From: a virus
Lineage: Duplodnaviria > Heunggongvirae > Uroviricota > Caudoviricetes
Length of the DNA: 12,800 nucleotides
Reading direction: 5' to 3' (one strand)
IMG/VR virus record: IMGVR_UViG_2563366940_000002
Coordinates: 1 to 12,800 of that record
Shown: positions 1-12,800 of the stretch, piece by piece
How the letters are laid out: each line of letters opens with the position of its first letter
Numbering within the stretch: the first letter of the stretch is position 1
The notes under the pieces: model-generated
The model's database searches: none
What the model was told of the DNA's origin: nothing
Seen by the model: the letters and a program-made list of their open reading frames with translations, nothing else
Translations under genes and position numbers: made by a program

Positions 1-375
1 GCTGACCCAGCCACGAAACACATCCACCGTGCCATTCGGAAAACGGATTTTATAGGCCCGGACATCGCCGCTTTCAAACCAGCCTATAAGCCCTTTCTGG
101 CCTTGCTCTCCCGGTTTCCAGGCCAGCGTAAAACTGGTATCACCTGCAGATTTCTGCCCCTGCCCGGTCGCGGTCCAGTCCGCGTCTTCATCATCCAGGT
201 AGTTATCATCGTAGGATTCTGCCGTCATCTCGCCCGGCGTCAGATCCTTCACCTTAGCCAGTCGCTGCCAGTCATCGTCTGACAACGGGTTTGCATAAGC
301 ATCACCCTTGCCGTTGTAAACCCACAGAGTGGTACCGGCACCTTTTACCGGCTCAAGGGGATTTGGTGTTGCCAT
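1..375 (-). CDS. V: major tail protein, N-terminal part (gene continues beyond window start)
   Basis: Hand translation from ATG at 375-373 gives [57 protein letters not shown]..., colinear with remembered lambda gpV N-terminus ([33 protein letters not shown]...). Position downstream of U matches lambda order. Confidence 0.85.
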
Positions 376-382
376 ATCGTCC

Positions 383-778
383 TCACATCTCGTATGTAAT
401 GGAATAAGTCAGATCTGCAGAACTCCATAACGCCATATCGTCATCACGACGATACTCATAGCCCTGCGTAACCATCGTGGTAATCAGTCCTGCCAGTGCC
501 GGGATCGCGGTCATCGCCGGGTAAATCCGGCTTTCCATCCACTGATCGAGCTCTGAATCCGGTACCTGTGCCGGTAAAAACACCTCAATATGCAGTGTGG
601 CCCGCCAGGTATCTGCATCCAGCTCTTCACCGGTATACTCTGCATCCGTCAGATAAACCGCGATCGCAGGAAAATCCTCTTCGTCAAAAACAACGGGGCG
701 ACCATCAAACAGCGTCGCCCCGTGTTCATGCTGCTCGAGTGCATCCAGCACTGCGGCACGAATGTCAGTGTGTTTCAT
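383..778 (-). CDS. U: tail tube terminator protein
   Basis: 131 aa, same length as lambda gpU and colinear with it from memory ([14 protein letters not shown]...SSADLTY.ITYEM). ATG at 778-776 overlaps Z stop (ATGA coupling). Confidence 0.9.
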
Positions 779-1308
779 CGTTTTATCGCAATCCTCAGTT
801 GTTGTTTCAGCGCGTATGCCAGTTCTTTAGGCAGGCGTTCACGCCGGATACGGTCAACATTCTCATCAAATGCCTGTTTCAGTGGGGCCGCCATCGGGAT
901 TTTCACCACATCAATGGGGTAACGGTTTTTCCCGGCCACACGCTGCATGACATGCCAGCGACCATTTTTTAATCGCTGAATAAATGCCCGCTGATACCGA
1001 TGCTGACCGGCTTTAAGTATGCTGTTCGGGCGACGCCCCAGCATCCTGATCCCCAGCTTAATCACAGGGAGATCACCGCGGTTAACGATAATTCTGGCAT
1101 TCGGATTTCTGACCGTCGCCCGTTTCAGTCTGGACCGTTCCTTAACCAGTTTCCGGCGAACCTTTGTCTCCCGGGCAACCTGTGATGAAGACTGATTAAT
1201 CGCCGTTGTGGCCACGCGGTTAATGGCCATTGCTGAAGCCGCCGGAATGGCGTTTTTACGAACCCGGCTCAGATTGTCAATCGCCTGATCAAGCCCTTTT
1301 ATCGCCAT
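775..1308 (-). CDS. Z: tail completion / minor tail protein
   Basis: 177 aa; N-terminus MAIKGLDQAIDNLSR and C-terminal ...NGRWHVMQRVAGKNRYPIDVVKIPMA...RIRRERLPKEL... match remembered lambda gpZ; sits between FII and U as in lambda. Confidence 0.9.
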   Translation of the reverse strand: MAIKGLDQAIDNLSRVRKNAIPAASAMAINRVATTAINQSSSQVARETKVRRKLVKERSRLKRATVRNPNARIIVNRGDLPVIKLGIRMLGRRPNSILKAGQHRYQRAFIQRLKNGRWHVMQRVAGKNRYPIDVVKIPMAAPLKQAFDENVDRIRRERLPKELAYALKQQLRIAIKR

Positions 1309-1323
1309 AATTTCACCCTGCGT

Positions 1324-1677
1324 TTATCGTCGCCGGTTAACTGCGGGTGGTTGACCACGGTTGAGCCAGAGATAACAGCTGCCCCCGTCATCCGGAGAAA
1401 CACGATCCACCCAGAATATCTCACCATTAATGGTCAGCGTGTCACCACGCCGCACGGCACGAACCGTATCCGTCCGCACAAATAATGACGGGCTGCTTCC
1501 TTCAATACGGACCCCGCCACCGGCAAACCCCAGCGACTCCGGATCGTCAAAAACCCCCTGAACTTCGCTGCCACACTGTGCCCCCGAGGTGAACTGCGCA
1601 CAGAGCCCCATCACTTCAACGATCGTACTGTCTACCCCGGCGAGGGCAGCATCAAAGGCATTCTGAAAATCACGCAT
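1324..1677 (-). CDS. FII: head-tail joining protein
   Basis: 117 aa, same length as lambda gpFII; strongly colinear, including C-terminal FWVDRVSPDDGGSC.LWL.RG.PPAVNRRR. Confidence 0.9.
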   Translation of the reverse strand: MRDFQNAFDAALAGVDSTIVEVMGLCAQFTSGAQCGSEVQGVFDDPESLGFAGGGVRIEGSSPSLFVRTDTVRAVRRGDTLTINGEIFWVDRVSPDDGGSCYLWLNRGQPPAVNRRR

Positions 1678-2053
1678 ATTCAGCCGTTCCGTGCTGTATC
1701 ATGGCCGTTGCCAGTGATGATGGCACCAGAACACGCATACCCCGTAACGCCAGCTCAACGGGACGACCTGTCTCCGGGCAATACCCCATTACTTGCAGGC
1801 ACTTCCGTACCCGGACGGCTTTAACATCATCCGGAGCATCCGTGTTGTTCAACTGCTCACCATCGTCTGTGTGATTTTGATCAGCCCCGCTCTCATCAGA
1901 GTGCATAATGCCCTCCGGGGAAACAGCAAGCTCCTCTTCCCACTCAGACACACGTTGAGCAATATCCGCAGCACTCCCCGACATATCCGCCTCGCGCCCC
2001 AGCAGGCCAGCCAGTTGACGAAGACGATTCAGATTTTCTTCTTTTGTTGCCAT
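1670..2053 (-). CDS. FI: DNA packaging / head assembly protein FI-like
   Basis: Positional equivalent of lambda FI (between E and FII), acidic central region. Start moved from the ORF-track 2101 to internal ATG at 2053-2051, which has an AGGAGG Shine-Dalgarno 5 nt upstream; the longer ORF would run through the predicted terminator hairpin. Confidence 0.75.
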   Translation of the reverse strand: MATKEENLNRLRQLAGLLGREADMSGSAADIAQRVSEWEEELAVSPEGIMHSDESGADQNHTDDGEQLNNTDAPDDVKAVRVRKCLQVMGYCPETGRPVELALRGMRVLVPSSLATAMIQHGTAEYA

Positions 2054-2067
2054 CTCAGCCTCCTGTG

Positions 2068-2096
2068 AAAAAAGACACGGGGGCATTTCGCCCCCG
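2068..2096 (-). terminator. putative intrinsic terminator between major capsid gene E and FI
   Basis: 7-bp GC stem (2078-2084 pairs with 2090-2096, loop ATTTC) followed on the minus-strand transcript by UGUCUUUUUU (plus-strand A-run 2068-2073). Begins 9 nt after the E stop. Confidence 0.45.
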
Positions 2097-2104
2097 CTCA
2101 CGGA

Positions 2105-3133
2105 TTATTTCACCTGTACCACCACAAACTCATCCGGATCCGGCAGCACCATCAGCGGAGCGGACTGCGTCATGGTGAATTCACAGGACGGATCGCCCAC
2201 GGTCAGCCAGTGTTTCGGGTAACGGGAAGAAGCCACCACTCCTTCAGACAACGCCTGTGCATCCTTAATGGCACCATAGCAACGAATCCCCTCTGCCGCC
2301 GTATTCCCCAGCACCAGCATGCCCTCCGGCAGATAACGTTTTTCGGTACCGTCCTCTGCCACATAAGACGTTTTCGCCACCACAATGGCCAGATCGCCGT
2401 AATACCCCTTGAAGGACACCACTGCGCCCAGATCTTTCACTGCCGTTTCGAGTTGTGAATTTGAGCCGCGACGGGTATCCAGTTTTTCGCGGAACAGCTT
2501 AAAGCCATTCAGCAGACGCCAGACCGTACCGTCCATAATGGCGATATTCACAAGGCCGCTGGCCTGATCGCAGTAGAGGTCAATATCATGCGTCGGATCA
2601 AACGTATCACGGTCCTGCTCAGACCATTTTTTACCGTCAGCCTGCTCAATGTTATTTCCTTCAGAGCGCCCGAAATCCACCTCGACAGTATCAAACTGAT
2701 CCCCTTCCATGGTGTATTTGCCATACAGCACGGCATTCACCGCCTGCATTTCTTCCACCTGGACAATGGCGTGCTCTTCCTGTTTGAGGTTATCGGTAAT
2801 GATACGCAGACGACGGTAGGCCGGGTCGTTCAGCTGAGCCGGATCTTCACCAGGAAGGCGCTCAACCGCCTGCTGGTAATTAAATTCGTGTTTGGGCTTG
2901 ACGTAGCCCGGACGTAACACGCGGGTTTCACCACCGCGATGGCGAAGCACTTTTCCTTCAACGATCGGGGAGACATAGGCCGCCACCGGCGTTTTTCCGG
3001 TAATTTTGTCCAGCATCACCTCTTCGGTGTGGAAATTCACCGTACGGCGGAAAAACAGCTCCAGAAACAGCGCACGGAATTTCACTTTTTGTTCGGTATA
3101 ACCGAGTAACTGGCGGGTCGTAAACAATCCCAT
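2105..3133 (-). CDS. E: major capsid protein
   Basis: 342 aa versus lambda gpE 341 aa; long colinear blocks (SPIV.G.V.R.RGG, PGYVKPKHE, DPAYRR.RII, IAQVEEMQAV.AVL.GKYTM, KLDTRRGSNS.LETAVKDLG, MIQSAPLM.L.DPDEFV.VQ). AAGGAA Shine-Dalgarno upstream of ATG at 3133. Confidence 0.95.
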   Translation of the reverse strand: MGLFTTRQLLGYTEQKVKFRALFLELFFRRTVNFHTEEVMLDKITGKTPVAAYVSPIVEGKVLRHRGGETRVLRPGYVKPKHEFNYQQAVERLPGEDPAQLNDPAYRRLRIITDNLKQEEHAIVQVEEMQAVNAVLYGKYTMEGDQFDTVEVDFGRSEGNNIEQADGKKWSEQDRDTFDPTHDIDLYCDQASGLVNIAIMDGTVWRLLNGFKLFREKLDTRRGSNSQLETAVKDLGAVVSFKGYYGDLAIVVAKTSYVAEDGTEKRYLPEGMLVLGNTAAEGIRCYGAIKDAQALSEGVVASSRYPKHWLTVGDPSCEFTMTQSAPLMVLPDPDEFVVVQVK

Positions 3134-3162
3134 AAATCAGTTCCTTTCATTCAGAAATCAGT

Positions 3163-3182
3163 CAGGCCGCCATGGTGGCCTG
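3163..3182 (-). promoter_or_regulatory. GC-rich near-palindromic hairpin in the D-E intergenic region
   Basis: CAGGCCGCCATGGTGGCCTG is a near-perfect inverted repeat, 8 nt downstream of the D stop and about 30 nt upstream of the E start; no strong U-tract follows on the minus strand. Confidence 0.3.
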
Positions 3183-3190
3183 ATAACGTG

Positions 3191-3538
3191 TTACGGCAGA
3201 GCCGCGTGACTCAGGGCTGTGCCGGCAAAGGCATTTGCCTTTTTGTGTTCATCCACACTGTCAGGCCAGCGGATTGCCTCCGTCGCAAAGGTCCCCGACT
3301 TGTAATAGGTCAGCACCGTCTCTGTGCCTTCAAGCGGCAGTACCAGTATGCCAACCGCACTACCGGCTTTCTGTCCATCCCAGACCACCAGTTTCCCGGT
3401 GGCTTCATCCAGCATCAGGGGCGTCAGAGCCGGTGTTGCAGAAGAAATCCCGCTGCTGCCTGTGGCGGTATGAGCCGGATCATTACCGGCAAAAATACGT
3501 ACTTCCGCACGCTGTTCAGTGATGGTTTTCGTCACCAT
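3191..3538 (-). CDS. D: head decoration protein
   Basis: 115 aa versus lambda gpD 110 aa; motifs DPAHTAT, TPLMLD, KLV.WDG, YKSGTF and FAGTA shared with remembered gpD. Confidence 0.9.
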   Translation of the reverse strand: MVTKTITEQRAEVRIFAGNDPAHTATGSSGISSATPALTPLMLDEATGKLVVWDGQKAGSAVGILVLPLEGTETVLTYYKSGTFATEAIRWPDSVDEHKKANAFAGTALSHAALP

Positions 3539-3574
3539 TTTGTTAAAACCTCATATTGATGGTCAGCACTGACT

Positions 3575-5080
3575 TCATGGCATGGCCATGAGCATTTTCA
3601 CGTCCGCATCACCGTCTGCTGACGTCTGTGACACGCCACCCCGCACCGCTGCCGGTGAATGATTCGCCATGAAATGTTCAAACAAGGCGGTTGTGGATGC
3701 AGAGACCGGTTCGGCCTTACCTGATCCCGCAGCCAGCACAGCCCGGGCGTTCTCCACGGTCATTCCCGGGCAGGCCGCCAGTTTTTCAGCCTGCGCTTCT
3801 GCCCCTTTTGCCTCATCCAGGGCCATGATCTGATCACGAAGTGAGGGCCCGGCATTCGCCTGCGGTGAGGCAGCCAGGATCGGGCGGGCTTTTTCCACCG
3901 TCATCTCCGGCATCGCCGCCAGCGTTGCCGCCAGTTGTTCACGACCTTTCGCTTCTTCACACGCCATAATGCGATCGGCTTCACTCTGCGCGGATGCCAC
4001 CGGCTGCTGTGGTGCCGCCGCGGCCAGAATCGCCCGGGCCTGTTCAATGCTCATGCCCTGTTGTCCTGCCAGCATCGTGGCAAGCTGTTCACGTCCTTTC
4101 GCTTCCTGACACGTCAGGATCCCCATCACTCGCTGGTTCTCCTGCGCGGCAGCTTCCGTTGCAGTTAATTGCGGCATAGTGCCTCCTGTATCATGAGTGT
4201 TCAGCGCCGCAGCCATCACGCTGATGGCATCCGACGCATTGATTAATTCATCCGCCAGTCCGGCCTTAATAGCGGACTGACCTTCAAAAACGGCAGCCTC
4301 TGTCCCCGTGACAGCTTCCACAGACAGCCCCGTATACATCGCCACTTTTTCGGCAAACATCCGGTGCGCCGCATCAACCCGCTGCTGCATGTCCTGACGC
4401 ACCTCTGCCGGTAAGGCTTCAAACTGATTGCCATCCACCTTGTGCGCCCCGGCATAAATCAGCGTGATATCCACCCCGGCCTGCGCCAGATGACCGGCAT
4501 AGCTGACATGGCTCATCATCACGCCAATGGAGCCGATACGGGATGTCTGGGTAACCAGCCGTCGGGAGCAGGCCGACGCCAGCAGCATGGCTGCAGAACA
4601 GGCCGTGTCATTGCACAGTGCCCAGACCGGCTTCTGCTGACGGAGGCGGTAAATCATGTCAGCGCAGTCAAACGCGCCGGCGGCCTGCCCGCCCGGACTG
4701 TCAATGTCCAGCAGTACGCCCCGCACCTGGCTATCTGCCATTGCCTGCTGAAGACAGGCGACAATGCCGTCATAGCCTGTCATTCCGGAAAATGGCCGCA
4801 TACCGCCCAGCCGGTGCACCAGCGTGCCGGTCACCGGCAGTACAGCAATACCGTTCACCACCCGGTAAACACGGGCCGGTCGTTTACCTCCGGCCATGTA
4901 CTCGTCCGTTTCAGCCAGCATTCCGGGAGCATCAAGCTGTACCTGCTGTTGTGGTACCGAAAGACTTGCTGCCCCCATCTCGCGCCCGAGCGCGCAAAAG
5001 AAAACCCGCGCATAGGCGGGCTCCAGAAGCAGCGGTTCATTGAATGCTGCGGCAATAATGTGTGAAAGATTACGTCTCAC
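3575..5080 (-). CDS. C: prohead protease / scaffold protein (S49 ClpP-like peptidase with C-terminal Nu3-like scaffold domain)
   Basis: 501 aa; N-terminal two thirds colinear with lambda gpC (NEPL.LEPAYARVFFCAL, NGIAVLPV.GTLV, PGG.AGAFDCAD.I, KPVWAL.ND..CSA..LLASA.SRRLVTQT.R.GSIGVMM.H). GTG start at 5080-5078 with GAGGAG upstream. C-terminal third holds three tandem repeats (see repeat feature). Confidence 0.9.
   Translation of the reverse strand: MRRNLSHIIAAAFNEPLLLEPAYARVFFCALGREMGAASLSVPQQQVQLDAPGMLAETDEYMAGGKRPARVYRVVNGIAVLPVTGTLVHRLGGMRPFSGMTGYDGIVACLQQAMADSQVRGVLLDIDSPGGQAAGAFDCADMIYRLRQQKPVWALCNDTACSAAMLLASACSRRLVTQTSRIGSIGVMMSHVSYAGHLAQAGVDITLIYAGAHKVDGNQFEALPAEVRQDMQQRVDAAHRMFAEKVAMYTGLSVEAVTGTEAAVFEGQSAIKAGLADELINASDAISVMAAALNTHDTGGTMPQLTATEAAAQENQRVMGILTCQEAKGREQLATMLAGQQGMSIEQARAILAAAAPQQPVASAQSEADRIMACEEAKGREQLAATLAAMPEMTVEKARPILAASPQANAGPSLRDQIMALDEAKGAEAQAEKLAACPGMTVENARAVLAAGSGKAEPVSASTTALFEHFMANHSPAAVRGGVSQTSADGDADVKMLMAMP
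3686..4132 (-). repeat. three in-frame tandem repeats (about 47-53 codons each) in the scaffold domain of gene C
   Basis: Protein level: R[VI]MGILTCQEAKGREQLATMLAGQQGMSIEQARAILAAA / RIMACEEAKGREQLAATLAAMPEMTVEKARPILAAS / QIMALDEAKGAEAQAEKLAACPGMTVENARAVLAAG. DNA level: gttcacgacctttcgcttcttcacacgcc near 3946-3975 recurs as gttcacgtcctttcgcttcctgacacgtc near 4087-4116. Lambda gpC, from memory, has one such unit. Confidence 0.6.
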
Positions 5081-6662
5081 GTGGTGTTGTCTCCTCTTCC
5101 GGCCTGCGACTCTCCGCTATCTGCTGCTGATACGCCTGCGCTATCCACACCGGACGTGAGAGTCCGGCTTTTTCCCGCTCTGCAGATTCCCTGACCTGCT
5201 GGCGGAAAATGTCCTGATAATCCTCGCCCATCAGCGCCAGCTCTTTCTCATACGTGCTCAGTCCGGCCTCAATGCGCATCACTGATTCCTGAACCTCCTT
5301 GAGCCCGTCAATGGCCATTCTTCCGGCTCCAATCCACTCAGCCCGTGACCAGGCTGATCGCGCCTGATAAAAATCAAAACGTGCCCGTGGCGGACGAATA
5401 ATCCCCCGAAGAAGTGCCTCTTCCAGCCAGCAGGAAAACATCTGCGTGGCCAGCCGGGACGCAATAAATTTTCGCCGCCCCATAAAATAGCGCCACGACT
5501 CATTGGCGGATGCGCGGGCACTTGAATAACTGACCTTCGAGTAATCACGGGACAACTGTTCGTAGGAAACGCCAAGACCGGCGGCGATATACCGCAGCAG
5601 CGCCTGTTCAAGCGCCGAAAATCCATTGTCTGAATCCTGCGCGGTCTGAAGTTTCAGATCATCACCGGGGAAAAGGTGCGGAATTTTGACACCGCCCAGC
5701 GTCACGCTATTCGTGTCATACCAGGTGGAGAACTTCTCCAGAATATTAATAAGCGGATTATCCTTCTGCTCCTGTGGCGCGCCGGCGATATATTCAAAGG
5801 CCTTTTCGGTATCAAGTTCACTTTCAATCGTCGCTGCATACATCGCCTTCACTATGGCCGACTGAAGCTGTGTTGCCTGCAGGGAATCGAGCATCTTCAG
5901 CCGTTCCATGACGCTGTAAAACTGATTGGCCCCACGGGTCTGCCCGTCCTCCACCGGCTCGAAAATATGCAGCATGGCCGGACGCCCGGTGGGAAGTTCA
6001 CGCGGGATCCGTTCCCATCGTCCACTACCAGAGAACGGAAAATCATCCTCACAGATATGGTACGCAACGGCACGACCATATCGATCGACCTCCACACCGG
6101 CCCGCAGAAAACGGTTCCCCATACCGTGTCCTGGCGTGTCCACCCGTTTCGGACTCACGGCTTTAAAACGCGTACGGAATAACTGCGTGGTTTCCGTATC
6201 CCAGACCGGCTGCACAAAGATTTCGCCGTTAAACGCATGAACGCCCACACCTTCACGGATAAATTCCGTAAACGTGCGTTTCCCTTCCACGTCGATCTCG
6301 CCAAACATCCCTTCGGCGTATTCCGACCAGGCCGCCTCCACCTCATCGACAAAACTTTTTGCCGCAGTCTCCCGCATCCCCAGCCAGCGCCAGTTCGGAC
6401 GGTAGCTGATCAGAAACATATGCCCGACAATATGATCCTTATGCAGGGCCACCGCATTAGCCGCTATCCCGTTATTGCGCACCAGATCATCTGCCCGGGC
6501 ATTCCCCAGACGCAACGCAGGCAGCAGGGCTGCATCGGCACTCTGCGCTGGTGGCAACCACTCCGCCATTTGCCCGCCAAATCCTGCACCGCCACCGTTG
6601 TAGCTGAGGCTCTCCCGAAGCGGAACGCCGTTCACATCAATCAGGACAGGCGTTCGTTTCAT
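5070..6662 (-). CDS. B: portal protein
   Basis: 530 aa versus lambda gpB 533 aa; extensive colinear identity (GNARADDLVRNNG.AANA..LH.DHIVG, FEPVEDGQTRGAN.FYSVME..KMLD.LQ.TQLQSAIVKAMYAATIESELDT, LLRYIAAGLGVSYEQLSR.Y...SYS.ARASANESW.YFMGRRKF.ASR, GRMAIDGLKEVQE.VM.IEAGLSTYEKE). Overlaps W and C as in lambda. Confidence 0.95.
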   Translation of the reverse strand: MKRTPVLIDVNGVPLRESLSYNGGGAGFGGQMAEWLPPAQSADAALLPALRLGNARADDLVRNNGIAANAVALHKDHIVGHMFLISYRPNWRWLGMRETAAKSFVDEVEAAWSEYAEGMFGEIDVEGKRTFTEFIREGVGVHAFNGEIFVQPVWDTETTQLFRTRFKAVSPKRVDTPGHGMGNRFLRAGVEVDRYGRAVAYHICEDDFPFSGSGRWERIPRELPTGRPAMLHIFEPVEDGQTRGANQFYSVMERLKMLDSLQATQLQSAIVKAMYAATIESELDTEKAFEYIAGAPQEQKDNPLINILEKFSTWYDTNSVTLGGVKIPHLFPGDDLKLQTAQDSDNGFSALEQALLRYIAAGLGVSYEQLSRDYSKVSYSSARASANESWRYFMGRRKFIASRLATQMFSCWLEEALLRGIIRPPRARFDFYQARSAWSRAEWIGAGRMAIDGLKEVQESVMRIEAGLSTYEKELALMGEDYQDIFRQQVRESAEREKAGLSRPVWIAQAYQQQIAESRRPEEETTPRET

Positions 6663-6865
6663 AACCTCACTCCCAGCGGACGACGGCGACGGCGGGTTGT
6701 CCCCAGTACCGACTCCGCATCATTGATCGCCCGGTTAAGCTCATCCAGAGAAGCTGCCGTATATTCAATTCTGCGACCATCTTTCTGGACAGACACCACC
6801 CGTTTACCGGTTAATAAATCAAGGCGCGCCTGACGCAGCGCCTGCAGTTCAGCGACTGTAACCAT
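6659..6865 (-). CDS. W: head-tail connector / head completion protein W
   Basis: 68 aa, same length as lambda gpW; DLLTGKRVV.VQKDGRR.E.TA.S matches from memory. ATG at 6865 with GGAGGAG Shine-Dalgarno; start overlaps A stop, stop overlaps B start. Confidence 0.9.
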   Translation of the reverse strand: MVTVAELQALRQARLDLLTGKRVVSVQKDGRRIEYTAASLDELNRAINDAESVLGTTRRRRRPLGVRL

Positions 6866-8777
6866 TCACTCCTCCGGACAGCTTCGCTGCCAGTTCTTTA
6901 AGGGTTGGCCGGGTCGTCTCTTCTTCCCGGGATTTTGCCAGTACAGCCAGATCAAGCTGCCAGCGTTGCACGGACACACGTAATGCCGCGTAGGCATACA
7001 CCAGGCAGTCCAGCGCTTCGTTACGCCGCTTTTTGTTATCCCACAGCAGACGCATCTTTCCTTTTTCCCACTTCTCCACAAGCTCTTCCGCCACCAGTTG
7101 CTGCGCCTCTGTCTGCGAAAAAATCTCCGGATCATCAGGAAAACGGATGGCATACGACGTGGCTTCATCCGCAGGCGTGGGATCGGCTTTCATACGGGCA
7201 TAGAGAATTTCTTTTGCGGTGTCCGTCCCCACTTCACACAGATACACGCCCCGCTGATTGCGGGTTTTCGGCATGGTGATCACCGGCTTGCCATAGACAG
7301 ATGCGCCTTTTACCGGCAGCACCCGGAAAACACCGTGTTTTTTTGACCTCTGATAGACAATTTCACCATCGATCCCCCCGGTGTCCCAGCAGACACGGGA
7401 AATGGTCATTTCGGTTCCGTCTGCATGGCAGTATTTTTTGTTGATCGCCGCATCCACACGTAACAGCGTCTCTTCCTCATCGGGACGGCCCATAATGATG
7501 ATTTTATCCACCAGAAAAGCTTCCTCTCCCGGTGCCCATCCCCAGACATACATCTCAAAACGGTTTCGCTGCGAGTCAATGCCCGCCGTCAGATAAACCA
7601 CCCGGGCTGGCACCGCCGCCGTGTAATGCACGACCTTATCCATCAGTACCTGGTGATCGAGTTTTTCGCCCACGGCCTCTTCCCAGGTCTCGCCCAGCGT
7701 GGTGTTCACAAAGGTTTTCAGGCCGTTGGGATCTTTCAGTGCATCCAGCCAGTCATAGACTATCTGTACCCAGGTGGTGAACGGACTGTACGCCGTCCAG
7801 ATATGGAACGTGATGGAGCGCGGCGGCGGAATTTCATTATCCGCGGCGCTGAAAAACGTCAGACCGTCACGGGTCCACATCCCCGTGTTTTCACAGATCC
7901 ACCGCCCGTTGCTCTGGTCAAGCTCAGACTGATGGATCACGCAGCCATGATGTTCACAGAGGTAGAAAACGCTTTCGGGGCTGTCCTTCTCCCATTTAAG
8001 GCCAAAAGGCGTGGATTCATCGCCAAATTTCAGATACTGCTCCTCCCCACAGTGTGGGCAGGGCACATAAAAACGCATGAAATGCGCCGACTCGTTGGCC
8101 GCTTTTTCGATCTGGCAGGTGCCTTTGATTTTAGGCGTCGAGCCGCGAATGGATTTGGGCCATACAGAGCCCTCAATACGTTTATCCCCAAGCAGGGTTG
8201 GCGACCCCTCTTTTTCGACATCCGGTTCGAACGAGGAAAGTTCGTCATAGCAGACCACGTCCACGGATTTTTCACGGTAGTTTTTAGCGGCAGCCCCGCC
8301 CAGGCACCAGAAGCCCACGCCCGATGAAAAACGTTTCAGCGTGAGGGTATTATCACGATGTTTACGCCCAAACCACGGTGCAAGATCGAGTAAAACCGGC
8401 ACATCCCTGATCGTGGGTTCCACATGAGATTTCATAAAATCTTCAGCAGCAGAATCCGTGGGCTGGAAAAGAAGGCTGTTGCGTGATTTATGCTCAATAA
8501 AATAAGCCTCCACTCCCAGCAACATCTTTGTATAACCAACACGGGCAGATTTAATCAGATTAACAGTGCGGATCCGGTCATTCCCCATGCTGTTCATGAT
8601 GGCAACCTGAAACGGCAGTGTTTCCCACCGCCCCGGGGTGTAAGATGACTCTTTCGGAAGGTAATAATGTCGATCTGCCCACTGAACTGTCGTCAGAGGG
8701 ACAGGAATTTTTAGCGCAAGGAGGCCGGTTGCTATCGCTCCTGCAGAATTAGCCGCCCTCAGTTCGTCTGAAATCAT
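6849..8777 (-). CDS. A: terminase large subunit
   Basis: Colinear with remembered lambda gpA across the whole length ([141 protein letters not shown]). Start placed at the third in-frame ATG (8777-8775, AGGTGGA Shine-Dalgarno 5 nt upstream), giving 642 aa versus 641 in lambda; the ORF-track start at 8819 has no ribosome-binding site. Confidence 0.95.
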
Positions 8778-9297
8778 CAATCCACCTGCGCACATTCTCA
8801 CCGGCTTCAGAAGCCACATCGGATGCTTTCGCGATTTCAGTTTTCACAGCATCAAGATGTACGGGTGATATATCAGGGTATTTACGCTGCAGTGTCTGAG
8901 GGACACGGACAAGGATCCCTGATATATTCTGTGCCACTCGCTGAAAGATGTAGGTAAATAACTCCGTCTCGAGGACAAGGCCTTCCTCACGAGCATTTTT
9001 CAGCTCCTGTGCATCGGCCTGTGCCTTCGTCAGTCGGTAACGTTCGTAATCAATGGTGCAGGGCTGAAGGTCTGATTCGCTGGCAGCCCTCAAATCCTCG
9101 ATCTCTTTACGGAGTTTTTCGTTTTCAATATCAGCTTCCCTCTGCGCATACCACTGAATGGCAGCAGTTGTATCAAAAACTGATTCAGTCCCTTTCCCTC
9201 CACCAGAAACTAGTGGTAACCCCTGACTCTGCCAGGCGGTGATGGTCCTGACATCAACGCCAAAAATATCGGCCAGTTTTTTCTTATTGACGTTCAT
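8749..9297 (-). CDS. Nu1: terminase small subunit
   Basis: 182 aa versus lambda Nu1 181 aa; N-terminal helix-turn-helix [27 protein letters not shown]...GGGKG and [40 protein letters not shown] match remembered Nu1. Immediately adjacent to cosB. Confidence 0.95.
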
Positions 9298-9510
9298 ACA
9301 CTCCCCCGGGAACCAGAAAGGATCTGAAAATGGCGTTTTCTAACAAAAACAGCCTTTGTCAGATCCTTTTATATTTTTAAAATTCTATTGATAATCAATC
9401 AGTTAAAAAGAAGAACGGATCTGATTTTTCCCTAAAAATTTTCATAAATAGCGAAAACCCGCGAGGTCGCCGCCCCGTAACCGGTCGGATCGCCGGAAAG
9501 GACCCACGAA
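9298..9510. other. lambda-type cohesive end site cos (cosB - cosN - cosQ side)
   Basis: 9450-9475 (AGCGAAAACCCGCGAGGTCGCCGCCC) is the exact reverse complement of the remembered lambda left-end sequence GGGCGGCGACCTCGCGGGTTTTCGCT; the 12-nt cohesive end GGGCGGCGACCT maps to 9464-9475 on the minus strand. Flanking sequence on the lysis side (reverse complement GGCGATCCGACCGGTTACG) resembles the lambda right end; the AT-rich stretch 9300-9450 towards Nu1 resembles cosB. Confidence 0.85.
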
Positions 9511-9587
9511 ATGATAATTATTATCATCTATATAAGGTTTATCACAACATGTGTGTACGCCATCAAACCACGAGAAATAATCAATTA

Positions 9588-9620
9588 TGACGCAGGTATC
9601 GTATTAATTGATCTGCGTCA
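9588..9620. promoter_or_regulatory. 8-bp perfect inverted repeat TGACGCAG-N17-CTGCGTCA upstream of the ylcI-like gene
   Basis: Read directly: tgacgcag at 9588-9595 and ctgcgtca at 9613-9620, AT-rich 17-nt spacer, about 60 bp upstream of the 9682 start codon; a GATAAT -10-like hexamer lies between. Candidate operator or binding site; function not established. Confidence 0.3.
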
Positions 9621-9681
9621 AATTAACGTAAAAGCAACTTCAGATAATACAAATCAGCAACACTGAATATGGGGAAACATT

Positions 9682-9867
9682 ATGTCATCAAAGAACAGAA
9701 CCCGCAGAACAACAACCCGCAACATCCGATTTCCAAACCAGATGATTGAACAAATTAACATCGCTCTTGATCTGAAAGGTTCAGGAAACTTTTCAGCGTG
9801 GGTTATTGAAGCCTGCAGAAGAAGGCTGTCAACAGAGAGTTCGGGTATGAATTACATAATTAAGTAA
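9682..9867 (+). CDS. ylcI: YlcI-like small protein (DUF3950 family), function unknown
   Basis: 61 aa beginning MSSKNRTRRTTTRNIRFPNQMIEQINIAL..GSGNFSAWVIEACRRRL, which I recognise from memory as the YlcI/DUF3950 family found next to nohD (Nu1 homologue) in the E. coli DLP12 prophage. ATG at 9682 preceded by GGGGAAA; opposite strand to all structural genes. Confidence 0.7.
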   Translation: MSSKNRTRRTTTRNIRFPNQMIEQINIALDLKGSGNFSAWVIEACRRRLSTESSGMNYIIK

Positions 9868-9999
9868 CATGGTGTTCACAGAACACGCAGTTACCGGACA
9901 CATCAGTTTTCCATTCGCTCCCTGGCAGTACAGGCTTCCCCTCTGACGGGATAGCCTGAAAAAATAACACAGAAAATTATTTGTTATAATTAATATAAC

Positions 10000-10140
10000 T
10001 TACTCAAAAAAAAGCGACGAGAAAATCAGCATCAACGAACAATAAGCGCCAATACGTGATAACAAATGGCAGCCATATTTATCTGCAGTATAAGCAATGG
10101 ACAGGATAACCACTCCAGAAACCGTCAGCATAAAATCCAT
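10000..10140 (-). CDS. hypothetical 46-aa hydrophobic peptide (uncertain)
   Basis: Hand translation MDFMLTVSGVVILSIAYTADKYGCHLLSRIGAYCSLMLIFSSLFFE; ATG at 10140 with GGGGAAG about 7 nt upstream; two short hydrophobic segments. Lies in a T-rich (minus strand) stretch, where hydrophobic ORFs arise by chance, so it may be spurious. Confidence 0.2.
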   Translation of the reverse strand: MDFMLTVSGVVILSIAYTADKYGCHLLSRIGAYCSLMLIFSSLFFE

Positions 10141-10490
10141 TTGAACTTCCCCGGACAAAATCGACTCATCTAAAGATTTACAGCTCTTTTTATTATCAAT
10201 ATGTTAAAAGTAAAATAAACAGATGTTCAATAACACGAATACAAAAACGTGCTGAAATTCAATGAATCCATTTCTGTGTCATCAATTAATAGTGATAAAC
10301 ATCCGGCTTCTTCCACCATCGCACCGGACAGGCGACTATGAGGGGACAACGCCGCGCTCCGTTAACGCGGTAAACCCCGGTGTGTGTCGTTTTTGATTAT
10401 CCCCGCACACTCGCGCAGAGGAGTCTCCCTGTCGGGCTGCGGTCTCTGTTAATGCGGGGATACGGCGACAATACCGCGCATCAGCAAAAC

Positions 10491-10964
10491 CTATTTCAGG
10501 CACTGAGTGCGGATATAGTCCTGCGCCCCTTCCAGCTGCTTCTGCATCAGCATCAACCGTTCTCTGAGAGTGAAATAATCCCGTTCAGCGGTGTCTGCCA
10601 GTTGGGGGCCGGTTGCATTATCCACGCGGGCGGTGCCGGTGGCTTCACGCACGGGACCTGGACAGGTGGCGTTGATACGCAGGCGCTTACGACCAGCGGC
10701 AACGTCAGCGCGAAGAGTTTCATTTTCAGCTCTCGCATCGGCTAATTCCCTCGAGTATTTTGCATCGAGCGCAGCAACATCGCGCTGGCGCACCTGCATA
10801 TCAGTAATGGTTGCGTTCGCCAGCTTCAGTTCACTGGCTTTGTTATCGCGCTGCGCTTTGTAGGTAATCGCGTTATCACGGTAATGGTCTGTTGCCATCC
10901 ACAGCGCTCCACAGGCCACCAGCAGAATAACGATAAACGCGGAAAGCATTCGGTTTATGTTCAC
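10491..10964 (-). CDS. Rz: i-spanin (inner-membrane spanin subunit)
   Basis: 157 aa versus lambda Rz 153 aa; N-terminal transmembrane segment then [14 protein letters not shown]....[45 protein letters not shown]...REAT...[33 protein letters not shown], strongly colinear with lambda Rz. GTG start at 10964-10962 overlaps the upstream gene stop (GTGA). Confidence 0.9.
10553..10738 (-). CDS. Rz1: o-spanin (outer-membrane lipoprotein spanin subunit), embedded in +1 frame of Rz
   Basis: 61 aa; lipobox LPLVVSAC then proline-rich [27 protein letters not shown], matching remembered lambda Rz1 (LPLVVVGC...[27 protein letters not shown]). Entirely inside Rz in another frame, as in lambda. Confidence 0.85.
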
Positions 10965-11092
10965 CCCAGCAGCCCCGACGAAGACAACATCATCCAGGCC
11001 ATGGAAAGAAAAAGAGCAACCAGCATTAGTGAAAATGAAATGCCGACAATTACACAGAGGATCTTCGCCAGCGTTATGAGTTTGTCTGACAT
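10961..11092 (-). CDS. hypothetical 43-aa hydrophobic membrane peptide
   Basis: [43 protein letters not shown]; ATG at 11092-11090 preceded by AAGGGAGGA with ideal spacing; stop overlaps Rz GTG start; upstream gene stop TGA overlaps this Shine-Dalgarno. About 34 consecutive hydrophobic residues. The ORF-track version (73 aa from 11182) is trimmed to this internal start. Confidence 0.5.
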
Positions 11093-11106
11093 GCTTAATC
11101 CTCCCT

Positions 11107-11289
11107 TCACGATTTCAACGCAATGACCAGTTTTGCCAGCCCATACAGCATCGGGGACACAGCAACACCGACCGCCACCCACTTAATGGCAAAAGCCAGT
11201 GCTCTGCTGATGTCATCAGTTACAGGCGCTTTCAGTTCAAGGCCGTTTTTCATAGTCAACCTCAACAGAATTCGTTTATACTTTTCCAT
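11107..11289 (-). CDS. hypothetical 60-aa tail-anchored membrane protein
   Basis: [60 protein letters not shown]; ATG at 11289-11287 preceded by AAGGGAGAA; basic N-terminal region and one C-terminal transmembrane segment. Trimmed from the ORF-track start at 11322, which has no ribosome-binding site. Confidence 0.5.
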
Positions 11290-11322
11290 GTTCTCCCTTG
11301 CCTTATCCAAGGTCAGAAACAC

Positions 11323-11355
11323 AAAACCCCGCTTGCAGCCAACAAACGGGGTTTT
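11323..11355. terminator. putative bidirectional intrinsic terminator between endolysin and the small membrane-protein genes
   Basis: 13-bp stem with one mismatch (aaaaccccgcttg at 11323-11335 pairs with caaacggggtttt at 11343-11355), 7-nt loop, A-tract / T-tract arms, and T-rich flanks on both strands (plus: ttacttttatt; minus: gtgtttctg). Confidence 0.5.
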
Positions 11356-11445
11356 TACTTTTATTCACTTAGGTTTTGCCAGTTCTCAGGATTTCGTGTT
11401 ATCCGTCCGCATTAGCCAACGTCATTTTTCAACAAAATATTCTGC

Positions 11446-11979
11446 TTATTTGTCAATTCCCCAGCACGCCAGCGCGCTCTCCTGGTCACGCCGTGAGACC
11501 TGTCCATAGCAGTTATTTGAACGAATACGGCAGTCTCTGCCACCGTCCTTAATCCACCAGCGAATCGCCTCACATGCTCCCCTGCGATCGCCAGCATTAA
11601 TTCGTCTGTAAAACGTCGACGGGAAACACTTACCGGGACCAATGTTGTACGGACAGAATGACGCGATCCCCGCTTTCTGGGGTTCGGTCAATGGCACTTT
11701 GATGTTTTTCTCCACCCATGCCAGCGCCTTATCACGCTCAATGGCGTTAACCCGGTCGCATTTTTCCTTCGACAACTTCATGCCCGGAACGACAGGTTTG
11801 CCATCCACCAGGATGGCACCGCGGCAGATGGTCCAGATACCCGCGCCATCACGGTATGCCGTGGTGTGGTTACCTTCCTTTTCATCCAGAAACTGGTCGA
11901 GAATGTCAGGCGCAGGCGCACCAGCGGCAATCAGCGCCAGAACGGCAGCCGACAGGCCGTATCTGATTTTTGCGTTCAT
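11446..11979 (-). CDS. R: endolysin, T4-type lysozyme fold (GH24) with probable N-terminal SAR (signal-anchor-release) domain
   Basis: 177 aa; catalytic spacing E-x8-D-x5-T in FLDEKEGNHTTAYRDGAGIWT as in T4 lysozyme and P21-type R; Gly/Ala-rich weakly hydrophobic N-terminus (GLSAAVLALIAAGAPAP) typical of SAR endolysins; overall resemblance to remembered P21/DLP12 RrrD-type lysozymes. ATG at 11979. Confidence 0.9.
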   Translation of the reverse strand: MNAKIRYGLSAAVLALIAAGAPAPDILDQFLDEKEGNHTTAYRDGAGIWTICRGAILVDGKPVVPGMKLSKEKCDRVNAIERDKALAWVEKNIKVPLTEPQKAGIASFCPYNIGPGKCFPSTFYRRINAGDRRGACEAIRWWIKDGGRDCRIRSNNCYGQVSRRDQESALACWGIDK

Positions 11980-12084
11980 GGATATTTATCAGGATTTATC
12001 GGTTTCTGAGCCCTGGATATGTTTATCAGTTCCAGCCTGTTGCCTCAGGCTGCTAACAGGTCAATACAATCATGAGGATTATTT

Positions 12085-12357
12085 ATGGACAATAACACCA
12101 TTTCTCTACAGGAGTTGCTCGACAGCATTTCCAGGCTTCGGGAAGACGTGAATACCCTTACCGTCGCCTTCTCATATCTGGCATTCTCAATTCCAAGGGA
12201 ACAGATGCAATCAACGCTGGCATCAATCCAGTTTGAATCATGCAATCCCAAATGGTCTCAGGAACAACAAGACTCTTTCAGGCGGCTTGCTGTATTACTG
12301 GATGAAAAATATGCTGGTAAAATTACCATTTCGGCGGACTCTTCAGAGAACCCGTAA
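12085..12357 (+). CDS. hypothetical protein, 90 aa, no recognised family
   Basis: ATG at 12085 preceded by GAGGA at about 7 nt; possible sigma70-like TTGCCT ... TACAAT upstream (12040-12070, spacing slightly long). No transmembrane segment, N-terminal region looks helical. Overlaps the 3' end of the convergent 114-aa ORF by 35 nt, so one of the two may be spurious. Confidence 0.4.
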   Translation: MDNNTISLQELLDSISRLREDVNTLTVAFSYLAFSIPREQMQSTLASIQFESCNPKWSQEQQDSFRRLAVLLDEKYAGKITISADSSENP

Positions 12358-12667
12358 TTATTCCCGGTAGTTTTCCTCTGTAGGTTATCAACACATCCTG
12401 CGCCTCTAAAATTACGGGGCGCTTTTCCGGCGACTGCTCATCCCCTTCACATAACCCGGCAGCAACATCCAGGAAGACCTGTCTGATGCTCCTTCTGGCT
12501 GCTGCCTCATAAAACTCCAGCGCGGCACCTTCAACACGGTCCAGCGAGATGTCCAGGTCAAAAATTTCACCGTCAAAGCGTTTTTTGTCCCGTAACGCTA
12601 AAGTTACCGTAACTTTATTCTCAAAATTGCGGATCCCTTTCACAATCAGTTTATAGTTTTGAGTCAT
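12323..12667 (-). CDS. hypothetical protein, 114 aa, no recognised family
   Basis: MTQNYKLIVKGIRNFENKVTVTLALRDKKRFDGEIFDLDISLDRVEGAALEFYEAAARRSIRQ...; ATG at 12667-12665 preceded by GGGGAGAG. Same strand as the lysis genes; no transmembrane segment, so not a holin. The ORF-track 5' extension to 12799 is read-through of the IS end and is discarded. Confidence 0.5.
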   Translation of the reverse strand: MTQNYKLIVKGIRNFENKVTVTLALRDKKRFDGEIFDLDISLDRVEGAALEFYEAAARRSIRQVFLDVAAGLCEGDEQSPEKRPVILEAQDVLITYRGKLPGIITGSLKSPPKW

Positions 12668-12706
12668 TGAATTACTCTCCCCGTGCAGCCTTACGACGGT
12701 CCTCTC

Positions 12707-12800
12707 TGAACCGCCCCGGGAATCCTGGAGACTAAACTTCCTGAGAAAGAGGTAAACAGGATGACTAAAAATACTCGTTTTTCCCCCGAAGTCCGTCAAC
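12707..12800 (+). mobile_element. left end of an IS3-family insertion sequence (IS629 / IS1203-like), truncated by window edge
   Basis: 12707 onward reads TGAACCGCCCCGGGAATCCTGGAGACTAAACTTCCTGAGAAAGAGGTAAACAGG ATG ACT AAA AAT ACT CGT TTT TCC CCC GAA GTC CGT CAA, which I recognise from memory as the IS629-type left inverted repeat plus the start of orfA (MTKNTRFSPEVRQ). Confidence 0.85.
12761..12800 (+). CDS. IS3-family transposase OrfA, first 13 codons only
   Basis: ATG at 12761 preceded by AGAGG; translation MTKNTRFSPEVRQ matches the remembered N-terminus of IS629/IS1203 OrfA; truncated by window end. Confidence 0.8.
   Translation, partial: MTKNTRFSPEVRQ

Follow-up and report, generated by a model that had tools for sequence, protein, structure and literature searches.

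The last part of the window, a stretch of 12,800 nucleotides, carries lysis genes on its minus strand. The endolysin gene R (11446-11979) encodes an R21-like lysozyme of 177 aa whose N-terminus is predicted to be a SAR (signal-arrest-release) domain; the protein matches PF00959 (E=3e-24) and the endolysin family phrog_7. Its spanin partners form a lambda-type pair, as an earlier note on this DNA had recognised: the i-spanin gene Rz (10491-10964) aligns to profile positions 1-125 of 126 in PF03245 (E=5e-50), and Rz1, the o-spanin lipoprotein gene (10553-10738; PF06085, E=1.3e-20), lies wholly inside Rz in the +1 frame. The Rz product has an N-terminal transmembrane domain (TMD) with a Kyte-Doolittle (KD) hydropathy of 2.46, the lipobox of Rz1 can be read in the sequence as VSAC, and RefSeq places the Rz start at the ATG at 10949, giving a protein of 152 aa. 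Two small open reading frames (ORFs) of 60 and 43 aa and a terminator-like hairpin, all on the lysis strand, occupy the interval between R and Rz. Upstream of R lies ydfR (12323-12667, minus strand; PF07041, E=1.3e-41; phrog_406), which RefSeq labels a YdfR family protein; its 114-aa DUF1327 product, with a best hydropathy window of 0.69, is soluble, as had been stated before. An antisense ORF of 90 aa (12085-12357, plus strand; phrog_2411, E=1e-58) sits between ydfR and R and overlaps the 3' end of ydfR; RefSeq lists it as a hypothetical protein, and it is called in all relatives.

The earlier note had concluded that no recognisable holin lies upstream of R. A hydropathy scan that covered, on either strand, all ORFs of 30 codons or more above position 10400 found no hydrophobic segment in 11980-12800, so there is indeed no intact membrane ORF. 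What had been missed, apart from an adjoining IS629 end (12707-12800), is that the minus strand at 12672-12706 is precisely the 3' end of a P21-type holin gene. These 35 nt, ten codons and a stop, are the remnant of a class II (phage 21 S-type) pinholin gene and are identical to the end of a 71-aa holin gene in E. coli ML35 (L001, 2823-3038). Since this S stump stands at the window edge, where an insertion sequence (IS) cuts the gene, a holin is recognisable upstream of R, only as a stump. The S21-class match upstream of 11979 that had been named as possible counterevidence thus exists as remnant homology, without an intact ORF; a full-length PF04971 ORF is absent from the cassette in the window, where S consists of its last 35 nt only.

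Uninterrupted relatives show what the complete gene looks like. Their 71-aa S, labeled "class II holin family protein", matches PF04971, "Bacteriophage P21 holin S" (E=9e-33, 63 of 64 profile positions), and an M1/M4 dual start and two hydrophobic stretches are readable in its sequence. S of the intact relatives is a class II pinholin of the phage 21 family, with a hole-forming function predicted by homology. Near-identical E. coli prophages and deposited phage genomes share the order nanS-p, S, ydfR, R, 60-aa ORF, 43-aa ORF, Rz/Rz1. Many sequenced E. coli genomes contain uninterrupted prophages whose lysis region is 100% identical to the one here, and the window is 99.8% identical to them as a single piece; E. 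coli ML35 and FDAARGOS_1249 are examples of strains with the uninterrupted prophage. Collinearity with intact prophages spans 12.7 kb and reaches from lysis to head genes, and the relatives retrieved by an exact look-up of YdfR were all uninterrupted. The stop codon of S is separated from ydfR by 4 bases in the uninterrupted E. coli prophages, and the order S-ydfR-R recurs in seven further loci, in phage PhiR12_1 and in BP-4795. In this family S does not normally adjoin R: it precedes ydfR, at a distance of about 0.7 kb from R. The expectation of S next to R, drawn from lambda and phage 21, therefore fails here, where S-ydfR-R is the normal order, and the suggestion that the holin had been relocated is contradicted by the P21-type class II holin that every intact relative carries directly upstream of ydfR.

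Homology to the uninterrupted prophages ends exactly at window position 12709/12706. From 12707 to the window edge at 12800, which cuts the element, the plus strand carries the left end of IS629 (IS3 family), with the terminal inverted repeat TGAACCGCCCCGGG and the start of orfA, an ATG at about 12760 reading MTKNTRFSPEVRQ. At 93 of their 94 positions these nucleotides agree with the left end of an element of 1310 bp in another genome (L002); along its whole length this element shares 98% identity with elements annotated as IS629 in phages BP-4795 and Stx2_499. The first three nucleotides of the S remnant, GAG (12704-12706), are the predicted target-site duplication. A public contig, L012, contains the reciprocal junction, ATCAGAG joined to TGAACCGCC, and at the S::IS629 fusion it reads TTCAAAATCAGAG followed by TGAACCGCCCCGGG. 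The 114-aa S::IS629 fusion protein predicted under the model of a 3-bp duplication was found with 100% identity and coverage as P0001, which lies outside the window and still matches PF04971 (E=7.5e-30). The GAG duplication becomes visible only when the window and L012 are combined, the remainder of IS629 lying outside the window, and the insertion site after nt 184 of S is found in this one public contig, a 7.5-kb metagenome contig with 3.7x coverage that runs through repeats and may be chimeric. Searches of 5,426 complete E. coli genomes, the GTDB species representatives and the JGI metagenomes did not turn up the exact junction of the S 3' end with IS629, and the 5,426 complete genomes also lack the reciprocal junction of the S 5' part with IS629.

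We interpret the locus as a late lysis cassette of a well-known type, belonging to an E. coli prophage that is lambdoid and resembles Stx phages. Its S gene appears to be interrupted at codon 61 of 71 (after nt 184 of 216) by a 1310-bp IS629 that runs antisense to these genes and is flanked by a 3-bp target-site duplication, GAG; the sequence past 12800 is predicted from the related records. To this explanation as a whole we assign a probability of roughly 0.9. On this reading, the window shows a known cassette of pinholin, SAR endolysin and spanins, with a holin disrupted by an IS.

Whether the insertion is still in its simple form bears on the rest of S. It is possible, if unlikely, that an IS-mediated rearrangement has taken place at the edge of the window, through recombination of this IS629 with another copy, a deletion or an inversion. 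The late promoter and the first two-thirds of S (its 5' part) would then no longer be adjacent, and the source cassette would have neither holin nor promoter. The far end of the IS in L012, the only public contig with the reciprocal junction, adjoins an IS5-like fragment and not the 3' end of S, so that the two halves of S lie apart in some lineage unless the contig is chimeric. The upstream part of this contig carries an internally deleted nanS-p beside a pmrD-like gene, and together these features suggest a decayed, rearranged prophage. Against this stand the low coverage and possible chimerism of L012 and the collinearity of the remaining 12.7 kb of the window with intact prophages. A comparable IS629 insertion (L013) is also simple: it is an independent event in the same S gene, at codon 45, with both halves in place and a distance from S start to ydfR start of 1533 nt (220+1310+3).

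Other IS629 copies at the same holin gene differ in position, the one in L013 interrupting codon 45 and the one in L002 flanking S just upstream. In several E. coli lineages, IS elements have independently landed in this pinholin gene or right beside it. Such repeated hits are compatible with a site that is locally prone to insertion, or with selection that favours prophages defective in lysis. With its predicted length of 1310 bp and target duplication of 3 bp, the insertion would resemble the IS629 elements (IS3 family) of E. coli and Shigella prophages.

The SAR-type endolysin proposed earlier is borne out as a prediction. R has a T4-lysozyme-like fold with the catalytic triad E-8aa-D-5aa-T (E35, D44, T50), and it aligns from residue 30 to the structures of phage 21 R (PDB 3HDE/3HDF) with these three residues in register; RrrD (4ZPU) also aligns. 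The N-terminus has K4 and R6 followed by GLSAAVLALIAAGAPAP, a segment that is 59% Gly, Ala, Ser or Thr, and its best 19-residue KD window reaches merely 1.74, compared to 2.5-2.9 for the TMDs of Rz and the 43-aa ORF; this composition and weak hydropathy make the R N-terminus SAR-like. The layout of n-region and h-region, with K4 and R6 before a hydrophobic stretch, also resembles that of an ordinary cleavable Sec signal peptide, with which the enzyme would be secreted and a depolarising trigger would be unnecessary. We consider this very improbable. Both Ala-X-Ala motifs (A19-G-A21 and A21-P-A23) have Pro at +1, which blocks signal peptidase I. The segment is also Ala/Gly-rich as in known SAR domains, the alignment to R21 with its triad in register speaks against a signal peptide, and the partner of R in the relatives is a pinholin-family S, which is unable to release a cytoplasmic enzyme. 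Published surveys class endolysins of this type as predicted SAR endolysins (PMC8136144), and a predicted SAR endolysin and a pinholin of the P21 S family occur in almost all (99%) of the Stx phages analysed (PMC8136144, PMC10462455). Export of R, its tethering and its release on depolarisation would follow from this homology and from the pinholin-family S of the relatives.

By homology, an intact cassette of this kind would work as the S21/R21 system does. There, R is exported by Sec and is held tethered and inactive via its SAR domain. S21 accumulates and then triggers, forming small holes that depolarise the membrane, upon which the SAR domain exits the bilayer and R refolds to an active enzyme. 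Rz/Rz1 disrupt the outer membrane last. If the 5' part of S is still present across the IS629, it would encode the 114-aa fusion, which would retain both TMDs and carry 53 IS-encoded residues in place of the charged C-terminal tail. In addition, antisense IS sequence of 1.3 kb or more would lie between the late promoter and ydfR, R and Rz. Because of the exchanged tail and the IS between the late promoter and ydfR-R-Rz, lysis timing would probably be impaired. A slow, holin-independent lysis via spontaneous SAR release could still occur if R is transcribed. The suggestion that the cassette is defective is partly right: it is supported in that S appears to be interrupted by IS629 at codon 61 of 71, and the consequence for lysis is a prediction.

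The features reported between R and Rz proved to be real. The hairpin just downstream of R (11323-11355, minus strand) resembles an intrinsic terminator, with a 14-bp stem followed by a T-rich tail; it folds at -21.6 kcal/mol (z=-3.9), none of 200 shuffles folds as well, and every intact relative, like phage PhiR12_1, has it in unchanged form. An Rfam scan of the whole window matched no family, and the hairpin is therefore not a known RNA element. The 60-aa ORF (11107-11289, minus strand) has a C-terminal hydrophobic segment (KD 1.88), belongs to phrog_1115 (E=1e-42, category unknown function) with no Pfam or NCBIfam match, and is 100% identical in seven deposited phage genomes. The 43-aa ORF (10961-11092, minus strand; phrog_4906, E=2e-23, unknown function) has a single TMD (KD 2.89), and its stop overlaps the GTG of Rz (GTGA), such that it is possibly translationally coupled to Rz. 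A tblastn search found it in 276 phage records, where its identity ranges from 65 to 100% and most copies are unannotated; it lies directly 5' of Rz in BP-4795 (ORF50) and Min27, and remains open and hydrophobic in diverged copies. In a crude codon analysis, third positions change most and non-synonymous changes exceed synonymous ones (e.g. 14 vs 5), the former being mostly hydrophobic-for-hydrophobic; this pattern gives only moderate support for coding.

It had been proposed that one or both of these membrane proteins took the place of a canonical S and provide the holin, or the depolarising trigger, that the SAR endolysin needs. This is extremely unlikely. Each does contain a hydrophobic segment, both belong to the lysis cassette and are packed closely with Rz, and the 43-aa ORF is widely conserved. 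But neither has a holin-family match in Pfam (E<=0.1), NCBIfam or PHROGs, the window itself contains the S stump, and in the relatives both always accompany an intact P21-type S, which makes them an addition and not a replacement. A holin-less "releasin" system like that of Mu was rejected on the ground that the intact relatives encode a canonical pinholin. The idea of an independently transcribed moron also found no support, as a promoter scan of the lysis strand detected no sigma-70-like site in the gap from R to the 60-aa ORF. A tentative and rather doubtful proposal is that the 43-aa ORF, and possibly the 60-aa ORF too, encodes an unrecognised accessory lysis factor; the 43-aa protein could modulate pinholin triggering, SAR-domain release or spanin activation. 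Its ORF lies close against Rz and keeps that place in hundreds of Stx-type phages, mostly without annotation.

In comparison to phage 21, the relatives' S shares the PF04971 family, the two TMDs and a dual-start motif, here MYQM, where that of S21 is MKSM. R with its catalytic triad and weakly hydrophobic N-terminal domain and the embedded Rz/Rz1 pair are further likenesses. Unlike in phage 21, ydfR and the antisense 90-aa ORF lie here between S and R, the hairpin and the two small membrane ORFs lie between R and Rz, and S is cut by IS629. The context of nanS-p, S, (ydfR), R and Rz/Rz1 resembles that of Stx-converting and lambdoid E. coli prophages (BP-4795, the Min27/933W type and PhiR12_1), including the same 43-aa ORF directly before Rz, and the cassette of Qin-type prophages is essQ-ydfR-rrrQ. 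Many Stx phages have ant between R and the 43-aa ORF, where the 60-aa ORF sits here; Min27 lacks ydfR, which is present here; and this copy differs from Stx-type cassettes by the IS629 in S. Accessory small membrane proteins are encoded between the endolysin and spanin genes in phage P2 (lysA) and phage Mu (releasin). Their position offers an analogy for the 60-aa and 43-aa ORFs, but these showed no sequence similarity to any annotated family, and the intact system here has a canonical pinholin.

For the cassette itself, these findings matter little beyond correct annotation. They illustrate how a SAR-endolysin cassette can seem to lack a holin through the combined effect of the gene order of its family (S-ydfR-R), an IS insertion and the edge of the window. 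Two side points may be of interest to prophage biologists: the recurrent IS hits at the pinholin gene and, in Stx-type phages, the largely unannotated small membrane ORF that is conserved just ahead of Rz. If that ORF does encode an accessory lysis factor, the lysis cassette of Stx phages, by which the release of Shiga toxin is controlled, would be incompletely described by the standard four genes.

All lysis genes of the window lie on its minus strand, and profile matches, hydropathy and folding confirmed the endolysin, Rz/Rz1, soluble 114-aa gene and hairpin described in the earlier note. In the direction of lysis transcription, the cassette begins with an insertion sequence end (12800-12707) and a 35-nt stump of a holin gene (12706-12672), followed by ydfR (12667-12323, 114 aa, YdfR/DUF1327, E=1e-41), the endolysin gene R (11979-11446), a hairpin (11355-11323), two small ORFs of 60 aa (11289-11107) and 43 aa (11092-10961), and Rz (10964-10491, PF03245, E=5e-50) with embedded Rz1 (10738-10553, PF06085, E=1e-20). 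Between ydfR and R, a 90-aa ORF antisense to the lysis operon (12085-12357, plus strand; phrog_2411, E=1e-58) overlaps the ydfR 3' end by 35 nt and is called in all relatives; no Pfam match was found for the window copy, and one phage record labels the ORF in the equivalent position 'DUF1823'. Downstream, the cassette is followed by an AT-rich stretch that contains a DUF3950 gene; beyond this come the terminase, portal and head genes. This AT-rich island (9250-10250, separating Rz from the small terminase gene; GC about 0.38 vs about 0.55 in the flanks) carries the DUF3950 YlcI/YnfO gene (9682-9867, plus strand) and, on the opposite strand, a very hydrophobic 46-aa ORF (10000-10140, MDFMLTVSGVVILSIAYTADKYGCHLLSRIGAYCSLMLIFSSLFFE; hypothetical in RefSeq), a moron-like layout.

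Hydropathy scanning of both strands, covering every ORF of 30 codons or more, found no hydrophobic segment between 11980 and 12800. The earlier statement that no recognisable holin precedes R therefore holds for intact membrane proteins, but overlooks the 35-nt stump. When 10400-12800 was compared with complete E. coli genomes by megablast, hundreds of prophages matched at up to 100% identity, every one of these matches ending at query position 92, corresponding to window 12709; the whole window aligns with the same prophages as one collinear piece, from 12709 down to 1, at 99.8% identity. Their gene order, for example in E. coli ML35, runs from SASA esterase (nanS-p) through a 71-aa class II holin, YdfR, the antisense 90-aa ORF, lysozyme, the 60-aa ORF and the 43-aa ORF to Rz. 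The intact holin gene, S, stops 4 nt before ydfR, and its product matches PF04971 'Bacteriophage P21 holin S' (E=9e-33) as well as PHROG holin families. The final 35 nt of this gene recur unchanged at window 12672-12706, and the 3 additional matching nucleotides reflect chance agreement with the IS terminus. Since the S-ydfR-R order also occurs in seven further loci and in the deposited phage genomes PhiR12_1 and BP-4795, S upstream of ydfR is the normal order for this phage family.

The remaining window sequence, 12707-12800, reads TGAACCGCCCCGGGAATCC...ATGACTAAAAATACTCGT... and agrees at 93/94 nt with the left terminus of an element of 1310 bp from another E. coli genome; this element has 98% full-length identity to IS629 annotated in phage BP-4795 and in Stx2_499. 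The IS and the lysis genes have opposite orientations. A simple insertion, given the 3-bp duplication that IS629 typically makes, predicts the other junction and a 114-aa S::IS629 fusion protein, and exactly this fusion (P0001, 100% identity, 100% coverage) was found in a search of a 5.8-billion-protein collection. On its contig (L012, ENA ERZ1743101) the junction reads ...TTCAAAATCAGAG followed by TGAACCGCCCCGGGTTTCC, which together with ...GGTTCA followed by GAGAGGACC in the window shows that GAG was duplicated at the target. As a caveat, the far IS end in L012, a low-coverage metagenome contig running through repeats, adjoins an IS5-like fragment and not the S stump. In the source genome of the window, the 5' part of S could lie directly across the IS or could have been moved by IS-mediated rearrangement. 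An independent IS629 insertion at codon 45 of the same gene is a simple one (L013, protein P0002; spacing between S and ydfR starts 1533 nt = 220+1310+3). Within L012 (2487-5970), a group II intron-type reverse transcriptase gene (RVT_1 + GIIM, 507 aa) splits the IS629 copy, and nanS-p upstream of this copy is internally deleted.

In several E. coli and Shigella genomes, mobile elements have independently struck the same P21-type holin gene or its close vicinity. These cases include IS629 at codon 45 (L013 6001-7534), IS629 just upstream of S (L002 2285-3594) and three different C-terminal fusion tails, each beginning after codon 66/67 (in P0013 from S. sonnei, in P0021 and in P0079). Such recurrence suggests that the site is an insertion hot spot or that lysis-defective prophages are selected for.

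The suggestion that small membrane proteins have replaced the holin is not supported, because the 60-aa and 43-aa ORFs accompany intact S everywhere. Neither matched a Pfam or NCBIfam family, and both fall in PHROG families classed as unknown function. Only 14 phage records contain the 60-aa ORF. The 43-aa ORF, encoding a single transmembrane domain (also at L010 2486-2632 and L016 1501-1629), occurs in 276 phage records at 65-100% identity, always just before Rz, with its stop overlapping or closely preceding the Rz start. It is ORF50 of BP-4795. These records include 933W/Min27-type Stx2 phages, and most of them, RefSeq Min27 among them, leave the ORF unannotated. Diverged copies are still open and still hydrophobic; the case for purifying selection from simple codon counts is only moderate. 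The strong hairpin downstream of R (-21.6 kcal/mol, z=-3.9) and both ORFs are identical in PhiR12_1 and all intact prophages, which makes them compatible with a complete cassette. Read-through of an internal terminator is expected in the Q-antiterminated late operon of lambdoid phages.

R is a PF00959 lysozyme (E=3e-24) that aligns with the phage 21 endolysin structures 3HDE/3HDF and DLP12 RrrD, and its residues E35, D44 and T50 coincide in position with the R21 catalytic triad. At its N-terminus, K4 and R6 precede GLSAAVLALIAAGAPAP, a segment with 59% Gly/Ala/Ser/Thr and a best 19-residue Kyte-Doolittle window of 1.74 (vs 2.46 for the Rz transmembrane domain and 2.89 for the 43-aa ORF), which is a predicted SAR domain signature. 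Proline after an Ala-X-Ala motif counts against signal-peptidase cleavage, and since it directly follows both such motifs here, the sequence argues against cleavage of R. According to published surveys, almost all Stx phages analysed carry a P21-family pinholin, a predicted SAR endolysin and Rz/Rz1 (PMC8136144; PMC10462455).

What the parts are, how they are arranged and where IS629 joins the S stump are directly observed; by homology to S21/R21, R would be exported by Sec and stay membrane-tethered and inactive until pinholin S triggers and depolarises the membrane, upon which the SAR domain would be released, R would refold and the spanins would then disrupt the outer membrane. In this copy, the insertion would have cost S its charged C-terminal tail, or its whole 5' part if rearranged, and would separate ydfR-R-Rz from the late promoter by 1.3 kb or more of antisense IS. 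The timing of lysis is probably compromised in this copy. SAR endolysins such as P1 Lyz and R21 can still give slow holin-independent lysis. The cassette is of an already known kind: many genomes carry annotated sequences identical to it, and the IS disruption is an ordinary one. The missing-holin puzzle dissolves, and the sole remaining oddity is the 43-aa ORF before Rz, which is conserved and unannotated.

Follow-up and report, generated by a model that had tools for sequence, protein, structure and literature searches.

Within the window, that is the whole stretch of 12,800 nt analyzed here, two small genes (ORF1 and ORF2) are located on the minus strand between the endolysin gene R and the spanin gene Rz (Table 1). 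ORF1 follows R directly and ORF2 comes next; their products are the two tiny membrane proteins, one tail-anchored with 60 aa and one hydrophobic with 43 aa, which the original prediction had placed at this position. As far as its anatomy is concerned, we are highly confident that the region 10961-11355 (minus strand) represents a self-contained, horizontally shuffled cassette in the late lysis operon of a lambdoid E. coli prophage. The R protein possesses a SAR-like N-terminal hydrophobic segment of the signal-anchor-release type (MNAKIRYGLSAAVLALIAAGAPAP...), and its homologue in relatives is annotated as 'lysozyme R'. Rz1 is annotated in Stx2a_1447.

Table 1 Features of the lysis region in the analyzed window.
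Feature	Position	Strand	Basis
R, 177-aa lysozyme	11979..11446	minus	PF00959 at E 3e-24; phrog_7 endolysin
Terminator-like hairpin and U-tract	11355..11313 (hairpin 11355..11323)	minus	14-bp stem, 5-nt loop
ORF1 Shine-Dalgarno site AAGGGAGAA	11299..11291	minus	sequence reading
ORF1, 60 aa, tail-anchored	11289..11107 (ATG 11289, stop 11107)	minus	phrog_1115 at E 1e-42
ORF2 Shine-Dalgarno site AAGGGAGGA	11107..11099	minus	sequence reading
ORF2, 43 aa, single-pass	11092..10961 (ATG 11092, stop 10961)	minus	phrog_4906 at E 2e-23
Rz i-spanin	10964..10491	minus	PF03245 at E 5e-50; phrog_13
Rz1 o-spanin lipoprotein	10553..10738	minus	within Rz, +1 frame; lipobox VVSAC; ORF list

Both ORFs are preceded by strong Shine-Dalgarno (SD) sites, as had been predicted, and the SD of ORF2 overlaps the end of ORF1, its first base being the last base of the ORF1 TGA. 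The stop-to-start chaining proposed for all three genes was found between ORF2 and Rz, where the ORF2 TGA and a GTG at position 10964 overlap as GTGA if Rz uses this GTG start, but not between ORF1 and ORF2, which are spaced by 14 nt with the SD spanning the stop. We favour the GTG start of Rz over a possible ATG 15 nt downstream, because the basic N-terminus MNINR and the PGAP call ('lysis protein') begin from there.

Hairpin, coding constraint and predicted peptides

The hairpin that had been proposed to separate the ORFs from the endolysin gene comprises 14 pairs, is directly followed by TTTTGTGTTT, and is the sole terminator-like site on the minus strand across positions 10400-12400. According to a hand-picked alignment, its structure is preserved in four sequence-distinct versions with 93% of the cells paired, and one of the pairs varies as U-G, G-C and A-U. 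Homology with a related cassette containing a GH108 endolysin starts exactly at the A-tract of the hairpin; the hairpin is thus the left edge of the mobile module. Neither the hairpin nor the ORFs matched Rfam. A consensus scan of the gene strand of the cassette detected no promoter-like site, and the terminator is located upstream. Because of the missing promoter, the hairpin, and the overlaps between SD and stop and between start and stop, transcription would depend on read-through by Q-modified RNA polymerase, which probably passes the hairpin in lytic growth so that the cassette would be transcribed only then, and translation from ORF1 via ORF2 to Rz would probably be chained. The GC content of the cassette is 47.8% as compared to 55.1% in R and Rz, a difference that has to be read with the intrinsic T-richness of sequences coding for transmembrane (TM) helices in mind.

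ORF1 and ORF2 are real genes, as follows from the excess of variable sites at third codon positions, the low ratios of nonsynonymous to synonymous polymorphism (pN/pS), their presence in approximately 990 genomes, and the translation of an ORF2 homologue in strain O157 Sakai. In the ORF1 core, the variable sites are distributed 12/3/26 over the three codon positions and pN/pS is 0.14 (pairwise ratios 0.03-0.09); the corresponding values for ORF2 are 21/18/28 and 0.45 overall, with 0.12-0.26 for divergent pairs. At a coverage of ≥80%, the pair is carried by ~990 of 5,426 complete E. coli genomes, where PGAP lists hypothetical proteins, and parts of the module are present in ~2,100 of these genomes. 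A tblastn search showed ORF2 adjoining Rz in 276 phage records, which belong mostly to Stx phages and in many of which this ORF is not annotated. The direct homologue of ORF2 in O157 Sakai is XECs191 (MMGWLMISDKLITLVKSLCVLVGISF...), which resides in the arrangement ant-ORF2-Rz and not ORF1-ORF2-Rz. Its transcription and translation have been reported, together with a predicted inner-membrane location and a classification as 'real'; it reached a RIBOseq RPKM of 12.6 and an RCV of 0.43 in uninduced LB cultures, and is one entry among 465 ORFs in that study, which does not discuss its context, family or function (Hücker et al. 2017, PMC5597208). The concern attached to the original prediction that the two ORFs might be spurious was thus not borne out by either conservation or ribosome profiling. 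A gene on the plus (antisense) strand was rejected as well, since the variable sites are third positions of the minus-strand frames and the SDs lie on the minus strand; the long plus-strand ORF across the region was judged to be a by-product of minus-strand coding.

ORF1 starts with a basic helix and ends in a long one, the latter bearing the conserved core (helices 2-15 and 22-59 in the AF2 model). The core contains an invariant stripe of small residues (A30/A34/G41/S45/A52), and the ORF1 sequence is kept from Escherichia to Yersinia. With a Kyte-Doolittle window of 1.88, positive charge on the N-side, the C-terminus ...ALKS and a C-flank net charge of +1, the predicted topology has a basic N-terminus of ~30 aa in the cytoplasm and a C-terminal anchor. 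ORF2 is predicted to adopt an N-in/C-out topology and forms one helix (residues 2-38, pLDDT 88) in the AF2 model. Its Kyte-Doolittle window reaches 2.89, positive charge is again found on the N-side, and the C-terminus ...SSSGLLG has a flank net charge of 0. The mid-helix motif VIVGISFS is conserved, with G17/S19/S21 being invariant, and both this motif and the hydrophobic length hold across homologues of 65-100% identity.

Distribution and mosaic structure of the mini-genes

Among 91 contigs bearing Rz, the upstream large ORF abuts Rz in 55, and a gap of 121-700 nt was found in 28. The abutting contigs that were inspected included phage-21-type and lambda-type endolysins, which fits the claim that lambda and P21 have no gene at this position; in the K-12 prophage Qin, too, zero genes lie between rrrQ and rzpQ, which makes K-12 unsuitable as a model. 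At least one hydrophobic mini-ORF was detected in 24 of the 28 gapped contigs, and gaps were more common with the endolysin type of R (21/30) than with others (6/48). In this viral-contig collection, a pool of mini-genes fills the gap between endolysin and spanin genes in roughly one third of the sampled Rz-carrying contigs.

The gene content of this gap is highly mosaic. The module or its relatives are located directly upstream of Rz in multiple records, and close relatives carry the gene of a 71-aa class II holin S (phage 21-type) upstream. In most Stx phages, ant takes the place of ORF1 beside ORF2, while in Salmonella ORF1 occurs without ORF2 and the holin is of the PF16080 type. ORF1 relatives also occur alone; they were found after GH108 or M15 endolysins, after tail-fibre genes far from the lysis genes or at prophage ends, and also in Salmonella, Klebsiella and Yersinia. 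In Yersinia enterocolitica, many assemblies (>1,000 contigs) retain an ORF1b-Rz pair. The complete hairpin-ORF1-ORF2 module was furthermore found after a cytoplasmic GH108 endolysin in a cassette with two holins. Other prophages show a swapped ORF order or extra mini-ORFs, in some cases four in a row; the cores of the mini-genes are duplicated and their N-termini exchangeable among relatives, the GGGGTGA junction recurs before another downstream gene in one relative, and frameshifted or fused alleles occur. In-frame fusions of ORF2 to the ORF1 core (P0090 and others) were set aside as Rosetta-stone evidence of interaction, as a single base within a run of T separates them from the unfused arrangement, so that frameshift errors may have produced them. 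The survey suggested with the original prediction was to show whether the pair always accompanies this endolysin type; according to these contexts, the ORFs are neither an obligate pair nor tied to the SAR endolysin. Instead, the sequence comparisons show that ORF1 and ORF2 belong, independently of each other, to a pool of tail-anchored mini-genes that recombine (PHROGs 1115/4493/3246, 4906, and 6632).

Family assignment and proposed role

Searches of Pfam (E ≤ 1), NCBIfam, Rfam and PDB sequences yielded no match for ORF1 or ORF2, which matched PHROG families of unknown function only, and the PADLOC defence models gave no match at E ≤ 1. When the ORF1 family was used for an exhaustive profile search, only 17 cluster representatives, all unnamed, were retrieved, and no remote link to a known family became apparent. 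A literature search did not find functional studies of these peptides or of such lysis-cassette small proteins. The profile searches and structure predictions that had been suggested for the two peptides therefore led to function-less PHROGs, unnamed clusters and models consisting of helices only, and the view that both ORFs fall outside recognized families was upheld, with no match to holin, antiholin, releasin, spanin, defence or toxin families.

Of the specific roles considered earlier, several are not supported by these data. ORF1 and ORF2 share with holins the small size and at least one TM domain (Kyte-Doolittle windows and AF2 helices), but not the charged hydrophilic C-terminal cytoplasmic domain. 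They match no curated holin family (Pfam, NCBIfam, PHROG 'lysis') and are not the sole hole-formers of the cassette, as relatives carry S, PF16080 or two holins; this speaks against canonical holins. Steady pairing with one holin family, as expected for antiholins, was not observed (S21-type, PF16080, and the two-holin GH108 cassette). As first and second genes behind the endolysin, ORF1 and ORF2 are placed like releasins, but their membership in the releasin family DUF2730 was ruled out by the absence of a match, the opposite topology and the different size. Spanins and lipoproteins were also ruled out, because ORF1 and ORF2 lack a periplasmic domain, a lipobox and PF03245, and because Rz/Rz1 follow immediately. 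A small membrane toxin module is unlikely, since the genes are promoter-less and embedded in the late operon with strong SDs, and type I toxins (Hok, Ldr, TisB) were rejected as no Pfam or Rfam match was obtained.

The likeliest role of ORF1 and ORF2, with a probability of about 35%, would be that of accessory, non-essential microproteins that modulate lysis via helix-helix contacts. Such action inside the inner membrane is suggested by the fact that the conserved parts are TM helices with invariant small or polar residues. Candidate targets would be the triggering time of the pinholin, the fate of the weakly hydrophobic SAR anchor (retained or released), or the readiness of the spanin, whereas it is unlikely that ORF1 or ORF2 themselves act as holin, endolysin or spanin. 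Lysis tuning is consistent with the location of the module and its relatives after GH24 SAR, GH108 and M15 endolysins and before Rz, with the concentration of conservation in the TM core of both ORFs, and with the gap enrichment and mini-ORF frequency described above; the small membrane proteins that cooperate with the SAR endolysin in P1 and the accessory protein that controls SAR endolysin release in Mu are precedents. No single lysis protein can be the specific partner, because the holins and endolysins that accompany the module are unrelated. As ant occupies the same slot in Stx phages, the site appears to be a general insertion hotspot, so that guilt by association is weak. In addition, most lambdoid phages lyse normally without these genes, which K-12 Qin also lacks, and some ORF1 relatives reside far from any lysis gene. 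The similarity of the ORF1 helix to TM segments of S (pinholin TMD2; hhalign, 16 columns, 50% identity, P = 0.014) and R (SAR anchor; shuffle p = 0.03) was not significant after correction for 10 comparisons. The translation seen in uninduced Sakai cultures could mean lysogenic instead of exclusively late expression, but as this signal is low it could also stem from spontaneously induced cells.

The main alternative, possible but less probable, is that the lysis cassette serves as an insertion hotspot only, and that the microproteins are moron-like cargo which binds a host inner-membrane protein, such as a sugar-PTS or other DNA-entry channel, a protease or an insertase, and thereby functions in superinfection exclusion, in countering host defence or in host remodelling. 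Regulation of larger transporters by small membrane proteins is well established (e.g., SgrT-PtsG). The insertion between genes that abut in many relatives, the base composition unlike that of the flanks, and the mosaic hypervariability (swapped order, duplicated cores, exchangeable N-termini), which is typical of conflict genes, would fit such cargo, as would the ORF1 relatives at tail-fibre genes and prophage ends as classic moron sites, the use of the slot by ant, the independence of holin and endolysin type, and the Sakai translation data. However, with a terminator upstream instead of downstream and no promoter-like site, expression in lysogens is not expected, and the uninduced RIBOseq signal of the Sakai homologue is low. 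The tight translational chaining into Rz and the zero PADLOC matches also argue against cargo.

We consider it improbable that the peptides directly damage the membrane, either as a depolarizing small toxin or as a one-helix non-canonical holin or pinholin helper that adds to membrane collapse. Short and very hydrophobic peptides with strong ribosome-binding sites, an upstream terminator that would prevent synthesis of a toxic product in lysogens, and a G-xxx-S pattern in the ORF1 helix as in pinholin TMD2 could be explained in this way, but holin and type I toxin matches, a charged C-terminal domain, and an antisense-RNA or antitoxin arrangement are all absent, relatives already have a canonical holin, and the retention of ORF1b-Rz in Yersinia enterocolitica argues against strong toxicity. 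A similarly small chance is given to the explanation that the ORFs have little function of their own and are recombination scars or translational relays, which keep ribosomes flowing to Rz after the separation of R and Rz. ORF2 always abuts the next gene via a reusable GGGGTGA or TGAtATG junction, its constraint is weaker than that of ORF1, frameshifted and fused alleles exist, and the arrays resemble products of unequal recombination. For a relay, however, conservation of the peptide sequence would be unnecessary, and this is difficult to reconcile with the strong purifying selection on the ORF1 core, its preservation from Escherichia to Yersinia, and the invariant mid-helix motif and constant hydrophobic length of ORF2.

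Lysis by phages of Gram-negative bacteria is held to be well understood in terms of holin, endolysin and spanin, and accessory players beyond this trio, such as the Mu releasin and P1 LydC/LydD, keep emerging. Extending the lysis-tuning hypothesis, the whole pool of microproteins consisting of little more than a TM helix may be a hitherto unrecognized class of lysis regulators that occupy the gap between endolysin and spanin genes in lambdoid phages of enterobacteria, most Stx phages among them. Members of this class, whose existence is rather doubtful at present, would mimic or bind the pore helix of the pinholin or the anchor of either the SAR endolysin or the spanin and in this way influence the timing of membrane collapse. 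The mini-genes are very common, as the counts of phage records and E. coli genomes above illustrate, and the supposed pair has turned out to consist of two genes that belong independently to a larger mosaic family. If lysis timing is indeed tuned, this would bear on the timing and amount of Shiga toxin and phage release in Stx phages; if DNA entry or a host membrane protein is blocked instead, the peptides would extend the known repertoire of microprotein regulators and exclusion systems. In both cases, the cassette is a concrete and cheap experimental target.

Comparison with known phage systems

Several extra small membrane proteins accompany a SAR endolysin also in phage P1, where LydC and LydD occur together with LydA/LydB and the SAR endolysin Lyz. 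These extra P1 proteins are individually dispensable and may, as has been proposed, adjust lysis to the host and the prevailing conditions. They are predicted holins or pinholins with reported mutant lysis phenotypes, whereas ORF1 and ORF2 have one helix, lack the charged holin-type C-terminal tail and match no holin family. Close relatives of the analyzed phage carry as cognate holin type the phage 21-type pinholin S, with TMD2 as the pore helix and a 71-aa form as antiholin. The 16 residues in which the ORF1 helix resembles TMD2, a similarity not significant after multiple testing, share the spacing W..G...S. ORF1 differs from the pinholin in lacking TMD1 and the cytoplasmic tail, and it also occurs with unrelated holins. 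On a single metagenomic scaffold of 554 nt, a holin::ORF1 chimera joins the pinholin gene and ORF1 at the TMD2-like point, which we regard as a lead only.

In phage Mu, the releasin gp25 (DUF2730) is likewise a small membrane-tethered accessory encoded a few genes downstream of a SAR endolysin, the release of which it controls. However, gp25 has 99 aa, an N-out/C-in topology and an acidic cytoplasmic domain of 73 aa, while ORF1 and ORF2 have the opposite topology and almost no soluble domain; a further difference from the Mu system is the presence of a holin in the phages with ORF1 and ORF2. Lambdoid morons and membrane superinfection-exclusion proteins include lambda bor and lom, HK97 gp15, and P22 SieA. 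The cassette resembles morons in that extra genes lie among conserved late genes, at both the lysis-cassette end and the tail-fibre end, in its deviant base composition and in its patchy distribution. Classical morons are active in lysogens from a promoter of their own and have their terminator downstream, whereas the cassette has its terminator upstream, no detectable promoter, and no sequence likeness to bor/lom, HK97 gp15 or SieA.

Layout of the R-Rz interval

The window comes from a lambda-like prophage and represents its late region, which reads on the minus strand. The database records nearest to it belong to lambdoid phages and prophages of E. coli; PhiR12 phages reach 96% across the lysis region, and Stx phages ~90%. 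The gene order in these relatives is holin S (71 aa, class II), DUF1327, a small plus-strand gene, the SAR lysozyme gene R, two ‘hypothetical proteins’, and the spanin gene Rz. The window has only a truncated DUF1327 (YdfR-like) gene upstream of R: an IS629-like element of the IS3 family cuts it at ~12700, and the inverted-repeat end and orfA start (MTKNTRFSPEVRQ) of this element match records annotated as IS629. Because relatives carry the holin beyond this interrupted gene, the holin gene lies outside the window. Between DUF1327 and R, the 90-aa gene encoded on the opposite strand is kept at the same spot in relatives, matched phrog_2411 (function unknown), and is labeled ‘DUF1823’ in PhiR12_1.

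The original prediction of a hairpin and two tiny membrane-protein genes, ORF1 and ORF2, between R and Rz agrees with the arrangement read from the window sequence. A 156-nt spacer follows the R stop codon (11446) and ends in the hairpin. The proposed stop-to-start chaining holds for ORF2 and Rz, where the ORF2 TGA overlaps the GTG start of Rz (GTGA), but not for ORF1 and ORF2, which are separated by 14 nt; the Shine-Dalgarno sequence (SD) of ORF2 starts at the last base of the ORF1 stop codon.

Features of the window and of two compared lysis cassettes (L093 and L091)
Feature	Position	Strand	Remarks
Head genes (terminase, portal, protease/scaffold, major capsid)	1-9297		
YnfO/YlcI-like gene	9682-9867	plus	DUF3950, phrog_949
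Small hydrophobic ORF downstream of Rz	10000-10158	minus	46 aa from ATG; MDFMLTVSGVVILSIAYTADKYGCHLLSRIGAYCSLMLIFSSLFFE; GGGGAAG upstream
Lysis genes	10491-11979	minus	
ORF2, 43 aa	11092..10961	minus	SD AAGGGAGGA
ORF1, 60 aa	11289..11107	minus	SD AAGGGAGAA
Hairpin, 14-bp, with U-tract	11355..11323	minus	
90-aa gene	12085-12357	plus	
DUF1327 gene truncated by the IS629-like element	12323-12800		
60-aa lipoprotein gene	L093 1778-1960; L091 2149-2331		

The small hydrophobic ORF downstream of Rz had no match in a PHROG search. Transcripts of the YnfO/YlcI-like gene, which is directed towards Rz, would be antisense to the mini-genes as well as to Rz and might be terminated by the two-faced hairpin.

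Coding status, expression and predicted peptides

ORF1 and ORF2 are genes. The alleles used for codon statistics were all distinct and came from IMG/VR contigs, phage records, and the genomes of E. coli and Salmonella. Variable sites in the ORF1 core were distributed 12/3/26 by codon position, with a pooled pN/pS of 0.14 and a dN/dS of 0.03–0.09 in the most divergent pairs, and those in ORF2 21/18/28, with a pN/pS of 0.45 (0.12–0.26 in the most divergent pairs). A 461-nt query was covered to at least 80% in 990 of 5,426 complete E. coli genomes and partially in 2,116. In O157:H7 Sakai, the homologue of ORF2 is ‘XECs191’, a predicted inner membrane protein with RPKM values of 30.0 (transcriptome) and 12.6 (translatome), an RCV of 0.43, and a coverage of 0.55 in LB (Hücker et al. 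2017, PMC5597208).

Frame-shifted (split) tblastn matches to ORF2 were seen at loci L029, L032, L035, L036, and four more IMG/VR loci. In the called proteins P0090, P0092, P0094, and P0114, the N-terminal part of ORF2 is fused to the ORF1 core, with the frame change at the T-run GCTCTTTTTCT. Such alleles are either genuine (pseudogenes and fusions) or the product of sequencing errors in homopolymers.

The hairpin forms the left edge of the module, and similarity to the GH108 endolysin context begins at its A-tract. Its stem is kept in four sequence-distinct versions (93% of cells paired), with one position varying as U-G, G-C, and A-U. Only ~33 nt separate the hairpin from the ORF1 ATG, and a sequence scan found no promoter-like site on the gene strand of the module region. 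The simplest reading is that the Q-antiterminated late transcript would be the only source of ORF1 and ORF2. The low signal in uninduced Sakai cultures could reflect spontaneous induction, but is also compatible with lysogenic expression. R and Rz have a GC content of 55.1%, and the module one of 47.8%.

The N-terminal segment of ORF1 is basic, with eight K/R ahead of the hydrophobic window; the C-terminal helix is moderately hydrophobic and ends in ...ALKS (helices 2–15 and 22–59 predicted by AF2). ORF2 is predicted as a single, very hydrophobic helix (2–38, pLDDT 88); its N-side carries K4/K10, and its tail is uncharged. Conservation resides in the membrane parts of both, namely a 26-residue stretch of ORF1 with invariant A30, A34, G41, S45, G50, and A52, and the motif VIVGISFS in ORF2. 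The resulting stripes of small or polar residues resemble what would be expected of helix-helix contact surfaces.

Mosaic distribution

Among 120 sampled IMG/VR stretches with a match to a conserved Rz motif, 91 contained an Rz homologue and enough upstream sequence. A large upstream ORF abutted Rz in 55 of these, including phage-21-type and lambda-type endolysins among those inspected, and 28 had a gap of 121–700 nt, with at least one hydrophobic small ORF in 24. Gaps were enriched with endolysins at least 70% identical to R (21/30 vs 6/48; Fisher 3e-7, with contigs not phylogenetically independent). This link is not obligatory, and a dedicated association with the SAR endolysin was not upheld: E. 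coli EC42405 carries the identical hairpin-ORF1-ORF2 module after a cytoplasmic GH108 endolysin, in a cassette with two holins and with a small lipoprotein gene instead of Rz downstream, and an ORF1 variant whose C-terminal helix differs (...AFAIRIVAIAVLVWAIRWW) occurs after an M15 endolysin or immediately upstream of Rz. In the GH108 and M15 cassettes L093 and L091, the mini-genes are followed by the gene of a lipoprotein of 60 aa with lipobox LVGC (phrog_7528, of unknown function), and no Rz/Rz1 is recognisable.

ORF1 and ORF2 are also not a fixed pair but two independent mosaic pieces, each occurring without the other. By tblastn, ORF2 was found in 276 phage records, mostly Stx phages with the order R - ant (antirepressor gene) - ORF2 - Rz, where it is often unannotated; ORF1 was found in only 14. 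Salmonella has ORF1 without ORF2 between a SAR lysozyme and Rz. A Yersinia enterocolitica prophage remnant keeps the ...AFAIRIVAIAVLVWAIRWW variant and Rz, with no endolysin gene called within the sequenced flank. Other ORF1 relatives follow tail-fibre genes and are preceded by terminators. The R-Rz interval of phage vB_EcoS-569R3 contains four consecutive mini-ORFs, in which ORF2 precedes an ORF1 core of 38 aa; strain E1624 has four or five.

Several related loci showed further rearrangements. Between R and Rz, four to five tiny hydrophobic ORFs form translationally chained arrays (L090 2400-2970; L095 1720-2450) in which AFAI(K/R) cores recur and the order is swapped, which suggests evolution by unequal recombination. 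Many Y. enterocolitica assemblies (more than 1,000 contigs) carry a 49-aa ORF1-type gene and Rz beside host genes (L222-L224 2501-3101), with an IS110 downstream; the 2.5-kb flanks examined had no called holin or endolysin gene. In Salmonella and E. coli A1 (L084 2968-3003; L094, gene strand), a leader ORF of eight codons begins at the first SD/ATG, and the ORF1 homologue starts at a GTG that overlaps the leader TGA; relative to these, a deletion of ~30 nt in the window joins the leader SD/ATG straight to ORF1 (MEKYKR for MRKYKR). On a 554-nt metagenomic scaffold (L221 43-222), the N-terminal half of the pinholin runs in frame into the C-terminal helix of ORF1 at an AGTGGG common to both, either through microhomology deletion in a decaying prophage or as an assembly artefact.

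Possible functions and relation to known families

The leading, still tentative reading, to which we assign a probability of roughly one in three, is that the peptides tune lysis. Their recurrent place after three unrelated endolysin types and directly before the spanin, the chaining of ORF1-ORF2 into Rz, and precedents in P1 and Mu point to such a putative role, and the ORF1 helix weakly resembles pinholin TMD2 and the SAR anchor, although non-significantly after correction. However, the R-Rz slot also takes ant, relatives are located at tail-fibre ends, and the module occurs irrespective of the type of holin and endolysin, in a family that is mosaic. This indifference and mosaicism fit accessory conflict genes, exclusion factors among them, and a putative function in exclusion or host-targeting ranks second, being possible but somewhat less probable than lysis tuning. 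A toxin or holin-helper appears unlikely, and a relay or scar just as unlikely.

Searches of Pfam, NCBIfam, PADLOC, Rfam, and PDB with ORF1, ORF2, and the hairpin gave no matches. PHROG matches (1115/4493/3246 for ORF1, 4906 for ORF2) are all of unknown function, PGAP labels both as hypothetical proteins, and every database homologue is named ‘hypothetical protein’. Only 17 clusters of the ORF1 family emerged when 1.84 billion representatives were searched exhaustively by profile; they widened its range to Klebsiella aerogenes and Yersinia. The module is a genuine, common, uncharacterised feature outside every known lysis-protein family. The gene families were already present in databases as unknowns, and one homologue had been reported as translated; new here is the recognition of the mosaic family and its context.

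Follow-up and report, generated by a model that had tools for sequence, protein, structure and literature searches.

The analysed stretch of DNA, hereafter the window, comprised 12,800 nt of a Caudoviricetes record of IMG/VR (IMGVR_UViG_2563366940_000002, positions 1 to 12,800). The locus examined belongs to a lambdoid prophage of E. coli, of which it forms the lysis region. Near the end of the window, two small genes run towards each other between a lysozyme-family endolysin gene and the left end of an IS3-family insertion sequence. A reading of the sequence alone had proposed such a convergent pair with a 35-nt overlap of the 3' ends, and both the ORF listing and the inspection of the sequence agreed with it, as the minus-strand and the plus-strand ORF share positions 12323-12357. 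The following features were recognised:

10961-11182, minus strand: small ORF between endolysin and Rz, phrog_4906
11107-11322, minus strand: small ORF between endolysin and Rz, phrog_1115, with a hydrophobic C-terminal stretch
11446-11979, minus strand: lysozyme-family endolysin, 177 aa (PF00959, E 3.2e-24; phrog_7, endolysin)
12033-12052, no strand: inverted repeat CAGCCTG-ttgcct-CAGGCTG with no T-run, within the 105 nt that separate the endolysin start from ORF90
12074-12078, plus strand: Shine-Dalgarno sequence GAGGA of ORF90, 6 nt ahead of the ATG, read from the sequence
12085-12357, plus strand: ORF90, 90 aa (ATG at 12085, stop codon at 12355-12357; phrog_2411; WP_000369850.1, 'hypothetical protein')
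12323-12357, both strands: convergent 3' overlap of 35 nt, in which the YdfR tail ITGSLKSPPKW is encoded opposite the last 11 codons and the stop codon of ORF90
12323-12667, minus strand: ydfR-family gene, 114 aa (ATG at 12667, stop codon at 12323-12325; PF07041, phrog_406)
12672-12709, minus strand: 38-nt 3' remnant of a class II (S21-type) holin gene, from the alignment with the intact locus L001 (PF04971 in relatives)
12710-12800, plus strand: left end of an IS3-family insertion sequence, from the homology break; orfA starts at 12761

The span originally given for the pair, 12045-12706, was looser than the genes themselves, although the overlap and both ORFs were as described: an unrelated antisense ORF ends at position 12045, and position 12706 lies inside the holin remnant beside the IS junction at 12709/12710. 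The TGA at 12707-12709 can be assigned to either side of this junction. The good ribosome-binding sites that had been noticed on both ORFs were found again, as a GGAGAG-type Shine-Dalgarno sequence read 7 nt upstream of the ATG of ydfR and as the GAGGA preceding ORF90. Also the statement that neither protein is membrane-embedded held, the maximum Kyte-Doolittle value over 19 residues being 0.75 for ORF90 and 0.69 for YdfR. Among the late genes, that of the endolysin follows next on the downstream side of the pair; its product has a hydrophobic N-terminal segment and is 89% identical to RrrQ of K-12. The two small conserved minus-strand ORFs between endolysin and Rz (10961-11322) form a further variable slot in the lysis cassette.

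The minus-strand protein, first regarded as unrecognisable, belongs to the DUF1327/YdfR family. Pfam matched its residues 1-111 with PF07041 (DUF1327) at E 4.5e-42 and 142.6 bits against a cut-off of 25, phrog_406 was matched over the full length, and PGAP names the product 'YdfR family protein' in the loci that are 100% identical to the window. The window YdfR (pI 7.8) starts with the DUF1327 N-domain, which takes up about residues 1-74; a linker leads from there to the C-terminal tail, which ends IITGSLKSPPKW. The AF2 model shows three strands and a helix, predicted with moderate confidence, over residues 5-73; its C-terminal hairpin is of low confidence. Among the YdfR homologues P0064-P0182 the conserved core ends near SLKTPP, and the C-termini beyond it are interchangeable. 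Proteins that stop after the core have 114 or 116 aa, those with an extension of 60-80 aa have 176, 183 or 196 aa, and further members of 103-104 aa have a different end. A coiled-coil segment, IEKLEGRVADLNKKL, is present in addition in the long forms; judged by eye, it is similar to the N-termini of the small partner proteins encoded opposite ORF90-like genes, described below.

In the Qin prophage of K-12, ydfR (P76160; DUF1327) likewise lies directly after a class II holin gene, essQ, and before a lysozyme gene, rrrQ. Residues 1-74 of the window and K-12 proteins are 80% identical and 96% similar, while past residue 74 the two are unrelated: K-12 YdfR has a helical end and 103 aa in total, whereas the window YdfR has 114 aa and a predicted hairpin tail ending ITGSLKSPPKW. 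Furthermore, ydfR of Qin overlaps rrrQ directly and has no ORF90 opposite. The shared N-terminal part is the one reported to bind RNase E, as residues 1-72 of K-12 YdfR were enough for a two-hybrid (BACTH) interaction with RNase E 1-597 in a study from 2026 (PMC13232886). In the same study Rne 1-598 co-purified with Strep-YdfR, DNase-resistant nucleic acid (RNA) co-purified with YdfR as well, and overproduction of YdfR altered few transcripts and caused no growth defect (PMC13232886). These RNase E-binding data concern K-12 YdfR only, with its different C-terminus. Dip of phage phiKZ (gp37; PMC4980113) is comparable as a phage protein contacting RNase E, a contact that for YdfR would follow from the K-12 data; Dip is reported to attach to RNA-binding segments within the scaffold of RNase E, while K-12 YdfR was reported to bind the catalytic N-terminal half.

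With megablast, many E. coli chromosomes proved to contain the 741-nt region at 100% identity, and phage vB_EcoS-783R2 contained it at 99.7%. The order on the late strand of the intact 100%-identical loci is SASA-family esterase, class II holin (216 nt), YdfR, WP_000369850.1 on the opposite strand, lysozyme, two tiny ORFs and Rz. In the intact locus L001 the 216-nt holin gene stops 4 nt ahead of ydfR, and the homology between this locus and the window breaks at 12709/12710, within the holin gene. A 96-nt query taken past the break matched 23,021 places annotated 'IS3 family transposase'. As judged from these alignments, an IS3-family element has inserted into the class II holin gene and left 38 nt of its 3' end. 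With its holin disrupted by the IS, the prophage is probably defective in lysis, unless a different holin stands in.

The gene order of the intact loci, together with the IS break inside the holin gene, places the pair between S and R. It had been assigned to the Q-S slot that carries stx, but the holin lies upstream and the pair follows the holin stop codon. The holin-to-endolysin slot is occupied by a ydfR gene also in L001, L002, L003, L004, L091 and K-12 Qin, and in the Stx2k-converting phage phiSTEC1575 the holin separates stx2AB, on its upstream side, from the pair on its downstream side. In the locus of that phage (L005, 770-1427), holin, ydfR and ORF90 are followed by a different second lysis set of two holin-like genes and an M15 peptidase, and the lysozyme is replaced. 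The lysis region is a cargo hotspot also in other relatives: ParE/ParD-like genes and a Rha-family gene lie downstream of the endolysin in L088-L090 (about 1589-2123), and genes for a putative HicA/HicB, recognised from sequence, adjoin the pair in L105 (5087-5770).

The product of the plus-strand gene is acidic (pI 4.5) and predicted to be a small, cytoplasmic three-helix protein, the AF2 model (pLDDT 78) placing helices at residues 8-34, 38-52 and 59-77. The part encoded in the overlap, residues 80-90, was predicted to be disordered (pLDDT < 50), and it is missing in the shorter homologues of Citrobacter and L087. Phrog_2411 was matched over positions 1-90 of 90 (E 1.1e-58). Searches of Pfam, NCBIfam, PADLOC, PDB sequences, PDB folds and viral folds gave no match for ORF90, and no paper on it was found. 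The phrog_2411/ORF90 family included 62 clusters in a search of 5.8 billion proteins, nearly all of them from Escherichia/Shigella, with one from E. albertii and one from Citrobacter. In most members the length is exactly 90 aa, and this holds as far down as about 71% identity. One 90-aa variant, P0061 ('ybl58'), matches ORF90 at the ends only (residues 1-25 and the last 12), and its middle matches a +2-frame ORF at 12233-12370 of the window, a pattern that suggests either a double frameshift or an error in sequencing. ORF90 DNA was present in 1207 of the 5426 complete E. coli genomes (22%), annotated 'hypothetical protein' every time, and in three of the 50,697 deposited phage genomes, a strong skew to resident prophages.

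The length of ORF90 proves little by itself, as an ATG-initiated ORF of at least 90 codons appeared in 43 of 5000 shuffles (0.9%) of the 378-nt stretch; the case for the gene therefore rests on conservation. Over the 237 nt free of the ydfR overlap, pairwise dN/dS was 0.10-0.35, and the variable sites were distributed among the three codon positions as 23/13/40. The antisense frame -1 likewise had low apparent dN/dS, and stop codons interrupted it in four of the five variants; only the ORF90 frame was open in all of them. The AGGAT of the ribosome-binding site was invariant across the seven diverse homologues aligned. On this comparative evidence, ORF90 is identified as a real protein-coding gene. 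The sequence-only reading had allowed for one real gene and a shadow ORF, an option excluded by the purifying selection in the plus frame and by the full-length family matches of both proteins.

The pairing is facultative, each gene being found also without the other. In phage vB_EcoS-640R1 and other sister phages about 270 nt are missing exactly at the ORF90 site; in the sister phages that have no ORF90 block, YdfR has 116 aa and its gene is 63 nt from the lysozyme gene. DNA of ydfR type was detected in 4305 genomes against 1207 for ORF90. Conversely, ORF90 is intact in L088-90, where ydfR is reduced to a remnant, and solitary chromosomal ORF90-like members were found in L095, L101-102 (between dinI and bssS) and L103. 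The member in L101 (4001-4279) and L102 (1463-1741) is the remote homologue P0197 (E 2.7e-6), located two genes downstream of rne (RNase E), a nearness that may be coincidental. Mosaic breakpoints were located within ydfR and precisely at the ydfR/ORF90 junction. In the viral contig L034 (3271-4148) the gap between ORF90 and ydfR is about 0.9 kb, which suggests an insertion inside the pair.

The claim that the convergent pair forms a unit gained support from remote homologues of ORF90, which again face a small extra gene at other positions of late operons. A profile search of 1.84 billion representatives recovered only 20 proteins. These remote relatives are full-length, with 24-58% identity, and have the AFSYLAFS and FES-N core in common. 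ORF90-like genes antisense to late genes and facing an extra small gene were found in Citrobacter, Yersinia and uncultured phages. In the gap between the tail genes M and L (L092-94, L100, L107-108) the ORF90-like gene lies on the strand opposite the tail operon and overlaps the 3' end of an extra gene of 60-71 aa. In Yersinia massiliensis (L106, L109), where the pair follows tail gene I, the partner has 71 aa and ends EKITGSLFAPLSAHPSE, and near the terminase (L098-99) it ends RLTGDILIPLES. In the lysis region of Citrobacter, the partner is a 63-aa protein ending KITGSLRAPIKL in L086 and a 238-aa YdfR-like protein ending KITGSLRVPMKL in L105, where the pair is upstream of a 112-aa ORF that is a putative holin from its position and hydrophobic sequence only.

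Most partners of the ORF90-like genes end in an ITGSL-like motif (ITGSLxxP), the partner in L096 being without it. In L092 the overlap is only 7 nt, and the motif lies beyond the overlapped nucleotides too, so it belongs to the partner protein itself and is no by-product of the overlap. Two of the partner proteins were homologous to each other (E 8e-6), and the match of a small partner to the YdfR tail was weak (E 0.008-1.5). The partners are heterogeneous, and between some of them sequence comparison detected no similarity.

No sigma-70 consensus promoter was found upstream of ORF90 within the window; candidate -35 and -10 elements, TTGCCT and TACAAT with a 19-nt spacer, were read by eye only. 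No terminator was called within the window, and none was detected after ORF90 on the plus strand. Hairpins with T-runs resembling intrinsic terminators were present on the late (minus) strand of four relatives, each an independent context, at 3856-3873 in L092, 3852-3866 in L098, 3859-3876 in L105 and 3833-3849 in L106. They sit 125-170 nt upstream of the start codon of the ORF90-like gene, just past its 5' end, and mark an edge of the cassette. The window has no equivalent of these late-strand terminators, their position being occupied by the T-run-free hairpin at 12033-12052.

The bor gene of lambda, beside the lysis cassette, is an example of a phage moron. The present pair resembles morons, as defined earlier (PMC3594210), in several respects. 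It places extra coding sequence between late genes which are direct neighbours in sister phages, as seen from the absence of the ORF90 block in these phages and from the insertion of the M-L pair in tail operons. ORF90 is oriented against late transcription, it is far commoner in prophages (1207/5426 E. coli genomes) than in phage records (3/50,697), and in the relatives L092, L098, L105 and L106 there is a terminator at the cassette edge. It differs from such morons in that no clear promoter was found for ORF90 in the window, in that the product is predicted to be an acidic protein of the cytoplasm and not of the envelope, and in that the unit consists of two convergent genes instead of a single promoter, gene and terminator.

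Taken jointly, these results describe a lysis region with an IS-cut holin gene, in which ydfR would be a late accessory gene, ORF90 an independent gene, and the pair, on balance probably, a facultative two-gene cassette of moron type. This reading is drawn from the recurrence of an ORF90-type gene with a facing ITGSL-tail gene at several late-operon positions. The main rival remains one of unrelated neighbours: the late gene ydfR and an independent single-gene moron, ORF90, would be adjacent only because this intergenic site is a hotspot of recombination and cargo, with an overlap that has no function. Such an origin is possible, if clearly less probable, and it agrees with the occurrence of each gene without the other, the recombination breakpoints at the ydfR/ORF90 junction, the other cargo nearby in relatives (ParDE, Rha, HicAB) and the highly variable C-termini of YdfR. 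It does not lead one to expect that remote homologues of ORF90 at unrelated positions (between tail genes M and L, after tail gene I and near the terminase) again have an extra convergent small gene, usually with the same C-terminal motif, in a tail operon otherwise without a gene there.

That the pair is a toxin-antitoxin or an abortive-infection (phage-defence) module, as the sequence-only reading had suggested, appears unlikely and gained no positive evidence. Like the type II systems ParDE and HicAB, it consists of two small adjacent genes that recur as a unit at prophage cargo positions; one partner is small and acidic, as are many antitoxins and inhibitors, and bona fide toxin-antitoxin pairs lie close by in relatives. 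However, three of the four defining features of type II systems were lacking: the genes are convergent rather than co-transcribed in an operon, no PADLOC, NCBIfam or toxin/antitoxin Pfam family was matched (Pfam gave DUF1327 only), and both genes commonly persist alone instead of co-occurring obligately. Moreover, no toxicity was reported for K-12 YdfR, the overexpression of which left growth unaffected (PMC13232886). A regulatory RNA is still harder to reconcile with the data and is considered very unlikely. Under that explanation, a plus-strand transcript through ORF90, antisense to ydfR and the holin gene, would silence leaky lysis genes in the lysogen, the protein being secondary. The convergent orientation with its 35-nt overlap would fit, and with no plus-strand terminator detected after ORF90, read-through into antisense ydfR and holin is plausible. 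Yet purifying selection acts on the ORF90 protein, which stays conserved down to 24% identity, a level at which the DNA can no longer be aligned, ORF90-type genes are present also in tail operons and at chromosomal sites without a lysis gene to silence, and Rfam gave no match. Least credible is a chance or shadow ORF opposite a non-coding spacer, already refuted by the comparative data. The 0.9% of shuffles reaching its length and the low apparent dN/dS of the antisense frame -1 would speak for it, but that antisense frame is stopped in four of the five variants and the ORF90 frame in none, the protein is conserved family-wide along with its ribosome-binding site, and ORF90 is intact where ydfR is deleted.

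If the pair is a facultative moron-type cassette, its working can be outlined as follows. The ydfR gene would be an accessory gene of the late operon, packed 4 nt behind the holin gene, and the C-terminal third of its product a swappable module, represented here by the short tail ending ITGSLKSPPKW. ORF90 would have been inserted against late transcription, in a gap that many sister phages do not have. A weak promoter of its own may transcribe ORF90 in the lysogen, and after induction the convergent, Q-antiterminated late transcription would silence it, so that ORF90 and ydfR would be expressed reciprocally. Acting late, the window YdfR may influence host RNA turnover via RNase E, for which binding has been reported with K-12 YdfR, and the protein with the tail may have the ORF90 product as its antagonist or its partner. 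A wider proposal, put forward here as speculative and rather improbable, is that ORF90-like proteins together with the facing coiled-coil/ITGSLxxP-tail proteins constitute a mobile convergent module of temperate enterobacterial phages, in which the acidic three-helix protein, expressed from the prophage, binds or gates its late-expressed partner, the E. coli partner being fused to the RNase E-binding YdfR domain. If this were true, the module with the YdfR fusion would be a lysogeny/lysis switch acting on host RNA decay.

Both genes are already in databases, and hundreds of copies identical to that of the window exist, so that the sequence as such is not new; the recurrent convergent pairing and the ORF90 family appear to be undescribed. 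The map of the locus is corrected in that the cargo point lies between S and R and the holin has been lost to an IS. ORF90 is carried by prophages in about one in five complete E. coli genomes, without a name, a domain, a structural relative or a paper, and its neighbour YdfR has just recently been linked to RNase E. As a convergent unit recurring at varied late-operon positions, the pair leads to the hypothesis that the two genes are expressed reciprocally, that their proteins may be in contact, and that together they may affect RNA decay or the timing of lysis.

What the first reader, a model, noticed from the sequence alone, without database searches (positions are those of the whole stretch)
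12707..12800. IS629-like element inserted 40 bp upstream of the lysis-proximal gene, cutting the late region off from its upstream regulator
In lambdoid phages the late operon (lysis plus morphogenesis) is driven from pR' under Q antitermination located just upstream of the lysis genes. The IS3-family left end begins 40 bp upstream of the 114-aa gene start, so anything that was upstream (Q, pR', cargo) is now separated by the IS or was deleted. This probably makes the prophage defective for induction-driven late expression, or places the late genes under an IS-derived outward promoter.
Basis: partly seen in the sequence, partly recalled or inferred. Interest (0 to 1): 0.5.

Follow-up and report, generated by a model that had tools for sequence, protein, structure and literature searches.

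The report
IS629 inserted inside a prophage holin gene
The last 94 bases of the window are the left end of the common insertion sequence IS629, and it sits inside the 3' end of the prophage's holin (lysis-timing) gene rather than in a promoter region upstream of the lysis genes, which is an ordinary kind of prophage damage.

Summary
Window 12707-12800 is 100% identical to the first 94 nt of a 1310-bp IS629 copy, and it begins 39 nt upstream of the 114-aa gene.

The reading of that position needs correcting. The 114-aa gene is ydfR (DUF1327), not the first lysis gene. About 1,095 complete E. coli genomes match the window up to 12709 and then continue into a 71-aa phage-21-type class II holin. 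Its stop codon is at window 12672-12674. The "40 bp spacer" is therefore the last 10 holin codons plus the ydfR ribosome-binding site. The IS sits in holin codon 61.

In uninterrupted relatives, Q and a pR'/tR'-like pair lie about 5.3 kb upstream of the holin. Several terminator-like hairpins lie in between.

The complementary junction (holin 1-61 joined to the IS629 right end) exists in one public contig. Together the two junctions fit a simple insertion with a 3-bp duplication.

I found no outward or residual promoter. Loss of late transcription is not supported, because Q-modified polymerase suppresses polarity.

The far side of this particular IS copy could not be recovered, so a deletion or rearrangement there is not excluded.

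Verdict: real, ordinary, low interest.

The parts
12707..12800 (+). Left end of IS629/IS1203-type IS3-family element. The IRL is about 12707-12731 and the orfA start is at 12761. The element runs off the window.
   Evidence: 100% identity over 94 nt to the start of the 1310-bp copy L001 12699-14008. The orfA of that copy matches Pfam HTH_Tnp_1 with E = 7.4e-13.
12672..12706 (-). 3' remnant of the phage-21-type class II holin gene: last 2 nt of codon R61, codons 62-71 (EDRRKAARGE) and the TAA stop at 12672-12674.
   Evidence: Identical to uninterrupted relatives through 12709. The intact 71-aa ortholog matches PF04971 'Bacteriophage P21 holin S' with E = 9e-33. Remnant translated.
12704..12706 (.). 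CTC (GAG on the late-gene strand), the presumed left copy of the 3-bp target-site duplication.
   Evidence: The complementary junction in L020/L034 ends ...AAAATCAGAG|IRR. Window IRL|GAGAGGACC plus that junction reconstitutes the uninterrupted AAAATCAGAGAGGACC with GAG duplicated.
12675..12682 (-). Shine-Dalgarno-like GGGGAGAG for ydfR, embedded in the last holin codons and retained.
   Evidence: Read directly from the sequence.
12323..12667 (-). ydfR (DUF1327), 114 aa, intact. It is the second gene of the lysis cassette in relatives.
   Evidence: Pfam PF07041, E = 4.5e-42. Annotated as YdfR family protein in relatives.
12085..12357 (+). Conserved 90-aa antisense ORF overlapping the ydfR 3' end.
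   Evidence: Annotated as hypothetical protein WP_000369850.1 in relatives. No Pfam match.
11446..11979 (-). Endolysin R, 177 aa, with an N-terminal Ala/Gly/Leu-rich hydrophobic stretch (SAR-type).
   Evidence: PF00959, E = 3e-24. Matches PDB 3HDE/3HDF lysozyme and 4ZPU RrrD. Hydropathy maximum lies at residues about 9-23.
10491..10964 (-). Rz spanin, with Rz1 embedded at 10553-10738.
   Evidence: PF03245, E = 5e-50. PF06085, E = 1.3e-20.
383..9297 (-). Intact lambda-like packaging, head and tail genes: Nu1, A, W, portal, S49 protease, D, E, FI, FII, Z, U.
   Evidence: ORF list. Annotations and Pfam of relatives. 100.000% identity over window 1-12651 to L017.

Best explanation
A 1310-bp IS629 element transposed into the holin gene of a lambdoid prophage. 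The holin is 71 aa, of the phage-21 class II type, and is partnered with a SAR-type endolysin. The insertion lies in codon 61, with the transposase genes antisense to the late operon, and most likely made a 3-bp duplication (GAG on the late-gene strand, CTC on the + strand).

What is shown: the IS left end abuts the last 35 nt of the holin ORF, and everything downstream is intact (ydfR, R, Rz/Rz1, packaging, head and tail genes).

What is inferred: the 5' 61 codons of the holin, the SASA esterase, the cargo genes and Q/pR' lie on the other side of the IS. The holin is then made as residues 1-61 fused to about 53 IS-encoded residues. It loses its charged tail EDRRKAARGE but keeps both transmembrane domains and the juxtamembrane K59/R61.

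After induction, Q-modified polymerase starting about 5.3 kb upstream would read through the IS, so late genes would still be expressed. The expected phenotype is altered or weakened lysis timing, not loss of late transcription. In plain terms this is an early step of prophage decay.
For: IS identity. About 1,095 complete E. coli genomes carry the uninterrupted ydfR-holin arrangement, covering at least 80% of window 12000-12800; the listed top matches stop exactly at 12709 and continue into the holin. Holin family. A modelled fusion protein (holin 1-61 plus read-through of the IS629 IRR with a 3-bp TSD) is matched at 100% identity over 114 of 114 aa by exactly one database protein, P0001, on contig L020 = OLIM01000034.1. 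Its junction is the exact complement of the window's junction. Three other IS629 copies in the same holin gene are simple 1310-bp insertions with 3-bp TSDs, and all three keep the upstream Q region (shown with the SASA esterase in L002 and L023): L002 with ATA, L021 with GGC, L023 with GTC. IS629 makes 3-4 bp TSDs, and 62% of its copies in O157 lie in prophages (PMC3271280). In relative L009 a promoter-like site and a terminator follow Q directly at 4398-4484, and further terminator-like hairpins precede the holin at 9781. Q-loaded polymerase is highly processive and lambda Q is a proven polarity suppressor (PMC12360218). C-terminal truncations of S21-68 are largely dispensable for pore formation down to K56, which is K59 here (bioRxiv 10.1101/2021.04.20.440580). 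The late genes are 100% identical to an unrelated assembly over 12,651 nt with all ORFs open, which fits a recent event.
Against: The window ends 94 nt into the IS, and I could not find its source. The exact left junction is absent from 5,426 complete E. coli genomes, the GTDB representative genomes, IMG/VR, the JGI metagenomes and the phage collection. The only contig with the complementary junction (L020) has IS5 at its IRL side instead of ydfR and carries a group II intron inside the IS. It is therefore a different or rearranged genome, and does not show that this window's IS is flanked by the holin 5' part. No other right-junction protein was among the 120 best of the 1,605 hits. The function of the re-tailed holin and read-through of the IS by the polymerase are inferred, not measured.
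Confidence: 0.62

Rival explanations
1. The IS marks a rearrangement or deletion end-point. After the original insertion, IS629-mediated deletion, inversion or recombination with another IS629 copy removed or relocated the holin 5' part, the cargo and Q/pR'. The late region would then be a promoter-less prophage remnant bounded by the IS.
For: The only recovered copy of the complementary junction (L020) has exactly this kind of non-matching other side: IRL|CTTTGG... lies in IS5 and there is no TSD. No second right-junction ORF appears among the 120 best hits. The scaffold L017, which is 100% identical to the window up to 12651, has a 2.5-kb N gap at this spot, and its flanking contig carries an intact holin with a different ydfR allele. 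The region is therefore structurally ambiguous in the closest relative. Only 21 of 47 IS629 copies in O157 have matching TSDs (PMC3271280).
Against: All three other IS629-in-holin cases seen in full are simple insertions with the upstream region intact. The 12.7 kb of late genes carry no decay. L020 is a 3.7x-coverage contig that passes through a multicopy IS and may be chimeric.
Confidence: 0.28
2. One reading: the IS lies in regulatory or intergenic DNA upstream of the first lysis gene. It either abolishes Q/pR'-driven late expression or supplies an outward promoter for the late genes.
For: The IS does lie between the downstream late genes and any upstream regulator.
Against: The 39 nt are holin coding sequence plus the ydfR RBS. 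Q and pR' lie about 5.3 kb upstream in relatives, and transcription already crosses several terminators. Q suppresses polarity. No sigma-70-like site on the minus strand was found in 12300-12800. In the full IS629 copy no promoter-like site was found on either strand, and only one weak terminator-like site lies on the strand antisense to the transposase genes, which late transcription would read.
Confidence: 0.06
3. The junction is an assembly artefact: a contig end that ran into a multicopy IS by mis-joining.
For: The window stops 94-95 nt into a repeat. The nearest relative's contigs break here with a 95-nt overlap typical of a k=96 assembly graph.
Against: The break falls exactly at the IS terminal TG. 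It is complemented base-for-base, with a 3-bp duplication, by an independent contig. Mis-joins do not produce this.
Confidence: 0.04

Closest known systems
IS629 / IS1203 (IS3 family) insertions in lambdoid prophages of E. coli and Shigella
   Same: Same element (100% over the visible 94 nt). Same habit of landing in prophages (62% of copies in O157 genomes). The 3-bp target duplication matches the reported 3-4 bp (PMC3271280).
   Different: This exact site (holin codon 61) is in none of the 5,426 complete E. coli genomes searched. Only the left junction is visible here.
IS3-family elements in the Q-to-S interval of Stx2a and related phages
   Same: IS629/IS1203-like elements interrupt the late transcription unit between Q and the lysis genes (PMC10462455). 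Relatives L001 and L005 of this prophage also carry an IS3-family element between the tRNAs and the SASA gene.
   Different: Those lie in cargo genes or intergenic DNA (nanS-p, stx to nanS-p). Here the IS is inside the holin ORF itself. VT2-Sakai has no IS between Q and S, so it is not a precedent.
Phage 21 lysis cassette: S21 pinholin, SAR endolysin R21 and Rz/Rz1
   Same: The holin ortholog is PF04971 with a dual start (M1/M4), two hydrophobic segments and the tail KIREDRRKAARGE. The endolysin resembles R21 (PDB 3HDE) and RrrD and has an N-terminal weakly hydrophobic segment. Rz with embedded Rz1 is present.
   Different: ydfR and an antisense 90-aa ORF lie between S and R. From my own knowledge, not tested here, this matches the Qin cryptic prophage order essQ-ydfR-rrrQ-rzpQ in K-12. 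The holin here is cut after residue 61.
Polar insertions in the lambda late operon, suppressed by Q
   Same: An insertion inside a Q-dependent late transcription unit. Q-modified polymerase is expected to read through it (PMC12360218, citing Forbes and Herskowitz 1982).
   Different: Not tested for this prophage's Q (PF06323 type in relatives), nor for IS629 read in the antisense direction.

Membership tests
IS629 (IS3 family) | Terminal inverted repeat starting 5'-TG, about 25 bp, imperfect | tested here: met
   Window 12707-12731 equals the IRL of the 1310-bp copy in L001. IRL and IRR match at 23 of 25 positions. Only the left end is in the window.
IS629 (IS3 family) | 1310 bp with orfA (HTH) and orfB (DDE/rve) joined by a -1 frameshift | not testable with these tools
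   Only 94 nt (13 orfA codons) are in the window. The identical-start copies in L001, L021 and L023 are 1310 bp with orfA/orfB and an annotated frameshift.
IS629 (IS3 family) | 3-4 bp target-site duplication | tested here: inconclusive
   The left flank is CTC. The complementary junction with the same triplet is in L020/L034, which is a different contig whose other side is IS5. It could not be tested in the source genome.
Phage-21-type class II holin (PF04971, pinholin) | Sequence membership of the interrupted gene | tested here: met
   The 35-nt remnant is 100% identical to the 3' end of the 71-aa gene in relatives. That gene scores 112.5 bits (E = 9e-33) against PF04971.
Phage-21-type class II holin (PF04971, pinholin) | Partner endolysin with an N-terminal signal-anchor-release domain | tested here: met
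   The endolysin N-terminus MNAKIRYGLSAAVLALIAAGAPAP has its hydropathy maximum there. It is homologous to PDB 3HDE/3HDF and RrrD. SAR behaviour itself was not assayed.
Phage-21-type class II holin (PF04971, pinholin) | An intact, functional holin in this locus | tested here: not met
   The ORF is interrupted in codon 61, and only codons 62-71 are in the window.
Lambdoid late operon under Q / pR' antitermination | Q gene followed by a promoter and an immediate terminator upstream of the lysis genes | not testable with these tools
   Not within the window. In relatives (L009) Q lies at 3725-4414, a promoter-like site at 4398-4426, a terminator at 4461-4484, and the holin at 9781. Presence beyond this IS copy is unknown.

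The most novel reading that the evidence does not exclude
The phage-21-type holin gene of these E. coli prophages may be a recurrent IS629 target. I saw four independent sites in a 216-nt gene: at the start codon, codon 21, codon 45 and codon 61. All were in the same orientation, although that was partly an ascertainment effect. This could reflect selection for lysogens whose prophage lysis clock is disabled or re-timed. The codon-61 allele could still make a pore-competent holin with a new 53-residue tail that changes lysis timing.
Probability: 0.15. Interest if true: 0.35.

Novelty: already known. Interest (0 to 1): 0.15.

Why it matters
The finding mostly matters for annotation. The locus should be called a holin pseudogene interrupted by IS629, not an intact lysis cassette with a displaced promoter. 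The prophage should be scored as possibly lysis-impaired rather than transcriptionally dead. The insertion is a rare lineage marker: it is absent from 5,426 complete E. coli genomes. Beyond that it is one more example of IS-driven prophage decay, with no new mechanism involved.

Tried and rejected
1. Finding the source or extension. Exact left-junction patterns were searched in genome contigs, viral contigs and metagenome contigs, by megablast in complete E. coli genomes and in phages. None hit.

2. Exact-protein look-ups with YdfR, the portal variant and the major capsid protein. No contig carried the junction. The capsid variant was far too common to help. The portal variant led to L017, which is 100% identical over 12,651 nt but has a 2.5-kb N gap exactly here.

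3. Right-junction pattern. It hit only OLIM01000034.1, which is the same contig as L020.

4. VT2-Sakai as a precedent for an IS between Q and S. Rejected, because no IS lies in that interval.

5. Residual or IS-derived promoter. None was found by consensus scan.

6. Rfam scan of the whole window. No hits.

7. The in-frame 158-aa ORF 12323-12799 that extends ydfR into the IS. I treat it as a by-product of an open frame, because ydfR keeps its own RBS and ATG.

8. A statistical claim of an IS629 hot spot in the holin. About 3 of roughly 1,600 distinct IRR read-through ORFs are holin fusions. This is a modest enrichment once the IS629 preference for prophages is allowed for, so I do not claim it.

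Full report
**Observation**

The window carries, on its minus strand, the late region of a lambda-like prophage: tail genes U, Z and FII, then FI, E, D, the S49 protease, the portal, W, terminase A and Nu1. These are followed by Rz/Rz1, a 177-aa lysozyme and a 114-aa ORF at 12323-12667.

From 12707 to the window end the sequence is TGAACCGCCCCGGGAATCCTGGAG.... It is 100% identical to the first 94 nt of a 1310-bp element in locus L001 (12699-14008). That element has 25-bp imperfect inverted repeats (23/25), orfA/orfB and a 3-bp direct repeat. RefSeq annotates such copies as IS3-family / IS1203-family transposase with a programmed frameshift. The orfA ATG is at 12761.

**What the 39-nt "spacer" is**

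A megablast of window 12000-12800 against 5,426 complete E. coli genomes found about 1,095 genomes covering at least 80% of the query. The best of these are 100% identical, and all of the listed ones stop at 12709. The whole window behaves the same way, at 99.7-99.8% identity over 1-12709.

In those genomes the sequence continues into a 71-aa gene annotated as a class II holin. Its product is MYQMEK...NLYFKIREDRRKAARGE, and it matches Pfam PF04971 "Bacteriophage P21 holin S" at E = 9e-33.

The stop codon of that gene corresponds to window 12672-12674. Window 12672-12706 encodes the last two bases of codon R61, then EDRRKAARGE and the stop. The ydfR Shine-Dalgarno sequence (GGGGAGAG, 12675-12682) lies within those codons.

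The IS is therefore inside the holin ORF, not upstream of the first lysis gene. The 114-aa gene is YdfR/DUF1327 (E = 4.5e-42). It is the second gene of an S-ydfR-(antisense orf90)-R-Rz/Rz1 cassette.

The endolysin has an N-terminal Ala/Gly/Leu-rich hydrophobic segment and resembles the phage 21 lysozyme structures 3HDE/3HDF and RrrD. The cassette is thus of the pinholin plus SAR-endolysin type.

**Where the regulator is in intact relatives**

In L001, L003-L010 and L023 the order upstream of the holin is: DUF968, RusA, Q (229 aa, PF06323), a Ser/Thr kinase, a PP2C phosphatase, a methylase remnant, three tRNAs, a SASA-family esterase, then the holin.

In L009 a promoter-like site (4398-4426) overlaps the end of Q. 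A strong terminator hairpin follows directly (4461-4484), which is the classic pR'/tR' layout. Several more terminator-like hairpins occur before the holin start at 9781, including one just upstream of it at 9713-9741.

Q and pR' are therefore about 5.3 kb from the holin. Late transcription in this phage type must already be terminator-resistant. Q-loaded polymerase is described as highly processive, and lambda Q as a proven polarity suppressor (PMC12360218). That is why I do not accept the claim that a 1.3-kb IS cuts the late genes off.

Consensus scans found no sigma-70-like site on the late-gene strand in 12300-12800. In a full IS629 copy they found no promoter-like site on either strand, and only one weak terminator-like site on the strand antisense to the transposase genes.

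**The other side of the IS**

The window ends 94 nt into the element, and I could not find its source. The exact left junction is absent from:
- the complete E. coli genomes;
- the GTDB representative genomes;
- IMG/VR;
- the JGI metagenomes;
- the phage collection.

I then modelled a simple insertion: window up to 12706, IS629, CTC, and the rest of the holin. Translated from the holin start, it predicts a 114-aa fusion of holin 1-61 and VNRPGFPGECF....

A search of the 5.8-billion-protein set returned exactly one protein with 100% identity over all 114 residues. This is P0001, on a 7.5-kb ENA contig (L020 = OLIM01000034.1).

On the late-gene strand its junction reads ...AAAATCAGAG|TGAACCGCCCCGGGTTTCC, and the window reads ...GGGGCGGTTCA|GAGAGGACCG. 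Together they reconstitute the uninterrupted AAAATCAGAGAGGACCG with GAG duplicated. This agrees with the reported 3-4 bp duplications of IS629 (PMC3271280).

L020 is nevertheless not the window's genome. Its IS629 carries a group II intron, and its IRL abuts IS5 rather than ydfR.

The complementary junction thus shows that a simple insertion at this site existed. It also shows that at least one descendant, or a chimeric assembly, has a rearranged other side.

The nearest relative of the window is scaffold L017, with 12,651 of 12,651 bases identical. It has a 2.5-kb N gap exactly here. The two contigs flanking the gap overlap by 95 nt, and the upstream contig carries an intact holin and a ydfR allele differing at window position 12652. 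This looks like an unresolved assembly branch and says nothing firm about the structure.

**Analogous cases**

Three other IS629 copies sit in the same holin gene. Each is exactly 1310 bp, has a 3-bp duplication, and has the transposase genes antisense to the late operon:
- L002 (strain MLI104K2): TSD ATA, at the start codon, separating the RBS from the ATG.
- L021 (isolate AHB12): TSD GGC, at codon 21.
- L023 (GCA_900448405.1): TSD GTC, at codon 45, with Q, kinase, PP2C and SASA all still upstream.

They make a simple insertion with a retained upstream region the most likely state here too. IS3-family elements elsewhere in the Q-to-S interval are also known in Stx2a phages (PMC10462455), and in relatives L001 and L005.

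**Likely consequence**

If the upstream part is retained, the holin would be made as residues 1-61 plus 53 IS-encoded residues. Both transmembrane segments and K59/R61 are kept, and the tail EDRRKAARGE is lost.

In a nanopore screen of S21-68, C-terminal truncations were largely dispensable for pore formation down to K56, which is K59 in 71-aa numbering. C-terminal fusions to a truncated S21-68 also still formed pores (bioRxiv 10.1101/2021.04.20.440580).

I therefore expect a holin with altered or weakened timing rather than a null. I also expect normal Q-dependent late transcription reading through the IS. Both points are inferences.

If the far side has instead been deleted or rearranged (rival, about 0.28), the late genes have no detectable promoter and the region is an inert remnant.

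**Verdict**

The finding is real but ordinary: an IS629 copy in a prophage holin gene. Novelty: already known kind. Interest: low.

Noticed in passing
L002 about 9888-11200; L021 9734-11043; L023 8134-9443; window 12707-: There are four independent IS629 insertion sites in or at the same 216-nt holin gene: the start codon, codon 21, codon 45 and codon 61. The three seen in full are each 1310 bp with a 3-bp TSD, and all four have the same orientation. The orientation is partly an ascertainment effect of my queries. The enrichment over a prophage baseline is modest and unproven.
   Followed up: partly
L020 2445-6024 (= OLIM01000034.1): This IS629 copy holds the complementary holin junction. It is itself interrupted by a group II intron (507-aa RT/maturase, about 2.26 kb), and its IRL abuts IS5 with no TSD. 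The cause is either IS-mediated rearrangement or a chimeric low-coverage (3.7x) assembly.
   Followed up: partly
L017 1512-4011; window 12652: Scaffold KE136617.1 (GCA_000407745.1) is 100% identical to window 1-12651, then has a 2.5-kb N gap. The contigs on both sides overlap by exactly 95 nt. The upstream contig has an intact holin (T20S) and ydfR with E6 instead of K6. This suggests either two near-identical lysis modules in that strain or an unresolved assembly branch.
   Followed up: partly
window 12085-12357 (+): A conserved 90-aa ORF lies antisense to the late operon, between R and ydfR, and overlaps the ydfR 3' end by 35 nt. It is annotated as hypothetical in RefSeq relatives and has no Pfam match.
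   Followed up: no
window 12323-12799 (-): The ydfR reading frame stays open upstream through the holin remnant and the whole visible IS end (158-aa TTG ORF). It is probably meaningless, but gene callers could use it to extend ydfR wrongly.
   Followed up: no
L009 4486-9630 (relatives; beyond the window): The Q-to-holin interval of this prophage family carries a eukaryote-like Ser/Thr kinase, a PP2C phosphatase, a methylase remnant, tRNA-Ile and two tRNA-Arg, and a 617-aa SASA (NanS-p-like) esterase. L001 and L005 have an extra IS3-family element there.
   Followed up: no
P0013, P0021, P0024, P0079, P0010: Other holin variants from E. coli and Shigella sonnei have the native sequence up to about K66-G70 followed by unrelated tails. 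This suggests further insertions or rearrangements in the C-terminal tail of this holin.
   Followed up: no
window 9300-10300: An AT-rich stretch (34-42% GC) lies between Nu1 and Rz. It contains a + strand 61-aa YlcI/YnfO (DUF3950) gene at 9682-9867 and presumably the cos region. No Rfam hit was found anywhere in the window.
   Followed up: no
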